Positions 1-64,000 of a stretch of DNA of 64,000 nt are shown in pieces. Location of the stretch: contig CAWFAD010000016.1 in the NCBI GenBank assembly GCA_963813815.1, forward strand, positions 352,001 through 416,000, read 5' to 3'. A program made the position numbers and the translations under genes. The first letter of the stretch is position 1. Each line of letters starts with the position of its first letter. The notes below the pieces were generated by a model. That model ran no database searches. It worked only from the letters and a program-made list of their open reading frames with translations, and had not been told where the DNA came from. The stretch is from an uncultured bacterium. Lineage in GTDB: Bacteria; Krumholzibacteriota; Krumholzibacteriia; Krumholzibacteriales; Krumholzibacteriaceae.

Positions 1-716
1 TTCGGGAACTCCGTCATTTCGAGCGCGATGACTCCCACGCCGGCCCGCTCCAGGAGTTCCTTCGTTCGAGGGAACCCCGCGGGCATCACCACGGCGCCAT
101 TCACGGAGAGCACGTTCGCAGCGTACTCCTCGCCATCGGGGACAACGAGCTTTTCCTCGCCTGCGAGCGCGGCATGGTCGGCCAAGGCCTTGGTGACCAG
201 AACCGTGCCGTCCCGGATGTAGCTCACGTGGCTCTTGAGATGCATCATGGCGGGGTCAATGATGGTGTCCACCTTGACGTCGAGCCAATCGGCCAACTGC
301 CTCGCGCCCTCGCGGTTGGTACGCCTCGTGAGACCGCACACGAGCCTGTCGCGCAGGTGCAGCACGTCGCCCCCCTCGACGGTCGCGGTTTCGGACGCTC
401 TCTTCACATCGAGCATCTCGGATAGGATCGTCTCGATCGCCGTTACTTCGTCCCTCCTGGCCGCTTCGGCCGGCCTGCAGATCAGGGCCTTGCCCCCGCG
501 CACGACCGCCATGTCCTCGACGAAGCACGAGTCGGGAAGCGTGTCGTCCCTTTCGAGTCGGATTACGTCGAGCCCGAGATCCTTCAGCGCCTCGACGTAC
601 GCCGCGTGCTGCGCTCTGGCGCGCGCTACGTCGACGGTGTGCCTCATCGGGTGGGTCGATATGCACCTCGAGAGCCCCTCCCCGGATTCGCGCACGATTG
701 CCTTCCTGACCAGCAT
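1..716 (-). CDS. Dimethylarginine dimethylaminohydrolase / amidinotransferase family (3' end outside window)
   Basis: Not in ORF track. Manual translation from ATG 716: MLVRKAIVRE...AQHAAYVEAL...PDSCFVEDMAVV...EGGDVL...RTNREGA...MHLKSHV, which are DDAH-type motifs. Confidence 0.85.
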   Translation of the reverse strand, partial: MLVRKAIVRESGEGLSRCISTHPMRHTVDVARARAQHAAYVEALKDLGLDVIRLERDDTLPDSCFVEDMAVVRGGKALICRPAEAARRDEVTAIETILSEMLDVKRASETATVEGGDVLHLRDRLVCGLTRRTNREGARQLADWLDVKVDTIIDPAMMHLKSHVSYIRDGTVLVTKALADHAALAGEEKLVVPDGEEYAANVLSVNGAVVMPAGFPRTKELLERAGVGVIALEMTEFP

Positions 717-737
717 GTGCCGGAGACCCCCGTTTCT

Positions 738-2108
738 TCAGCCCTTGTCCCGTTCGTTTTCGTCGGTGCGGCCGTTATCGTACATGCCTATGAGCTTGAC
801 GACCTTGCCGGATTTGTTTCTTTCGAACGTGATGCGGAAATAGTCCAAGTCGCCGACGCGGAAGAGATCCCCTCCCATAGGCGCCATCTCGTAGCTGGGG
901 CGATCCTCGCGTTGATAGCAGAGAACGCCGTTCTCGATGAAGATGCGACGAGGGCCATATGCTCCGACGTACTGTTTCATCTGTTTCTCCGACATCTTGA
1001 TCGGATTGAGCCGGCTCTCCAGATCAGTCAAGCCCCACCGGTATCCTGCGACGATCTGCTCGTCCTTCTCGGTTTCAATGAGCTTGCGCAGGGCGTGGAC
1101 GCGCGCTGCATCGAGGGCTTGCTCTTCCGGGACAACGATGTGAGGTATGACGCCGACGCCTTCCCACCCTTCGTTGTTCTCGGGATTATAGGCCCGCCCG
1201 TAGGGAATGCGAATGCCCATGCGGAAGCCGTCGAAATCGAAAACGTAGCTTTCGACCGTGTGCCCGCCGCCGCCGGTCGTTTCGCCCACGATGGTGGCGC
1301 GCTCCAGATTCTTGAGGTCGAACGTAAACTCCTCGGCGGCGGAAAAGGTGCGATCGCTCGTGAGGATGTAAACCGGCTGTTCGAGGATGCGCTTGCCGGG
1401 AACGTAGTCGGCGCTGTACGACTGAACCGTTTTTCCCTCGGCGCGGATATCCCAGTTAATGAGATGCGCCGTTTCCTCGAACAGGTAGCCGCTGATGAAG
1501 CGGATCATGGAGGCCGAACCTCCGCCGTTGTTTCGGAGGTCGAGGATCAAGGCGTTGCCATTGGCGAGGCAATTCATGGCCGCGGCGGCAGCCTCGAAGG
1601 CTTCGTTCCCGTGCGCGAACTGATCGAATCGAAGATAGCCGATACCGCCCGGGAAGATCTCCACCTTTTTGAACCCGTAGTTCCGCCCGCGCTCGAGCCG
1701 GCGGCGACGCTCCACATCGGCCGGATCCTCGTCCCTCTGGGGCTCGACGATAGATCGATCGAGAGGCGGCATGGCCGCGATCCGGAAGTGGCCGTCATGG
1801 TTGATGGCTTGGGCGTCGCGGTAGAGCCTTTCCGCGAACGCCACCGGGTCGGTCAGGGCGTCGTAGTCGCCGCTCGCGAGGTTCTTCCGCAAGCCGGCGA
1901 CGATGCGCTTGGCCGGTTCTTCGAGGACGTAAACCGAATCGATCGCGGCCGTGAGGCTGTCGACGATAGCGGCGCGCGTCGCGGCGTCGATTTTCGGAAG
2001 CTCTCCGGGTCTGGCAAACTGGGCGCGCGAGGCCGGCGAAAGCGACAGCAAGGCGAACAAGACGACTGAGGAAAAGGTATGCAGGGGAATCGAGCATTTC
2101 AATGACAT
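738..2108 (-). CDS. S41 family peptidase, secreted
   Basis: GAGGAGG SD before MSLKC; signal peptide; IGYLRFD, LILDLRNNGGGS, TFSAAEEF, IVGETTGGG and WEGVGVIP motifs. Confidence 0.9.
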   Translation of the reverse strand: MSLKCSIPLHTFSSVVLFALLSLSPASRAQFARPGELPKIDAATRAAIVDSLTAAIDSVYVLEEPAKRIVAGLRKNLASGDYDALTDPVAFAERLYRDAQAINHDGHFRIAAMPPLDRSIVEPQRDEDPADVERRRRLERGRNYGFKKVEIFPGGIGYLRFDQFAHGNEAFEAAAAAMNCLANGNALILDLRNNGGGSASMIRFISGYLFEETAHLINWDIRAEGKTVQSYSADYVPGKRILEQPVYILTSDRTFSAAEEFTFDLKNLERATIVGETTGGGGHTVESYVFDFDGFRMGIRIPYGRAYNPENNEGWEGVGVIPHIVVPEEQALDAARVHALRKLIETEKDEQIVAGYRWGLTDLESRLNPIKMSEKQMKQYVGAYGPRRIFIENGVLCYQREDRPSYEMAPMGGDLFRVGDLDYFRITFERNKSGKVVKLIGMYDNGRTDENERDKG

Positions 2109-2312
2109 GTCGTTTGACCTCCTCGTGGTTATTATATAAAGAGTTACGCCAATTTTCGCAAAAAGTTCCTGCGCGTGAGGTTCATAAAGAGGATTGCGCT
2201 TGGCCACCCCCATCGTATTGACACAAGGTCGGAGCCGCAATAAGATTAGCAGGTGAACTAATCGTGCCGATGGCAAGGTGCTGAGGGGACGATATAGCGG
2301 GAGGGAGGTCGC

Positions 2313-3233
2313 ATGCCCAAACGAATTCTGCTGTCCGGCATCCTTCTTCTGGTCATCGCGGGCGCCGTTCAGGCTCAGCAGGTAGCCGACCTGAAGTACT
2401 GTCCGCCCATTCTTCGGCCGGCCTACAAAGCGGAGGAGGGCCCCCGCGTCGCGATCGACGAGGCGCACTATAATTTCCATACAGCCGACGGGCGTTACCA
2501 GCCGTTCGCGGAGCTTCTCCGGCGCGACGGCTACCGCGTCGGCGGCATGGGGGAGCAGTTCTCCGCCGCCTCGTTGAAGGCAGCGGACGTCCTCGTGATC
2601 GCCAACGCGCTCAATGAGCGGAACGCCGAGGATTGGTCGCTTCCCACGCCGTCCGCTTTCACGGAGGATGAGATCGCCGCCGTTCGCGACTGGGTCGAGA
2701 AAGGCGGCTCGCTCTTCCTGATCGCCGATCACATGCCATTTCCCGGCGCGGCCGGCGATCTAGCCCGGGCTTTCGGTGTGGAGTTCAGCAACGGCTACGC
2801 GACGGCCGGAAATCGGGAGCGGGGCGTGCCGGATATTTTCAAGGATGGAGCCGGTTTCAAGGAAAGCGCCGTCACCCATGGCCGGGCGGACGATGAGCGG
2901 GTAACACAGGTCGCAACCTTCACCGGTTCGGCCTTCAAACCGCCGAAAGACGCGATCCCGATTCTCGTGTTCGATCCGAAATCCGTATCGTTTGAAACGA
3001 AGAAGGCCCCGGGAATCACTCCCGACGCGCTCGAGGTGCCCATCGAAGGCTGGAGTCAGGGAGCGATTTTCGAGGTCGGCAAGGGCCGTGTCGCGGTATT
3101 CGGCGAGGCCGCGATGTTCAGCGCGCAGCTGGCCGGACCGCAGGAGATGCCGATGGGCATGAACTCGCCCGCGGCGGCGCAGAACTTTCAATTGCTCCTG
3201 AACGTGATGCACTGGCTCACCCGGGCGAACTGA
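2313..3233 (+). CDS. Secreted DUF4350-like / class I GATase-like fold protein
   Basis: GGAGG SD; signal peptide; IDEAHYNFHT, WVEKGGSLFLIADH and GKGRVAVFGE motifs. Confidence 0.6.
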   Translation: MPKRILLSGILLLVIAGAVQAQQVADLKYCPPILRPAYKAEEGPRVAIDEAHYNFHTADGRYQPFAELLRRDGYRVGGMGEQFSAASLKAADVLVIANALNERNAEDWSLPTPSAFTEDEIAAVRDWVEKGGSLFLIADHMPFPGAAGDLARAFGVEFSNGYATAGNRERGVPDIFKDGAGFKESAVTHGRADDERVTQVATFTGSAFKPPKDAIPILVFDPKSVSFETKKAPGITPDALEVPIEGWSQGAIFEVGKGRVAVFGEAAMFSAQLAGPQEMPMGMNSPAAAQNFQLLLNVMHWLTRAN

Positions 3234-3358
3234 TTATCCGCACGGCAGGTCGCCGCAACGTTATTGGAGTTCTGCTCGTGACGCTCATCATGTACCTTCT
3301 CGCGATCCCGACGTTCAATGTCTCTCTCACGCAGCTGCCGGCTTGGATTGGACGCTGA
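3233..3358 (+). pseudogene. Possible C-terminal remnant of a DASS/SLC13-type membrane transporter
   Basis: Intergenic frame reads IIRTAGRRNVIGVLLVTLIMYLLAIPTFNVSLTQLPAWIGR*: one TM helix and an LPxW ending, with no start codon at its 5' end. Confidence 0.35.
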
Positions 3359-3363
3359 GCGCC

Positions 3364-4632
3364 ATGGAACTGAAAGCCGAAACCAAGTACAGGCTCCTCG
3401 CTCGAATCTCCCATGAGCTCCGAGACACGCTGGACCTGGACGAGATACTGAATCATCTCCTGGATATGGTTCGTTCGGTCGTGGAGTACGACGCCGCGGG
3501 CATTTTTGTGCTGAACGAGGATTTCATGGAGCCGCACGAGAGGAAGGCGCGCGGGTTGATCGGCGGCATCGCGATTCGCGGATTCGACATACGACCCCCG
3601 AGCATCGATCCTATGCTGAGCGCCGGCAAGGGTATCGTCGGGCATGTGATCGGAACGCGCGAATGCGTCGTGATTTCCGACGTGCGCAACGATTCTCGCT
3701 ACATCGAGGGCCGTAAGGGGACGCGCTCGGAGATCGCCGTGCCCATCGTGAGGAATGAGCGGGCGATCGGTGCGTTGAATCTCGAAAGCAACACGGTGGC
3801 GGCCTATAGCCCCGGCAATCTCGAGATGCTGCAATTCGTCGCCGATGCAGCCGCGCTCGCCATCGAAAAAGCCATGCTGCACCGGCAAATTCTGGAGAAG
3901 GAGCGCATAGAGGAACAGCTGAAGGTCGCGCACGAGGTTCAATCCCGCCTTCTCCCGCGCGAGGCTCCGGACGTGCCCGGGTACGACATCAGCGGCACAT
4001 GCATTTCGACGTACGAGATCGGGGGAGACTACTTCGATTATCTTCGGCTTCCGAACGACAGGATCGGCGTCGTCGTGGCGGATGTGTCGGGGCATGGAAT
4101 CCCCGCGGCGCTGATCATGACGGCTTTTCGCGCGCTCCTGCGCACGCAGATCCGCGCCGATGCGGAGCCGGAGCATGTCGCCAGCTCGCTCGGCGGGCTG
4201 CTCCCGGAATTTATCGGGGATGAACACTATGTGACATCTGTGTACGGGGTTCTCGATCCGCCGGAGGGTCGCTTCACGTATGTCAACTGCGGGCACGTCG
4301 TTCCCCTGCTTTTTCGATCCGACGGCCGCGTCGAACATTTGAGAATCGGGGGGCCGGTCCTGAGCGGCGCCCTCACGGACACGTCGCATCATGCCCATGA
4401 GGTCGAACTCGCACGAGGAGACACGCTGATTCTCTATACCGACGGCGTCGTCGAGATCGGGCCCGAGAACGGAGAGGAATTCGGTCTGGAGCGATTGAAA
4501 ACGGTCGTGCAGGGAGCGCGGGAGCTCCCGGCTTCGGGCATAATTCGCGAGCTCGTTCGTGCGACGCGGGAGTTTTCCGGTTCGGAGCATTATCGCGATG
4601 ATTTCACTCTCGTGATCGTGCGACGAGGGTAG
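3364..4632 (+). CDS. GAF + SpoIIE/PP2C phosphatase (RsbU-like)
   Basis: GAF motifs RSEIAVPI and IGALNLES; PP2C motifs IGGDYFD, VADVSGHG, YTDGVVE and DDFTLV. Confidence 0.9.
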   Translation: MELKAETKYRLLARISHELRDTLDLDEILNHLLDMVRSVVEYDAAGIFVLNEDFMEPHERKARGLIGGIAIRGFDIRPPSIDPMLSAGKGIVGHVIGTRECVVISDVRNDSRYIEGRKGTRSEIAVPIVRNERAIGALNLESNTVAAYSPGNLEMLQFVADAAALAIEKAMLHRQILEKERIEEQLKVAHEVQSRLLPREAPDVPGYDISGTCISTYEIGGDYFDYLRLPNDRIGVVVADVSGHGIPAALIMTAFRALLRTQIRADAEPEHVASSLGGLLPEFIGDEHYVTSVYGVLDPPEGRFTYVNCGHVVPLLFRSDGRVEHLRIGGPVLSGALTDTSHHAHEVELARGDTLILYTDGVVEIGPENGEEFGLERLKTVVQGARELPASGIIRELVRATREFSGSEHYRDDFTLVIVRRG

Positions 4633-4729
4633 ATGCCCGTCGTGTCGCTTCTCGTTGACTCTCGAGAAAAGCAACCACTATACTCCCCTCGCTTCTCCGG
4701 TGAACGGGAAACGGAACGAAGGGAAGGTT

Positions 4730-5617
4730 ATGAAAACGAATCTCGTGCTGGTCTCCACGCTCGTCATCCTGCTGCTTTCGTGCGCCGCTCCGCCCGCGGG
4801 GGCGCTGGAAATCGTGTCCAAGAGCCCGTACGCGGGCGCCATCGTCGTCGACGCCGCAACGGGAAGAGCGCTGTTCGAGGACGACGCGGACGTGCGGGCG
4901 TACCCGGCCAGCATCACGAAGCTCATGGTGCTCCTCGTCATTCTCGATGCGGTCGAAGCCGGCCGCCTCACCCTCGACGCGCCGGTCAAGGTGACCGCCC
5001 AGGCCTCCAAGATCGGCGGAACGCAGGTGTATTTGAAGGAAAACGAAGTGTTCCCGGTCGAGGAGCTGCTGTACGCGCTCATTGTCGAGTCGGCGAACGA
5101 CGCGGCGACCGCGCTCGCGATCCATTACGCCGGCAACAAAGCTGCTTTCGTGGACCTGATGAACAGGCGCGCGCAGGAAATCGGCATGAAAGACACGGTC
5201 TATCACTCCGCGCACGGCCTGCCTCCGAGCAAAGGCCAGCTGCCGGATGTTTCCACTCCGCGCGATATCGCGAAGCTGTGCTGCGAGCTTCTGAAGAAGC
5301 CCGGCGTCTTGAAGTATACCTCCACCCGGCGGCGCCCCTTCAGGGCGGATTTGGCCGAGCCGTTCATGATGACGAACCACAATCGGCTGCTCGGAAGGCT
5401 CGAGGGGTGCGACGGGCTCAAGACCGGGTATTTCAGGGCGGCGGGATTTTCCATCGCGGCGACCGCGGCCAGAAAGAATAAACGAGCCATCGCCGTCGTG
5501 GTCGGGGCGACGAACGAGAGAGTCAGGGATGTCCGGACAAAGGAGCTCCTCGCCAAGGGGCTGGAGGAGCTCGCGGCCGCCTCGCCGTCGACGGCCCCGG
5601 CCGGGGCATCTCGGTGA
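4730..5617 (+). CDS. dacA: D-alanyl-D-alanine carboxypeptidase (peptidase S11)
   Basis: PASITKLM (SxxK), SANDAA (SxN) and LKTG motifs; signal peptide. Confidence 0.9.
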   Translation: MKTNLVLVSTLVILLLSCAAPPAGALEIVSKSPYAGAIVVDAATGRALFEDDADVRAYPASITKLMVLLVILDAVEAGRLTLDAPVKVTAQASKIGGTQVYLKENEVFPVEELLYALIVESANDAATALAIHYAGNKAAFVDLMNRRAQEIGMKDTVYHSAHGLPPSKGQLPDVSTPRDIAKLCCELLKKPGVLKYTSTRRRPFRADLAEPFMMTNHNRLLGRLEGCDGLKTGYFRAAGFSIAATAARKNKRAIAVVVGATNERVRDVRTKELLAKGLEELAAASPSTAPAGASR

Positions 5618-5631
5618 AAAGGAGCGGGACC

Positions 5632-5994
5632 ATGCGCAGCAGAATCGTTGTTTCGTTGGCGGCGGCGGTTTGCCTCGCCGCGTCGAACGCGTTCGCCGGG
5701 CGCATCTTCGGCGACATCAAGCTCGACGGCAAGCCGGCGCCGGCCGGCATCGCGGTGAAGATCGCCGTGGCGCCGACCGCGGGGGCCGCGACGACGCCGG
5801 TCGTCGTCGACTCCGCGGTCACCGACAAGTTCGGCTCGTACAAGCTGGCGGTGAAGCAGGAGGGGAAGTGCGTTCTGACGCTCGTGTACGAGAAGCAGGC
5901 GGTAACGCTCGAGGTCTTTTCCTACAAGAGCGCGACGCGCTACGACCTCATCCTCGAAAAAAAGGGTGGGAAGGCGACCCTGAGAAGGAAGTGA
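5632..5994 (+). CDS. Small secreted beta-sandwich-like hypothetical protein
   Basis: AGGAG SD; signal peptide ending AFA; TDKFGSYKL segment. Confidence 0.6.
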   Translation: MRSRIVVSLAAAVCLAASNAFAGRIFGDIKLDGKPAPAGIAVKIAVAPTAGAATTPVVVDSAVTDKFGSYKLAVKQEGKCVLTLVYEKQAVTLEVFSYKSATRYDLILEKKGGKATLRRK

Positions 5995-6001
5995 TCGAAA
6001 G

Positions 6002-6901
6002 ATGAGCGTCGAACCCGTACAAAAACGGGACGCGTGGAACAAGATCGAGATCCTCACGCGCCCGCTCGGCGGTCTGCTCACCGCGGCGGCCATCACCGTG
6101 CTCGGTTTCATCACCTCGAGCGCCCTCAATCAGCGGCAGGCGATCGACACGAACACGCGCCTCTACACGGAGCTCATGAGCCGCCGCGAGGAATCGGAAA
6201 GCGCGCTCCGCAAGGATATGTGCGTTTCCATCATCAATTCCTTCGTGAACCCGCGCGACACGGGGCTCGGTCCCTCCGTGCTCAACCTCGAGATGCTCGC
6301 CTACAACTTTCACGAGTCGCTCAACCTGAAGCCGCTGTTCGAGGAAATGCGGCGGCGGGTGATGCACGCGCGGGGAGAGGCGGCGACGCTCGAGGACCGG
6401 GCGGAAAACGACGCCTACCTTGAGAGGCTCGAGACCATGGCGCGGGAGATCGTGCGCAGGCAGATGATCGTTCTCGAGGGAGTCGGTAAGAGGTTCGATC
6501 GCACGATCGATCTCTCCGGCGATCCGGAGGGAGCGAGCCTCGAGCCCGAGACGCTGACGCTCGACGGCGTCGCGACGACCTTCGCGATCGACGTTCTCGG
6601 CGTCGACCGGGAGACCCGCGAGATAGAAATCGGCCTCAGCATCGAGAGCCCGGACCCCGAGCAGGGGCGCCAGACGAAGGTGGCGGCCTTCGGCGTCAGC
6701 TACTTCGATTTCCCCATGATCGACAACACGAGGCTCGTCGGCGGCCAGCGTTGCTCGGTGGTGCTGAACAGCATCTCGGAGCATTCCGCCGACATCACGC
6801 TCGTGCTTTTTCCCGGCACCTACGCGAGCCTCAAGGAAAAGCCTTACTACAACGAGGTGATCGAGAGCGTTCTCAAAGCGAACAAGAGGATGGCCCGCTG
6901 A
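6002..6901 (+). CDS. Membrane-anchored hypothetical protein
   Basis: N-terminal TM helix; 7 bp from the upstream stop; typical codon usage. Confidence 0.65.
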   Translation: MSVEPVQKRDAWNKIEILTRPLGGLLTAAAITVLGFITSSALNQRQAIDTNTRLYTELMSRREESESALRKDMCVSIINSFVNPRDTGLGPSVLNLEMLAYNFHESLNLKPLFEEMRRRVMHARGEAATLEDRAENDAYLERLETMAREIVRRQMIVLEGVGKRFDRTIDLSGDPEGASLEPETLTLDGVATTFAIDVLGVDRETREIEIGLSIESPDPEQGRQTKVAAFGVSYFDFPMIDNTRLVGGQRCSVVLNSISEHSADITLVLFPGTYASLKEKPYYNEVIESVLKANKRMAR

Positions 6902-6982
6902 GCGCCAGCCGATCGATGAGAGGGCGGCGCAACCCCGCAACCGCATTTACCGGGCGGGTGCGCCGCAGAAACGAGGTCTCGT

Positions 6983-7714
6983 ATGAAGAAGCTGCTCATG
7001 GCCGCGATCGTCGCGGCCGCCGTAATCGTCGTCATCGTTCTCGTCGGCCTCTCCAAGCTCGACTCACTCGTCGCGAAAATGATCGAGAAATACGGCGGCG
7101 ACGCGACGCAGACGGAAGTCCGCGTCGCGGGGGTGGATATCTCTCTCCGCGATGGGCGAGGCTCGATCAAGGGGCTCGAGATCGAGAGCCCCGAGGGGTT
7201 CGGGGCTCGCACGGCTCTTTCGCTGGGCGACATCGTCGTCGACATCGACGTCAAGAGCATCCGCGAGGAGCCCATCGTCATCGACGAGATTCGCGTGCGG
7301 GCTCCCGTCGTCAGCGCCGAGATAACGAAGACGGGCTCTTCCAACATCGACGAGCTCCGCAAGCGGGTGCAGGCCTACGCCGCGGGGACGGGGGGAGAGG
7401 GCGGCGAATCGAGAGGCGAAACGAAGCGGATACGGATCGCGCGATTCGTATTCGAGGAAGGCCGCATCGAGGTCGACGCGTCGGCGCTCGGGATCGAGAA
7501 GCGCACGATCGTTCTCCCCGAGATCCGTCTCGACGACGTCGGCGGAGCGAGCGGCGCGCCGCCGGACGAGATCGCGAGGATCATACTCACGACCGTTGCC
7601 GGCAAAGCGACCTCCGAGATCGCCGACTCCGAAATCGACCGGCTGATCAAGGAGAAGCTCGGAGGGTCCGTCACCGACAAGGTGAAAGACCTGATGGACA
7701 AGGTCGGTCTGTAG
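6983..7714 (+). CDS. AsmA-like / DUF748-like N-anchored protein
   Basis: N-terminal TM helix; GRGSIKGLEIESPEGF and IVIDEIRVRAPVV beta-rich pattern. Confidence 0.6.
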   Translation: MKKLLMAAIVAAAVIVVIVLVGLSKLDSLVAKMIEKYGGDATQTEVRVAGVDISLRDGRGSIKGLEIESPEGFGARTALSLGDIVVDIDVKSIREEPIVIDEIRVRAPVVSAEITKTGSSNIDELRKRVQAYAAGTGGEGGESRGETKRIRIARFVFEEGRIEVDASALGIEKRTIVLPEIRLDDVGGASGAPPDEIARIILTTVAGKATSEIADSEIDRLIKEKLGGSVTDKVKDLMDKVGL

Positions 7715-7769
7715 CCGCGCGGCCGAGCTCTCCTCCGCGGCGCCGCGGGCGAACCGGCGGCTCGCGCTT

Positions 7770-8801
7770 CTATTCCACCTTCCCGAGCGGCATGACGTAG
7801 AGCGGCTCCTCCGCGCGCGTCATCCCGACGGCCTTCTTGAGCCGCAGATCGTCGAACGCGCCGAGGGCGCACGTGCCGACCTTGAGAGCGTACGCCTCGA
7901 GGTACACGTTCTCCGCGGAATGCCCGAGATCCATGCAGACGTAACGATCGCGCCCGCGCTGGCCGTACTTCACCATCGTCCGCTCGTACACGGCCGAGTA
8001 TACGATCGCCGCCGAGGCCGTCTTGAAATGGGGCTGGTCGAAGCAGGCCTTGCTCACCTCGTCGCGCCGGTCTCCCTCGGCGACGCGCACGAGCCGATGC
8101 GTCTCCGACTTGTAGTAGTAGATGCCGTCCGGAAGGCCGGTCACGTCGAAGGCCGCGAGGTAGATGTCGAGCGGGTAGCGGCCTCCGGCCGAGGGCGCCG
8201 TCCGCAGACCCCCTCGAAGGAAGGCGGGCGGGTTCTCGCGCGTTTTCGTGATTCCGTAGGCCGCCCAGAGGAGCTGGGAGGTCTCCTCGAGCGCGAGGGG
8301 CTTCTCGACGTAGGAGCGGATCGATCTGCGGTTCGCGAGGGCCGCCTCGATCGATACCGTTCCGTCGAGGCGCGGGGCGGGGAGGTCGATCGCGGGGCCG
8401 TCCGGGTGGGTCTCCGGGAATGATCTCTCCACGAACGCGATCTTCTGCTGGATCGAGTCCATGACGGCCTTCCATTGGCTTCCGCTCCGAAGGCTCTCGA
8501 GATCCGCGTCCGCCGCGAGCGTCTCCTTTTCGAGGAATCCCGCCTCGATCGCCTTGAAGAGATATCCGTAGGCGGCCTCCGGCTTGCCGACCCGGGCGCC
8601 GGCGCAGGCGGCGTTGTAGAAATCGTTGTAGCTCCACTCGCCCGTTTCGAAGGCCCTTTCGTAGAGGGCGAGGGCGTTCTCGTATTCCTTGGCCATGAGC
8701 TTCGACTCGGCCTCCCGGACGAGGGCGTCGTATCCCTGCGCCAGTGAGGCGGAGGCGAGCCCCAGAAATACGACAGCCGCCATCGCAACGCGCATTCTCA
8801 T
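7770..8801 (-). CDS. Signal peptide + TPR-like + SagB/ThcOx-type nitroreductase-family protein
   Basis: GGAGG SD; YNAACAGAR TPR-like part; RRSIRSY, LRTAPSAGGRYP and GHSAENVYL...GAFDD motifs. Confidence 0.85.
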   Translation of the reverse strand: MRMRVAMAAVVFLGLASASLAQGYDALVREAESKLMAKEYENALALYERAFETGEWSYNDFYNAACAGARVGKPEAAYGYLFKAIEAGFLEKETLAADADLESLRSGSQWKAVMDSIQQKIAFVERSFPETHPDGPAIDLPAPRLDGTVSIEAALANRRSIRSYVEKPLALEETSQLLWAAYGITKTRENPPAFLRGGLRTAPSAGGRYPLDIYLAAFDVTGLPDGIYYYKSETHRLVRVAEGDRRDEVSKACFDQPHFKTASAAIVYSAVYERTMVKYGQRGRDRYVCMDLGHSAENVYLEAYALKVGTCALGAFDDLRLKKAVGMTRAEEPLYVMPLGKVE

Positions 8802-8844
8802 GTCGATACCTCCCGTTCGCGATCGCCGTGCTTTCTCCTTGGGA

Positions 8845-8873
8845 TTTACATTATACGCGCATTCGAGTAGAAT
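8845..8873 (+). promoter_or_regulatory. sigma70-type promoter, probably giving a leaderless mRNA for the radical SAM gene
   Basis: TTTACA-N17-TAGAAT ends 6 nt before GTG 8880. An overlapping minus-strand TATAAT (8850-8855) faces the SagB-type gene. Confidence 0.5.
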
Positions 8874-8879
8874 CGGCCA

Positions 8880-10262
8880 GTGGAGAGAAAATCTCGTTTC
8901 AAGCATGACGGCGTGCTGCACGCCACCATAAACGGCCACCGGTTCCACCTTCGGCGCAAGGACCCGACACGCGACGACTTTCTCTGGATCGACGGCCGGC
9001 AGCCGCCGATCGTTCTCGATCGGACTGCGGCTGATTTCGTTTCTCATCTCATCGACGCGATGTGGCTCCATCAGCGGGGCAACGGAGACCAGTCGCAAGC
9101 GGTGATCGACTACGTCGTGGAAAAGATGGCCGGGCGCTACTCGCGGGGGCCGCGCCTTTTCGGGCGCGCCGTCGCGCGCGAGACGATCGCCGCCGACCTG
9201 AACAGAATCTTCGGCACGCTGATGAGACTCGCGGAAGGGACGTGTCCCGCGGAAGCGGGGCTCGGTTCGAAGGAGATACGATACGGGAAGTGGCTCGCGC
9301 CCGCCCGCATGGATCTCGCCGTGACCTACCGGTGCAACCTGAAATGCGGGAAATGCTACGTCGGCGACCGGCGCGTCGAGCGGGAGCTCGGCACGCGGGA
9401 ATGGGTCTGCGTCTACGAGACGCTCTGGAAGTCGGGCGTGCCGCAGGTCGTTTTCACCGGCGGGGAGCCGACGCTGCGGGACGATATCGTAGAGCTCGTG
9501 AGCGAGGCCGACGAGTTCGTCACCGGTCTCGTCACGAACGGCACGAGGCTCCGCGAGCTCTCCGAGGCCCTGCGCGACGCGAGCCTCGACTACGCGCAGG
9601 TCACGGTCGAGTCGTTCGACGCCGGGATTCACGACCGGATCGTCCACGCGGACGGATCGCACGCGAAGACCGTGGCCGGCATCGAACGGGCCCTCGCCGC
9701 GGGCCTCGAGATCGTGACCAATACCACGCTCACCCGCGCCAACGCCGCCTCGTTCGTCGAGACCGTGAGATGGCTGCACGGCCTCGGCATCAGGAACGTC
9801 GCCTGCAACACGCTCATCTGCAGCGGTCACGGGGTGGAATACCGGAGAGAGAACGGGCTCGACGAGAAGTCGCTCGGGGGGCTGCTCGCCGCCGCCCGCC
9901 GGACGGCGGAGGATCTGGGGATCGCGTTTCAGTGGTATTCCCCGACGTGCTATCACGGCGGCGTCGATCCGGTCGCGCTCGGCCTCGGCGTCAAAACCTG
10001 CTCGGCGGCGGCGCACAACATGACGATTCAGCCGGACGGCACGGTGCTCCCCTGCCAGTCGTGGCCCGACGCCGTGGGGAATATTCTGAAGGACGAGTGG
10101 GGCTCGATCTGGCGGCATCCGGTCTGCGTGAAGCTGCGCGAACGGCGAATGACGCCTGCGGAGTGCCGCGGGTGCGAGCACGAGATCTCGTGCGGCGGCG
10201 GGTGTCCCCTCGACGCGTCTCCGCGAATCAAGAGCGCGGGGGAAAAGGGGGCGATCGCGTGA
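8880..10262 (+). CDS. Radical SAM/SPASM protein with putative N-terminal PqqD-like RRE
   Basis: CNLKCGKC, FTGGEPTL and VTNG motifs; SPASM CSAA...IQPDGTVLPC...CRGC...CGGGC; about 140-aa N-terminal extension. Confidence 0.9.
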   Translation: MERKSRFKHDGVLHATINGHRFHLRRKDPTRDDFLWIDGRQPPIVLDRTAADFVSHLIDAMWLHQRGNGDQSQAVIDYVVEKMAGRYSRGPRLFGRAVARETIAADLNRIFGTLMRLAEGTCPAEAGLGSKEIRYGKWLAPARMDLAVTYRCNLKCGKCYVGDRRVERELGTREWVCVYETLWKSGVPQVVFTGGEPTLRDDIVELVSEADEFVTGLVTNGTRLRELSEALRDASLDYAQVTVESFDAGIHDRIVHADGSHAKTVAGIERALAAGLEIVTNTTLTRANAASFVETVRWLHGLGIRNVACNTLICSGHGVEYRRENGLDEKSLGGLLAAARRTAEDLGIAFQWYSPTCYHGGVDPVALGLGVKTCSAAAHNMTIQPDGTVLPCQSWPDAVGNILKDEWGSIWRHPVCVKLRERRMTPAECRGCEHEISCGGGCPLDASPRIKSAGEKGAIA

Positions 10263-11221
10263 AACGAATGCTGCCCCTCTTTCTCCTTGTCTGCCTCACG
10301 TCGATGGCCGGCGGATCGCTCGCCGGGGACACCGGGACCTACCGGATACTGAGCTACCGGGTCGCCTTGACTCCCCGCTCCGACGGCACGGTCGCGATCG
10401 ACTACTATCAAAAATGGCTCGTCACCGGCGGTCACATCCCCTGGATCACCGTGGGGACCGCCAACGACGATTTCGAGATAACGAGCCGCGGCGGCGCCGC
10501 GCTGGCGGTCGCGCCTGCCGGTCAGGGGGGCTGGAGCGGCGCGCGGCTCGATCTCGACGCGGACTATCGAGAGGGACGGACCTTCGAGGTTTCGTTCTCG
10601 ATCGCTCAGAGGCGGCTGTTCTACGCCGACAAGGACGGCTACCGGCTCGACTTCACGCCCGGCTGGTATGATCGCGCCGCCGTCGAAACGCTTCTCGTGA
10701 GCGTGAGATTCTTCGCCGACCCGGCGACGGTCGTCGTGGAGCCGCCGGCGTCGCGCGTTTCGGGCGATACGATGGAATGGGTCCGGCACGGTCTCGGAGC
10801 GGGAGAACGGTTCAACGTTCACGTATCCATACCTCGCGCGGCATTCCCGGCCGGCATCGCCGCGGGCGAGCTTCGGGGAGGCGCCGGCGGGAAGAGCTCC
10901 GGTTCGGGCGGTCTCGTCGCCTTCGTGATCGTCGTGCTCGTCATTCTTATCATCGTCGTCGTCCTGCGCTCGAGGGGAGGCCCTTACTCCGGCGGAAGAA
11001 TATTTTACGGAGGAATGCCGGGCGGGCGTTCGAGCGGCGGCAGGTCCGGGGGCGGCCGATCGAGCGGCGGAGGGGGCGGATTCGGCGGAGCGTCGATGTC
11101 CTGCGCGTGCGCGTGCGTGAGCTGCGCCTGCGCTTGCGCGTGCGCCGGCGGGGGCGGGGCCGGGTGCGCCAGAAAATCGGAGCACTCGTGCCCGCTCTGC
11201 GGGAAGGAGAGGACACCGTGA
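10259..11221 (+). CDS. Membrane protein (DUF2207-like ectodomain, TM, Gly-rich linker, Cys-rich tail)
   Basis: GTG overlaps the rSAM stop; signal peptide; TM LVAFVIVVLVILIIVVVL; tail SCACACVSCACACACAGGGGAGCARKSEHSCPLC. Confidence 0.8.
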   Translation: MKRMLPLFLLVCLTSMAGGSLAGDTGTYRILSYRVALTPRSDGTVAIDYYQKWLVTGGHIPWITVGTANDDFEITSRGGAALAVAPAGQGGWSGARLDLDADYREGRTFEVSFSIAQRRLFYADKDGYRLDFTPGWYDRAAVETLLVSVRFFADPATVVVEPPASRVSGDTMEWVRHGLGAGERFNVHVSIPRAAFPAGIAAGELRGGAGGKSSGSGGLVAFVIVVLVILIIVVVLRSRGGPYSGGRIFYGGMPGGRSSGGRSGGGRSSGGGGGFGGASMSCACACVSCACACACAGGGGAGCARKSEHSCPLCGKERTP

Positions 11222-11760
11222 AGAGGATCGCCCGCTGCCTTTTCATCCTCGCGACGCTCGCCGCCTGCGAGGGCGGTGCGGATCGATACGACAAAAACGT
11301 CGCGGTTCCGAGGGGAGACCCTGCGTTTCCTCCGCTCGGCGCGTCGTGGGTGATCGACCGGGCCGGGGTCCTGTCGGAGCCCGTGATCGCGGCGAACGAC
11401 GCGATCTGCGAGAAGCTCAAGGCGGACGGCGTCGCCGAGGTCGTCGTGGTGATCGTGAACGGCGTCAAGCAGCCGGAGGATTGGGCCACGCATTACGGGC
11501 GATGGCTCGGTCTCGGGAGCAAGGGCCTCAGCGCCGATGGGGGGAACCGGGGGCTCGTGTGGCTCGTTCGGCCCGACGCGGAGGAAAAGCTGACCGTGTC
11601 CGTGGGGCGGGGGCTTCCCCGGTTCACGACGGTCGACTACGGCGGCATCATGGATGACGCCGTCGAGTATTTCAATTTCGGCAACTTCGACGGGGGCGTC
11701 GCGACGCTCGTCGCCCGAACGGACGAGGTCCTGCGAAGGATAAGCGTCGAAGGGAAGTAG
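11218..11760 (+). CDS. TPM-domain lipoprotein
   Basis: Lipobox LAAC; WVIDRAGVLS, EVVVVIV, NRGLVWLV and VSVGRGL motifs; GTGA overlap with the upstream gene. Confidence 0.75.
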   Translation: MKRIARCLFILATLAACEGGADRYDKNVAVPRGDPAFPPLGASWVIDRAGVLSEPVIAANDAICEKLKADGVAEVVVVIVNGVKQPEDWATHYGRWLGLGSKGLSADGGNRGLVWLVRPDAEEKLTVSVGRGLPRFTTVDYGGIMDDAVEYFNFGNFDGGVATLVARTDEVLRRISVEGK

Positions 11761-11778
11761 AGGAGAAAGGAGCCTCAC

Positions 11779-12402
11779 GTGAAAAAGTCCGCCGCGGGGA
11801 TCGCCGTGCTGATCGTCGTCATAGGCATCGTCGCCTTCTCTCTCGTGTCGTCGGGAGTCGGCGTCTGGAACAAGCTCAATCAGAAATTCCAGATGGTGGA
11901 GGGAGGCAAATCGCATTACTCGGCGGCCCTCAACACCTGCACGGAAAAGATCAAGGGCGTCTGGGAGATGGCCATTCAGTACATGGAGCATGAATCGGAA
12001 ACGTATCGCGCAGTGGCCGAAGCGCGCAGCGGCTACGACGCGGCGAGGGATGCGTTCGAGCAGGCGTCGGCGGAGGTCGGCGACACCGAAGCGCTCACGA
12101 AGGCGGGCTCGGAGGTTGTGAGAGCGGCCATGGCCTTCAGGATCCAGGTCGAGGCGTATCCTCAGCTTCGGGCCGCCGAGACGTCGCAGGAGAACATGCG
12201 CAACCTCGAGTCGTCGGTGAACGAGATCAAGACCGCGCTCGACGACTGGGTGGTCACGATCCGTGAGTACAATACCTATCGCGGCTCGGCATGGCCGTCC
12301 ATGCTCGGAGGTTTCATGAAGAAGTTTCCGCCGCGGATCGAGTACTACGAGGGCGAGATCGAAAAGCTCGATATCGACGATCTCAACCCCGCGAAGGGGT
12401 AA
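11779..12402 (+). CDS. lemA: LemA family protein
   Basis: N-terminal TM helix; YMEHESET, VEAYPQLRA and YNTYRGSAWPS motifs. Confidence 0.85.
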   Translation: MKKSAAGIAVLIVVIGIVAFSLVSSGVGVWNKLNQKFQMVEGGKSHYSAALNTCTEKIKGVWEMAIQYMEHESETYRAVAEARSGYDAARDAFEQASAEVGDTEALTKAGSEVVRAAMAFRIQVEAYPQLRAAETSQENMRNLESSVNEIKTALDDWVVTIREYNTYRGSAWPSMLGGFMKKFPPRIEYYEGEIEKLDIDDLNPAKG

Positions 12403-12567
12403 TGGGGAGCCATCGAAAGCGGTAGATCCTCGTCCCGGTCGCCTCAACCGGGGAAAATTGGCCGATTCGTCGCTCCGTGGGGCGAACTACTCATGAGTCT
12501 ATTTAATGACATATTTATTTATCGTATTATTTTGCAGCAAGTTATGTAACGTCCTTAAAGCCAAGTC

Positions 12568-12597
12568 TTGACAACGCCCGGGCAGATAAGGTATAAT
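12568..12597 (+). promoter_or_regulatory. Consensus sigma70 promoter
   Basis: TTGACA-N18-TATAAT in an AT-rich intergenic region. Confidence 0.75.
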
Positions 12598-12655
12598 AGG
12601 TTCTATAAATAAGCGGCTCGCGCATTCACTGCAACCTAAGAGGGGAAGGAAAAAT

Positions 12656-13345
12656 ATGCGCAAAATGCTCTTCGCGTTCCTATCCGTTATTCTCTTGCCG
12701 GCGCTCCTCGCGGCCGAGCCCGTGAGCGGCGTATTCAACTCCACCGATCTCGGCGGGCAGTTCCTGACCGGCCGCTACTCGAACTGGCGTCCCAAAAGCA
12801 CGCAGGGCACGCCGCGCGTGCTTCACATGCAGTCATGGGACGGCGCGGCTCTCGGCACTCAGTGGGACATCACGTGCCCGCTCTCTGCGACGGATTTTGC
12901 GACGGTGGACAACCGCGTGGGCGGCGTCGGCACGGTCGTCTACACGCTCAACATGAGCGGCGGAACCTTTACGTTGGCCGCCGGCGGTTGGCCGTGGGGA
13001 GACGGTTTGGGAACGCTCGGTGTCACGGTCTTTAGAACGACCGAGACCTATGCTCTCGTCAGCGGCACAGCCACGTTGATCTCGACTGTCAACAGCGGGA
13101 ACACGTACGGATCGTTCGTCAACGACTGCGCGCTCGAGCTCTCGTGGACCGGAGGCATACAGGTCAACGAGACGCCGTACGCCACGAAGCCGACGACGTA
13201 TCCTTCGTTCATCGGGAGCACCTGCGCTGCGGCGACGGCGCTCTACGGCGAATGGGGAGGCATCACCGCTATGACCCTCTTGATCGACTGCCCCATCGCG
13301 ACCGATGAATCCACCTGGGGAGCGATCAAGCAGCTCTATCGGTAA
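12656..13345 (+). CDS. Secreted protein of unknown function with C-terminal STWGAIKQLYR motif
   Basis: Signal peptide; Gly/Thr-rich beta-type body; paralog at 61234-61941. Confidence 0.8.
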   Translation: MRKMLFAFLSVILLPALLAAEPVSGVFNSTDLGGQFLTGRYSNWRPKSTQGTPRVLHMQSWDGAALGTQWDITCPLSATDFATVDNRVGGVGTVVYTLNMSGGTFTLAAGGWPWGDGLGTLGVTVFRTTETYALVSGTATLISTVNSGNTYGSFVNDCALELSWTGGIQVNETPYATKPTTYPSFIGSTCAAATALYGEWGGITAMTLLIDCPIATDESTWGAIKQLYR

Positions 13346-13374
13346 GCTTCGACGATTCGATTCGGGAAATCTCC

Positions 13375-13412
13375 AAGGGGGGCGAGCTCAAAAGGCCGCC
13401 CCCTTCTTCTTT
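13375..13412 (+). terminator. Probable intrinsic terminator
   Basis: AAGGGGGGCG...CGCCCCCTT hairpin followed by a pyrimidine/T run. Confidence 0.5.
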
Positions 13413-13472
13413 GATCGCGCCGCCGTTTTGATTGCCCCGCCGCCGCCGCCCGCATGCTGTATAATCCGATCG

Positions 13473-16025
13473 ATGCGAACGACGCTCGAGAGCTATCTCG
13501 ACGATTTTCTCTCGCGCGGCGACGAAACGGCCCTGGCGCGTCGCCGCGGGCTGCGGACCATTCGCACGTCCTACGGAGGGCTCGCGCGCGGTGCCTTTCG
13601 ATTCTCGCGCGAGCTCGAGGAGCGAGGCGTCGGCAGGGGCGATCGAGTTGTCCTTCAGGGGGAAAACGGCGCCGGCTGGGTCGCCGTGTTTCTCGGCTGC
13701 CTCGTTCGCGGGGCGATCGTCGTGCCGCTCGACGCTCGGAGCGAGCCGGGATTCGCGGCCCGGGTCGCGCGCCGGGTCGAGCCGAAGCTCGCCGTGATCG
13801 ATTCCGCCGCGGGGGGCGCCGGAGCGTTCGGCTGCCCGGCGGTGCCGCTCGGGGATCTGGAGGACCTCCTCTCGCGCCATCCGGCCGAACCGCGCCCCGC
13901 CGCGCTCATCGATCCGGACGACGCCCTCGAGATCGTCTTTACCTCCGGCACGACGGCCGAGCCGAGGGGCGTGCTCGTCACCCGCCGCAACCTGCTCGCG
14001 AATCTCGGGGCGCTCGAGCGGGAGATCATTCCGTACCTCAAGTACGAGTGGCTCGTCCATCCGATGCGGTTTCTGAACCTCGTGCCCCTGAGCCACGTGT
14101 TCGGGCAGATCATGGGCATGTTCGTGCCGCAGATGCTGGGAGGAGAGGTGTTCTTCCAGGAATCCCTCGGCCCCTCGCGCGTCATCGAGACGATCGAGCG
14201 GGAGCGGATATCGGTTCTCGTCGCCGTGCCGAGGATGCTCGATTCGCTCCGCGAGACGATCACCCGCGACCTCGAGGCGCGGGGCGCGATCGAAGGGTTC
14301 CACCGCTCGTTCGAAGGCGAGCGGGGACGCCATCCCCTTCGGCGCTGGTGGAGGTTTCGCGCGATCCATTCGCGATTCGGATGGAGGTTTTGGGCCTTCA
14401 TCTCAGGGGGCGCCTCGCTCTCGCCGGAAACGGAGGAGTTCTGGGACCGGCTCGGATTCGCCGTCATTCAGGGCTACGGCATGACCGAGACCGCCTCCCT
14501 CGTCAGCGTCAATCATCCCCTGAGGCTCGTCCGCGGATCGATCGGCAAGGCGATGCCCGGCACCTCGGTACGGCTCGCGGCGGACGGGGAGATACTGGTT
14601 CGCGGCGAGAGCGTCACTCCGGGATACTGGAAGGACGCGTCCGGCGCCGAGTCGTCGCCCGACGGGTGGTTTCACACCGGCGACATCGGGGAGATGGACG
14701 CGGAAGGAAATCTCTATTTCAAGGGACGCGCGAAAGAGGTCATCGTCACCGCCGCGGGGATGAAGATCCATCCGGGGGACATCGAGCGGGCGTTCGATCG
14801 CGAGCCCGAGGTCAGGGCGTCCGCCGTCATAGCCGCCGCGGGGGCCGGCGGGCCGGAGCCGCTCGCCGTGCTCGCTCTTCGCCGGAAGGCCGATGCGAAG
14901 GCCCTCGTCGACCGCGTCAACCGATCGCTCGCGCCGTACCAGCGCGTTCGCCGCTGGTTCGTCTGGCCGGAAGACGATCTCCCGCGCACGCCGACGCAGA
15001 AGGTCATGAAGCGGCTCGTCGCCGAGAAAGCGCTCGCCGGGGAGGCGATCGGCGCCGGGCGCGGGGAAGCCCTTGATGTCGCCCCCGGGATCGACTCGAT
15101 CGTCTCGCGGCTCGGCGGCGGAGCGGGACGGGCGAACGATCCATCCGCGAGGCTCGGAGCCGACCTCGGCCTCGATTCGCTCGGCCGGGTCGAGCTTCTC
15201 GACGCCGTCGAGGAGCAATACCGGATCGATCTCGACGAGGCGGCGCTCACGGAGGAAACGACGCTCGGCGATCTCGAGCGGCTCGTGCGGGGCGGAAGCG
15301 GTGGGCGGGAGTCGCCGTATCCGTATCCGCGGTGGCAGCGGAGGCCCCCCCTGAGTTGGCTCGGACTCGCGATGCTCGAGCTCCTCGCCATGCCGGCGGC
15401 GAGGCTCCTCGGACGGCCGCGAACGAGCGGCGGAGAGTTCGCGAAGAATATTCGCGGTCCGTTCGTCATCGTCTGCAACCACGTCACGGCGGTCGATCAC
15501 GCGTTCGTGCTTCTGGCCCTCCCGCGGAGGATGCGGAGGCGCACGGCGATCGCCATGGACGGAGAGATACTGCGCGAGAGGCGGCATCCGCCCCCGGGAA
15601 CGCCGATGCTCGCGCGCGTTTCCCTCGCGATCCAGTACGCTCTCGTCGTTCTGTGCTTCAACGTGTTTTCGATGCCGCGGCGGAGCGGCTTCCGGAAGAG
15701 CTTCGAGTTCGCCGGAGGGCTCCTCGATCGCGGATACAATCTGCTCGTGTTTCCGGAGGGGCGCCACACGGAGGACGGAGCGATCGGCCCCTTCATGCCG
15801 GGGACGGGCCTCCTCGTTTCGAGGCTCGACGCGCCGGTGATTCCCCTGCGGCTCGACGGACTGTGGGAGCTCAAGAAGGCGCGTAGGCGCCGGGCGCGGC
15901 CGGGAGAGATTTCGATCGTCATCGGGGAGCCGGTGCGGTATTCGCCGAATGATCGTCCCGAGCGGATCGCCGCCGATCTCGGCGCGCGCGTGAGGGGTCT
16001 CGGGCGCGGTCCGTCCGGGCAATAA
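13473..16025 (+). CDS. Fatty acyl-AMP/CoA ligase + ACP + PlsC acyltransferase fusion
   Basis: FTSGTTAEPRG, QGYGMTET and WFHTGDIG; LGLDSL phosphopantetheine site; NHVTAVD and FPEG motifs. Confidence 0.9.
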   Translation: MRTTLESYLDDFLSRGDETALARRRGLRTIRTSYGGLARGAFRFSRELEERGVGRGDRVVLQGENGAGWVAVFLGCLVRGAIVVPLDARSEPGFAARVARRVEPKLAVIDSAAGGAGAFGCPAVPLGDLEDLLSRHPAEPRPAALIDPDDALEIVFTSGTTAEPRGVLVTRRNLLANLGALEREIIPYLKYEWLVHPMRFLNLVPLSHVFGQIMGMFVPQMLGGEVFFQESLGPSRVIETIERERISVLVAVPRMLDSLRETITRDLEARGAIEGFHRSFEGERGRHPLRRWWRFRAIHSRFGWRFWAFISGGASLSPETEEFWDRLGFAVIQGYGMTETASLVSVNHPLRLVRGSIGKAMPGTSVRLAADGEILVRGESVTPGYWKDASGAESSPDGWFHTGDIGEMDAEGNLYFKGRAKEVIVTAAGMKIHPGDIERAFDREPEVRASAVIAAAGAGGPEPLAVLALRRKADAKALVDRVNRSLAPYQRVRRWFVWPEDDLPRTPTQKVMKRLVAEKALAGEAIGAGRGEALDVAPGIDSIVSRLGGGAGRANDPSARLGADLGLDSLGRVELLDAVEEQYRIDLDEAALTEETTLGDLERLVRGGSGGRESPYPYPRWQRRPPLSWLGLAMLELLAMPAARLLGRPRTSGGEFAKNIRGPFVIVCNHVTAVDHAFVLLALPRRMRRRTAIAMDGEILRERRHPPPGTPMLARVSLAIQYALVVLCFNVFSMPRRSGFRKSFEFAGGLLDRGYNLLVFPEGRHTEDGAIGPFMPGTGLLVSRLDAPVIPLRLDGLWELKKARRRRARPGEISIVIGEPVRYSPNDRPERIAADLGARVRGLGRGPSGQ

Positions 16026-16108
16026 ATCCGCAGGAAAGGTCCGGGCGATGATATATATTAAGGATTGAACGAGTCGGGAATCCGTTGAAACGAGCAGGGG
16101 AGGTTCAC

Positions 16109-16879
16109 ATGAAACGCTTCGCATATTTCGTCGCCGGTCTCGCGATCCTCGCGATGCCCGCGGTCGCGGCGTGTCAGAAGGCGGAGGAGAAGACTCCGAC
16201 CCCGGATGCGTCGGCCGCGGCCGCGCACGAATTCACGCAGGCGGAGATAACCGCGTCGGTTCCCGAGCTGAGGGATCTGCACGAGGTCGTCTACCCGCTC
16301 TGGCACAGCGCGTATCCGGACAAGGATTTCGCGATGATCAAGGAGCTTCTTCCGCAGATGGACACCCTGACCGCGCGGCTCGACGCCGCCCCGCTGCCGG
16401 GGATCCTGCGCGAGAAGCAGGCGGCGTGGGACGAGAAGAAGACGAACCTGAAATCGACGCTCCAACAGCTCCACGCGGCGGCGTCGAAAGACGATCAGTC
16501 CGAGATGCTGAAGCAGGTCGAGGCGTTCCACGCCGTCTACGAGCAGCTCGTGCGGACGATCCGTCCTCTCGTCAAGGAGCTCGACGCCTATCATCAGGAG
16601 CTCTACAAGCTCTACCACTACTACGCGCCCGCGTACGACATCGAGAAGATCCGCTCCGCGGCCGCCGCCATGGCGGAAAAGATTCCGGCCCTCAAGGCGG
16701 CGGCGCTTCCGAAGCGGCTCGCCGACCGGCAGGCGGATTTCACGGCGGCCGTCGCGGCGCTCGAGACGTCGACGCTCGAGCTCGTCGAGATCGCCAAGGG
16801 GGACGCCAAGGAGAAGATTCTCGAAGCGGTGGAAAAGGTCCACGCCGCTTATCAGGGCGCCGAGCGCATGTTCGACTAG
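16109..16879 (+). CDS. Helical His-containing lipoprotein with internal duplication
   Basis: GGAGG SD; lipobox VAAC; repeats ELRDLHEVVYPLWH / ELDAYHQELYKLYH and VEAFHAVY / VEKVHAAY. Confidence 0.7.
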   Translation: MKRFAYFVAGLAILAMPAVAACQKAEEKTPTPDASAAAAHEFTQAEITASVPELRDLHEVVYPLWHSAYPDKDFAMIKELLPQMDTLTARLDAAPLPGILREKQAAWDEKKTNLKSTLQQLHAAASKDDQSEMLKQVEAFHAVYEQLVRTIRPLVKELDAYHQELYKLYHYYAPAYDIEKIRSAAAAMAEKIPALKAAALPKRLADRQADFTAAVAALETSTLELVEIAKGDAKEKILEAVEKVHAAYQGAERMFD

Positions 16880-16898
16880 GGAGCCCGGGAGCCGCGCC

Positions 16899-18161
16899 AT
16901 GATCCGGTTTGCTACGCTGCACGACGTGATCGTCATAGGAGGCGGCGCCTCGGGGATGTTCGCGGCGGGACGCGCGGCCGAAAACGGCTCGCGCGTTCTG
17001 CTGCTCGAACGAAACGACCGCCTCGGGAGGAAGCTCGCCATCACCGGCAAGGGCCGGTGCAACCTGACCAACACCGACGAGACGGCCGCGTTCATAGAAA
17101 ATTTCGGCCGCAACGGCAAGTTTCTCTACCGCGCGTTCACGGAGTTCTCGAACCGCGATCTCGTGGCGTTTTTCGACTCGCGCGGCGTTCCCACGAAGGA
17201 AGAGCGGGGCGGACGGATATTCCCGGCGAGCGAGAGCTCCGCGAGCGTCGTGAGAGCGCTGGCCGGGTACGTGAAAGAGAGCGGGGTGTCCGTCCGGTTC
17301 AACTCCCGCGTGGAGCGGATCGTCGTCGATCCCGTCTCCGGCTCCGTGGCGGGCGTGCACGAGGCCGGCCGCGCGGGGACGATCGCCGCGAAGAAAGTCA
17401 TACTCGCGACGGGCGGGCTTTCCTATCCCGCCACGGGCTCGACGGGCGACGGCTACGCGATGGCCGAGGCGCTCGGCCACACGATCGTGCCGCCTCGCCC
17501 CGCGCTCGTTCCCCTCGAAACGGTGGAGCGGTTTCCGAAAGAGCTCGCGGGGCTGTCCCTCGAGAACGTCAGGGCGACGGCCCTCGGCGACGGCGCCAAA
17601 ATAGCCGACGAGTTCGGCGACATGCTCTTCACTCATTTCGGCGTATCGGGTCCCATTATTCTCAGGCTGAGCGGCGCTGTCGTCGAGCGTCACGCGAGGA
17701 AAGAGCGGGTCGAGATCTCGATCGACCTCAAGCCCGCGCTCGACCGAAACAAGCTCGAGAACCGGCTCGTCCGCGAGCTCTCGAGCTCAGGCGCCAAAGC
17801 GCTTCGAACGGTCATGAAGGAGCTGCTTCCGCGCGCGCTCATTCCGGCCTTCGTCGAATCGAGCGGAATTCCCGGCGACAAGAAATGCAGCCAGATAACG
17901 GGGGCCGAGAGGAGAAAGCTCGTCGACGCGTTCAAGGATTTCCGTTTGACGGTGCGCCGGCCGAGACCCGTCGCGGAGGCCATCGTCACGCGCGGCGGAA
18001 TCGATCTCAGGGAGATCGATCCGCGGACGATGGAGTCGAAGAAGGTGAAGGGGCTCTATTTCTGCGGAGAGATCATCGACATCGACGGAACCACCGGCGG
18101 GTACAACCTGCAGGCGGCCTTTTCGACCGCTCATCTCGCGGCGCTCCGCCGCGCGGAATGA
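16899..18161 (+). CDS. HI0933/YhiN (BaiN-like) flavoprotein
   Basis: IGGGASG, GRKLAITGKGRCNLTN, LFTHFGVSGP and GGYNLQAAF motifs. Confidence 0.92.
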   Translation: MIRFATLHDVIVIGGGASGMFAAGRAAENGSRVLLLERNDRLGRKLAITGKGRCNLTNTDETAAFIENFGRNGKFLYRAFTEFSNRDLVAFFDSRGVPTKEERGGRIFPASESSASVVRALAGYVKESGVSVRFNSRVERIVVDPVSGSVAGVHEAGRAGTIAAKKVILATGGLSYPATGSTGDGYAMAEALGHTIVPPRPALVPLETVERFPKELAGLSLENVRATALGDGAKIADEFGDMLFTHFGVSGPIILRLSGAVVERHARKERVEISIDLKPALDRNKLENRLVRELSSSGAKALRTVMKELLPRALIPAFVESSGIPGDKKCSQITGAERRKLVDAFKDFRLTVRRPRPVAEAIVTRGGIDLREIDPRTMESKKVKGLYFCGEIIDIDGTTGGYNLQAAFSTAHLAALRRAE

Positions 18162-18192
18162 ACCCGGCGGCGCTTTCCGCCCGTCCGCGGAA

Positions 18193-19974
18193 TCAGCGCA
18201 TCAACACGATCTTCCGGGATCGTGTCTCCCCTCCGGCCTCCACGCGGAAAAAATAAACGCCCGGCGCGGCGGCCCGCCCGCGGTCGTTCTTCCCGTCCCA
18301 GTGGAAACTCCGGAATCCCATTTGCATCGGCCCCTCGAAGATGGCGCGAACGCGACTCCCGGCGGCCCCGCACACCTCGGCGCCGACGCGGGCGTCGGCG
18401 TCGAGCCTCAGGAGGACCGTCGAGCCGGCGTTCGCCGGATTCGGATAGGGGGGGAAGAGGAATCCGGGAAACGGGGCCGCGGCGCGCGGGCTCTGCGCTC
18501 CGCTCTCGACTATCTCGTCGAGGTTGAGGTGCCCCTCGGCCGACGCGTCGACGATCTCGAGGTAGACCTCCCTGCCGTAGAGGGAATCCGTTCTCCAGAA
18601 GCGGGGCTCGAGCGTCTCGGCGCCGGTCCCCGTCGCGCTCGCGATGATCTCGTGGCTTCGCGAATCGCGGAGCGCGAGGAAAATCCTCGCGGGATCCTCC
18701 GTGCCGCCGATGAGGAACGATATCTCCGTGCCCGTGACGAGAAAATCCCTGCTTCGGACGCCCCCCACGGCCTCGTCGCCGACGAGGCCACCCTCGACGG
18801 TGGAGGTGAGGGGCCCCCGGTAGCGCTCGCGCGTGCCGATCCAAGAGTTGCCGGCGACGCCGACCGTCACCGGCTCTCCCCGGAATGCCGGATTCTCGCC
18901 GAAGGTCGGCTGATACGCGAACGCCGAGTCCGTCGAGAATATTGCGCTTCCGGTCTCGCCGAAGCGCGGGTCCGGATCGTCGAGATCGAGCGGCGACCAA
19001 TCCTCGAAAAACGTCCCGTCCTCCCCGACATACGGATCCCCGGCGTCGTCCCAGAAGAGCGAATCGACCTTCATGACGTTTCGGTAGACGCCGTCGGCGA
19101 GGTAGCTCTTGTGGCGCGCGATGAGCGTGTTCGGCCGGTCGCCGAAAATCTCCTGCGCCTGGCCGAGGGCGATGACCTTTCGCGTCTCCTTGCTCCAGGG
19201 GCCGTCCATCGATTCGGCGCGAACCACGGATATGCCGAGCACGCCGTGCTCGTTGAAGAAAAGATACCAGCGCCCGTCCCGCTCGACGAGCTGCGCCGAT
19301 TCGAGCACTTCCCCCGAATCGTTGACGAGGAGAGGTCCCCGGTCGCTCCACGAGAGTCCGTCGACCGATACCGCGTGGTCCACCGCGCCGAGGCCTTCCC
19401 GCGTCGTGGCGGTGTTGAGGACGTGCAGCGTATCCGATAGGCGGAAGACGTCCGGGTCGCGGCAGTTCGACCATTGCCCTTCCCGCCAGTCGAACCGCGC
19501 GGTGTCGGGATGGTAGATCGGATTCGACGGATGCGCGCGCCAGGCGAAAAGATCCTCGCTCTCGGCCATCCCCATGCGCTGGGCGACGCTCGAATCGACG
19601 CCCGTGTAGTAGAGGCGATACCCGTCCTCCCAGGGAACGATGTCGGGCGCCCAGATGTTTCTCTCGTCCCACGTCCCGGTGCCGACGCCGAGCACGTCCG
19701 GATGCATCGTCCAGTGCCGGAAGTCCTTCGTGGTCGCGTGTGCGAACGAAACCTCGTTTCCCGGCACGCGCCAATCCATCGCCGAATCGCTCCCGACGAT
19801 CATGAAGCAATGCCACTGGTCGCCGCGTTTCACAAAGCAGCGGTCCTTCGTGTAGCGGCCGGGAATGGCGAGGTACCGCTGATCGAAGGAAAAGCGCTCG
19901 AAGCCGGCGGCGCCTCGGGGCGACGCGAGGAGAACGATCGGGGCGATGAGGGCCGTCAGTATCCGCCGTTTCAA
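18193..19974 (-). CDS. Secreted five-bladed-propeller glycoside hydrolase (GH32/GH43-like) with C-terminal FlgD-Ig/T9SS-like domain
   Basis: TTG start with GGAGG SD (alternative ATG 20022); WAPDIV, CRDPDV and ESAQL; C-terminus PYPNPAN...WDGKNDRG...GVYFFRV...KIVLMR. Confidence 0.75.
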   Translation of the reverse strand: MKRRILTALIAPIVLLASPRGAAGFERFSFDQRYLAIPGRYTKDRCFVKRGDQWHCFMIVGSDSAMDWRVPGNEVSFAHATTKDFRHWTMHPDVLGVGTGTWDERNIWAPDIVPWEDGYRLYYTGVDSSVAQRMGMAESEDLFAWRAHPSNPIYHPDTARFDWREGQWSNCRDPDVFRLSDTLHVLNTATTREGLGAVDHAVSVDGLSWSDRGPLLVNDSGEVLESAQLVERDGRWYLFFNEHGVLGISVVRAESMDGPWSKETRKVIALGQAQEIFGDRPNTLIARHKSYLADGVYRNVMKVDSLFWDDAGDPYVGEDGTFFEDWSPLDLDDPDPRFGETGSAIFSTDSAFAYQPTFGENPAFRGEPVTVGVAGNSWIGTRERYRGPLTSTVEGGLVGDEAVGGVRSRDFLVTGTEISFLIGGTEDPARIFLALRDSRSHEIIASATGTGAETLEPRFWRTDSLYGREVYLEIVDASAEGHLNLDEIVESGAQSPRAAAPFPGFLFPPYPNPANAGSTVLLRLDADARVGAEVCGAAGSRVRAIFEGPMQMGFRSFHWDGKNDRGRAAAPGVYFFRVEAGGETRSRKIVLMR

Positions 19975-20142
19975 GATGGAAACCTCCCCGGCAACGGCCG
20001 GCAAGACGATAATAGACTTCATCGCGTCTTCCCGCCACAGGAAGAATGCGCGCGGCCCGCATCCGCGCCGTTGAAACGCCGCCCGCAAAAGGGTATATTC
20101 CACGGACGCGGAAAACGGGTCTTTACGGAACGGCGGGATGAG

Positions 20143-22011
20143 ATGATCGTCGTCGACGGCATATCGAAGAGCTACGGCGGCCAAGAGCTCTTCAAGAACG
20201 CGAGCTGCACGATCGGCGCCGGCGAGCGCGTCGGTCTCGTCGGTAGGAACGGCTCCGGCAAAACCACGCTCTTCCGGCTCATCGCCGGAGAGGAGGAGCC
20301 CGATTCGGGCTCGATCGCGCTTCCGAGAAACTACTCGATCGGCTACGTCAAGCAGGAGCCCGACTTCGCCGAGAGCACGGTGTTGCTGGAGGGGTGCCGC
20401 GGGCTTCCGCCCGCCGAGCGGGATCATCGCTGGAAGGTCGAGAAGATACTCGCGGGGCTCGGTTTCAGCGAGCGCGATTTCGAGAAGAGTCCGGCGGAGC
20501 TCTCCGGCGGATTTCAGGTGCGGCTCAATCTCGCGAAGACCCTCGTTCGGGAAGCGAACCTCCTCCTGCTCGACGAGCCGAACAACTACCTCGACATCAC
20601 CTCGATACGCTGGCTCGCCCAGCATCTGAGAAGCTGGCGGGGCGAGCTCGTGCTCGTCACGCACGACCGCGGATTCATGGACACCGTGGCGACCCACGTG
20701 ATCGGGATTCACCGGAAGGGCTTCCGCAAGATCGCCGGAGACACCGGAAAGCTCTACGCGCGGCTCGCTGCGGACGAGGAGACCTACGAGCGGACGAGGC
20801 TGAGCGACGAGAAGAGGAGAAATCAGGCGGAGCTCTTCATACGCCGCTTCCGGGCGAAGGCGCCGCTCGCGAGGCGCGTTCAGTCGAGGATCAAGGCTCT
20901 CGAGCGGCACGAGAAGCTCGAGAAGCTCGAGCAGGAGAAAAACCTCGATTTCTCATTCCGGTCGAAACCCTTCAACGGAAAGCCCGTCATGCGCGCCTCG
21001 GGCGTCTCCTTCGCGTACGAGCCGGAGAGCCCGCTTTTTACCGATCTCTCATTTTCCGTCGGACCGTACGACAGAATCTGCGTCGTCGGCAAGAACGGCA
21101 GGGGGAAAACGACGCTCCTCCGCGCGCTCGCGGGGCGGCTTCCCACGCTCGCTGGAGCGGTCACGCTGAACGCCACGGCCGCGGTCGGATACTACGCGCA
21201 GGCGAACGTCGGCGCGCTCGACGAGGAGCGGACCGTGCTCGACGAGATCTATCGCGCGGACCCGGCGATCGATCAGCAGCAGGCGAGGAACATCTGCGGC
21301 ATGATGATGTTCGAGGGGGACGCCGCGCTGAAAAAGATCAAGGTTCTCTCCGGCGGAGAGAAGAACCGGGTGCTCCTCGGAGCGATCATCGCCACACCGG
21401 TCAACCTGCTGCTCCTCGACGAGCCGACGAACCACCTCGACATGGAATCGTGCGACGCCCTCCTCGAGGCGATCGACGCGTTCGCGGGGGCGGTCGTGAT
21501 GGTCACGCACAACGAGATGCTGCTCCACGGACTCGCGGAGCGTCTCGTCGTGTTTCAGGGCGGAGGCGCGAGCGTGTTCGAGGGGAGCTACCAGCGTTTC
21601 CTCGACGACCGTGGATGGGACGAGGAGCGGGATCGCGGCGGCAGGGAGGCCGGCGAGGAGCCCGCGCGGCGGCGCGCGGAGCGGAGGGAATCGCGGAGAG
21701 AGCGGGCCGCGTTCATCAGGGAGCGTTCGGAAGCGCTGCGCCCGCTCGAGAAGACGATCGCGGATCTCGAGGGCCGGATCGCCGCCGCCGAGGCCGCTCT
21801 CGAGCGCCTCTACGAGAAGGTCGAGGCCGCCTCTCTCGATGGAGACAGCGCCGCCATCGCCGCGTCGTCGATCGGGATTCACGAGGCGCGAAACGAGATC
21901 GAGACCTGCTTCGGTCTGCTGGAGGCGGCGAGCGAGGAGTACGGCGAAAAGAAAAGCGCGTTCGATCTGCGCATGGGCGATTCAGAACCGTCCCCCCGCG
22001 GAGACAGCTAG
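20143..22011 (+). CDS. ABC-F family ATP-binding protein
   Basis: Two ABC domains (GRNGSGKT, LSGG, LLLLDEPNN; GKNGRGKT, LSGGE, LLDEPTNHLD), no TM segments, coiled-coil tail. Confidence 0.92.
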   Translation: MIVVDGISKSYGGQELFKNASCTIGAGERVGLVGRNGSGKTTLFRLIAGEEEPDSGSIALPRNYSIGYVKQEPDFAESTVLLEGCRGLPPAERDHRWKVEKILAGLGFSERDFEKSPAELSGGFQVRLNLAKTLVREANLLLLDEPNNYLDITSIRWLAQHLRSWRGELVLVTHDRGFMDTVATHVIGIHRKGFRKIAGDTGKLYARLAADEETYERTRLSDEKRRNQAELFIRRFRAKAPLARRVQSRIKALERHEKLEKLEQEKNLDFSFRSKPFNGKPVMRASGVSFAYEPESPLFTDLSFSVGPYDRICVVGKNGRGKTTLLRALAGRLPTLAGAVTLNATAAVGYYAQANVGALDEERTVLDEIYRADPAIDQQQARNICGMMMFEGDAALKKIKVLSGGEKNRVLLGAIIATPVNLLLLDEPTNHLDMESCDALLEAIDAFAGAVVMVTHNEMLLHGLAERLVVFQGGGASVFEGSYQRFLDDRGWDEERDRGGREAGEEPARRRAERRESRRERAAFIRERSEALRPLEKTIADLEGRIAAAEAALERLYEKVEAASLDGDSAAIAASSIGIHEARNEIETCFGLLEAASEEYGEKKSAFDLRMGDSEPSPRGDS

Positions 22012-22070
22012 ACGGGCGGAGCGCGCCCGGCGGCGGGCGCCGCGGGCCCTGAAGCCGTGGAATCCGTTCG

Positions 22071-23405
22071 CTACTGGATCTGCGCCCTGATGAGAGCCGC
22101 GCGGGCCGCGCACGAGGCGGCCTTTTCTATCTGATTGCTCTTCTCGTACAGACTCGCGAGGCTCTCGTTCACCTCGGCTACGTTCGGGTGATTGGGGCCG
22201 AGCTCCTTCTCGTAAATGGCGAGCAGGCGCCGGTAGACCGGCTCGGCCTCGCCATACTTGCCTTGCGCGCGGTAAATCGCCGCGAGATTGCGGAGCGAGA
22301 TCTGGACCTCGGGATGGCTCGATCCGAGGGCCTTTTCCCGGATCGCGAGCGCGCGCTCGCAGAGAGGCTCGGCCGCCTCGTGCTTGCCGCGCGAGGCGTA
22401 GAGAACCGCGAGATTGTTGAGCGGGGTGGCGAGCTCCGGATCGCCCGGGCCGATTCCCTTTTCGTAGATCTCGATCGCCCGTTCGTAGAGCGGCTCGGCG
22501 TCGTTCGGATGCCCCAGCGATTTGCGGATCGTCGCGAGGTTGACGAGGGCCGCCGCCAGCGTGAGATGATCGAGGCCGAGGCCCTTCCGGTAGATCTCGA
22601 TGGCGCGTTCGCAGAGCGGCTCGGCCTCCTCGAGCTTATCCTGGGAGAGATAGACGCTCGCGAGGTTGTGGAGCGAGCGCGCCACGTCGAGGTGGCCCGG
22701 GCCGAGCGTTTTTTCCTCGATGGCGATCGCGCGTTTGTAGAGCGGCTCCGCCTCCTCGTACCGGCCCCGCGCGCGGCAGATCTCGGCGAGATCGTGGAGC
22801 GAGGCGCCGACGTCGGCGTGCTTCGGCCCGAGCGTTTTTTCGCGGATCGCGAGCGCGCGACGGCAAAGAGGCTCCGCCTCCTTGTATCGCTCTCCCGCGC
22901 GATAGAGCTCGGAGAGATTGCTGAGAGAGGCGCCGACGTCGATATGATTGAGTCCAAGCGTCTTTTCCCGGATCGCGAGCGCGCGCCGGTAGAGAGGCTC
23001 GGCCGCGGAAGGCTTTCCCTGCGAGAAGCGGATCGCAGCGAGATTGGCGAGGGAGGCGGCAACCGCCGGATGATCGGGCCCGAAGACTTTTTCATAGATC
23101 GAGAGGGAGCGCTTGCAGAACCGCTCGGCCTCGGCGAGCTTTCCCTGCTCCTTGTGGAGCACGGCTATGCACTGCAGCGAGTTCGCCACGTCGGGATGGT
23201 TCGGCCCGTTCGACTTCTCGGCGAGCGAGAGGGCCTGCATCGCGACCTCGAGAGCCTCGATATGCTTGCCCTGCGCGCGAAGCGCGGCGCTGCGCTTGCC
23301 GAGAGCCGCCCACTCTTCGTTCCCCGCATGAGCGGCGGCGGCCAACAACGCGGCCGCGGCGCAGATTCCGACGAGCGATCGAAGCGTTTTCCCTTTCCGA
23401 ATCAT
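22071..23405 (-). CDS. Secreted tetratricopeptide repeat protein (kinesin-light-chain-type 42-aa repeats)
   Basis: About 9-10 repeats like LGPxHPxVAxSLxNLAxLY...EAEPLYxRALAIxEK; signal peptide. Confidence 0.9.
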   Translation of the reverse strand: MIRKGKTLRSLVGICAAAALLAAAAHAGNEEWAALGKRSAALRAQGKHIEALEVAMQALSLAEKSNGPNHPDVANSLQCIAVLHKEQGKLAEAERFCKRSLSIYEKVFGPDHPAVAASLANLAAIRFSQGKPSAAEPLYRRALAIREKTLGLNHIDVGASLSNLSELYRAGERYKEAEPLCRRALAIREKTLGPKHADVGASLHDLAEICRARGRYEEAEPLYKRAIAIEEKTLGPGHLDVARSLHNLASVYLSQDKLEEAEPLCERAIEIYRKGLGLDHLTLAAALVNLATIRKSLGHPNDAEPLYERAIEIYEKGIGPGDPELATPLNNLAVLYASRGKHEAAEPLCERALAIREKALGSSHPEVQISLRNLAAIYRAQGKYGEAEPVYRRLLAIYEKELGPNHPNVAEVNESLASLYEKSNQIEKAASCAARAALIRAQIQ

Positions 23406-23813
23406 CCTTGACCTCCAGCCTTTGAAGAGAGGCTTTCGCATAGATCAAGCCAAGCGGACGCGACGGCTCGCCCTCGGAACGGCCAGCGGCAATAGATTTA
23501 TAGATAATGAGTTATTGTGACGCCCGGGAGGCGGGAAGGGAAAGCTCCGGCGAGTCCCTCATGCAAATAGCCGACAGGATCTCCCGCCCATCGTGATGAG
23601 CCCGGAGAGGCGTCGGCTATTCTTTTGCCCCCATCGTCAGGTTGGGGCATCTCACAAACAGTTAAATCATATCCCTTTTAAAAAAGCGAGTCAAGGGAAA
23701 TTGAGATTAAGCGCATTACGTCAAATAAAAGAAAAACCAGCCGTGTTTCGGCGGCGGAGTATCGGACTTGAAGAATATTATTCCCGAAAAAGGGATTCGC
23801 TCTTAGCGGATTC

Positions 23814-23829
23814 AGGCACTGTTTATGCG
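23814..23829 (+). promoter_or_regulatory. Putative sigma54 (-24/-12) promoter
   Basis: AGGCACTGTTTATGCG = GG-N10-GC with GGCAC core, downstream of an AT-rich tract. Confidence 0.55.
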
Positions 23830-23911
23830 AAAATCTCCATCGGAGGCAATTTTCGTGCTCTGCGCTTGGATCCGAGATCCCGCTGAGCGGGATGTAAAGG
23901 ATAGATGCCGT

Positions 23912-25558
23912 ATGAAACGATACCTAGCGATGCTCGTCGTTTCGCTCGCTCTCATGGGAGCGTGCGATCGCGGCGACGGTATAGTCGACAGCACGGCGCC
24001 CGCGCCCGAGACTCCCGACGAGTCGATCGTGATTTCGAACTGCGCCGCGCTCGAGGACGCCGTTCTGGCCTTCGCGGCGGAGAACGACGGCGTGTACCCG
24101 GCGAGCGTCGGCGCCGATACGACCCTCGCCGGAAGCACCCTGTTGGATCTCCTGGGCGAGGGCGCCCTCGCGGAGAATCCCTTCACCGGCTCTCCCACGG
24201 CGCCGCTCGACGGCGCGGCGCAGAATCCCGGCGAAGTCGGCTACGCTCCGGTGTGCGAGGGAGACTGGAACGTCGGCTACCTCATAACGGGGTACGGGAC
24301 GTCGTCTCTCGTCGCGACTCTCAGCAACGTCGGTTCCCCCGAAGAGGCCAAGGTCCTCGCGAACTGCTTTATCGTGAGACAGGCCGCGGAGAGGCAGTAC
24401 TCCGACCACCCTTATTCGGGGTACCCTTTCGAAATCCCCTCAGTCGGCTGGCCGCACCTGTGGCTCTATCCTCTCATCGTGAACCCTTACACAGGAGAAG
24501 CCGGCATGCCGGTGCCGCGCATCGCCGAAACACGGGGAGAGGTCGGGTACACCTTCGCGCGGACGATTAACGGAGAGGTCGGTTACGTCGTTACGGGCTG
24601 CGGAGCGGAGGGGATTATCCTCGTGCTCTCGAATCTCGATCTCTCTCGCGAAGAAATGATCGTCGCATCGCGGTGCAGAACGATTCAGCTTGCCGCCGAG
24701 GCGTGGGCGCAAAGCCACGCGAGCTGCTATCCAACCGGGATGTCGTGCCCAGAGGGCGTGGCCTATCGGTCGATCCAGGCCGGCGAGTGGAACGTGGGGT
24801 ATCTCGTCACGGGCGCGGCGGACGGAACGCCGGTGTGCGAGCTCACGAACATCTCCTCCCCCGAGGACGCCGCCGTTCGGTTGAACTGTCAGCTTCTCAG
24901 AAAGGCCGTTGAGGAGTTCGCGGCGCTGAGCCTCGGCCGCTATCCGAACGACGTCGATCGCGATACGACGCCCGGAGGAGAGACGGTCGTCGATCTTCTT
25001 CCGCGCTCACATCTCTTTCTGAATCCGTTCACCGGCGTAGCCGCGGCTCCCGTAAATCATTCGGCGTCCGACGACGGGGAGATAGGGTACGCCGCGGTGT
25101 CCGCCGCGGAGGCGAGCTACCCGGGCGACTTCGAGATCGCCCCCGGCTACGTCATAACGGGAATGTGCGCCGGAAGTCGAGCCGTCGCCGTGACGAATAT
25201 GAGCTGCGACCAGATAGGGGCGGTGACGATCTCTCACTGTCGAACGCTTCAGCTCGCCGTCGAGCGATTCGCCTCGCTCAACGGCGGAGTGTATCCCGGG
25301 GATATTTCCTGCGACATGACGCCGGACGGCGATACGATAGTCGACCTCTTGCCGCGCGGGGCTTTTCTCCTCAACAGGGCGATCCTTTGCTATACCGAGC
25401 CGGTGGATGGCTGCGCCGTCTTGGAAGGTCAGGTGGGATACCATCCGGTTTGCCGAAACGGCGTGAACGTCGGCTGCGTCATTTCCGGCGTGGGATGCGA
25501 AGCGGGCACCACGGTGATGGTGATCGTCATGGAGCCGCCGTACGTCGAGGTTCCCTGA
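23912..25558 (+). CDS. Lipoprotein made of five tandem pilin/pseudopilin-head-like repeats
   Basis: Lipobox MGAC; repeated CxxL/IxxAxExFA..xGxYP ... NPF/YTG ... GEVGY ... GYxITG pattern. Confidence 0.7.
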   Translation: MKRYLAMLVVSLALMGACDRGDGIVDSTAPAPETPDESIVISNCAALEDAVLAFAAENDGVYPASVGADTTLAGSTLLDLLGEGALAENPFTGSPTAPLDGAAQNPGEVGYAPVCEGDWNVGYLITGYGTSSLVATLSNVGSPEEAKVLANCFIVRQAAERQYSDHPYSGYPFEIPSVGWPHLWLYPLIVNPYTGEAGMPVPRIAETRGEVGYTFARTINGEVGYVVTGCGAEGIILVLSNLDLSREEMIVASRCRTIQLAAEAWAQSHASCYPTGMSCPEGVAYRSIQAGEWNVGYLVTGAADGTPVCELTNISSPEDAAVRLNCQLLRKAVEEFAALSLGRYPNDVDRDTTPGGETVVDLLPRSHLFLNPFTGVAAAPVNHSASDDGEIGYAAVSAAEASYPGDFEIAPGYVITGMCAGSRAVAVTNMSCDQIGAVTISHCRTLQLAVERFASLNGGVYPGDISCDMTPDGDTIVDLLPRGAFLLNRAILCYTEPVDGCAVLEGQVGYHPVCRNGVNVGCVISGVGCEAGTTVMVIVMEPPYVEVP

Positions 25559-25702
25559 TCCGGCGGCATGAGGCCGCATGGGCAAGGGCTCGAAATCGCC
25601 CGGGAATGGCCGGACAGGAACCCGCGTTCGAGGATCAACCGGGAAGCCGCGGCAACCGAACGGCGCCAGGTTGAACGGTCTGGGGCTCAGTTCCCAGTCA
25701 TC

Positions 25703-25811
25703 TGTACCGAACGGTACAACATTCGAGATGCACCGGCCCGTCAGAACACCATTTAACTAGTTGTCATATAATCAATTAATGCGAACCGCCCACTCTGGCC
25801 TCCATCCTGCT
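25703..25811 (+). promoter_or_regulatory. Putative enhancer palindrome plus sigma54 promoter
   Basis: Perfect inverted repeat TGTACCG-AA-CGGTACA (25703-25718), AT-rich spacer, then TGGCCTCCATCCTGCT (GG-N10-GC, 25797-25810). Confidence 0.5.
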
Positions 25812-25890
25812 TTTATTCCCAATCGAAACCGGGCAGGAGACAGTTAGGAGACAGCGCAGCAGCAGCAGCAACAGGAGAAGGAGGTCCGCT

Positions 25891-26214
25891 ATGCGTAAGG
25901 TATTTTCGGTTCTTGCAGTCATCGTGGCCGTGTTCGTCCTCGCCGCTCCGTCGGCGATGGCGGGGGATTTCTTCTACAATTGGCTCCGTGACGACGACGG
26001 CGACGGTATTCCGAACTGCATCGATGGCGACTATGTGCCGCCCGAGGACGGCACGGGTTATGGGAAGCTCGGCCCCGTCGAGGGTCTGGCCCTGACCGAC
26101 GGCAACGACGATGGTAGCGATCAAATCCGGATTCGCACGGACAAGCGCGCCGGCGAGCTCAACGGATACAGCTACCTTTATCGGTACAGACACATGCGTC
26201 TCCTTGGGAAGTAA
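25891..26214 (+). CDS. Small secreted protein with DxDGDGIPN Ca-binding-like motif
   Basis: AAGGAGG SD; signal peptide ending AMA; RDDDGDGIPNCIDGDY motif. Confidence 0.75.
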   Translation: MRKVFSVLAVIVAVFVLAAPSAMAGDFFYNWLRDDDGDGIPNCIDGDYVPPEDGTGYGKLGPVEGLALTDGNDDGSDQIRIRTDKRAGELNGYSYLYRYRHMRLLGK

Positions 26215-26264
26215 GGGATAGCAACGAGGCCCGGTCCGCTCTCGCACCAGAGAGTCTGACTGCG

Positions 26265-26301
26265 GTGCCCCCGGAAGGAAACTTCCGGGGGCGCTTTTTT
26301 T
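26265..26301 (+). terminator. Intrinsic terminator
   Basis: GTGCCCCCGGAAG-GAAA-CTTCCGGGGGCGC followed by T7. Confidence 0.85.
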
Positions 26302-26307
26302 ATTGGA

Positions 26308-27738
26308 TCAACTCTCTCTGAATTCGACGAGGAATCGCATGAAGGCGGCGGCGTCCTCGAAGTTCGACGCGAGCCCGAGCGAGATGCGCACGGCCCCCGT
26401 GCTCTTTCCGTCGATGCACTGGCGGAACTGCTCGAGCGACAGACGCGCTCCCGACCCGCCGAGACACTGAACCATCTCGTTCCTCGAGAGGCCGAGGGCG
26501 AGCTCGCCGGCTCCCGGATTGCAGAAGCATCCGGTGCGGAGCGAGATCTTCCGGCGGTTCGCCCGCTCCTCGACGAGGAGATGGTTGATCGACTCGCCGG
26601 CGCCGTCGTACACGTTGAAGGCGATCGTCGCGCCGCGCATCGCGGTGTCGACCGGGCCGTACACGCGGACGATCGGGCGGCCGTTCGCGTGCGTCATCGA
26701 CGCCATCCCCTCGAGAATCCAACCGGCGAGGCACATGACGCGCGTGTGGATGGCGTCGAGGCCGATCGAGTCGATGAAGTCGAGCCCCCGCTCGACGGCC
26801 GGGAGGCAGGCGTAGTTGAGCGTGCCGTCCTCGAATCCCTGGGCGCCCGCCGCGAGAAAGTGCCGGTCGGCCTGCACGGAGGCGACCGTGATCGTGCCCC
26901 CCGCGAACCACGGGCGCTGGAGCTTTTCGAGCGCCCCGCGCCGCGCGATGAGCGCGCCGACCCCCGTCGGGTAGCCGAACATCTTATAGAACGAAACCGC
27001 CGTGAAATCGGGGTGGTGCCGCCCGAGGTCGAGACGATTCGTCGGCACGAACGCCGCCGCGTCGAGAAGTACGTCCCAGCCCGCCTCGTGCGCGCGATCG
27101 ATCCACTCGAGGGGATGCTGCACGCCCGAGAAGTTGGACTGGGCCGGATAGGCGAAGAGACGGTTGCAGTTTCGCGGGCTCTCCGCGAGGCAGCGCTCGA
27201 GAACGCAGTCGAGAATCCGCAGGTCGGGAGGCATGACGGGGACGTACTTCGTCACGGCTCCGTGGATCCGGTCATACTCGCGGATGCCGTTCACCGAGTT
27301 GTGGTTGTCGAAGCTGAGGAGCAGCACGTCTCCCTTGCAGAAGGGATACCCCTCGCCGACGAGCTTCAGCGCGTGCGTGGCGTTCGCCGTCAGCACGGGG
27401 ACGTACTCGTCGGGAGAGGCGTTGAAGAACTCGAGAATGCGATGGCGGCAGCGCTCGACGTAATCGGTCGCGATCATCGAGGTCGGATTGGTGGAATGGG
27501 GATTGCCGAGAACGGTGCCGAGGAGAAAATCCGCGTGACCCCGGACGTGCGACTCTCCGTACAGCCCGCCGCCGGTATAATCGAGATAGACGTGTCCGAG
27601 CCGGTCGAGCCGCGAAAACTCACGGCGCCGGATCTCGTCGAGCTGCGCCGTATCCGCGTATCGCGGATAGCGCTCGAGGAACTCCTCGTAACTCGTTTCC
27701 GCCGTCCCCGTTCGGGGCGGGGTAGGGTCCGTGCTCAT
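26308..27738 (-). CDS. Class V PLP aminotransferase, Moco-sulfurase-like cysteine desulfurase domain
   Basis: YLDYTGGGLY, GNPHS, HNSVNGIRE, SFYKMFGYPTGVGAL and LRTGCFCNPG motifs. Confidence 0.85.
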   Translation of the reverse strand: MSTDPTPPRTGTAETSYEEFLERYPRYADTAQLDEIRRREFSRLDRLGHVYLDYTGGGLYGESHVRGHADFLLGTVLGNPHSTNPTSMIATDYVERCRHRILEFFNASPDEYVPVLTANATHALKLVGEGYPFCKGDVLLLSFDNHNSVNGIREYDRIHGAVTKYVPVMPPDLRILDCVLERCLAESPRNCNRLFAYPAQSNFSGVQHPLEWIDRAHEAGWDVLLDAAAFVPTNRLDLGRHHPDFTAVSFYKMFGYPTGVGALIARRGALEKLQRPWFAGGTITVASVQADRHFLAAGAQGFEDGTLNYACLPAVERGLDFIDSIGLDAIHTRVMCLAGWILEGMASMTHANGRPIVRVYGPVDTAMRGATIAFNVYDGAGESINHLLVEERANRRKISLRTGCFCNPGAGELALGLSRNEMVQCLGGSGARLSLEQFRQCIDGKSTGAVRISLGLASNFEDAAAFMRFLVEFRES

Positions 27739-27815
27739 GCGCGATGCCTCCGGTCGAAGCGACGCTTTCTACAGTATCGAACGTCCGCCCCGCTGTCAAT
27801 ACGCGCAAAATCCGG

Positions 27816-27860
27816 TTGACGTCAAAACATTAAATATTTATAATATATCCGCCGTTGAAT
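27816..27860 (+). promoter_or_regulatory. sigma70 promoter with AT-rich palindromic operator-like sequence
   Basis: TTGACG-N17-TATAAT (27816-27844), overlapped by ATTAAATATTTATAAT. A divergent TTGACA lies on the minus strand at 27794-27799. Confidence 0.65.
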
Positions 27861-27923
27861 ATTCCGCGCCCCGGCCGCGGGCCGCCCGGCGCGTTCCCCG
27901 AACGAACGACAAGGAGAGCTGTC

Positions 27924-28178
27924 ATGGATGAGAGCGAGCTGAAATCCCTCAAGGCGGGCAAGGTGGTCGACGCGCGGGGCATGGCGTGCCCCGGGCCGCT
28001 CCTCGAGGCCAAGAAGGCGATGGCCGGCGTTCCGGTGGGCGGCGTCATGGAGGTCCTCTCCTCGGACGAGGGGACGAACAACGACATTCCCGCCTGGACG
28101 AGGAAGATGCAGTACGAGTTTCTCGGGGTGCTGGAGGACGCCGGGTTCTGGAGGCTCTTCGTCCGCAAGACGAAGTAG
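27924..28178 (+). CDS. tusA: TusA family sulfur carrier
   Basis: VDARGMACPGPLL motif; AAGGAG SD. Confidence 0.9.
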   Translation: MDESELKSLKAGKVVDARGMACPGPLLEAKKAMAGVPVGGVMEVLSSDEGTNNDIPAWTRKMQYEFLGVLEDAGFWRLFVRKTK

Positions 28179-28260
28179 CGGGTCCGGGCCGCGCCGCGGC
28201 GCGTGCTCAACAGGCTCTAGGCCGCCGGCCGGCGCGTTTCTTCCGGATTCGGGGGATGCG

Positions 28261-28554
28261 ATGAGGGATGTGCAGGAAAAGAGACGCTGCGCGAGGATCG
28301 CCGCGATCTTCAAGACGCTCTCGCACCCGCAGAGACTGTTTCTGCTCTGCTGTCTCTGCGAAGGCGAGGCGACCGTGGGGGATCTGCAGAAACAGTGTGG
28401 CGCCCCGCAGCCGGTCATATCGCAGCACCTCTCGCGGATGCGGCGCGAGGGTCTCGTGAAGGCGAGGCGGACGGGCACGCGGGCGCATTACCGCATCGCC
28501 GACCCGCGGATACCGGCGCTCATCCGGAGCATGGAAAAGATCATCGGCCCCTGA
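28261..28554 (+). CDS. ArsR/SmtB family regulator (BigR/SqrR-like)
   Basis: FKTLSHPQRLFLLCCL and VISQHLSRMR motifs. Confidence 0.88.
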   Translation: MRDVQEKRRCARIAAIFKTLSHPQRLFLLCCLCEGEATVGDLQKQCGAPQPVISQHLSRMRREGLVKARRTGTRAHYRIADPRIPALIRSMEKIIGP

Positions 28555-28594
28555 TGCGCCCGATCGCGCGGCCGGGGAGGCCCGGCGGATGGCC

Positions 28595-29005
28595 ATGAGC
28601 GAATTCGAACCGAAGATACTCGTGTTCTCGACCGATACCGTGTCCGATCCGGGGATCGATCTCGCGGGCCGGAACAAGATGCACTATTCGCCGAACGTGT
28701 ACGTGATCACGCTCCCGTGCTCGAGCGGCATCAGGCCCCAGTGGATCGCCCACGCGATCTCCCGCGGTTTCGACGGCGTCTTCATCGCGGCCGACGGAAG
28801 CGACTGCGCGCTCGTTCCCGATTGCACGGCCCGCACGGCGAAAATCGTCGCGGCGGCCCAGACGATGCTCCGGGAGCGCTCGATCGAGCCGCAACGCGTC
28901 AAGATGGCCGCGCTCTGCTCGGTGTGCGCAGAATCCTTTCAGAAACACATGAAGCAGTTCGGCGAGGCCCTGCGCAAGCTCGGGCCCGCGAGGAAACCGG
29001 CCTAG
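28595..29005 (+). CDS. mvhD: MvhD/FlpD-like iron-sulfur subunit (atypical)
   Basis: FEPKILVF, DLAG, LPCSSGI and GFDGVFIA motifs; directly upstream of hdrA-like genes. Confidence 0.75.
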   Translation: MSEFEPKILVFSTDTVSDPGIDLAGRNKMHYSPNVYVITLPCSSGIRPQWIAHAISRGFDGVFIAADGSDCALVPDCTARTAKIVAAAQTMLRERSIEPQRVKMAALCSVCAESFQKHMKQFGEALRKLGPARKPA

Positions 29006-29011
29006 GAAACG

Positions 29012-31807
29012 ATGACGGACGAAAAGGCGCAGACGAAACCCTCAGCGGCGCCGGGCCGCGCCCGCTACGACGCGCTCGTCGTTGGCGGCGGCATCGCCGG
29101 CATGGAGTCGGCGATCAGCCTCGGCGACATGGGATACCGGGTGCTGCTCGTCGAGAAGGAGCCGAGCGTCGGCGGGAAGATGATTCTTCTCAGCAAGGTC
29201 TTTCCGACTCTCGATTGCGCGAGCTGCATCTCGACGCCGAAGATGGCGCTCGCCGCGAGCCATCCGAACATCGACCTGCGCGTGTATTCCGAGGTCAGGG
29301 ATCTGCGCCGCAACGCCGACGGGACGTTCGCCGCCACGGTCGTGCGCAAGCCGACCTTCGTCGATTTCGAAAAATGCACCGGCTGCCAGGACTGCGAAAA
29401 GGTCTGCTCGGTCACCGTTCCGGACGAGTTCAACTTCGACCTCGTGTCGCGCCGCGCGGCGAACATCGCCTTCCCGCAGGCCGTGCCGAAGAAGGCGGTC
29501 ATCACCCGGGAGGGCACCTCGCCCTGCACGTACGCCTGCCCCGTCGGCATCAAGGCCAACGGCTACATCTCGCTCGCACGCCGGGGCGATTTCGAAAAGG
29601 CGTTCAACCTCATCCTGGAGGACGCGCCGCTCGTCGCGAGCCTCGGGCGCGCGTGCTACGCGCCGTGCCAGCCGGAGTGCACGCGCGAGAAGATCGGGGA
29701 CGCGCCGCACATCAAGCTCCTCAAGCGCTTCATCGCCGACTGGTATTACGAGCGGCACCCCGAGCCCGAGCACGGGCCGCCCGCCGAAAAAAGCGGCAAA
29801 CGCGTCGCGATCGTCGGGTCGGGCCCGGCCGGTCTCTCGGCGGCGTATTTTCTCGCGAAGAGGGGGCACGAGGCGGTCGTGTTCGAGGGAGAGGCGAAAG
29901 CGGGCGGGATGCTCAGATCGGGGCTTCCGCCGTACCGGCTGCCGAAGGAAGCCGTCGACCGCGACATCAAGAACGTGACGGCGCTCGGCGTCGAGATTCG
30001 GACCGGCGCGAAGGTCGAGTCGATCGCGGCGCTCCGCGCGCAGGGATTCGACGCGGTGTTCATGTCGGTCGGCGCCCCTCTTCCGAAGAAGCTCCGCATC
30101 GAGGGGGAGGACAACCCCGCCGTCATGAGCGGGATCGCCCTCCTCGCCGAGGCCTCTCTCGGAACGAAGGTCGATCTTTCGGGTAAGCGGGCGATCGTCA
30201 TCGGCGGCGGAAACGTCGCGATCGACGTCGCGCGCACGGCGCGCCGTCTCGGAGCCTCGAACGTGCGCCTCGTGTGCCTCGAAAAGCGCCGCGAGATGCC
30301 CGCGGCGGAGGAAGAAATCCGCGACGCCCTCGCCGAGGGCATAGAGTTCCGCAACGGCCTCGGGCCGAAGCGCATCGTCGTCGCCGGCGGGCGCGTGACG
30401 GGCGTCGAGACGGTGCGCTGCGTCTCGGTGTTCGACCGGGACGGGAGGTTCGCGCCGAGGTTCAACGAGAGGGCGTTGAAGACGCTGCCGGCGGACATCG
30501 TGTTCGTGGCGATCGGACAGGTGTCGCCGACCGCCGCGTTCGCGGCGGACGGCCTCGCGCTCAATCCGAACACGACGATACGAGTCGATCCGCGCACGCT
30601 CGAGACGAGCGTCGCGGGCGTGTTCGCCGGCGGCGAGTCGGTCACGGGCCCCTCGATGATCGTGAGGGCGATGGGACAGGGCAAGAGGGCCGCGTTCTAC
30701 ATCGACCGCCGTCTCCGCGGCGAAACGCTCGAGGGGGTCGAGTTCGAGCCGGCCCTTCCCGCCGTGGACAAGGACGCCGTGCTCGGGCGCCAGACCGTCT
30801 ATCCCTCGATCCGCGTCGAGAAGCGGGAGCTTTCGCCCACGCACCGCGTGCTCAACTTCAGCGAGGTGCAGGAGCCGCTCACCGAGGAGGAGGTCCTCGC
30901 GAGCGCCTCGAATTGCCTCAACTGCGGCATCTGCTCGGAATGCCAGCAGTGCCGAATCGTCTGCCCGGCGGCCGCCGTCGATTTCGGCATGCGGGAGGTC
31001 GAGGAGGCGGTGGAGGCGGGTGTCGTCGTCGTCTCGACCGGTTTCCGTCTCTTTCCCGCCGAGCTCATGGAGCGCTTCGGCTTCGGCGAGCACCGGAACG
31101 TCATCACGGCGATGCAGATGGACCGGCTCGTCGCCCCGACGCGCCCCTACAACCACGTGCTGAGACCCTCGGACGGAAAGGTGCCGGGAAATATCGCCTA
31201 CGTGCTCTGCGCCGGCTCGCGCGATCACACCGTCGACAATCCGATATGCTCGCGCGTCTGCTGTATGTACTCGGTGAAACAGGCGCAGCTTCTGCTCGGC
31301 GCCCTGCCCGTCGCGGACCTGACGCTCTACTACATCGACATCCGCGCCTTCGGCAAGGGGTACGAAGAGTTCTACGAGCAGACCCGGGGGATGGGCGTGC
31401 GCTTCGTGAAGGGGAAGATCGCGAAGATTACGGAGCGGGAAAACGGGAACCTCCTCGTGCGGTACGAGGATATCGACGGCGGCGGGGCCGTCAGGGAAGC
31501 GGAGCACGATCTCGTCGTGCTATCCGTGGGGATGCTCCCGAATCCGGACGCGCTCCGTCTCTTCGCGGACGAAAGGATCGAGGCGGACGACACGCTCTTC
31601 GTCCGCGAGCCCGAGGAGCACGTGAACCCCGGGCGCACGAGCATCGAGGGGGTCTTCGCGGCGGGCACCGCGACGGGCCCGATGGACATACCCGACTCGA
31701 TACTGCACGCGGGAGCGGCGGCCGCGCAGGCCGCTTCCTATCTCGAGCGGTCGAAACGGAGACGCGGGGCCGCGTCATCCGCGGGGGAGGCTCCGGAGCG
31801 GCGATGA
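29012..31807 (+). CDS. hdrA: HdrA-like flavoprotein with inserted GltD-like NAD(P)-binding module (HdrL-type)
   Basis: VVGGGIAG, FPTLDCASC, CTGCQDCEKVC; GltD-like IVGSGPAG and VIGGGNVAID; CAGSR and CSRVCCMY motifs. Confidence 0.88.
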   Translation: MTDEKAQTKPSAAPGRARYDALVVGGGIAGMESAISLGDMGYRVLLVEKEPSVGGKMILLSKVFPTLDCASCISTPKMALAASHPNIDLRVYSEVRDLRRNADGTFAATVVRKPTFVDFEKCTGCQDCEKVCSVTVPDEFNFDLVSRRAANIAFPQAVPKKAVITREGTSPCTYACPVGIKANGYISLARRGDFEKAFNLILEDAPLVASLGRACYAPCQPECTREKIGDAPHIKLLKRFIADWYYERHPEPEHGPPAEKSGKRVAIVGSGPAGLSAAYFLAKRGHEAVVFEGEAKAGGMLRSGLPPYRLPKEAVDRDIKNVTALGVEIRTGAKVESIAALRAQGFDAVFMSVGAPLPKKLRIEGEDNPAVMSGIALLAEASLGTKVDLSGKRAIVIGGGNVAIDVARTARRLGASNVRLVCLEKRREMPAAEEEIRDALAEGIEFRNGLGPKRIVVAGGRVTGVETVRCVSVFDRDGRFAPRFNERALKTLPADIVFVAIGQVSPTAAFAADGLALNPNTTIRVDPRTLETSVAGVFAGGESVTGPSMIVRAMGQGKRAAFYIDRRLRGETLEGVEFEPALPAVDKDAVLGRQTVYPSIRVEKRELSPTHRVLNFSEVQEPLTEEEVLASASNCLNCGICSECQQCRIVCPAAAVDFGMREVEEAVEAGVVVVSTGFRLFPAELMERFGFGEHRNVITAMQMDRLVAPTRPYNHVLRPSDGKVPGNIAYVLCAGSRDHTVDNPICSRVCCMYSVKQAQLLLGALPVADLTLYYIDIRAFGKGYEEFYEQTRGMGVRFVKGKIAKITERENGNLLVRYEDIDGGGAVREAEHDLVVLSVGMLPNPDALRLFADERIEADDTLFVREPEEHVNPGRTSIEGVFAAGTATGPMDIPDSILHAGAAAAQAASYLERSKRRRGAASSAGEAPERR

Positions 31808-33552
31808 GCGAACGGGAACGGAAGATCGGCGTCTACATCTGCCACTGCGGGGGAAACATCTCCGACTACGTGGACGTCGACAAGGTCCGCGAGGAGGTCG
31901 AGCGGGAGACGGGCGTCAAGGTCGCGAAGACGTCGCTTTTCACCTGCTCCGACGCGTCGCAGCAGGAGATCATGAAGGACATCAGGGAGCAGGGGCTCGA
32001 CGGCATGGTCGTCGCCTCGTGTTCGCCGAAGCTCCACCTCACGACCTTCCGCAACGCGGCGAAGCGCGGCGGGCTCAATCCCTTCCAGTACGTTCAGGTC
32101 AACATCCGCGAGCAGTGCTCGTGGGCGCATTCGGACGACAAGGCGGGAGCCACCTGCAAGGCGGTCGGCCTCGTCCGCGGGGGAATCGAGAAGGCGCTTC
32201 GCCAGGAGGCGCTCGAGCCGATCCGCGTCACGTCCGTAAAATCGGTGCTCGTCGTCGGCGCGGGTGTCGCCGGGATGCGCGCCGCGATCGAGAGCGCCGA
32301 TCTCGGGGTCGAGGTGATTCTCATCGAGCGGCAATCCGAGACCGGCGGCGTCGTCGGAGCGCTCGGGGAGATGTATCCCTCGGGGAAGCGGGGCGCCGAT
32401 ATCGCCGCCGCGCTGCGCGACGAGATGCGCTCGAGGCCGAACATCACGCTCTTCACGAACGCCGAGCTCGCCGGGAAAAGCGGGCATATCGGAGATTTCG
32501 ACGTCGCGATCCGCGTTCGCCCCTCCGCGGGCGGAGAAGAAACGATCAACGCCAACGTGGGCGCCATCATCGTGGCGACCGGCTTCGACGAGTACCGGCC
32601 GGCGGCGGGGGAGTACGAATTCGGGCACGAGTCCGTCGTGACGCTCGGAGAGTTCGAGCGGATGATTCGCGACGGCGGGGGCGAGCTGCGGCGCGGCGGC
32701 CGGGAAATCGGAACCGTCGCGTTCATCTATTGCGTCGGAAGCCGTCAGGGCGGCGAGGCGGAGAGCGCCAACCGTTACTGCTCGCGGTACTGCTGCAACG
32801 CGGCGATTCACGCCTCCCTCCTGGCCCAGCGGCGTTTTCCCGGGCTGCGGGCGTTTCACCTCTACCGCGACGTGCGGACGTACGGCAAGTTCGAGCTCCT
32901 CTACGAGGAGGCATCGAAGGCCGGCGCGGTGTTCCTGCGTTTCGACGGCTCCGAGCCGCCGGCCGTCCGCCCCGAGGGCGGCGGTCTTCTCCTGAGCGTG
33001 AAGGATCTCCTCACCGGGGGGGAGGAGATCGAGATCCCCGTCGATCTCGTCGTGCTCGCCACGGGGATGGTCCCGCGCGCGAACGACGCGCTCACGACCA
33101 CGCTCAAGCTGCCGACGGGCTCGGATCGTTTCTACAACGAGATACACGCCAAGCTCCGCCCGGTGGAGACCGTGATCGACGGCGTGTACATCGCCGGGTG
33201 CTGCCAGGGGCCGCGCAACGCTTCCGAGAGCGTCGCGGCCGCGCTTTCGGCCGTGTCGAAGGCGGCCTCTCTCCTCGTCAAGGGGTACGTCGACCTGCAA
33301 CCCTTCATCGCGTACGTGATGGAGGATCGCTGCGTCTGGTGCGGCGAATGCGAAAAGGCGTGCCCCTACGGCGCGATCGAGAAGGTCCCCTACGGCGACA
33401 AGGACGCGGCCCGCGTCGTGGACGTGCTCTGCAAGGGGTGCGGCGCGTGCGTGCCCGTGTGTCCGACGAACGCGGCCCAGCTCAAGGGATCGAGCGACGA
33501 CCAGATCACGGCGATGATCGATGCGTTCGCGCGGGAGGCGAAGGGTGCCTAA
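31804..33552 (+). CDS. hdrA: HdrA/QmoB-like flavo-iron-sulfur protein
   Basis: KIGVYICHCGGNI, ASCSPKLH, VVGAGVAG, CVGSR and CSRYCC motifs; two C-terminal ferredoxin motifs. Confidence 0.9.
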   Translation: MSERERKIGVYICHCGGNISDYVDVDKVREEVERETGVKVAKTSLFTCSDASQQEIMKDIREQGLDGMVVASCSPKLHLTTFRNAAKRGGLNPFQYVQVNIREQCSWAHSDDKAGATCKAVGLVRGGIEKALRQEALEPIRVTSVKSVLVVGAGVAGMRAAIESADLGVEVILIERQSETGGVVGALGEMYPSGKRGADIAAALRDEMRSRPNITLFTNAELAGKSGHIGDFDVAIRVRPSAGGEETINANVGAIIVATGFDEYRPAAGEYEFGHESVVTLGEFERMIRDGGGELRRGGREIGTVAFIYCVGSRQGGEAESANRYCSRYCCNAAIHASLLAQRRFPGLRAFHLYRDVRTYGKFELLYEEASKAGAVFLRFDGSEPPAVRPEGGGLLLSVKDLLTGGEEIEIPVDLVVLATGMVPRANDALTTTLKLPTGSDRFYNEIHAKLRPVETVIDGVYIAGCCQGPRNASESVAAALSAVSKAASLLVKGYVDLQPFIAYVMEDRCVWCGECEKACPYGAIEKVPYGDKDAARVVDVLCKGCGACVPVCPTNAAQLKGSSDDQITAMIDAFAREAKGA

Positions 33553-33823
33553 GAGCTTCGAGGAACGGTATCCGGAGAGCGCGGCCGTGAAGGGCGAGCG
33601 CCGGCAGATCGCGCGCGCGGAGCACGGCATGCGCCGGCGCGTGCTCGCGCTGCTCCGCGGAGGGGCGAAGACCGTGCCCGAGGTCGCGTCCGCCCTCGGC
33701 ATATCCGCGTACGAGGCGCACTGGTGGATGATGGGATACGTGCGCTACGGGTTCGTCCGCGCGACCGAGGAAGTCACGGAAGAGGGCTACTACAAATACG
33801 CGATCGTCGAAGGGAAAGAGTAG
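33545..33823 (+). CDS. Small winged-helix protein
   Basis: GAKTVPEVASALGI helix-turn-helix; overlaps the upstream stop. Confidence 0.65.
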   Translation: MPKSFEERYPESAAVKGERRQIARAEHGMRRRVLALLRGGAKTVPEVASALGISAYEAHWWMMGYVRYGFVRATEEVTEEGYYKYAIVEGKE

Positions 33824-34903
33824 ATGGAACGGGTCAAGCCCACCTTCATCGACGACGTGCGCGCGCTCGGCGCGGCCGATCTCAGCGCCTGCTACAGCTG
33901 CGGCACGTGCAGCGCCGTCTGTCCGCTCTCGAAGGACGAGACGTCCTTCCCGCGGAAGATGATCCGCTACGCGATGCTCGGGCTCGAGGGGAGGATCCTC
34001 TCCTCCGCGGAGCCCTGGCTCTGCTATTACTGCGGCGAGTGCAGCAAGACCTGCCCGCGCGAGGCCGATCCGGGCGGACTCATGATGGCGCTCCGCCGCT
34101 ACTCGATTCGGCGGTACTCGATCGGGAGGATCGCGGATGCCTTTTACTCGGCGTTCGCGTCGGGGATCGCGTGGATCGCGCTCACCGCGATCGCGATCGC
34201 GCTCATCCTCGTCTTTCACGATCCGAACATGAACCGCGACGAGGTGGAGTTTCTCTCGTTCATCTCGCTCGACGACATTCACGTCGCCGGCATCGCGATC
34301 GTCGCCTTCATCGGCGCGGCGTTTCTCGCGAACATCTGGATCATGTACCGGGCGATGAAGGCCGGGGGACGCGGCGGGGCGTTCTCGATCGACAACCTCC
34401 GGAAAACGACGCGGGGGGCCGTCCGGGAGATCGTGCTTCAGGAGCGCTTCGGCGAATGCGAGGACAACCGGTTCAGGCGGTGGGCCCACCTGCTCGTCTC
34501 GGGGGGATTCATGGGGATGTTCCTCGCCACCTGCATCATCGCGGCGATCGACTTCGAGTGGATACCGCTTCCGCGGTGGGTGTCGCTCGCCGTCGGCTCC
34601 GTTTCGGGCGCGGCGACGCTCGTCGGGCTGGCGTACTACGCGCGGCTGCGCTTCGCTCGAAAGACCGAATACGCGAAACGCTCGCACCAGAGCGATTGGG
34701 TCTTTCTCGTCCTGCTCGCGGTCTCCGTCGCGAGCGGCTACGTCATGCTCGCGTTCCGGTTTCTGAACATGCCGGCGGCGGCGTACTGGTCGTTCGCCGT
34801 GCATCTCGTCGCCGTGTTCGACCTGCTCATGTCGGTGCCGTTCACGAAATTCGCGCACGTGGTCTACCGGCCGGCGGCCCTCTGGCTCGCCGGCGTGAAA
34901 TAG
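33824..34903 (+). CDS. QmoC-like protein (HdrC-type 2x[4Fe-4S] + NarI/HdrE-type membrane domain)
   Basis: CYSCGTCSAVCP and CYYCGECSKTCP; about six TM helices with His residues (WAHL, AVHL, KFAHVVYRP). Confidence 0.8.
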   Translation: MERVKPTFIDDVRALGAADLSACYSCGTCSAVCPLSKDETSFPRKMIRYAMLGLEGRILSSAEPWLCYYCGECSKTCPREADPGGLMMALRRYSIRRYSIGRIADAFYSAFASGIAWIALTAIAIALILVFHDPNMNRDEVEFLSFISLDDIHVAGIAIVAFIGAAFLANIWIMYRAMKAGGRGGAFSIDNLRKTTRGAVREIVLQERFGECEDNRFRRWAHLLVSGGFMGMFLATCIIAAIDFEWIPLPRWVSLAVGSVSGAATLVGLAYYARLRFARKTEYAKRSHQSDWVFLVLLAVSVASGYVMLAFRFLNMPAAAYWSFAVHLVAVFDLLMSVPFTKFAHVVYRPAALWLAGVK

Positions 34904-34969
34904 TCCCTTCCGGAACGCCGGGCGCCGCCGCGCGCGGCCGGCCCGGGCCTCGGCTCCAAGGAGGATGCG

Positions 34970-35449
34970 ATGAGCGACGGTGCTCAGGAAAAAGCCAGTA
35001 TCATCGTCATGAGCGGCGATCTCGACAAGGTCATGGGGGCGTTCATCATCGCCAACGGCGCCGCCGCGTTCGACATGAAGGTCACGATGTTCTTCACCTT
35101 CTGGGGGCTCAAGGCGATTCAGAAGGGGAATCTCACCGGCAAGAGCCTCATGGGGAGGATGCTCGGCCTCATGAACCGCGGCGGGGTGGAGGCGATCGGC
35201 CCCTCGCGCCTCAACATGGGGGGCATGGGCCGCTGGATGTTCAAGAAGATGATGAAGGAGAAGAAGGTCACCCCCCTCGCGACGCTCGTCAGCCAGGCGA
35301 GGGAGCAGGGGGTGCGGCTCGTGGCCTGCGAGATGAGCTGCAACGTCATGGAGATCGGCAAGAAGGATTTCATCGAGGGCGTGGAGATGGGAGGGGTGGC
35401 GACGTTCATCGCCGAGGCGTCGGAGTCGAAATTCTCGCTCTTCATTTAG
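34970..35449 (+). CDS. DsrE2/DrsE-like sulfur relay protein
   Basis: FIIANGAAA, MFFTFWGL, LVACEMS and GGVATFI motifs. Confidence 0.88.
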   Translation: MSDGAQEKASIIVMSGDLDKVMGAFIIANGAAAFDMKVTMFFTFWGLKAIQKGNLTGKSLMGRMLGLMNRGGVEAIGPSRLNMGGMGRWMFKKMMKEKKVTPLATLVSQAREQGVRLVACEMSCNVMEIGKKDFIEGVEMGGVATFIAEASESKFSLFI

Positions 35450-35453
35450 GGGG

Positions 35454-35491
35454 TTGCCGATCCTCCGCCGCGCCGGTATACTGATACCGGC
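35454..35491 (+). promoter_or_regulatory. sigma70 promoter with palindrome over the -10 box
   Basis: TTGCCG-N17-TATACT; perfect inverted repeat GCCGGTAT-ACTG-ATACCGGC (35472-35491). Confidence 0.5.
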
Positions 35492-35492
35492 A

Positions 35493-35567
35493 CGGCGATT
35501 CAACTCCACCAGTAACACGCGGAGTCCGGCCCCGCCGAATTCCTTTGTGGTTGCGGTCGGGCCGCCG
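35493..35567 (+). ncRNA. Structured 5' leader, riboswitch candidate (possible Na+-sensing DUF1646-type)
   Basis: CGGCG...CGCCG closing stem; ACTCC/GGAGT hairpin with CAGTAA loop; 3' TGTGGTTGCGGTCGGGCCGCC. Family resemblance is from recall only. Confidence 0.35.
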
Positions 35568-35628
35568 AGCGGCGAAGCATCGTGCGGCGCCCCGTCCGTC
35601 CGATCAATGAAGAATAGAGGAAAGGCGT

Positions 35629-37863
35629 ATGAGGCGGGTTCTCCTCTATATGCTGCCGGTTCTCGTGATTGTGACGGCCGGGCTCGCCGTGCTCGGCGTC
35701 CTTCAGGTACGCTCGGTGCGCGAGCATTTTATGGAAGACCTCGCTCGCAAGGCGCGCACCGTCGCCGAGAGCACCGCGTTCGCCGCCTCCGATCTGCTGT
35801 CCCGCGGCGATTCGGCCGCCGCCAGCCGCCTCGTCGAGGGATTCCAGCGGCGCGAGCAGCTCCAGGGGTGCGTGATCTTCGACCGGCGGGGGCGGATCTT
35901 CGCGATCACGGAGCGCGTGTCCGCGTGGGGAAGCGAAAGCAAGCCCTATATCCGGACCGCCCTCGATACGGGTGTTCCCCGCAGCGGGCTCGAGCGTTAC
36001 GGCACTCTGTCTCTCTACAGCTACGTGCTCCCCATCGAGAACGCGGCGGGCGAGGTCATCGGCGCCGTCGAGGTGGTGTACGACACGGCGTACCTCTTCG
36101 ATACGCTCGCGGGGCTCTGGCGCCGCATCAGCATCGTTCTCATCTCCCTCCTTTCGGTCATCGTGGTCATATCTCTCATCTTCGAACGGCAGACGTACGT
36201 TCTGCCGCTCCGGCGCCTCACGACGTGGTTCAATAGGTTCCAGCGCGGCGAGCTCGACCGGCTGACTCCGTTCAGGGCGCGCGGCGAGCTCGCCAATCTC
36301 GTGAGGGAGGTCGAGCAAGTGGCGCTCAGCCTCCGCGTGGCGCGCCGGACGGTTTCGGGCGAGGCGCAGGAGCGCATTCGAAACGAGGAGCGCTGGACGG
36401 AGGGAAGGCTCCGCGATCTCGTGCTCGCGCGCCTCGGCGAGAATATGCTCTTCGTCGTTTCGAACCGGGAGCCGTACGAGCACGTTTTCGACGAGGCGAG
36501 CGGCGGAGCGCGATGCGTGCGTCCCGCGAGCGGCGTCGTCACCGCGATCGACCCGATCCTGCGAGCATGCGGCGGCACGTGGATCGCTCACGGCAGCGGC
36601 AGCGCCGACCGAAAATTCGTCAACTCGCGGAGCAAGCTCGTCGTTCCCCCCGGCGACGACCGGTACATTCTCAAGCGCGTTTGGCTCACCAAGGAGGAAG
36701 AAGCGGGATATTACTACGGCTTCTCGAACGAGGGGCTCTGGCCGCTCTGCCACGTCACCCATACGCGGCCCGTGTTCCGCGAGAGCGACTGGCGGATGTA
36801 CCGGCGGGCGAACGAGAAGTTCGCCGACGCCGTGATCGAGGAGCTGCCGTCGCGGGCGCCGTTCGTATTCATTCAGGATTACCATTTCACGCTCCTGCCG
36901 CGCCTCATCAAGGAGCGGCGCCCCGACGCCACGGTGGCGCTCTTCTGGCATATTCCGTGGCCGAACCCGGAAGCGTTCGCGATTTGTCCGTATCAGCACG
37001 AAATTCTCGACGGCATGCTCGGCTGCGATCTCATCGGGTTTCATGTGCAGTATCACTGCAACAACTTTCTCGATACCGCGAACCGTCTCGTCGAGTGCCG
37101 CGTCGACACCGAGCGGTTCAGTGTCGTGCGAGCGCAGAAGGAAACCTTCGTGCGTTCCTTTCCGATCAGCGTGGCGCCGCCCGCCGCGGGGGACGCCGAC
37201 CCGGCGATCGCTTCCGAGATCGCCCGGATCCGTCGCGAATTCTCGCTCGAGGGGCGGATCGTGGCGATCGGCGTCGACCGCATCGACTACACAAAGGGGA
37301 TCAAGGAGCGATTCCTCGCGGTCGATCGTTTTCTCGAGAAGTGGCCGGAATACCGGAAGAGGTTCGTGTTCGTCCAGATCGGCGCTCCGAGCCGGACCCA
37401 TATCAAGAGCTATCACGATCTCTCCGCCGAGATCGACGAGCTCGTCCAGAATATCAACTGGAAATACTCCGAGGATTCCTGGGCTCCCATCATCTACCAT
37501 CGGCGGCAGTTCACGCCGGAGGAAATCAGGCCGTACTACGCTCTCGCCGATCTCTGCGTCGTGAGCTCGCTCCACGACGGCATGAACCTTGTCGCCAAGG
37601 AGTTCGTCACCGTCGCGGGGGACCGCCCGGCCATGCTCGTCTTGAGCCGGTTTACTGGGGCGGCGCGGGAGCTCACCGACGCCGTGCTCGTCAATCCGTA
37701 CTCCATCGAGGAATTCGCCGGAGCGATCCGCTTGGCGATCGAGATGCCGGACGCCGAGAAGCGCAAACGGCTCGAAAGCATGCGCTCGATCATCACCGAC
37801 AACAACGTCTACCGCTGGGCCGCGAACATCATCACGGAGCTGACGTCGCTCAAGAGGGAGTGA
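35629..37863 (+). CDS. otsA: Trehalose-6-phosphate synthase fused to an N-terminal TM-periplasmic-TM-HAMP-like module
   Basis: GT20 motifs VSNREP, IQDYHF, FWHIPWP, GVDRIDYTKGI and DGMNLVAKEF after about 265 aa containing two TM helices. Confidence 0.9.
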   Translation: MRRVLLYMLPVLVIVTAGLAVLGVLQVRSVREHFMEDLARKARTVAESTAFAASDLLSRGDSAAASRLVEGFQRREQLQGCVIFDRRGRIFAITERVSAWGSESKPYIRTALDTGVPRSGLERYGTLSLYSYVLPIENAAGEVIGAVEVVYDTAYLFDTLAGLWRRISIVLISLLSVIVVISLIFERQTYVLPLRRLTTWFNRFQRGELDRLTPFRARGELANLVREVEQVALSLRVARRTVSGEAQERIRNEERWTEGRLRDLVLARLGENMLFVVSNREPYEHVFDEASGGARCVRPASGVVTAIDPILRACGGTWIAHGSGSADRKFVNSRSKLVVPPGDDRYILKRVWLTKEEEAGYYYGFSNEGLWPLCHVTHTRPVFRESDWRMYRRANEKFADAVIEELPSRAPFVFIQDYHFTLLPRLIKERRPDATVALFWHIPWPNPEAFAICPYQHEILDGMLGCDLIGFHVQYHCNNFLDTANRLVECRVDTERFSVVRAQKETFVRSFPISVAPPAAGDADPAIASEIARIRREFSLEGRIVAIGVDRIDYTKGIKERFLAVDRFLEKWPEYRKRFVFVQIGAPSRTHIKSYHDLSAEIDELVQNINWKYSEDSWAPIIYHRRQFTPEEIRPYYALADLCVVSSLHDGMNLVAKEFVTVAGDRPAMLVLSRFTGAARELTDAVLVNPYSIEEFAGAIRLAIEMPDAEKRKRLESMRSIITDNNVYRWAANIITELTSLKRE

Positions 37864-37915
37864 CCTCGGCCCGCTCTGGCCCCGGGCCGTCGCACCGGCG
37901 ACCGAAGGCAGCGAC

Positions 37916-38713
37916 ATGAGACACCTATTCGACGATTGGGAACCGGTTCTCGCGCGCATGGCCGGCTCGCACGTGCTCCTCCTTCTCGATTTCGACGGCA
38001 CGCTGGCGCCCATCGCGCCGACGCCCGGCGAGGCCGCGCTCCCGGCGCCGACGCGCTCCGTGCTCGAACGTCTGGTGCGGAGCCCCCGGTGCACCGTCGT
38101 CGTCGTGAGCGGCCGCGCGCTCGACGACATCCGCGCCAAGATCGGACTCGACGGCGTCGTGTACGTGGGCAGCCACGGGCTCGAATCCGACGGGTTTCCC
38201 CCGTACGAACCGACGGCGTCGTTCCGGGAGACGCTCGCTCGCGCGAGGAGCGAGCTCGGGGCGCGCCTCGCCGGCGTGCCGGGCGTGATCTTCGAGGACA
38301 AGAAGGTTTCGCTCGCCGTTCATTACCGGCGCGTCGAGCCGCGAGAGATCGCCCGCGTCGAAAGCGCCGTTCGCGGCGCGGTCGCGGCGCTCGATCACGG
38401 GGAACTGCTGGAAGTCTCCCCCGGAAAGATGGTGTTCGAGTTGCGGCCGCGTCTCGGCTGGAACAAAGGGACGGCCGTCGATCTCGTCGTTCGCGCCGAG
38501 GAACGCCGCCGCGGCGGCTGTGTATTTCCCATCTACGTCGGGGACGATGCCACCGACGAGGACGGATTCCGCGCGCTGGAGGGGCGGGGACTCGCCGTGC
38601 TCGTCGGGGAGAGACCGGAGTCGAACGCAACGCATTTTGTCTCTGATACGGAGGAGGTGGCGCGGATGCTCCGCGAGATCGTCGGACGCTGCGGAGAGCC
38701 GCCCGGCTCATGA
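37916..38713 (+). CDS. otsB: Trehalose-6-phosphate phosphatase
   Basis: LDFDGTLAPI, VSGR, GSHG, NKG and GDDATDEDGF motifs. Confidence 0.92.
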   Translation: MRHLFDDWEPVLARMAGSHVLLLLDFDGTLAPIAPTPGEAALPAPTRSVLERLVRSPRCTVVVVSGRALDDIRAKIGLDGVVYVGSHGLESDGFPPYEPTASFRETLARARSELGARLAGVPGVIFEDKKVSLAVHYRRVEPREIARVESAVRGAVAALDHGELLEVSPGKMVFELRPRLGWNKGTAVDLVVRAEERRRGGCVFPIYVGDDATDEDGFRALEGRGLAVLVGERPESNATHFVSDTEEVARMLREIVGRCGEPPGS

Positions 38714-39378
38714 GCGAGATGCGCGCGCAGAATCCCTTTCGCTTTCATACGCGGCTCCACCTCTCCGAGCTCACGGGGCTCAAGGCGGCCACGATCGCGC
38801 AGCTCCTCGCGCAGGTGCGCTCGGCGCCCGGTTCGAGCATCTACCATCACACGCACCGGTATCTCCAGCAGCACCAATACCTCTCCCCGGAGCCGCCGAA
38901 CGACTTTGCCCACTGGGTGACGTACGAGCTCGGAGACGAGGAGCTCGGCGAGCGGCTCGCTAGCATCGATACCGTCGGCTTTTCGACTATCCGGTCGCTC
39001 CGCGACCGGATCGCGGAGGTTCTCGAGGCGTATCTCGAGGAGAAGCCATCGGCGAAACGGAGGTTTTCCGCCGAGGGCCGCGAATTTCATTTCATAAAAT
39101 CGGTCAGCTTTGTGATCGCGACGAAGCACGTCGCCTGGGACCTCGCCCAGTTCGCCGATGAGCTCGGGAAGGTCACGGTCGACTCCATCTACTATCACAT
39201 GTTCGAGGCGCGTCTCCGCCTCGAGCGGGGCCGGAACGATTTTTCTTTGTGGCTCGAGACTTCGCTCGGCGAACGCAGGATCGCCGAGGAGATCTCGAGG
39301 CTGGATCCTTACACGCGGACACTCGATAATCTCCGGGCCACGATCATCCGGATCGTGGAGAAGCGGATCGGACGGTGA
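38710..39378 (+). CDS. DUF5752 family (TreT-associated OrfY-like) protein
   Basis: Duplicated SIYHH/SIYYH and NDFAHW/NDFSLW motifs; adjacent to treT. Confidence 0.75.
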   Translation: MSEMRAQNPFRFHTRLHLSELTGLKAATIAQLLAQVRSAPGSSIYHHTHRYLQQHQYLSPEPPNDFAHWVTYELGDEELGERLASIDTVGFSTIRSLRDRIAEVLEAYLEEKPSAKRRFSAEGREFHFIKSVSFVIATKHVAWDLAQFADELGKVTVDSIYYHMFEARLRLERGRNDFSLWLETSLGERRIAEEISRLDPYTRTLDNLRATIIRIVEKRIGR

Positions 39379-39379
39379 T

Positions 39380-40591
39380 ATGACGGATATCAACGACTAC
39401 ATTCCGATCGTCGGGCAATCGATCGTCGACGACCTGCGGCTGCTCGCCGAGCGCCTGCAGGGGAAGGTGGTTCAGCACGTCAATTCGACGGCGGTCGGCG
39501 GCGGGGTCGCCGAAATCCTCACCAGGATGGTGCCGCTGCTGCGCGATCTCGGCGTCGACACGCGGTGGGATCTCATCAAGGGCGGAGAGCAGTTCTTCGC
39601 CGTCACGAAAAAGTTTCACAACGCGCTGCACGGGCGCGGCGAGGAGATATCGCGCGCCGACTTCGACGTATTTCTCGACGCGAGCGAGGCCAATATCCGC
39701 GAGGTCGATATTCACGGGGACATCGTCTTCATTCACGACCCGCAACCGATCGCTCTCGTCAATCGCGCGGCCGGCAACAAATGGATTTGGCGCTGCCACG
39801 TCGACGTGTCGAATCCGGACCGGAGGGTGTGGAAGTTCCTCCGCAAGTTCATGGTGTGCTACGACGCGGCGGTCTTCTCGGCGCCCAGCTTTTCACAAGT
39901 GCTTCCGATCCGGCAGTTTCTCATCGCTCCCTCGATCGATCCGCTGAGCGACAAGAACCGGGAGCTTTCCGAGGAGACGATCGCCGCGGTTCTCGAAAAA
40001 TACGGCATTCCGAGGGACAAGCCCATCGTCACGCAGATATCTCGGTTCGACCGTCTCAAGGATCCGATCGGCGTGATACGGGCCCACGCGCAGGTCAGGC
40101 GGTACATCGACTGCCGCCTCGTGCTCGCGGGAGGCACGGCGGAGGACGATCCGGAGGGCATGCAGGTGCTGGAGGAAGCGCGCGAGGAGGCGCGCGGGGA
40201 TCCCGATGTCCATATCCTGCTGCTGCCGCAGAACGATATCGAGGTAAACGCGCTGCAGCGCGCCTCGTCCGTCATCGTCCAGAAATCGCTCAAGGAAGGA
40301 TTCGGGCTGACGGTGTCGGAGGCCCTCTGGAAGGGGAAGCCGGTCGTCGCCTCGAACGTCGGCGGTATTCCGCTGCAGGTCACGCACAAATACTCGGGTC
40401 TCCTGTGCCATTCGATCGAGGGGGCGGCGTTCGCGATCAAGCAGCTCCTTTCGAGCCCCGAGTACGCCCGCAGACTCGGCGAGAACGGCCGCGAACACGT
40501 CCGCAACAATTTTCTCCTGACGCGCCACCTTCGCGATTATCTACTCGTCTTCCTGTCCTTGTACCACGAGGGGGACATCGTCGCCCTCTAG
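39380..40591 (+). CDS. treT: GT4 glycosyltransferase, trehalose synthase TreT-like
   Basis: VNSTAVGGGVAEIL, IHDPQP, WRCHVD, SRFDRLKDP and EGFGLTVSEALWK motifs. Confidence 0.88.
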   Translation: MTDINDYIPIVGQSIVDDLRLLAERLQGKVVQHVNSTAVGGGVAEILTRMVPLLRDLGVDTRWDLIKGGEQFFAVTKKFHNALHGRGEEISRADFDVFLDASEANIREVDIHGDIVFIHDPQPIALVNRAAGNKWIWRCHVDVSNPDRRVWKFLRKFMVCYDAAVFSAPSFSQVLPIRQFLIAPSIDPLSDKNRELSEETIAAVLEKYGIPRDKPIVTQISRFDRLKDPIGVIRAHAQVRRYIDCRLVLAGGTAEDDPEGMQVLEEAREEARGDPDVHILLLPQNDIEVNALQRASSVIVQKSLKEGFGLTVSEALWKGKPVVASNVGGIPLQVTHKYSGLLCHSIEGAAFAIKQLLSSPEYARRLGENGREHVRNNFLLTRHLRDYLLVFLSLYHEGDIVAL

Positions 40592-40705
40592 CTCGGCGCC
40601 GGGCAGGAGGGGGTATCCCGGGGCGCGCCGCATGCTGTATAATGACCTGGACGGAGACGGCTCGCTCCCGGCCGGGTTTTCATTCGAAGGATCCGTCGAA
40701 CGCTC

Positions 40706-41869
40706 ATGAAACCGCTGTACTGGATCTCGCTCGTCCTCATCCTCTATACCTACGCGGGGTATCCGCTCGCGCTCTACCTCTGGGCGCGGTTGCGGCCGCG
40801 GCCCGTTCGAAAGGACCGCTCCGCCGCCGAGCCGCTCGTGACGGTCGTCGTCGCCGCGAGGAACGAGGAGAGCGTCATCGGGAAACGCATCGAGAACCTC
40901 CTCGCGCAGGGCTACCCGCCGCGGAAGCTCGAGATCGTCGTCGTCTCGGACGGATCGAGCGACGGGACGGATCGGATCGTTGCGGCGCTGGCCGAGCGGG
41001 AGGGGGCGACGATTCGGAAGGGCGCGGAACTCCTGCCGCGGATCCGCCTCGTGAAGATCCCCGAGGGCCGGGGGAAGCCGAACGCCCTCAACGCCGGCGT
41101 CGGGATCGCCCGGGGGGAAATCGTCGTTTTCACCGACGCGCGGCAGGAGTTCGAGGCGAACGCCGTGCGCGAGCTCGTGGCGAACTTCGCCGATCCCTCG
41201 GTCGGCAGCGTGAGCGGGGAGCTCGCCTTCCGCGGGCGGGAAGGGGCGGGCGTCGAGACGGAGATGGGGCTCTACTGGACGATCGAGAAATGGATCCGCA
41301 GGACCGAGGGGCTCGTTCATTCGGTCGCCGGGGCCACGGGGGCGATCTACGCGATACGGCGGGGGCTCTACGAGACCGTTCCGGAGGAGACGCTCCTCGA
41401 CGACGTCTACGTGCCGATGAAGATCGTCTGCCGCGGCTACCGGAACGCTTTCGACGAGCGCGCGATCGCGCGCGACGTTTTCTCGAAGAACCTGCCGGAG
41501 GAGAAGCGGCGCAAGATCCGGACGCTGCTCGGGAACTACCAGCTTCTGCGCCTCATGCCGGAGCTGTCCTCGCCGGCGGGCAATCCGATTTTCATCCAGT
41601 TCTTCTCGCACAAGGTGGCGAGGCTCTTCGTGCCGCTGTTCTTTATCGCGCTCCTCGTCGCGTCGGCCCTCGCCACGGGCGCGATCTACCGGCTGACCCT
41701 GTGGGGCGTCGTCGCGCTCGCGCTGCTCGCCGCCTGCCGGCGGCAGGTCGCGCGTCTGCCGGTCGTCGGAAAGCTCGGAGCGGCGGCGAGCACCTTTTTC
41801 ACGCTCAACTACTTCGCGCTCCTCGCGTTCTTTTACCTGTTCAGGCCGGGGAAGAGGCGGATCTGGTAG
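40706..41869 (+). CDS. GT2 family membrane glycosyltransferase (PgaC/IcaA-like)
   Basis: AARNEE, VSDGSSD, GKPNALN, FTDAR and GAIYAIRR motifs; TM helices. Confidence 0.88.
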   Translation: MKPLYWISLVLILYTYAGYPLALYLWARLRPRPVRKDRSAAEPLVTVVVAARNEESVIGKRIENLLAQGYPPRKLEIVVVSDGSSDGTDRIVAALAEREGATIRKGAELLPRIRLVKIPEGRGKPNALNAGVGIARGEIVVFTDARQEFEANAVRELVANFADPSVGSVSGELAFRGREGAGVETEMGLYWTIEKWIRRTEGLVHSVAGATGAIYAIRRGLYETVPEETLLDDVYVPMKIVCRGYRNAFDERAIARDVFSKNLPEEKRRKIRTLLGNYQLLRLMPELSSPAGNPIFIQFFSHKVARLFVPLFFIALLVASALATGAIYRLTLWGVVALALLAACRRQVARLPVVGKLGAAASTFFTLNYFALLAFFYLFRPGKRRIW

Positions 41870-42146
41870 GAGGGGCGAGGAAGACGATCGTCGCGCCCCA
41901 GCCTCCCTCGTCCTCGGCCGCCTGCGCGAAGGAGATCACCCCGTCGGCTCTCGAGAGCGCCGCGCGCACCGTCTCCCGCAGGGCCCCCGTGCCCTTTCCG
42001 TGGATGATGCGCACCCTGAGGATTCCCTTCCCCCGGCAGAGGGAGAGATAGTCGGGCACGAGGCTTTTCACGTCCCCGGGATCGAAAGCGTGGAGATCGA
42101 GGATGCCGTCGATCGGAAGCTCGACGGGCCCTTGTCCATCCGTCAT
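41841..42146 (-). CDS. Smr/MutS2 C-terminal domain protein
   Basis: LDLHAF, RIIHGKGTGALR and GGWGATIV motifs. Confidence 0.88.
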   Translation of the reverse strand: MTDGQGPVELPIDGILDLHAFDPGDVKSLVPDYLSLCRGKGILRVRIIHGKGTGALRETVRAALSRADGVISFAQAAEDEGGWGATIVFLAPPTRSASSPA

Positions 42147-42341
42147 AGAACGCTCCTTACTCCCCCTCGGGGGCGCCGCCGCCGCGATTATTCATCTGGA
42201 CTTTCGCCTTTTCCAGTGATAATTTTCGCTTCTGCGGGGGGCGCGAACCGCCCCCCGAAAAAGGCATGCTCGCAGCGGGACGCCGGTCGCCTTTGCTGGC
42301 GTCTCATTTTTCTTTCAACCCCGAATGGAGGGATCGAAGGT

Positions 42342-43373
42342 ATGAGATCGTTCACGCTCATGATCGCCTGCTTGCTCGCGGTCGCACTCGTAACGGCGGG
42401 CGCGGGCTGTTCGAAGAAGGGCGGAAAGGGTGGCGACGCCGACAGCATCGCCGCGGCGGAAGCGGCGGCGAAGAACATCCTCGTGCGGGTAAACGGCAAG
42501 GACATCTCCCAGCTCGAAGTGGAGCGTCAGCAGGACATGCTCCTCCAGCAGCTCCGCGGCTTCGCCGATTCGGCCCAGGTAGTCTCCATGATGCCGACGA
42601 TCAAACAGCAGGCGCTCGACAACGCCATCAACCGCATTCTCCTCGAGGACGCGGTGAAGACGCTCGGCATCAAGGCCGACAAGGCGATGGTCGACTCCCG
42701 GATCGAGGCCTACCGCAAGAACTTCGTTTCGGAAGAGGCCTACAACGCCGATCTCGCCAAGAGAAACATGAGCGCCGACAAGCTCTACGGAGAGATCGAG
42801 ATCGCGATACAGGCGGAGGAGCTCTTCAAGATACGCACCGCGAGGATCGCGCCCGCGACCGACAAGGAGATCCGCAAGTTCTACGACGATAACGCCGAAC
42901 GTTTCCAGCAGGCCGAGCGGGTTCGCGCGAGCCACATCCTCATCAAGGTGGACAAGACCGATACGGACGAGGTGAAGGCGGAAAAGCGGAAGAAGATCGA
43001 GGGCATCCTCGCCTCCGTCAAGAAGGGCGCCGATTTCGCCGAGGAGGCGCGGAAGAGCTCCGAATGCCCGAGCAAGGAAAACGGCGGCGACCTCGGATTC
43101 TTCGAGCGCGGCAGCATGGTGCCCGAGTTCGAAACCGCGGCGTTCGCGCTCAAGACGGGGCAGATGAGCGGCGTCGTCGAGACGCAGTTCGGCTACCACA
43201 TCATCAAGGTCACCGAGCACGCGAAGCCGGCCGCGACGCCGTTCAACGAGACGAAGCAGCAGATCTCGACGTATCTCATCCAGCAGAAGAGAAACGACGC
43301 GATCGGCGCGTATTTCGACAGCCTCAAGACGGTTTCGAAGATCGAGTATCTCGATTCGACCCTCGTGAAGTAG
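42342..43373 (+). CDS. PpiC-type peptidyl-prolyl isomerase (PrsA/SurA-like lipoprotein)
   Basis: Lipoprotein signal GAGC; VRASHILI, GGDLGFF, MVPEFE and FGYHIIKV motifs. Confidence 0.92.
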   Translation: MRSFTLMIACLLAVALVTAGAGCSKKGGKGGDADSIAAAEAAAKNILVRVNGKDISQLEVERQQDMLLQQLRGFADSAQVVSMMPTIKQQALDNAINRILLEDAVKTLGIKADKAMVDSRIEAYRKNFVSEEAYNADLAKRNMSADKLYGEIEIAIQAEELFKIRTARIAPATDKEIRKFYDDNAERFQQAERVRASHILIKVDKTDTDEVKAEKRKKIEGILASVKKGADFAEEARKSSECPSKENGGDLGFFERGSMVPEFETAAFALKTGQMSGVVETQFGYHIIKVTEHAKPAATPFNETKQQISTYLIQQKRNDAIGAYFDSLKTVSKIEYLDSTLVK

Positions 43374-43459
43374 GAGGGGACCGGACCGGATCCGGCCGCG
43401 GAAGCGATGCAGGGGCGTCTCGCGAGGGGCGCCCCTGCCGTTTTCCGGCCGCGGAACCG

Positions 43460-43795
43460 CTACCGGAGGTATTTTTCGGGGGGCCTGCGCTCGGGCACGT
43501 AGGCGCGCTCGATCGTTCCCGCGTTCCACTCGCGCGATACGTAGAGGTTGCAGTAGCAGCTCCCGTACTCCTTCACGTCCGGCTCGCGGTACACGCAGGG
43601 GCAGAGGATGTCGCGATCCCAGTCGCGATCCCCCGAGGCGAGGCGGCAGGGGCAAGCCATGTATCCGTAGCGCCGCTTGTTCACGATGAGCGCCTCGATG
43701 AGCTCGAGGGTGCGCCCGCGATCCTCGTTGAACGGATATCCCTTGGCCTCCTGCGCCCGCCGCAGCCGCTCGAAGAGCTCTTCCGCTTCCGTCAT
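43460..43795 (-). CDS. Ferredoxin:thioredoxin reductase catalytic subunit
   Basis: CPCRL, CPCVY and CYCNLY motifs. Confidence 0.9.
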   Translation of the reverse strand: MTEAEELFERLRRAQEAKGYPFNEDRGRTLELIEALIVNKRRYGYMACPCRLASGDRDWDRDILCPCVYREPDVKEYGSCYCNLYVSREWNAGTIERAYVPERRPPEKYLR

Positions 43796-44049
43796 AGCGG
43801 GCCCAGCGCTTCCTTGATCTTGTCCTCGCGGTTTCCCACGATCACCGTGCCGTCGATGACGATCGTCGGGAACGACACGGCCGGATTGAGGGCCCGGACC
43901 TCGGCGAGCACGGCGTCTCTCTCCGGCTTCGGTACGAGATCGACGTCGGTGTACTCGTACTCCACGCCGAGATCGTTGAGGAGCTTCTTCGCCGCCCTGC
44001 AATGGCTGCACGTGCTGAGCGTGTAGAGCTTCACGCGCTTGTGCTGCAA
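43792..44049 (-). CDS. Glutaredoxin (NrdH-like)
   Basis: TTG start after GGAGG; LSTCSHC and SFPTIVI motifs. Confidence 0.88.
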   Translation of the reverse strand: MQHKRVKLYTLSTCSHCRAAKKLLNDLGVEYEYTDVDLVPKPERDAVLAEVRALNPAVSFPTIVIDGTVIVGNREDKIKEALGPL

Positions 44050-44253
44050 CTCGGTTCCTCCTTGCATCGCGCCCGTGACGAACGTTTACCTCGAAAGGCT
44101 AATCCCCCGGCCGCCGCCGCGCAACGACTTCTTTCGCCTCGTCCGCGGATCTGCCCGGAACGCCCGGGGGAGGGGGCGGCCTCCCCCGCGGGAGGCCGCC
44201 GGCGACACTTTTCGCTCGTTCGTTTCGTGCCCCGCGCCGTATAATCTCGGCCC

Positions 44254-45795
44254 ATGGAACGGTGCTCCGGAATTCTGCTGCATATTACATCGCTTCCCTC
44301 GGCGCATCCCGTGGGCGATCTCGGCCCGGCCGCCTTCGAGTTCGCCGATTTTCTCGCGAGCGCCCGCCAGCGCGTATGGCAGGTGCTGCCGCTCGGTCTC
44401 ACGGACGGCGCTCACGGCAACTCGCCCTACAGCAGCGTCTCCGCCTTCGCGGGAAACACGCTCCTCGTGAGCCCCGAGGTTCTCGTCGAGGACGGTCTTC
44501 TGCGCCCGGGCGACACGCCGCGGCCGGTCGAGGCGGGCGGACGCTGCGACTACGCCGCCGCCGCCGCGGAGAAGCGGGAGCTTTTCGACCGCGCCTTCGA
44601 CCGCTTCCGGGAGACCGGCTGGATGCGGCCGGAGTTCGAGGAGTTCGCCTCGCGCAACGCGCACTGGCTCGACGACTACGCGCTGTTCATCGCGCTCAAG
44701 CGGCGCTTCCACGGCGTCGTCTGGAACCGGTGGCCGGAGGAGCTGCGAAACCGACGGGAGGAGGCGCTCCGCGCGGCGCGCGAGCGCCACGCTGACGAAA
44801 TCGAGCGGGAGAAGCTCGCGCAGTTTCTCTTTTTCCGTCAGTGGGCGGCGCTCAAGGCTCATTGCAACGGGGCGGGGGTGCGGCTGCTGGGGGACATTCC
44901 GATCTACGTGAACTACGACAGCGCGGACGTCTGGCGCGAGGGAGGCATATTCAAGCTCGACGCGTCGAAGGAGCCGCGGTTCGTCGCGGGGGTGCCGCCG
45001 GATTATTTCAGCGAGACGGGGCAACTCTGGGGAAATCCCGTCTACGACTGGGACGCTCTCCGGACGACCCGGTACCACTGGTGGATGCAGCGGTTCGAGC
45101 ATAACCTCGGGCTGTTCGATATCGTTCGCGTCGATCACTTCCGCGGATTCGTCGGGTACTGGGAGGTTCCGGCGGGGGAGCGGACGGCGATCAAGGGCCG
45201 CTGGGTGAAGGCGCCGGCGGACGACTTCTTCGACGCGCTTCTCCGGCGTTTCCCGGCGCTGCCGATCGTCGCCGAGGATCTCGGCGTCATCACTCCCGAC
45301 GTAAAGGAGGTCATGGCGCGGTTCGGGATCCCCGGGATGAGGGTGCTGCTCTTCGCCTTCGGCGAGGACAATCCGGCCCATCCCTACCTCCCCCACAACT
45401 ACGTCGCGAACTGCTTCGCGTACACGGGCACCCACGACAACAACACGGCGCGGGGGTGGTTCGAGGCCGAGGCGCTCCCGGAGGAGCGCGCGAGGCTCGC
45501 CCGGTATTTCAAGGCCGGCTTCAACGCGGAGAACGTCCATATCGGGCTCATGCGTTTTCTCCTGATGTCGGTCGCCGACACCGTCATCCTGCCGATGCAG
45601 GACGTCCTCGGGCTCGGCGCCGAGGCGCGCATGAACTGTCCCGCCGTTCCGCACGGCAACTGGGAGTGGCGCCTCGCCCCCCGGCAGGTTCATCCGCGCG
45701 TGGCCTACGCCCTCGCGGCCATGACGGAGACCTACGGGCGCGCGGAAACCGCGCCGGCCCCCGGGAAGACGCCCGCGAAACCTCACGGTTCCTAG
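44254..45795 (+). CDS. malQ: 4-alpha-glucanotransferase (GH77)
   Basis: GILLHITSLP, WQVLPL, RVDHFRGF, AEDLG and YTGTHDN motifs. Confidence 0.93.
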   Translation: MERCSGILLHITSLPSAHPVGDLGPAAFEFADFLASARQRVWQVLPLGLTDGAHGNSPYSSVSAFAGNTLLVSPEVLVEDGLLRPGDTPRPVEAGGRCDYAAAAAEKRELFDRAFDRFRETGWMRPEFEEFASRNAHWLDDYALFIALKRRFHGVVWNRWPEELRNRREEALRAARERHADEIEREKLAQFLFFRQWAALKAHCNGAGVRLLGDIPIYVNYDSADVWREGGIFKLDASKEPRFVAGVPPDYFSETGQLWGNPVYDWDALRTTRYHWWMQRFEHNLGLFDIVRVDHFRGFVGYWEVPAGERTAIKGRWVKAPADDFFDALLRRFPALPIVAEDLGVITPDVKEVMARFGIPGMRVLLFAFGEDNPAHPYLPHNYVANCFAYTGTHDNNTARGWFEAEALPEERARLARYFKAGFNAENVHIGLMRFLLMSVADTVILPMQDVLGLGAEARMNCPAVPHGNWEWRLAPRQVHPRVAYALAAMTETYGRAETAPAPGKTPAKPHGS

Positions 45796-45814
45796 CCGGC
45801 GCGGGGGCGGAGGC

Positions 45815-47030
45815 ATGCACACGGACGCAGTCGTTCTCGCCGTTTTCATCTTCGTATACCTCGGGATGATTCTCGGGAGAATCCCGGGCCTCGCCCTCGA
45901 CCGGACCGGCGTCACCCTCCTCGGCGCGATCGCTCTCGTGACCCTCGGCCGCGTCACGGTGCCGGAGCTCTCGACCGTCATCGACGTGCCGACGATCGCG
46001 CTCCTCTTCGGGCTCATGGTGGTCTCGGCCCAGTTCCGCCTCGGCGGCTTCTACTCGCACGTCGTCCGGCGCATAGCGGCCATCGAGACCGGCCCGGCCG
46101 CCCTGCTCGGGATCCTCGTCGCCGTCACGGGGGCGCTCTCGGCGATCCTCGCGAACGACATCGTCTGCCTCGCCGTCGCGCCGGTGCTCGTCGAGGGATG
46201 CGCGCGGCGCGAGCTGAACCCCCGGCCGTATCTCCTCGCTCTCGCCGCGGCGGCCAACGTCGGCTCGGCGGCCACGCTCATCGGCAACCCGCAGAACATG
46301 CTTATCGGCCAGGTTCTCGGGCTCTCCTTCAGCCGTTACCTCCTCGACGCGGGAATTCCCTCGCTCCTGGGGCTCGGCGTGGTCTGGGCCGTGATCGCCC
46401 GCCGCTACCGGAGATCGTGGCGTGCGTCGACGCCGATCCCGGCGATCGGGGAGCAACGGTTCGACCGGCGGCAGACGTGGAAGGGGGCCGTCATTCTCGC
46501 CTTTCTCATGGCCGCGTTTCTCGCGGGAGCGTGGCCCCGGGAGATCCTGGCGCTCGCCGCCGCGGGAGTGCTCCTCTGCTCGCGCAGGATGCGGTCGCGG
46601 GACATGCTCGAGCTCGTCGATTGGCAGCTCCTCGTTCTCTTCATGGCGCTCTTCGTCGTGAACCACGCCTTCGAGGTCTCGGGCGGCATGGCGGCGGCCG
46701 CGGAGCGCCTTTCCGCCGCCGGGGTCGATCTCTCGCGCCCGGCGACGCTCTTCGGCGCGAGCGTGCTCCTCTCGAACCTCGTGTCGAACGTCCCGGCCGC
46801 GATGCTGCTCGTCCCCTTCGCCTCGCATCCACTCGCGGGTCCGGTGCTCGCCCTCGCCACCACGCTCGCGGGCAATCTCCTCGTCGTCGGCTCCATTGCA
46901 AATATCATCGTGATCGGCCAGGCGGAACGGCTTGGCGTGAGGATCGGCTGGCGGGAGCACGCCCGGGTCGGCGTGCCCGTGACGATCCTGACGCTCGCGC
47001 GTCGCGGCCGCCTGGCTCGCGCTGCGCTGA
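45815..47030 (+). CDS. ArsB/NhaD-superfamily anion transporter (apparent +1 frameshift near 47000)
   Basis: LANDIVCL, ANVGSAATLIGNPQN, LVSNVPA and GSIANIIV motifs. A plausible ending VAAAWLALR* lies in the +1 frame. Confidence 0.8.
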
Positions 47031-47284
47031 GGGCGAAAAGCCCGGCGCGAAGCCACGAATCGCCTATCCGCCGGCATGAGCGGTTCGTCCTCGCGACCCG
47101 CCGAGGCGCGGCGGCGGCGCGCCCTTTCCCGCGCCGGGTGGTCTCCGGGGGCCTTCGCCGGTCCGTTCGACGAGACTGGTCTCAAAATTGCACCAGTCGA
47201 TACGGGGCCGTGCGCCTGGACCGGGAAGCCGGCGGCGCCGGGAGAGAGCCGGGAAGAAAAATAACGCGAAAAGAAAAATATAGT

Positions 47285-47320
47285 TTGCTTGCATGAGCAA
47301 GCGTTGTGTATATATTGCAA
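47285..47320 (+). promoter_or_regulatory. AT-rich promoter/operator upstream of the kamA cluster
   Basis: Inverted repeat GCTTGC-ATGA-GCAAGC (47287-47302) followed by TATATT. Confidence 0.4.
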
Positions 47321-47616
47321 CTTGAAAAAAGGAACGGCGCGCCGAGCGGCGAGCAACGATGCGCACTGAAGGCGGAGGAGGAGGCGATCACCCCGCCGAT
47401 GACGCCGCGAGCGCCTTCCGGTTCATTGAGGAGGAATTGTCATGAAGATGAAGTTTCCACATATAGCATTCGGACGTCTCGTGAAGCCTCTATCGAGGCA
47501 TGTCGGCGTCCGGCGCATGAGGACGGGCTTTGCGCCCCGTATATCGTTCGATGTGACCAACGATTTTCCGAGTCGCGTGCGGCCCGTGAGCCGCGACCTG
47601 ATGGAGGGATTGTTCG

Positions 47617-48957
<1,341 letters not shown>

Positions 48958-48963
48958 CCGCCC

Positions 48964-49971
48964 ATGAGGATCGGGCTCACCTACGATCTCAGGGCGGAGT
49001 ACCTCGCCATGGGATACGGCGAGGAGGAGACGGCCGAGTTCGACCGCGAGGAAACGATCGCCGAGCTCGAGAAGGCGATCCGGGCGTGCGGCCACTCGAC
49101 CGATCGAATCGGCCACGCCCGGAGTCTCGTCTCCCGGCTCGCCGGCGGGGATCGCTGGGACCTCGTTTTCAACATCGCCGAAGGGCTTCGCGGCGCCGGC
49201 CGGGAGGCGCAGGTGCCCGCGATCCTCGACGTTTTCGGGATTCCCTACACCTTCTCCGACCCGGTCGTCATGGGGCTCACCCTGCACAAGGGTCTCACGA
49301 AGAGCGTGATCCGCGATGCCGGCATACCGACTCCCGGTTTCGGCGTCGTCGCGCGGGAGGAGGACGCCGAAGCGATCGGCTTCCCGCCGCCCTACTTCGC
49401 GAAGCCCGTCGCGGAGGGAACGAGCAAGGGAATCGCGGCGGATTCGGTCGTGAGCGACCGCCGGGAGCTCGCGCCGCTCTGCCGGCGGCTCCTCGCGGAG
49501 TTCCGCCAGCCCGTGCTCATCGAGACCTTTCTCCCGGGGCGCGAGTTCACGGTCGGCGTCCTCGGCACGGGAGGAGAGGCGGAGGCCATCGGAACCCTCG
49601 AGATGGGGCTTCGCCCGGGCGCCGAGAGCGGAGTCTACTCGTACGTGAACAAGGAGCGTTGCGAGGAGCTCGTGGAATACATCCTCGTGCGCCCGGAGGG
49701 GGACCGCGCGGTGAGCGAGGCGGAGCGTCTCGCGCTCGAGGTGTGGCGAGTGCTCGGCTGCCGCGACGCGGGGAGGGTCGACTTCCGCTGCGACGCGGAG
49801 GGCCGTCCCCAGTTTCTCGAGGTGAATCCGCTGGCGGGTCTCCACCCGACGCATTCCGATCTTCCCATATTGTGCTCGAAGCTCGAAATCCCCTACGTGC
49901 GGCTCATCGAGCGGATCATCCTCTCGGCGTGCGCCCGTATCGAACGACCTTCCACCACCGCCTCTTCCTAG
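48964..49971 (+). CDS. D-Ala-D-Ala-ligase-like ATP-grasp enzyme 1
   Basis: FNIAEG, KPVAEGTSKGI, GREFTV, GRVDFR and LEVNPLAGL motifs. Confidence 0.88.
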   Translation: MRIGLTYDLRAEYLAMGYGEEETAEFDREETIAELEKAIRACGHSTDRIGHARSLVSRLAGGDRWDLVFNIAEGLRGAGREAQVPAILDVFGIPYTFSDPVVMGLTLHKGLTKSVIRDAGIPTPGFGVVAREEDAEAIGFPPPYFAKPVAEGTSKGIAADSVVSDRRELAPLCRRLLAEFRQPVLIETFLPGREFTVGVLGTGGEAEAIGTLEMGLRPGAESGVYSYVNKERCEELVEYILVRPEGDRAVSEAERLALEVWRVLGCRDAGRVDFRCDAEGRPQFLEVNPLAGLHPTHSDLPILCSKLEIPYVRLIERIILSACARIERPSTTASS

Positions 49972-49977
49972 AGGATC

Positions 49978-51033
49978 ATGCGCGTCGCAATTCTTTACAA
50001 CGCGGTCAGCGAGAACGCCAAAACGGACGAGCTCGACGTTCTCGAGCAGCTCGAGGCGATCTACGCCGTCCTCGGCCGGCTCGGGGCGGCGGTCGAGCGC
50101 GTTCCGTGCACCCTCGACCTCAAAACGATCGCGCTCGCCCTCGATCGCTTCAAGCCCGATGCCGTGTTCAACCTCGTCGAGTGCCTCGAGGGGTACGGGA
50201 GGCTCATCCACGTCGTCCCGGCGATGCTCGACGCGCTGGGAGTGCCGTACACCGGCTGCTCCGCCGAGGCGCTCTACCTCACCTCGAACAAGACGCTGGC
50301 CAAGGAGCGGATGAGGGCCGCGGGAATTCCGACGCCGGATTGGGCGGGTCCGTGGCCTCGCGGCGGCGTCGCTTCCCTCGTGAAGAAGCGGAGCTCCGCG
50401 CGGCGGCGGTCGCGTCACATCGTCAAGGCGGTCTGGGAGCACGCATCCTTCGGGATGGACGACGACGTCATCGTCGACGGCGCCGACGAGGCGGGGCTTC
50501 TGGCCCGCATGGAGGAGCTCGCGCCGCGGCTTCGCGGCGAATGTTTCGCTGAGGCGTTCGTCGAGGGGCGGGAGTTCAACGTCTCGATCGTTTCGACGGC
50601 GGACGGTCCCCGCGTGTTTCCCCTCGCGGAGATCCTGTTCCTCCATTTTCCGAAGGGCAAGCCTCGGATCGTGAATTACAAGGCGAAGTGGGAGGAAGAC
50701 GCGATCGAATACCGGGGCACGCCGCGCACGTTCGATTTCAAGCAGGAGGACGGGGAGCTGCTCGCGGAGCTCGTCCGGATAGCGCGCGAGGCGTGGGACC
50801 TTTTCGGCCTGCGGGGGTACGCGCGCGTGGACTATCGCGTCGACAAGAAAAACCGTCCCTACATTCTCGAGGTGAACGCGAACCCCTGTATCTCTCCCGA
50901 TTCGGGGTTCATAGCGGCGGCGCAGCAGGGCGGATTCGGCTACGACACCCTCATCGGGATGATTCTCGACGACGCGCTGCGCCGCGCGCGGAAGCCGGCC
51001 GCCGGCAGGCAGGAGGGGGCGCGAGGTGGGTGA
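49978..51033 (+). CDS. D-Ala-D-Ala-ligase-like ATP-grasp enzyme 2
   Basis: FNLVE, EHASFG, GREFNV, YKAKW, ARVDYR and LEVNANP motifs. Confidence 0.88.
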   Translation: MRVAILYNAVSENAKTDELDVLEQLEAIYAVLGRLGAAVERVPCTLDLKTIALALDRFKPDAVFNLVECLEGYGRLIHVVPAMLDALGVPYTGCSAEALYLTSNKTLAKERMRAAGIPTPDWAGPWPRGGVASLVKKRSSARRRSRHIVKAVWEHASFGMDDDVIVDGADEAGLLARMEELAPRLRGECFAEAFVEGREFNVSIVSTADGPRVFPLAEILFLHFPKGKPRIVNYKAKWEEDAIEYRGTPRTFDFKQEDGELLAELVRIAREAWDLFGLRGYARVDYRVDKKNRPYILEVNANPCISPDSGFIAAAQQGGFGYDTLIGMILDDALRRARKPAAGRQEGARGG

Positions 51034-51538
51034 CGGATCGCGGAAACGGGAACCCTGCGACGTGACGTTCCGGTACGACGTGCGGCAGGAGGATCTCGAG
51101 ACGGTCCGGGACATCGTCGAGGCGACGGGATACTTCGCCGCGAACGAGATTCCGGTGGCGGTCGAGCTCGTTCAGGATCACATCGTCAAGGGAGCGGCCG
51201 ACAGCGGCTACTATTTCGTGTTCGCGGAGATCGACGGCCGCGCGGTCGGCTATGCCTGCTACGGGCCGATCGCCTGCACGATCTCGAGCTTCAACGTGTA
51301 CTGGCTCGCCGTGCTCCCCGATTTTCAGGGGCGCGGCATCGGAAAGACGCTCATGCGGGAGACGGAGCGGCTGATCCGCGCCGCCGGGGGCGCCAGATCG
51401 TACATCGACACTTCCTACAAGGCGCAGTACGAGGACACGCGCGCCTTCTACGAGTCGTTCGGTTACTCTCTCGGGGCTCATCTGCCGGATTATTACGGAC
51501 CGGGCGACGACAAGGTCATTTACGTCAAATCGTTCTGA
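51026..51538 (+). CDS. GNAT N-acetyltransferase
   Basis: YWLAVLPDFQGRGIGKTL and RAFYESFGY motifs. Confidence 0.88.
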   Translation: MGDGSRKREPCDVTFRYDVRQEDLETVRDIVEATGYFAANEIPVAVELVQDHIVKGAADSGYYFVFAEIDGRAVGYACYGPIACTISSFNVYWLAVLPDFQGRGIGKTLMRETERLIRAAGGARSYIDTSYKAQYEDTRAFYESFGYSLGAHLPDYYGPGDDKVIYVKSF

Positions 51539-52752
51539 TCGCGCGCCCCGAGGGCGGCGAGCAGCGTCGTGGCGTAGGCGCCCCGCGGCAGCGTGAAGCG
51601 CAGGCTCCGCTTGAGCCGCTGGCCCGCGGGCGCCGTCTCGTCCGGCTCCGGAGGTCCGACGGAGAACGCCGCCGCCTCGGCGAAGAGCCTCCGGGGGATT
51701 TCGTCGAATCGCGGCGAGCGGAGACCGGGAACGCGCAGATCAGCGAGAGAGATCCCCTCGTCCTCGAGCGCGCCCCGGGCGGCGCCGGCCCAAGGGGCTT
51801 CGAGCGCCGTCCCCGGGGAGAGGAGGGGAACGACGAGCGAGCGGGTCTCCTCGCTGACGCGCCCCGTTTCCGGAAAAACGAGCTCTCCCCATCGATGCGG
51901 CGCCGCGACGAAGGGAGGCGGGCAGAGATCGCGGACCAGCCGCCGGACCGCGGCGTTCCAGAGAAACGACTGGTACGCCTCGGCCACGATGCGCCGGACG
52001 AACGCGGGGAGGGCGAGAAAACCCGCCCGGCAATCGCCGCTCGAGTTGGCGAGCGCCTCGACGACGCGGCGTTCGGGACCGTCGGGGAGCTCGTTCCGGA
52101 GGGCGTTCCAGTCGCCCCATGACGCCGCGATCTTCCGGGCCGCCGTCTTGCGGAGCCGCTCGGTCTTTCGGTCGGGGGTCGCCACGACGAGACGGAGCGC
52201 CCCCTCGAAATCCCCGTCGATGAGACGGCGCGCCGCGAAGCCGCGGCCGTGGCGCGCGGAACCGAAGCGCTGCTCCCCGAAGTAGTTGACGAAGCCGAGG
52301 ACCCGGCCCCCCCGCGAGGGGAGGGAAAGAAATCGCCTCGCCTCGTCCATGCGCCGGCACTCGCGCCGCGTGAGATCGCGCACGGTGATGAGGAAGCGGT
52401 TCCCGGCGATCCCCGACGCCGCGAGACGTTCGGGGAGACTGCCGATGAGCTCGAGCGCGATGCCGGGGGCCGCGAGTTTCTCCCGGAGGGCGGCGGGTCC
52501 CCTCCCCGCGGCGTCGATCGTGACGTACTGGACCGTCAGCGCATGCCGGTCCTTGAGCCCCCCGAATCCGATGCTCCGGCGGGGGACGCGGAGGGCGGCC
52601 GCGATCCGCTCGATCGCCTCGTCGGTTCCGAGTCCACGCTTCACGAGACGATAGAGCGCGTGGCGCTCGCCCGGCGGCGAAACGGCGCGGGCGATCTCCG
52701 GAGAGAGGATCTCCTCGACCCTGAAATCATCCTGCGAGCGCTTGATCTTCAT
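51520..52752 (-). CDS. truD: tRNA pseudouridine(13) synthase TruD
   Basis: DFRVEE, GLKDRHALTVQ, GNRFLI, NYFGEQRFG and FTLPRGAYAT motifs. Confidence 0.92.
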   Translation of the reverse strand: MKIKRSQDDFRVEEILSPEIARAVSPPGERHALYRLVKRGLGTDEAIERIAAALRVPRRSIGFGGLKDRHALTVQYVTIDAAGRGPAALREKLAAPGIALELIGSLPERLAASGIAGNRFLITVRDLTRRECRRMDEARRFLSLPSRGGRVLGFVNYFGEQRFGSARHGRGFAARRLIDGDFEGALRLVVATPDRKTERLRKTAARKIAASWGDWNALRNELPDGPERRVVEALANSSGDCRAGFLALPAFVRRIVAEAYQSFLWNAAVRRLVRDLCPPPFVAAPHRWGELVFPETGRVSEETRSLVVPLLSPGTALEAPWAGAARGALEDEGISLADLRVPGLRSPRFDEIPRRLFAEAAAFSVGPPEPDETAPAGQRLKRSLRFTLPRGAYATTLLAALGARDQNDLT

Positions 52753-52779
52753 CGGTGTTCGCGGGGCGGCCAGAGCCGG

Positions 52780-53346
52780 TTAAGAGCTCCCCCCCTCGAA
52801 GCGCCTCACTTCTTCCTGTATGTACGCTATGAAGGCCGAGCGGTCGCCGGTGAGGTCCCAGACGCGGGACAGATTCTTCCAGTCGGCCCCTTTGCCGTCG
52901 ACGACCCTCGCGAGCACGACCGATTGGGCCGAGAGCCCGTAGCTCTCGACGAAGCGCTCGTTCCCGGCTTCGTCGACGTTCACGACGCGCCAGAGGAGAG
53001 TTCCTTTCCGAATCTCCGCTCCGAAGCCGTTCATGATCGCCTCGCCCGTGTACTGCTCGATCCTGCGGCAGGTCGCGCAGCGCGGCATTCCATGAAAGTA
53101 GTAGACAACGACGGCGTTCCCCGCCTCGGCGGCAACGGAGTCGATGGCGGCGGTCCGGGGAGCGGGCGTCTGGAGGCCGGTGTCGGGGGCGGCCTCCGCC
53201 GGAGCCGCCTGAACGGACGCGGCGGAGTCCACGCTCGCGGTGTCGGAAGAGGATGTTCGCCTGCGCGCCTCGTCCGCGGCGAAGTAGGCGGCGCTCGCCA
53301 GAAGAAAGGCGACGAGGAGGATGATGACGACGAGCTTCGGTTTCAT
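52780..53346 (-). CDS. Exported thioredoxin-like protein (YFHGxxRCxTC type)
   Basis: N-terminal TM helix; VYYFHGMPRCATCRRIE and WKNLSRVW motifs. Confidence 0.75.
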   Translation of the reverse strand: MKPKLVVIILLVAFLLASAAYFAADEARRRTSSSDTASVDSAASVQAAPAEAAPDTGLQTPAPRTAAIDSVAAEAGNAVVVYYFHGMPRCATCRRIEQYTGEAIMNGFGAEIRKGTLLWRVVNVDEAGNERFVESYGLSAQSVVLARVVDGKGADWKNLSRVWDLTGDRSAFIAYIQEEVRRFEGGSS

Positions 53347-53531
53347 GGGATCGCGCTCCTTTGCTTCCGGCGCCCCTTTGTCCGGGAATAACGACGACGA
53401 TTCCACCAGGGCGCGCAGGATGCAGTATACGCTCGAGCCCCGCTTCCCGTCTCGCACGATTTCCGCGTTTCCCGCCGCGGAGGCGATCCGGAGGCGGGCG
53501 CTGCCGCAAGCGTCCTCCCGGCGAATTCGTC

Positions 53532-53580
53532 TTGACGCGGGGTTGGGGGATGGCTATTATCAGTAACAGTTACTATTATT
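53532..53580 (+). promoter_or_regulatory. Promoter with Fur/Per-box-like palindrome
   Basis: TTGACG-N17-TATTAT, then AGTAAC-A-GTTACT (53562-53574) in an AT-rich context. Confidence 0.65.
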
Positions 53581-53583
53581 AAT

Positions 53584-53994
53584 ATGAACGATCGCGTACG
53601 CATACGGCGCTCGAAGCAGCGCGAGATCATCCTCGAGGAGCTCGTGAAGCTCGGAAGCCATCCGAGCGCCGGCGAGCTCTACGATCGCGTGCGAAAGCGC
53701 CTTCCCCGCGTCAGCCTCGGCACCGTGTACCGGAACCTCGAGATCTTCGCCCGCGAGGGCCTCGTGAAGCGCCTCGAGCTCGACGGAGAGCGCGTGCGGT
53801 ACGACGGAGAGCGCGGGGATCATTGCCACATCAAGTGCCTGCGCTGCGGAAGGATCGAGGATCTGCCGGCGTCCGCCCCCCCGGACGGGCGCGACCGGGC
53901 TATCGTGCGCCGGAGCGGGTATCGCCTCGTCGAGCGGTGCGTTCAGTACCTCGGCGTCTGCCCGGCGTGCCGGAAGAAAGAGCGGGTGAGCTGA
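53584..53994 (+). CDS. Fur family regulator (PerR-like)
   Basis: HPSAGELY, SLGTVYRNL, HCHIKCLRCG and GVCPAC motifs. Confidence 0.9.
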   Translation: MNDRVRIRRSKQREIILEELVKLGSHPSAGELYDRVRKRLPRVSLGTVYRNLEIFAREGLVKRLELDGERVRYDGERGDHCHIKCLRCGRIEDLPASAPPDGRDRAIVRRSGYRLVERCVQYLGVCPACRKKERVS

Positions 53995-53995
53995 C

Positions 53996-54808
53996 GTGGC
54001 GCCTCTCCGGAAGATTCGGCCGAGGAGCGGACGGCTCGACCCGCGGGGGCTCGAGCGGCTGTACCGGCGATACAACAGGCGTTCGTGGAGGTCGAGCGAT
54101 CCGGTCGAATTCGCCCACCGCTACTCCGATCCGCGGGACCGCGAGGTCGCGGCGATCGTCGCCTCCTCCCTTGCGTTCGGCGGGGTCGCGCAGATACGGG
54201 CGAGCGCCGCCCGCGCCCTCGAGCCGCTCGGGGCCTCCCCGGCCGCGCTTCTCGCCGACGCCTCTCCGGCGCGGCTCGCCGCCCTGTACCGCGGGTTCCG
54301 GCACCGGTGGATAACGGGGGACGACCTCGCGGGGCTCCTCGGGGGGGTGCGGGGCGCCATGGCGGCCCACGGCTCCCTCGGCGGGCTCTTCGCGGGGTCC
54401 ATCGAGGATCGGGACGCCGACGCCGTTCTTCCGTCGGAGAGATTCGTGGATGAGATCCGCCGCCGCGGCGGCCCCTTCCGCGCGTGCCTCCTCCCGTCAC
54501 CCCGGGACGGCAGCGCCTGCAAGAGGCTCTTTCTCTTTCTCCGGTGGATGGTTCGCCGCGACGAGATCGACACGGGGCTCTGGGGAGACGTGCCGCCGTC
54601 CATGCTTCTCGTGCCGCTCGATACGCACCTGCATCGCGCCGCGCTGCGCCTCGGGCTCACCCGGCGCGCCGCCGCGGATCTCCGAACCGCGCTCGAGGTG
54701 ACCGGGGGTTTCCGCCGGATCGCCCCGGACGACCCGGCGAAGTACGATTTCGCGCTGGCCCACGCGGGTATGGGCGGCGCGGCCCGAAAGGAGAGGCGCC
54801 ATGGTTGA
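53996..54808 (+). CDS. TIGR02757/DUF2400 family protein
   Basis: DPVEFAHRY, SACKRLFLFLRWMVR, VPLDTH and DPAKYDFAL motifs. Confidence 0.85.
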   Translation: MAPLRKIRPRSGRLDPRGLERLYRRYNRRSWRSSDPVEFAHRYSDPRDREVAAIVASSLAFGGVAQIRASAARALEPLGASPAALLADASPARLAALYRGFRHRWITGDDLAGLLGGVRGAMAAHGSLGGLFAGSIEDRDADAVLPSERFVDEIRRRGGPFRACLLPSPRDGSACKRLFLFLRWMVRRDEIDTGLWGDVPPSMLLVPLDTHLHRAALRLGLTRRAAADLRTALEVTGGFRRIAPDDPAKYDFALAHAGMGGAARKERRHG

Positions 54809-56069
54809 TTTCGCGCTCCGGTTCGCGCTTTCGATTTGGGAGACGCTTCGCGAGATGTCGCCGTATCTCCTCTTCGGATTCTTCGTGGCCGGTCTGCTCT
54901 CGGTGCTCGTCAAACCCGAGGTCGTCGAGCGCCACCTCGGCGGGAGGGGCTTCTGGCAGGTCGTGAAGGCCGCCGTCTTCGGCGTGCCGCTCCCGCTGTG
55001 CTCCTGCGGCGTCATTCCGGTCGCGGCGTCCCTGCGGCGCCACGGGGCCGGAGCGGGCGCCACGACGTCATTCCTCATATCGACGCCGCAAACCGGGGTC
55101 GACAGCATCATGGTGACGTATTCCCTGCTCGGGCCCGTGTTCGCGGTCTTCCGGCCGGCGGTCGCGTTCCTGAGCGGGCTTCTCGGCGGCACGCTCGTGA
55201 ACCTGTTCGGACACGAAAAGGGCGCGGTCGAAGCGGCGCCCCCGGCGTGCACCGCCGAATGCTGCAGCGGCGCCGAGAATCACCGCGGCTCGATGGCGCG
55301 GGCGCTGCGGTACGGGTTCGTCACGCTTCCGCGCGACCTCAACAAGGCGCTCCTCGCCGGCATCGTCGTCGCGGGGGCGATCGCGGCCGTCGTTCCGGAC
55401 GATTATCTCGCCGGGGTGCTCGGGGGCGGCATCGCGTCGATGCTCATCATGATGGCGGTCGGCATCCCCGTGTACGTGTGCGCGACGGCGTCGGTCCCGA
55501 TCGCCGCGGCGCTCATCGCAAAGGGCGTCTCGCCGGGGGCGGCGCTCGTGTTTCTCATGACGGGCCCCGCGACGAACGCCGCGACCATCATGACGGTATG
55601 GAGGATCATGGGGAAGCGGATCGCGGCGATCTATCTCGCCTCCGTGGCCGCATCCGCCGTTGCGGCGGGCCTCGTCCTCGACGCCGTTTTCACCGCGCGC
55701 GGCGGCCACGCCATGGCGCACGCGCACTGGATGCTTCCCGGCTGGGCCGGGACGGCCGCCGCGATCGTTCTCCTCGGGGTCCTTGCCGCCGCGTTCTTCG
55801 CGCCCTCGCGGGTCGGCGCGGTCCCGAAAGGCCCCGGGGACTCGGAGACGATCCGCATCGCCGTCGGGGGGATGACGTGCAACCACTGCGCGGGGGCCGT
55901 CCGGCGCGCCCTCGAGGAATCTCCGGGCGTCTCGTCCGCCGCGGTCGATCTCAAGACCGGCGAGGCCGTCGTCGCGGGGAGAGCCCTCGACGAGGCGGCG
56001 CTCGCCAAGGCCGTCGAATCGCTCGGCTATCGAGTTCTGCGGATCGTCCGGACGGACGATTTGAAATAG
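54801..56069 (+). CDS. DUF318/ArsP-type permease with C-terminal HMA domain
   Basis: PLPLCSCGVIP, STPQTGVDS and PVYVCATASVP motifs; GMTCNHC HMA motif. Confidence 0.88.
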   Translation: MVDFALRFALSIWETLREMSPYLLFGFFVAGLLSVLVKPEVVERHLGGRGFWQVVKAAVFGVPLPLCSCGVIPVAASLRRHGAGAGATTSFLISTPQTGVDSIMVTYSLLGPVFAVFRPAVAFLSGLLGGTLVNLFGHEKGAVEAAPPACTAECCSGAENHRGSMARALRYGFVTLPRDLNKALLAGIVVAGAIAAVVPDDYLAGVLGGGIASMLIMMAVGIPVYVCATASVPIAAALIAKGVSPGAALVFLMTGPATNAATIMTVWRIMGKRIAAIYLASVAASAVAAGLVLDAVFTARGGHAMAHAHWMLPGWAGTAAAIVLLGVLAAAFFAPSRVGAVPKGPGDSETIRIAVGGMTCNHCAGAVRRALEESPGVSSAAVDLKTGEAVVAGRALDEAALAKAVESLGYRVLRIVRTDDLK

Positions 56070-56120
56070 ATCCTCGATTCGTGTTATGACGTTGGAACCA
56101 TGAAACGGGAGGTGCCGGAA

Positions 56121-56693
56121 ATGTCGATCAAGGGAACGAAGACCGAGAAGAACATCCTCACCGCCTTCGCCGGGGAGTCGCAGGCGCGGAACCGCTACAC
56201 CTATTTCGCGAGCCAGGCGAAGAAGGAGGGGTACGAGCAGATCGCGGCCATATTCGAGGAGACCGCGAACCAGGAAAAGGAGCACGCCAAGCGCCTCTTC
56301 AAGCTCCTCGAGGGGGGTGAGGTCGAAATCACCGCCGCCTTTCCGGCGGGGATCATCTGCACGACGGCCGAGAACCTCGCGGAGGCGGCGGGTGGCGAGC
56401 ACCACGAATGGTCCGAGATGTATCCGGCCTTCGCGAAAACGGCCCGCGCGGAGGGGCACGCGAACGCGGCGGCGATCTTCGAGGCGATCGCCGTCGCCGA
56501 GAAGCATCACGAGAAGCGCTACCTGGCCCTCAAGGGGAATATCGAGCAGGGGAAGGTCTTTAAGCGCCCGGAAAAGGCCGTCTGGCGCTGCCGCAACTGC
56601 GGGTACGTCCACGAGGGGAAGGAAGCCCCCGAGATATGTTCCGCCTGCGCCCATCCGCGCGCGTATTTCGAGCTCCTCGGCGAGAATTACTGA
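56121..56693 (+). CDS. rbr: Rubrerythrin
   Basis: AFAGESQARNRY, EKEHAK, WRCRNCGY and CSACAHP motifs. Confidence 0.95.
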   Translation: MSIKGTKTEKNILTAFAGESQARNRYTYFASQAKKEGYEQIAAIFEETANQEKEHAKRLFKLLEGGEVEITAAFPAGIICTTAENLAEAAGGEHHEWSEMYPAFAKTARAEGHANAAAIFEAIAVAEKHHEKRYLALKGNIEQGKVFKRPEKAVWRCRNCGYVHEGKEAPEICSACAHPRAYFELLGENY

Positions 56694-56772
56694 GGGCGCG
56701 CGAGGGATTCAAACGTGCGCGCCGATTCGGGTGTATACTAGCATGGACGGCATCGAAAGGAGGTAAGGCGCG

Positions 56773-57150
56773 ATGGCGCAAAAGCTCGAAATCTACAAGT
56801 GCAACATATGCGGCAACATCGTGGAAGTGCTCCACGGGGGAGCGGGCGAGCTCGTCTGCTGCGGCGAGCCGATGAAACTCCTCAAGGAGAACACGACCGA
56901 CGCGTCGAAGGAGAAGCACGTCCCCGTGATCGAAAAGATCGAGGGCGGCTACAAGGTGAAGGTGGGATCGACGCCTCATCCGATGGAGGAGAAGCACTGG
57001 ATCGAATGGATCGAGCTCCTCGCCGACGGGGCCGCGTACCGGAAGTTTCTCGAGCCGGGACAGACGCCGGAGGCGGTGTTCATCATCAAGGCGTCGAAGG
57101 TCTCCGCGCGCGAATACTGCAATATCCACAGCCTCTGGAAGGGAGAGTGA
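56773..57150 (+). CDS. dfx: Desulfoferrodoxin (superoxide reductase)
   Basis: [23 protein letters not shown] and YCNIHSLW motifs. Confidence 0.95.
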
Positions 57151-57156
57151 TCGCAC

Positions 57157-57654
57157 GTGATCGGCAAGAAAATGATCGCCGCCCTGAACGAGCAGATCAA
57201 CCATGAGCTGTACTCTTCGTATCTCTATTTGTCGATGGCGGCGTATTTCCACTCGATCAACCTCGACGGGTTCGCCCGCTGGATGCGCGTGCAGGCGAAG
57301 GAGGAGGACCTCCACGCGATGAAGCTCTTCGATCACCTCCGCGATCGCGGAGCGCGCGTCGTGCTCGAGCAGATCGACAAGCCCAAGACCGTCTGGAAGT
57401 CCCCGCTCGACGCCTTCGCGGCCGCGCACGAGCACGAAAAGTTCATCACGAGCAAGATCAACGGGCTCTACCAGCTCGCCGAGAAGGAAAGCGATTATCC
57501 GGCGAAGGTGCTCCTCGACTGGTTCGTCAACGAGCAGGTCGAGGAAGAGGCCTCCTCTTCGGGCGTCGTGAAGATGCTCGAGCGGATCAAGGATTCGGGC
57601 AGCGGGATCATCATGCTCGACCGCGAGCTCGGCAAACGGGAGTTTCACGGGTGA
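57157..57654 (+). CDS. ftnA: Non-heme ferritin
   Basis: LNEQINHELYSSYLY, EEDLHAMK and WFVNEQVEEE motifs. Confidence 0.92.
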   Translation: MIGKKMIAALNEQINHELYSSYLYLSMAAYFHSINLDGFARWMRVQAKEEDLHAMKLFDHLRDRGARVVLEQIDKPKTVWKSPLDAFAAAHEHEKFITSKINGLYQLAEKESDYPAKVLLDWFVNEQVEEEASSSGVVKMLERIKDSGSGIIMLDRELGKREFHG

Positions 57655-57733
57655 GAGAACCGGGCGAGGGACGGGCCCCGGCCCGATCCGCGGCGGGGCC
57701 TCCCGCCGTCCGACTGGAAGTGCCGTGCGTGCG

Positions 57734-59410
57734 ATGAACATCCTCGTCGGGGGCGAGGCCGGTCAGGGACTCGCGACCGTCGGCCAGCTTCTCTCCCGGG
57801 CGCTCGTTCGAAGCGGCTATTCGATCGTCGTCACCCAGAGCTACGAATCGCGCATCAGGGGCGGACACAACACGTTCGCCGTGCGGGTCGCCGCGGGCGT
57901 GGTCGAGGCGCCGTCGGAGACGGTCGATGTCCTCGTCGCGCTCGACGACGCGACGGTTCTCCGCCACATGCCCGAGCTCGCCGCCGGAGGGCTCGTCGTC
58001 GCCGACGAATCTTTCTGCGACGCGGACGAGCGGTGTCTCCGCGTTCCCTTCGACGCGTTGGCCCCCAAACAGCACGAAAACACCGCCGCGCTCGGCGTGG
58101 CGTGCGCGGTGCTCGGCCTCGACCGGGAGGCCGCCGCGGGAGTTCTCGACGAGTCGTTCGGCGCGAAGCATCCCGAGGCCGCGGGGGAAAACCGCCGCGC
58201 GTTCGAGAAGGCGTTCGACTGGTGCGCCGCCGTTCCCACGGCGCGGCGGCCGCTGCCGCCCGCGGCCCGCGGCCCGCGCCGCCTCGTTCTGAGCGGGAAC
58301 GAGGCGATCGCCCTCGGGGCAGTTTCGGCCGGGCTCAGGTTCGCGGCGTTCTATCCGATGACCCCCTCCACCACGATTCCGCTCACTCTCATCGGCATGG
58401 CGGAGCGGATGGGGCTCGTCGTCGAGCAGGCTGAGGACGAGATCGCGGCGATCAACATGGCGATCGGCGCCTCCTTCGCCGGCGCCCCCTCGCTCGTCGC
58501 CACGTCCGGAGGCGGTTTCGCTCTCATGGTCGAGGGCGTGAGTCTCGCCGCCATGACCGAAACCCCCGTCGTGATCGTCGTCGGCCAGCGTCCGGGACCC
58601 GCGACGGGGCTTCCGACGAGGACGGAGCAGGCGGATCTCGAGTTCGTGATCCACGCGGGGCACGGAGAGTTTCCGCGGGCCGTGTTCGCTCCGGGCGACG
58701 TCGAAGAGTGCTTTCATCTCACGCGGCGGGCGTTCTTCCTCGCGGAGCGGCACCAGGCCCCCGTTTTCGTTCTCACCGATCAGTTTCTCGCGGACAGCTA
58801 TCGCGCCACGGCGCCGTTCGACGTCGAGACGCTCGATTGGGTGAGACCGGGCTCGGACCCCGCGGCCGCTCCTGATCCGTACCGGCGCCACGCCGTCACG
58901 GAGAGCGGCGTGTCGCCGCGCCTCATCCCGGGCGCGAGGGGCCGGCTCGTCGTGACCGACAGCGACGAGCACACGGAGGACGGGCATCTCACCGAGGATC
59001 TCGGCGTTAGGAAGGGGATGGTTGAAAAGAGGCTCCGCAAGCTCGCGGGGATCCGCGCGGAGACGATCCCTCCCGCGTACGAGGGGAGCGAGCGTCCCGA
59101 GCTTCTGCTCCTCTCATGGGGCTCGACGCTCGGCGCGGTGCGCGAGGCGGCCGCGGCGCTCCGGGAGAAGGGAATGGACGCCGCCACGCTCCATTTCAGC
59201 CAGGTCTGGCCGCTCGTGCCGGAGCATTTCGCCGGCCGTCTCGACAGGGCGGGGCTCGTCGTCTCCGTCGAGGGGAACGCGACCGGTCAGCTCGCGAGGC
59301 TCATCCGGCGCGAGACCGGGTTCGAGGTCGCCGAGCGGGTAGCCCGCTACGACGGTCTCCCGCTGACGCCGGAGTATATCCTGCGCGAGCTCGGCGGAGA
59401 GGAGGCGTGA
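57734..59410 (+). CDS. korA: 2-oxoacid:ferredoxin oxidoreductase alpha (gamma-alpha fusion)
   Basis: GGEAGQG, SRIRGGH, YPMTPS, QAEDEIAA and RPGPATGLPT motifs. Confidence 0.9.
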   Translation: MNILVGGEAGQGLATVGQLLSRALVRSGYSIVVTQSYESRIRGGHNTFAVRVAAGVVEAPSETVDVLVALDDATVLRHMPELAAGGLVVADESFCDADERCLRVPFDALAPKQHENTAALGVACAVLGLDREAAAGVLDESFGAKHPEAAGENRRAFEKAFDWCAAVPTARRPLPPAARGPRRLVLSGNEAIALGAVSAGLRFAAFYPMTPSTTIPLTLIGMAERMGLVVEQAEDEIAAINMAIGASFAGAPSLVATSGGGFALMVEGVSLAAMTETPVVIVVGQRPGPATGLPTRTEQADLEFVIHAGHGEFPRAVFAPGDVEECFHLTRRAFFLAERHQAPVFVLTDQFLADSYRATAPFDVETLDWVRPGSDPAAAPDPYRRHAVTESGVSPRLIPGARGRLVVTDSDEHTEDGHLTEDLGVRKGMVEKRLRKLAGIRAETIPPAYEGSERPELLLLSWGSTLGAVREAAAALREKGMDAATLHFSQVWPLVPEHFAGRLDRAGLVVSVEGNATGQLARLIRRETGFEVAERVARYDGLPLTPEYILRELGGEEA

Positions 59411-60279
59411 TGGCGACGGTCGAGGATTACGGCGAATACGAAACCGCCTGGTGTCCCGGCTGCGGCAATTTTTCGCTCCTCGACGGAGTGAAGCGCGCCC
59501 TCGCCGCCTCGGGGCTCGAGCCGCACCGCGTGCTCTTCGTCTGCGGCATCGGGCAGGCCGCAAAGGCGCCGCACTACCTCGATGCGAACGTTTTCAACGG
59601 GCTCCATGGACGCGCGCTCCCCGCGGCGACGGGCGCGAAGCTCGCGATGACGGATCTCGCCGTGATCGTCGAGAGCGGCGACGGCTGCATATACGGCGAG
59701 GGGGGCAACCATCTTTTGGCCGCGATCCGCCGCAACGTCGACCTCACGGCGATCGTTCACGACAACCAGATCTACGGGCTCACGAAAGGGCAGGCGAGCC
59801 CGACCTCGGATGAGGGCATGAAGACGAAGGCACAGCCCGGGGGAGTGGCGCTCGAGCGCTTCAATCCCGTCGCGGTCGCCGTCGCCATGAAGGCCGGGTT
59901 CGTGGCCCGGAGCTTCACGGGCGCGGTCGGCCATCTGGCCGAAATGATACGCCTCGGCGTCGCGCACCGCGGATTCGCGCTCATCGACGTGCTGCAGCCG
60001 TGCGTCTCGTTCAACCGAGTGAACAGCTTCGCCTGGTACAAGAAGCGCTGCGTCGAGCTCCCCGCCGAATACGATCCCTCCGACTGGACCGTCGCCATGC
60101 GAACCGCGATGGAATGGGGAGACAGGATCCCCATCGGCGTGATATACAGGAACGAGCGGGCGCCCTTCGAAAGCCTCGTTCCGGCGCTCGCGCGGGGGCC
60201 GCTCGCGGGGCGGTCCGTCGATCGGGCCGCGCTCGCGGCCGAGATGAACCGCATCGGAGGAATGCGCGGCGATGATTGA
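59410..60279 (+). CDS. korB: 2-oxoacid:ferredoxin oxidoreductase beta
   Basis: WCPGCGN, LHGRALP, GDG...GGNH and YGLTKGQASPT motifs. Confidence 0.92.
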   Translation: MATVEDYGEYETAWCPGCGNFSLLDGVKRALAASGLEPHRVLFVCGIGQAAKAPHYLDANVFNGLHGRALPAATGAKLAMTDLAVIVESGDGCIYGEGGNHLLAAIRRNVDLTAIVHDNQIYGLTKGQASPTSDEGMKTKAQPGGVALERFNPVAVAVAMKAGFVARSFTGAVGHLAEMIRLGVAHRGFALIDVLQPCVSFNRVNSFAWYKKRCVELPAEYDPSDWTVAMRTAMEWGDRIPIGVIYRNERAPFESLVPALARGPLAGRSVDRAALAAEMNRIGGMRGDD

Positions 60280-61084
60280 CGCCCTTTCGCGTCTCGATCC
60301 CATGACGCAAACGCTCATCGCGACCTCGTTCACGTGGGGGATGACCGCCCTCGGCGCCGCGGCGGTTTTCATTTTAAAAGGGTTCAGCAACAAGGTGCTC
60401 GACATGATGCTCGGCTTCGCGGCCGGCGTCATGATCTCGGCGAGCTTCTGGTCGCTCCTCGCGCCGGCCGTGCGGCTCTGCATGGACCGGTCGCTTCCCT
60501 GCTGGCTCCCGCCCTCGATCGGCTTCGTGCTCGGAGCGGCCGCCCTCCGTCTGATCGATTTTCTGCTTCCGCACCTGCATGGCGGGCTCACGCTGGACAA
60601 GGCGGAGGGGGTTCACACGACCTGGCGGCGGAGCACGCTTCTCATTCTCGCCATCACGCTGCACAACATTCCGGAAGGTCTCGCCATCGGCGTCGTCTTC
60701 GGGGTGGCGGGCTCGGGGCTCGGGTACGCCACGGTCGCCGCGGGCGTCGCGCTCACCATCGGGCTCGGGCTGCAGAACCTCCCCGAGGGTCTCGCCGTGT
60801 CGATGCCGCTCCGGCGCGACGGGATGTCGAGGCGGCGGAGCTTCTGGTACGGCCAGCTCTCCGCGATCGTCGAGCCGATCGCCGGCGTGGCCGGAGTTCT
60901 CGCCGTCTCCGCCTCGCAGGCGCTCATGCCGTACGCTCTCGGTTTCGCGGCCGGAGCCATGATCTACGTCGTGGTGGAGGAAGTCATTCCGGAATCGCAA
61001 ATGGGGAACAATTCGGATATCGCGACCATCGGAACCATCTTCGGATTCGTTCTCATGATGATCCTCGATGTCGCCCTTTCTTAG
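60272..61084 (+). CDS. ZIP family metal transporter (ZupT/GufA)
   Basis: GFAAGVM, ITLHNIPEGLA, QNLPEG and EEVIPE motifs. Confidence 0.92.
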   Translation: MIDALSRLDPMTQTLIATSFTWGMTALGAAAVFILKGFSNKVLDMMLGFAAGVMISASFWSLLAPAVRLCMDRSLPCWLPPSIGFVLGAAALRLIDFLLPHLHGGLTLDKAEGVHTTWRRSTLLILAITLHNIPEGLAIGVVFGVAGSGLGYATVAAGVALTIGLGLQNLPEGLAVSMPLRRDGMSRRRSFWYGQLSAIVEPIAGVAGVLAVSASQALMPYALGFAAGAMIYVVVEEVIPESQMGNNSDIATIGTIFGFVLMMILDVALS

Positions 61085-61131
61085 ACCGCCCAACCGACAT
61101 TTTAACAACCTGTTAACTCGTTTTTTATTAT

Positions 61132-61161
61132 TTGACAAAATGCCTAATTAGGAATTATAAT
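61132..61161 (+). promoter_or_regulatory. Consensus sigma70 promoter
   Basis: TTGACA-N18-TATAAT with palindrome CCTAATTAGG in the spacer. Confidence 0.75.
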
Positions 61162-61233
61162 GATTAAAATCCAATACATGATTGTATATGGTTCTATGAG
61201 ATGTTCACTTCATTTAAACCAAGGAGGTCAATC

Positions 61234-61941
61234 GTGAAGCTATCGGCAATCGGGATGGGGGTACTGGCGGTCGTATTTTTGGCCGCGAGCGCATCGGCCA
61301 TATGTCTCAACTCGCCCAAGGACGGCATCTACACGACGACGAACGGCTCCATGATCGGCGGCCGCTCGTCGGAGGCGTGGTGCAGCGGAGTCGGTCCGGG
61401 CCAGCCCGGCAACACCGAGTCCGCCGCCTCATGGAACGGGTCGACGCTCGGCGGTCAGTGGAAGATCTGGGGAATGGCGATCGATGAGAACGGCGCGGTC
61501 GAGACCGCCCGCTGGTTCGACGCGTACGGCAACGGCTGGATCGATTACACGACGAACTACGTCGGCGGCGAGTTCTGGCTCGACGGCGACCATCTGTGGG
61601 GGACCGGCGCGGGCGATTTCAGCGGCACGGTGACGTACTTCAACGTTTCGGCCCGCGTGAGCTACTTCGGGGGGCAGCCCGTCGGCGTCACCTCGAACAT
61701 TTTCATGAGGGGTTCCTTCGCGGATTGCACGCACTGCGCGATCGAGTACGCGATTTCGAACGCGATGCTCGTCTGGCGGACCGGGTACGCGACGGCCATG
61801 CCGGCGAATTACCCCGCCTTCGAATGCGGCGCCGCCGCGGGCGAGCTTTTCGACGTGTGCTGCGCCACCGCGAAGATCTATTGCCAGCCCGTCGCAACGG
61901 AATCGAGCACGTGGGGGGGAATCAAGGCTCTCTACCGGTAA
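61234..61941 (+). CDS. Secreted protein of unknown function with C-terminal STWGGIKALYR motif
   Basis: AAGGAGG SD + GTG; signal peptide; paralog of 12656-13345. Confidence 0.8.
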   Translation: MKLSAIGMGVLAVVFLAASASAICLNSPKDGIYTTTNGSMIGGRSSEAWCSGVGPGQPGNTESAASWNGSTLGGQWKIWGMAIDENGAVETARWFDAYGNGWIDYTTNYVGGEFWLDGDHLWGTGAGDFSGTVTYFNVSARVSYFGGQPVGVTSNIFMRGSFADCTHCAIEYAISNAMLVWRTGYATAMPANYPAFECGAAAGELFDVCCATAKIYCQPVATESSTWGGIKALYR

Positions 61942-61966
61942 ATCCGGGGGTAGGCCAAGGTGCTGG

Positions 61967-61999
61967 GGGGCCGGCGCGCGTCGCCGGCCCCTTTTTTTT
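61967..61999 (+). terminator. Intrinsic terminator
   Basis: GGGGCCGGCG-N5-CGCCGGCCCC followed by T8. Confidence 0.88.
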
Positions 62000-62160
62000 G
62001 CCTCGGGAAGGCTTGCGCGACGGGGATTCTCGATGACCCCGGAAAAAATCGGTTGTACTCGCCCGGTAACCCTCTATAATTCTCCTGCTTCAAAGCCGAA
62101 AGACGCGGGTTTGGTCCGCCGCGGGTCCCATCCGCGGGAAACCCCGGAGGGAGGTTTTTC

Positions 62161-63525
62161 GTGCGAAGACTTCCGCTTGCCATGACCGCCGTGGCGCTCG
62201 TCGCGCTCGCCGCGATCCCCCCGATCGTCGCGCAGGTGCGCAAGGGCGGCGACGAGGCGCTCGGCCTCTACCGGTACGAGAGCTTCGAGCGTCCGGTCAC
62301 CTGCCGCCAGTGCCACGCCGATATCTACGAGCAATGGGCCCAGTCGATGATGGCGCAGGCGTACACGCATCATTGGGACGAGATAGAGTACTTCGAGCTC
62401 GCCCTGCCCCACGCCGGCAAGGATCCGAAGGTCGCGGGGGTGCGGGAGGGCTGCAACGGCTGCCACGCCCCGGTGTCATTCCTCGCCGGAGACGTGCCGC
62501 CGCCGCGCCCCTCGGCGGGGAGCCGCGCCAACGAGGCGGTGTCGTGCGATCTCTGCCACGTGATCGCGGAACGGACCGGCGACCCGTCGTTCAATTTCAA
62601 CTACGTCGTCGAGCCGGGACGCGTGAAACGCGGGAACCGCGACGGCGTCAAGAGTCCCTACCACGAGACGGTCCGGAACGATTTCACGAGGAGCGCGGAG
62701 TACTGCGGCACCTGCCACAACGAGCAGTCGCCGTACGGCGTATGGGTCAAGGCGACGCAGCTCGAGTGGAAGGAAGGCCCGTACGCGAAAGAGGGCGTTC
62801 CCTGCCACGTGTGCCACATGCCGCGCGCGCCGGGGCGCAGCGCGGTGACCGCGAGGGAGGAGCATCCGGACATCGCGCAGCACCTCTTCCACGGGGCGCA
62901 CGATCCGGGCAAGGTGCGCGGGGCGATCGAGCTCCGCATGCACCCGAGCGATCGGGAGATCGAGCCGGGAGACAGGATCGTCGTCACCGTGCAGGCCTTC
63001 AACGGCAAATGCGGCCACAAGGTGCCCTCGGGCTCCGCGGAGGAGCGCCAGCTGTGGCTCCGCGTGACCGCGGTCGACGCGGCGGGGAACGTGTACCATC
63101 TGCCCGTCGATCGCAAGGGCTTCGAGGGCGAGGCGGCGACGATCACGAGCAACGAGCTCGCCTACCAAGACATGGGGCTCATGATGGACGTTCCGGATTT
63201 TCCGGGGCTTCCGCGCGACTCGCTCCCCGAGGGGGATCGCATCTTCTGCCTGCCGTACTTCGATTCGCAGGGGCGCCGCACGATCGCGCAGTGGAACACC
63301 GCTTCGCAGGGGCCCGATTACCGCATCGGCCCGCGCGAGACGAAGATCGAGACGTACACGTGGACCGTTCCCGAGAGCGCCGCGATCGGAACGATGGTCG
63401 TGCGCGCCGAGATGAGCTACCGGCGCCTCGTGAAGTCGGTGGCGGACTATCTCAAGGTTCCCGCCGACGAAACCGAGATCATACGGGTCAACGACGCGCG
63501 GACGACGTTCGAGGTAGTCGACTGA
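62161..63525 (+). CDS. Periplasmic pentaheme c-type cytochrome
   Basis: Signal peptide; five CxxCH motifs (CRQCH, CNGCH, CDLCH, CGTCH, CHVCH); beta-rich C-terminal domain. Confidence 0.88.
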   Translation: MRRLPLAMTAVALVALAAIPPIVAQVRKGGDEALGLYRYESFERPVTCRQCHADIYEQWAQSMMAQAYTHHWDEIEYFELALPHAGKDPKVAGVREGCNGCHAPVSFLAGDVPPPRPSAGSRANEAVSCDLCHVIAERTGDPSFNFNYVVEPGRVKRGNRDGVKSPYHETVRNDFTRSAEYCGTCHNEQSPYGVWVKATQLEWKEGPYAKEGVPCHVCHMPRAPGRSAVTAREEHPDIAQHLFHGAHDPGKVRGAIELRMHPSDREIEPGDRIVVTVQAFNGKCGHKVPSGSAEERQLWLRVTAVDAAGNVYHLPVDRKGFEGEAATITSNELAYQDMGLMMDVPDFPGLPRDSLPEGDRIFCLPYFDSQGRRTIAQWNTASQGPDYRIGPRETKIETYTWTVPESAAIGTMVVRAEMSYRRLVKSVADYLKVPADETEIIRVNDARTTFEVVD

Positions 63526-63578
63526 TCCGCGGCGCGGGAGGGCGCCGCGGCGCAATCCCGGGAACGAAGGGGGAGACG

Positions 63579-64000
63579 ATGCTGATTCGAATGAACCTCT
63601 GGAAACGGGCGCTCGTCGCCGCCTCCGTCGCGGCGGCGACGATCCCGCTCGCGGCCGGCGAGTGCGGGGCCATCCCCGCGTTCGCCCGCAAGTACCGCAT
63701 GTCGTGCACGACGTGCCATGCGCCCGCGCCTCGTCTCAAGGCGTACGGAGAGGATTTCGCCGGGAACGGCTTCCGCCTCGAGGGGAAGGAGCCGACGCGC
63801 TACTACTTCGAGACCGGAGACAGCCTCCTGACGCTGGCGCGCGATCTCCCGGTCGCGATCCGCGTGGACGCCTACGCGACGTATACGTCCCGGGACGGGG
63901 CCGATCAGGCGGACCTCAAAACTCCGTACGGCATCAAGCTCATGGCCGGCGGAAACGTCGCGAAGAACATCTTCTATTACTTCTATTTCTTCATGTCTGA
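63579..64000 (+). CDS. Cyc2-like monoheme cytochrome-porin (5' part; runs off window)
   Basis: Not in ORF track. Manual translation: MLIRMNLWKRALVAA...AIPAFARKYRMSCTTCHAPAPRLKAYGEDFAGNGF...IFYYFYFFMS. Confidence 0.7.
   Translation, partial: MLIRMNLWKRALVAASVAAATIPLAAGECGAIPAFARKYRMSCTTCHAPAPRLKAYGEDFAGNGFRLEGKEPTRYYFETGDSLLTLARDLPVAIRVDAYATYTSRDGADQADLKTPYGIKLMAGGNVAKNIFYYFYFFMS

What the first reader, a model, noticed from the sequence alone, without database searches (positions are those of the whole stretch)
8880..12402. Putative RRE-radical SAM/SPASM enzyme coupled to a membrane protein with a (Cys-Ala)n tail, plus TPM and LemA: candidate membrane-tethered RiPP-like modification system
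Seen: four same-strand genes, the first three joined by GTGA overlaps. The rSAM has CxxxCxxC, a SPASM domain and a ~140-aa N-terminal extension (LWIDG..IVLDRTAADFVSHL...VVEKMAGRY...IAADLNRIFGTL) that reads like a PqqD-type RiPP recognition element. No small precursor ORF is visible. The next gene encodes signal peptide, ectodomain, TM, a G/S/R linker and then SCACACVSCACACACAGGGGAGCARKSEHSCPLC (10 Cys in 33 aa), predicted to be cytoplasmic. Known: RRE-rSAM/SPASM enzymes such as sacti/ranthipeptide maturases crosslink Cys-rich peptides, and LemA/TPM/Gly-tail membrane proteins form a widespread module of unclear function. Inference: the enzyme installs thioether crosslinks on the tail of a membrane protein, either as a signalling switch or before proteolytic release.
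Basis: partly seen in the sequence, partly recalled or inferred. Interest (0 to 1): 0.87.

Follow-up and report, generated by a model that had tools for sequence, protein, structure and literature searches.

The report
Radical SAM enzyme paired with Cys-Ala-tailed membrane protein
A radical SAM enzyme carrying a peptide-recognition-type domain is almost always encoded beside a membrane protein whose cytoplasmic tail holds a nearly invariant Cys-Ala repeat, so the enzyme probably modifies that tail, which would be an undescribed kind of protein modification.

Summary
Four same-strand genes are present: rSAM/SPASM (8880-10262), a tailed membrane protein (10259-11221), a TPM lipoprotein (11218-11760) and LemA (11779-12402). 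The first three are joined by GTGA overlaps.

The tail core, CACAC[VA]xCACACACAGGxxAGC, is nearly invariant across phyla while synonymous sites vary freely.

The rSAM N-terminus (residues 1-128) folds as four strands plus three helices. Its best matches among 48,161 PDB chains are RiPP recognition elements: lasso B1 proteins at Z 7.6 and 7.5, and the CteB N-terminus at Z 6.6. No sequence profile detects it.

Linkage holds in both directions:
- 14 of 14 loci found through the tail protein have the rSAM adjacent.
- Of 52 loci found through the rSAM alone with enough downstream DNA, 50 have the tail gene.
- Among 201 genomes of the phylum, 15 have both, 1 has the tail only at a contig end, and none has the rSAM only.

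The conserved core is the pair. TPM and LemA accompany it only in one branch. The ectodomain is a remote DUF2207 homolog.

The chemistry (thioether?) and any direct binding remain untested, because co-folding was unavailable. I found no description in print. This is a new variant of RRE-dependent rSAM maturation with a membrane-protein substrate.

The parts
8880..10262 (+). rSAM/SPASM enzyme, 460 aa (P0001)
   Evidence: Pfam Radical_SAM E 1.8e-22 and SPASM E 2.3e-9. No NCBIfam equivalog reaches its cut-off. The closest solved sequences are PqqE (2.9e-22), SkfB (1.2e-21) and SuiB (6.5e-16). The start is supported by homologs that begin at the same position.
8880..9263 (+). N-terminal RRE-like winged-helix domain (residues 1-128): strands 12-17, 20-25, 33-37, 44-46; helices 48-64, 72-87, 100-118
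   Evidence: The domain model has pLDDT 83.9. VIA-align against 48,161 chains ranks 6jx3_B lasso B1 first (Z 7.6, rmsd 2.6, 79 aligned), TbiB1 second (Z 7.5) and CteB residues 1-79 third (Z 6.6); PqqD 5sxy scores Z 6.0. The Foldseek top 5 are all TbiB1, E 0.065-0.17. It is homologous to the N-terminus of the Clostridia-branch enzymes (hhalign 89.9%, E 1.7e-6).
9321..9776 (+). radical SAM core (residues 148-299) with C152-x3-C156-x2-C159
   Evidence: the three Cys are invariant in 34 of 34 aligned sequences.
9999..10178 (+). SPASM domain (residues 374-433; Cys motif extends to C442): C374-x12-G387-x4-C392, then C429-x2-C432-x5-C438-x3-C442
   Evidence: Pfam PF13186. The Cys residues are invariant. 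No Cys follows C442; C357 is also invariant and C416 nearly invariant.
10259..11221 (+). single-pass membrane protein, 320 aa (P0002); GTG overlaps the rSAM stop (GTGA)
   Evidence: No Pfam or NCBIfam hit. 744 homologs at E<=1e-3.
10328..10903 (+). ectodomain (about residues 24-215), a remote homolog of the DUF2207 N-terminal domain
   Evidence: hhalign of A2 against 9 canonical DUF2207 proteins of the same phylum: prob 95.4%, E 2e-8, 191 columns. Atlas feature search: 23 of 30 hits are DUF2207. The Pfam HMM itself does not hit.
10907..10966 (+). transmembrane span (about residues 217-236)
   Evidence: Read from the sequence. It is followed by RSRGG...GGRSSGGRSGGGRSS, so the C-terminus is cytoplasmic by the positive-inside rule (inference).
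10985..11014 (+). juxtamembrane motif YSGGRIFYGG (residues 243-252), a candidate recognition ('leader-like') segment
   Evidence: Y243 and G246 are invariant and G251 and G252 nearly invariant in 27 sequences. A similar SYxRGRGFLxG follows the membrane span in 4 Clostridia-branch proteins (L010, L011, L013, L015). Its role is inferred, not tested.
11102..11200 (+). Cys-Ala core and C-terminal Cys pair: C282 to C303 (CACACVSCACACACAGGGGAGC), K306, H309, C311-x2-C314
   Evidence: Invariant across both branches: CA...CACACACAGG(G)xAGCxxK. HxCPxC is specific to this branch.
11218..11760 (+). TPM-domain protein, 180 aa, with lipobox-like LATLAAC; GTG overlaps the tail-gene stop (GTGA)
   Evidence: Pfam PF04536 at 51.9 bits against a 22.1 cut-off. 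Present in 37 of 39 rSAM-anchored loci with at least 2400 nt downstream.
11779..12402 (+). divergent LemA-family protein, 207 aa, with an N-terminal membrane span
   Evidence: Pfam PF04011 at 54.6 bits against a 26.2 cut-off. Present in 37 of 39 loci. The genome has a second, canonical LemA (213.7 bits) elsewhere.

Best explanation
The conserved functional unit is a two-gene pair. One gene encodes a radical SAM/SPASM enzyme with an N-terminal RRE-type winged-helix domain. The other encodes a DUF2207-like single-pass membrane protein whose cytoplasmic C-terminal tail carries the motif (CA)n-GGGxAGC-xxK.

I propose that the enzyme's N-terminal domain docks on the tail, most plausibly on the conserved juxtamembrane YxxGRxF[YL]xG segment or the GGGFGG segment. 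The radical SAM active site would then modify the Cys-Ala core while it stays attached to the membrane protein. The most likely reaction is formation of intramolecular thioether (sactionine or ranthionine-type) links from Cys sulfur to carbons of the equally invariant Ala/Gly residues.

The product would be a rigid, covalently cross-linked cytoplasmic appendage on an envelope module. In this organism's branch that module also contains a periplasmic TPM lipoprotein and a LemA protein.

Shown: gene anatomy, motif conservation under purifying selection, the RRE-like fold, and near-obligate adjacency in both directions.
Inferred: cytoplasmic topology, enzyme-tail binding, the tail being the substrate, and the chemistry.
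For: (1) Linkage.
- 14 of 14 genome loci found through the tail protein have an rSAM homolog directly adjacent.
- Of 80 metagenome loci found through rSAM peptide patterns only, 52 have at least 1100 nt downstream. Of these, 50 carry the tail-protein gene and 49 the (CA)3+GG motif.
- Among 201 genomes of the phylum, 16 have the tail gene and 15 the rSAM N-domain. All 15 are among the 16, on the same contig. The remaining genome (G194) has the tail gene 876 nt from a contig end. No genome has the rSAM domain alone.

(2) The pair persists where everything else changes.
- Clostridia and Dehalococcoidales relatives have ectodomains of 27-35% identity and no TPM or LemA neighbours. One locus has the gene order reversed. 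They still keep the rSAM plus CACACACAGGG[RA]AGC.

(3) N-terminal domain.
- It has the RRE-type fold. The top three of 48,161 chains are two lasso-peptide B1 RREs bound to leader peptides and the RRE of the thioether-forming rSAM CteB. It sits at the same N-terminal position as in CteB.
- It is conserved in both branches.

(4) Whole-enzyme neighbours.
- The best whole-enzyme matches are peptide maturases. Foldseek gives SkfB 4.5e-9, then SuiB and CteB. By sequence they are PqqE, SkfB and SuiB.

(5) Tail core under strong protein-level selection.
- Pairwise differences are 0.043 at codon positions 1+2 and 0.538 at position 3, over 55 DNA versions. The last four Ala are as invariant as the Cys, 55 of 55. 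This fits an enzyme-recognised or reacting motif better than a generic CxC metal site.

(6) Other points.
- The GTGA overlaps imply translational coupling.
- No small precursor ORF is present.
- The tail and the rSAM enzyme would both be cytoplasmic.
Against: No experiment or co-fold shows binding or modification. Complex prediction never accepted the job.

The RRE likeness is of middling strength, and the tool notes that Z below 8 can reflect only a common arrangement. OmpR-type DNA-binding winged helices score Z 5-6.6 in the same list. Foldseek E-values are no better than 0.065. Pfam PqqD and a PDB sequence profile find nothing.

The full-length model is only moderate (pLDDT 71), with low confidence around the cluster-binding loops.

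The core offers only Ala, Gly, Val and Ser as acceptors. This differs from the acceptor residues I recall for the characterised sacti- and ranthipeptides (recalled, not tested here).

Three of 52 rSAM-anchored loci depart from the pattern: L090 has no tail gene within 4 kb, L102 is a deletion remnant, and L094 has a truncated tail gene.

A CxC-rich tail plus HxCPxC could simply bind metal.
Confidence: 0.6

Rival explanations
1. The tail is a metal- or iron-sulfur-binding element, a metallothionein-like CxC array plus HxCPxC. The rSAM enzyme would not cross-link it. It would instead build, load or exchange electrons with a cluster held by the tail, or use the tail as a scaffold or sensor of metal or redox state.
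For: There are ten Cys in 34 residues in CxC spacing, with a terminal HxCxxC. SPASM enzymes carry auxiliary clusters, and the expected last SPASM Cys after C442 is absent, so an external ligand is conceivable. In CteB an auxiliary cluster is ligated by a substrate Cys (recalled, not tested).
Against: The HxCPxC part is absent from the whole Clostridia branch, which keeps the rSAM. The Ala between the Cys are invariant, 55 of 55, which a pure metal site does not require. An RRE-type domain is typical of peptide-modifying enzymes.
Confidence: 0.17
2. The rSAM enzyme acts on another substrate, such as a lipid, a small molecule, or another part or partner of the envelope module. Its N-terminal winged helix would only tether it to the membrane complex. 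The Cys-Ala tail would serve a separate purpose such as S-acylation, disulfide exchange or oligomerisation.
For: No binding or modification has been shown. Winged helices are a common fold. The enzyme belongs to no characterised equivalog.
Against: The only partner conserved with the rSAM across all branches is the tail protein, and the only strictly conserved part of that protein across branches is the tail core. The best enzyme neighbours are peptide maturases.
Confidence: 0.13
3. The tail is a true RiPP precursor core. It would be cut from the membrane protein after modification and released as a small Cys-rich product.
For: RRE-dependent rSAM systems normally end in leader removal. Some metagenomic gene calls are short tail-only fragments.
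Against: No protease or exporter is conserved next to the pair. TPM and LemA are the only recurrent neighbours, and they too are dispensable. The short calls mostly begin inside the membrane span or at contig ends. The ectodomain is itself conserved and DUF2207-like.
Confidence: 0.07

Closest known systems
RRE-dependent rSAM/SPASM (or twitch) peptide maturases of sactipeptides and ranthipeptides (CteB/SCIFF, SkfB, AlbA-type)
   Same: A radical SAM core plus a SPASM domain, an N-terminal RRE-type winged helix, and a Cys-rich target encoded next door. These are the best structural and sequence neighbours.
   Different: The target is the C-terminal tail of a 320-aa membrane protein, not a small leader-core peptide. 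No protease or exporter is present. No NCBIfam equivalog is reached (best 107 bits against a 525 cut-off; StsB 84 against 625). The core is an alternating Cys-Ala run.
TIGR04222 membrane proteins with Cys-containing Ser/Gly-rich C-terminal regions, proposed substrates of MNIO enzymes (PMC12452194; passages read)
   Same: The same idea: a low-complexity, Cys-bearing C-terminal tail of a membrane protein, genetically linked to a RiPP-type modifying enzyme and proposed as its substrate, but untested.
   Different: The enzyme class differs (MNIO, not radical SAM). Those tails are predicted to be periplasmic. They have no (CA)n motif. P0002 does not match TIGR04222 (0 NCBIfam hits).
Canonical LemA / DUF2207 (/TPM) envelope modules of unknown function
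   Same: The ectodomain is homologous to the DUF2207 N-terminal domain. LemA and TPM neighbours are present. Both have a Gly-rich C-terminal tail. LemA lies directly upstream of canonical DUF2207 in 4 of 10 loci of this phylum. LemA-DUF2207 pairing is noted in PMC12631010 (passages read).
   Different: Canonical proteins are about 580-630 aa and end in plain Gly/Ser runs. This one has 320 aa, a single membrane span, a Cys-Ala insert and a dedicated rSAM enzyme.
QhpD/QhpC and anSME (recalled from knowledge, not tested here)
   Same: These are rSAM/SPASM enzymes that modify Cys residues of proteins rather than of small secreted peptides. QhpD makes Cys-to-Asp/Glu thioethers, and anSME oxidises Cys or Ser to formylglycine.
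   Different: Their substrates are soluble exported proteins with other motifs. anSME scores lower than the RiPP maturases here.

Membership tests
Radical SAM superfamily | CX3CX2C cluster motif and the Radical_SAM domain | tested here: met
   C152/C156/C159 are invariant in 34 of 34 sequences. PF04055 scores 80.7 bits against a 29.5 cut-off.
SPASM subfamily | C-terminal seven-Cys motif CX9-15GX4C ... CX2CX5CX3C ... C | tested here: met
   PF13186 scores 37.8 bits against a 21.5 cut-off. C374-x12-G387-x4-C392 and C429-x2-C432-x5-C438-x3-C442 are invariant. The final Cys after C442 is not present; C357 or C416 might substitute (inference).
RiPP recognition element (PqqD-like RRE) | Winged helix-turn-helix fold: a three-stranded sheet followed by three helices | tested here: met
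   The model (pLDDT 83.9) has four strands and three helices. Ranks 1-3 of 48,161 chains are RREs (Z 7.6, 7.5, 6.6), and further RREs follow: PqqD, MibB, TigE, MccB, PbtF, ThcOx and TbtB. The strength is middling, and OmpR-type winged helices score Z 5-6.6.
RiPP recognition element (PqqD-like RRE) | Sequence membership in PqqD (PF05402) or a related profile | tested here: not met
   No Pfam hit on residues 1-140 at E<=0.1. The profile of A3 against PDB sequences finds no RRE at E<=10.
RiPP recognition element (PqqD-like RRE) | Binds the leader or recognition segment of its substrate | not testable with these tools
This needs co-folding or binding assays.
Sactipeptide/ranthipeptide systems | Small precursor peptide with leader and core | tested here: not met
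   No credible small Cys-rich ORF is present. The candidate substrate is a 320-aa membrane protein.
Sactipeptide/ranthipeptide systems | Enzyme forms Cys S-to-carbon thioethers | not testable with these tools
   This needs mass spectrometry or NMR of the co-expressed tail.
Sactipeptide/ranthipeptide systems | Membership of a curated maturase family | tested here: not met
   All 69 NCBIfam hits lie far below their cut-offs.
DUF2207 (PF09972) | N-terminal extracytoplasmic domain matching the family | tested here: inconclusive
   The Pfam HMM gives no hit. Profile-profile comparison with 9 canonical members gives prob 95.4%, E 2e-8, over 191 columns. This indicates a remote homolog, not a member by the curated threshold.
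LemA (PF04011) and TPM (PF04536) | Score above Pfam's gathering cut-off | tested here: met
   LemA scores 54.6 against 26.2; TPM scores 51.9 against 22.1.
TIGR04222 Cys-tailed membrane proteins | Match to the TIGR04222 domain | tested here: not met
   P0002 has 0 NCBIfam families at E<=0.1.

The most novel reading that the evidence does not exclude
A widespread, undescribed class of post-translational modification. A dedicated RRE-bearing radical SAM/SPASM enzyme would convert an invariant alternating Cys-Ala run on the cytoplasmic tail of a DUF2207-like membrane protein into a covalently cross-linked ladder, or into a protein-derived cofactor. The product would stay membrane-tethered. It would give the enigmatic LemA/DUF2207/TPM envelope modules a chemically defined cytoplasmic output element.
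Probability: 0.45. Interest if true: 0.88.

Novelty: new variant of a known kind. Interest (0 to 1): 0.78.

Why it matters
Radical SAM/SPASM enzymes with recognition domains are known as makers of small secreted peptides. Here the same machinery appears to be aimed at the tail of an integral membrane protein, with no release apparatus.

The motif is one of the most strictly conserved short sequences I saw. Its Cys and most of its Ala and Gly positions were invariant in 55 distinct DNA versions.

It defines 298 clusters at 50% identity. By the names in the records, these span Krumholzibacteriia, Latescibacterota, Zixibacteria, Aminicenantes/Acidobacteriota, Chitinivibrionia, Desulfobacterales, Patescibacteria, Dehalococcoidales and gut or rumen Clostridia, including cultured Butyrivibrio fibrisolvens.

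If the tail is modified, this would be a new substrate class and probably a new cross-link pattern. It would also be the first chemical handle on DUF2207/LemA/TPM modules, whose function is unknown.

Tried and rejected
No result exists.
- Sequence-profile detection of an RRE: there was no Pfam hit, and the PDB profile search found only an irrelevant aldehyde dehydrogenase at E 1.6.
- Whole-enzyme VIA alignment was dominated by the radical SAM barrel (viperin, BlsE, NifB) and said little about the N-terminus, so the domain was folded alone.
- Earlier findings of this scan: nothing by place or by sequence.
- Literature:
  - No paper holds 'radical SAM' + 'LemA' + 'TPM domain', or 'DUF2207' + 'radical SAM'.
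  - No paper holds the five-term Cys-rich-tail query.
  - The motif strings containing R gave 0 papers, and CACAGGGGAGC matched DNA primers only.
  - The 'LemA' + 'SPASM' query returned medical papers on spasms.
  - The 'alternating cysteine' and 'Cys-Ala repeat' query found nothing relevant.
  - The library lacks most subscription journals, so a description could exist there.
- Nitroreductase neighbour as part of the system: rejected. Homologs lie near the cassette in only 8 loci of close relatives.
- DNA-level explanation of the repeat: rejected because of the free synonymous variation.

Full report
ANATOMY

- rSAM/SPASM enzyme, 8880-10262 (460 aa)
- membrane protein, 10259-11221 (320 aa)
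- TPM-domain protein, 11218-11760 (180 aa, lipobox-like LATLAAC)
- LemA-family protein, 11779-12402 (207 aa)

The two GTGA start/stop overlaps were read directly. Purine-rich Shine-Dalgarno-like stretches precede the last three genes.

Pfam confirms Radical_SAM (148-299), SPASM (374-433), TPM and LemA. The membrane protein has no Pfam or NCBIfam match, and the enzyme reaches no NCBIfam family cut-off.

The membrane protein reads as follows:
- a signal-like N-terminus
- a ~190-aa ectodomain
- one hydrophobic span (about residues 217-236)
- an Arg/Gly/Ser-rich linker
- SCACACVSCACACACAGGGGAGCARKSEHSCPLC, with 10 Cys in 34 residues

The basic linker after the span places the tail in the cytoplasm (inference), where a radical SAM enzyme would be.

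THE TAIL IS A REAL, SELECTED MOTIF

Of the 120 homologs listed, 119 hold 7 or more Cys (113 exactly 10) in their last 60 residues, even where ectodomain identity falls to about 50%. The 120th ends in a TPM domain.

In an alignment of 28 tails from both branches, the invariant columns are CA...CACACACAGG(G)xAGCxxK.

The 22-codon core occurs in 55 distinct DNA versions:
- Cys and most Ala and Gly positions are 55 of 55.
- Mean pairwise difference is 0.043 at codon positions 1+2 and 0.538 at position 3.

Selection therefore acts on the peptide, not on a DNA repeat.

A tail-only profile searched against 1.84 billion representative proteins found 298 clusters at E<=0.001. Of the best 150, 143 hold (CA)3+GG, mostly at the C-terminus of proteins of 300-420 aa.

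A large Clostridia branch ends in ...CACACACAGGGRAGCSxKDFY and lacks the HxCPxC of the present branch.

THE N-TERMINAL DOMAIN OF THE ENZYME

Residues 1-128 are highly conserved; G11, H14, A15, T16, R21, H23, L24, W36, G39, C122 and P123 are invariant.

Folded alone with 32 sequences, the domain gives pLDDT 83.9 with strands 12-17, 20-25, 33-37 and 44-46 and helices 48-64, 72-87 and 100-118.

An alignment to 48,161 PDB representatives that does not depend on Foldseek gave these ranks:

| Rank | Chain | What it is | Z |
|---|---|---|---|
| 1 | 6jx3_B | lasso-peptide B1 protein with leader peptide (rmsd 2.6, 79 of 85 aligned) | 7.6 |
| 2 | 5v1u | TbiB1 | 7.5 |
| 3 | 5wgg_A, residues 1-79 | CteB, the RRE of a thioether-forming rSAM/SPASM maturase | 6.6 |
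| 9 | 5sxy | PqqD | 6.0 |

- Further RREs lie lower in the list: MibB, TigE, MccB, PbtF, ThcOx and TbtB.
- OmpR-type DNA-binding winged helices fill the places between, at Z 5-6.6.
- Foldseek's five best hits are all TbiB1, but only at E 0.065-0.17.
- Sequence profiles see nothing.

I read this as an RRE-type winged helix of moderate structural support. Its position is the same as in CteB, which strengthens the reading.

The whole enzyme's best Foldseek matches are SkfB (4.5e-9), SuiB and CteB. By sequence they are PqqE, SkfB and SuiB.

The Clostridia-branch enzymes keep a homologous N-terminal domain (hhalign 89.9%, E 1.7e-6, 104 columns).

LINKAGE, TESTED BOTH WAYS

Starting from the tail protein:
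- 14 genome loci were recovered. One of the two search patterns was CACACACA, so the presence of the tail there is circular. The neighbour is not.
- All 14 have an rSAM homolog directly adjacent, including the distant Clostridia and Dehalococcoidales ones.

Starting from the enzyme alone (patterns PARMDLA[VIL]T and I[DE][AG]MWx[YFH]QxG), 80 metagenome loci were recovered:
- Of 52 with at least 1100 nt downstream, 50 have the tail-protein gene and 49 the (CA)3+GG motif.
- Of 39 with at least 2400 nt downstream, 37 have TPM and 37 have LemA.

Exceptions:
- L090 has no tail gene within 4 kb.
- L102 has a deletion joining the enzyme at about residue 263 to the end of the tail.
- L094 has a truncated tail gene.
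- L059 has two tandem tail genes and no TPM or LemA.

At genome level, among 201 genomes of the phylum:
- 16 have a strong tail-protein match.
- 15 have the N-terminal domain. All 15 are among the 16, on the same contig.
- The sixteenth (G194) has the tail gene 876 nt from a contig end, too close for the ~1380-nt rSAM gene to fit.
- No genome has the enzyme domain alone.
- Two weak matches (E about 1e-4, residues 215-280) fall on the low-complexity linker, and I discount them.

The distribution is patchy. The cassette is in 12 of 14 sampled genomes of the window's genus, 0 of 27 in the other genera of its family, and three genomes of two other families.

WHAT THE CORE IS

In three Clostridia and Dehalococcoidales loci scanned with Pfam, the neighbours are a histidine kinase, an ABC/FtsX pair, a PEBP protein and a sulfatase. 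None is TPM or LemA, and in L014 the gene order is reversed.

The universal unit is therefore the enzyme plus the tailed protein. The only part of that protein that is strictly conserved across branches is the tail core. TPM and LemA are accessories of the branch to which this window belongs.

THE ECTODOMAIN

A feature search pointed to DUF2207. The Pfam model itself does not hit it, in this genome or in five Clostridia-branch members.

A profile-profile comparison of A2 with nine canonical DUF2207 proteins taken from the same phylum gives 95.4% probability, E 2e-8, over 191 columns.

Canonical proteins are about 580-630 aa and end in plain Gly/Ser runs. LemA lies just upstream in 4 of 10 of those loci.

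The present protein thus looks like a shortened DUF2207 relative whose glycine tail has acquired the Cys-Ala core.

Within the window's family, canonical DUF2207 was found in 0 of 9 genomes of the window's genus and 18 of 23 of the other genera. The cassette shows the opposite pattern. This is suggestive of replacement, but it is probably a single evolutionary event.

MECHANISM

The best-supported reading is that the enzyme recognises the cytoplasmic tail through its N-terminal domain and modifies the Cys-Ala core in place.

Candidate docking segments are:
- YSGGRIFYGG, with Y243 and G246 invariant. A similar SYxRGRGFLxG follows the membrane span in four Clostridia-branch proteins (L010, L011, L013, L015).
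- GGGFGG.

By analogy with the nearest characterised enzymes and the Cys-rich target, thioether links from Cys sulfur to Ala or Gly carbons are the most likely chemistry. The invariance of the Ala fits their being reaction or recognition sites.

None of this is shown. Co-folding was unavailable, and the chemistry needs mass spectrometry.

The rivals are metal or cluster binding by the tail, another substrate for the enzyme, and release of a free peptide. They are weighed in their own sections. Release is least likely, because no protease or exporter travels with the pair.

NOVELTY

No curated family covers either protein, and no paper in the searchable library links these components or prints the motif. 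Subscription journals are largely not covered.

The nearest published idea is that TIGR04222 membrane proteins with Cys-bearing C-terminal tails may be substrates of MNIO enzymes (PMC12452194, passages read). That proposal involves a different enzyme class and compartment, and it is also untested.

I therefore class this as a new variant of a known kind: RRE-dependent radical SAM maturation applied to a membrane-protein tail.

Noticed in passing
window 7770-8801 (-): This gene is divergently transcribed from the cassette and encodes a 343-aa protein. It has a signal-like N-terminus, a helical-repeat-like region and a Nitroreductase-family domain (PF00881, E 2.9e-25). Homologs lie near the cassette in only 8 loci of close relatives, so it is not part of the conserved system.
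   Followed up: partly
window 13305-16025 (+): This 906-aa protein fuses AMP-binding, PP-binding and Acyltransferase domains. It looks like an acyl-activating, carrier and acyltransferase fusion.
   Followed up: no
G000:C16:460251-460700 (outside the window; locus L108): The genome has a second, canonical LemA (213.7 bits). It is followed by a membrane protein with an HExxH motif that looks like an HtpX/M48 peptidase; this is read from the sequence and was not scanned. The cassette's LemA is a divergent paralog (54.8 bits).
   Followed up: partly
The genome search tallies: There is a complementary pattern within the window's family. Canonical DUF2207 is in 0 of 9 genomes of the window's genus and 18 of 23 of other genera. 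The rSAM cassette is in 12 of 14 against 0 of 27. This may be a functional replacement, but it is likely one event among kin.
   Followed up: partly
L102:1567-2685; L059:5193-7362: L102 has an in-frame deletion joining the rSAM (about residue 263) to the last ~30 residues of the tail protein. This is either a decayed copy or an assembly artefact. L059 carries two tandem tail-protein genes after one rSAM and has no TPM or LemA.
   Followed up: partly
proteins P0246 (473 aa) and P0240 (498 aa): In these proteins the tail protein continues in one frame into a second hydrophobic segment and the TPM domain. This is a natural fusion (or a lost stop) of genes 2 and 3. It is topologically consistent with a cytoplasmic tail and a periplasmic TPM domain.
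   Followed up: no
proteins P0258, P0350, P0371 (Clostridia branch): These have a long cytoplasmic region between the membrane span and the tail. It contains a CPxCG...CxYCG zinc-ribbon-like motif and a conserved ...PNxFVRVNV... segment, which may be additional recognition elements. P0335 (602 aa) joins an rSAM N-terminal part to a tail protein.
   Followed up: no
window 6983-7714 (+): This 243-aa protein has an N-terminal membrane span and a partial DUF748 match (E 1.6e-16).
   Followed up: no
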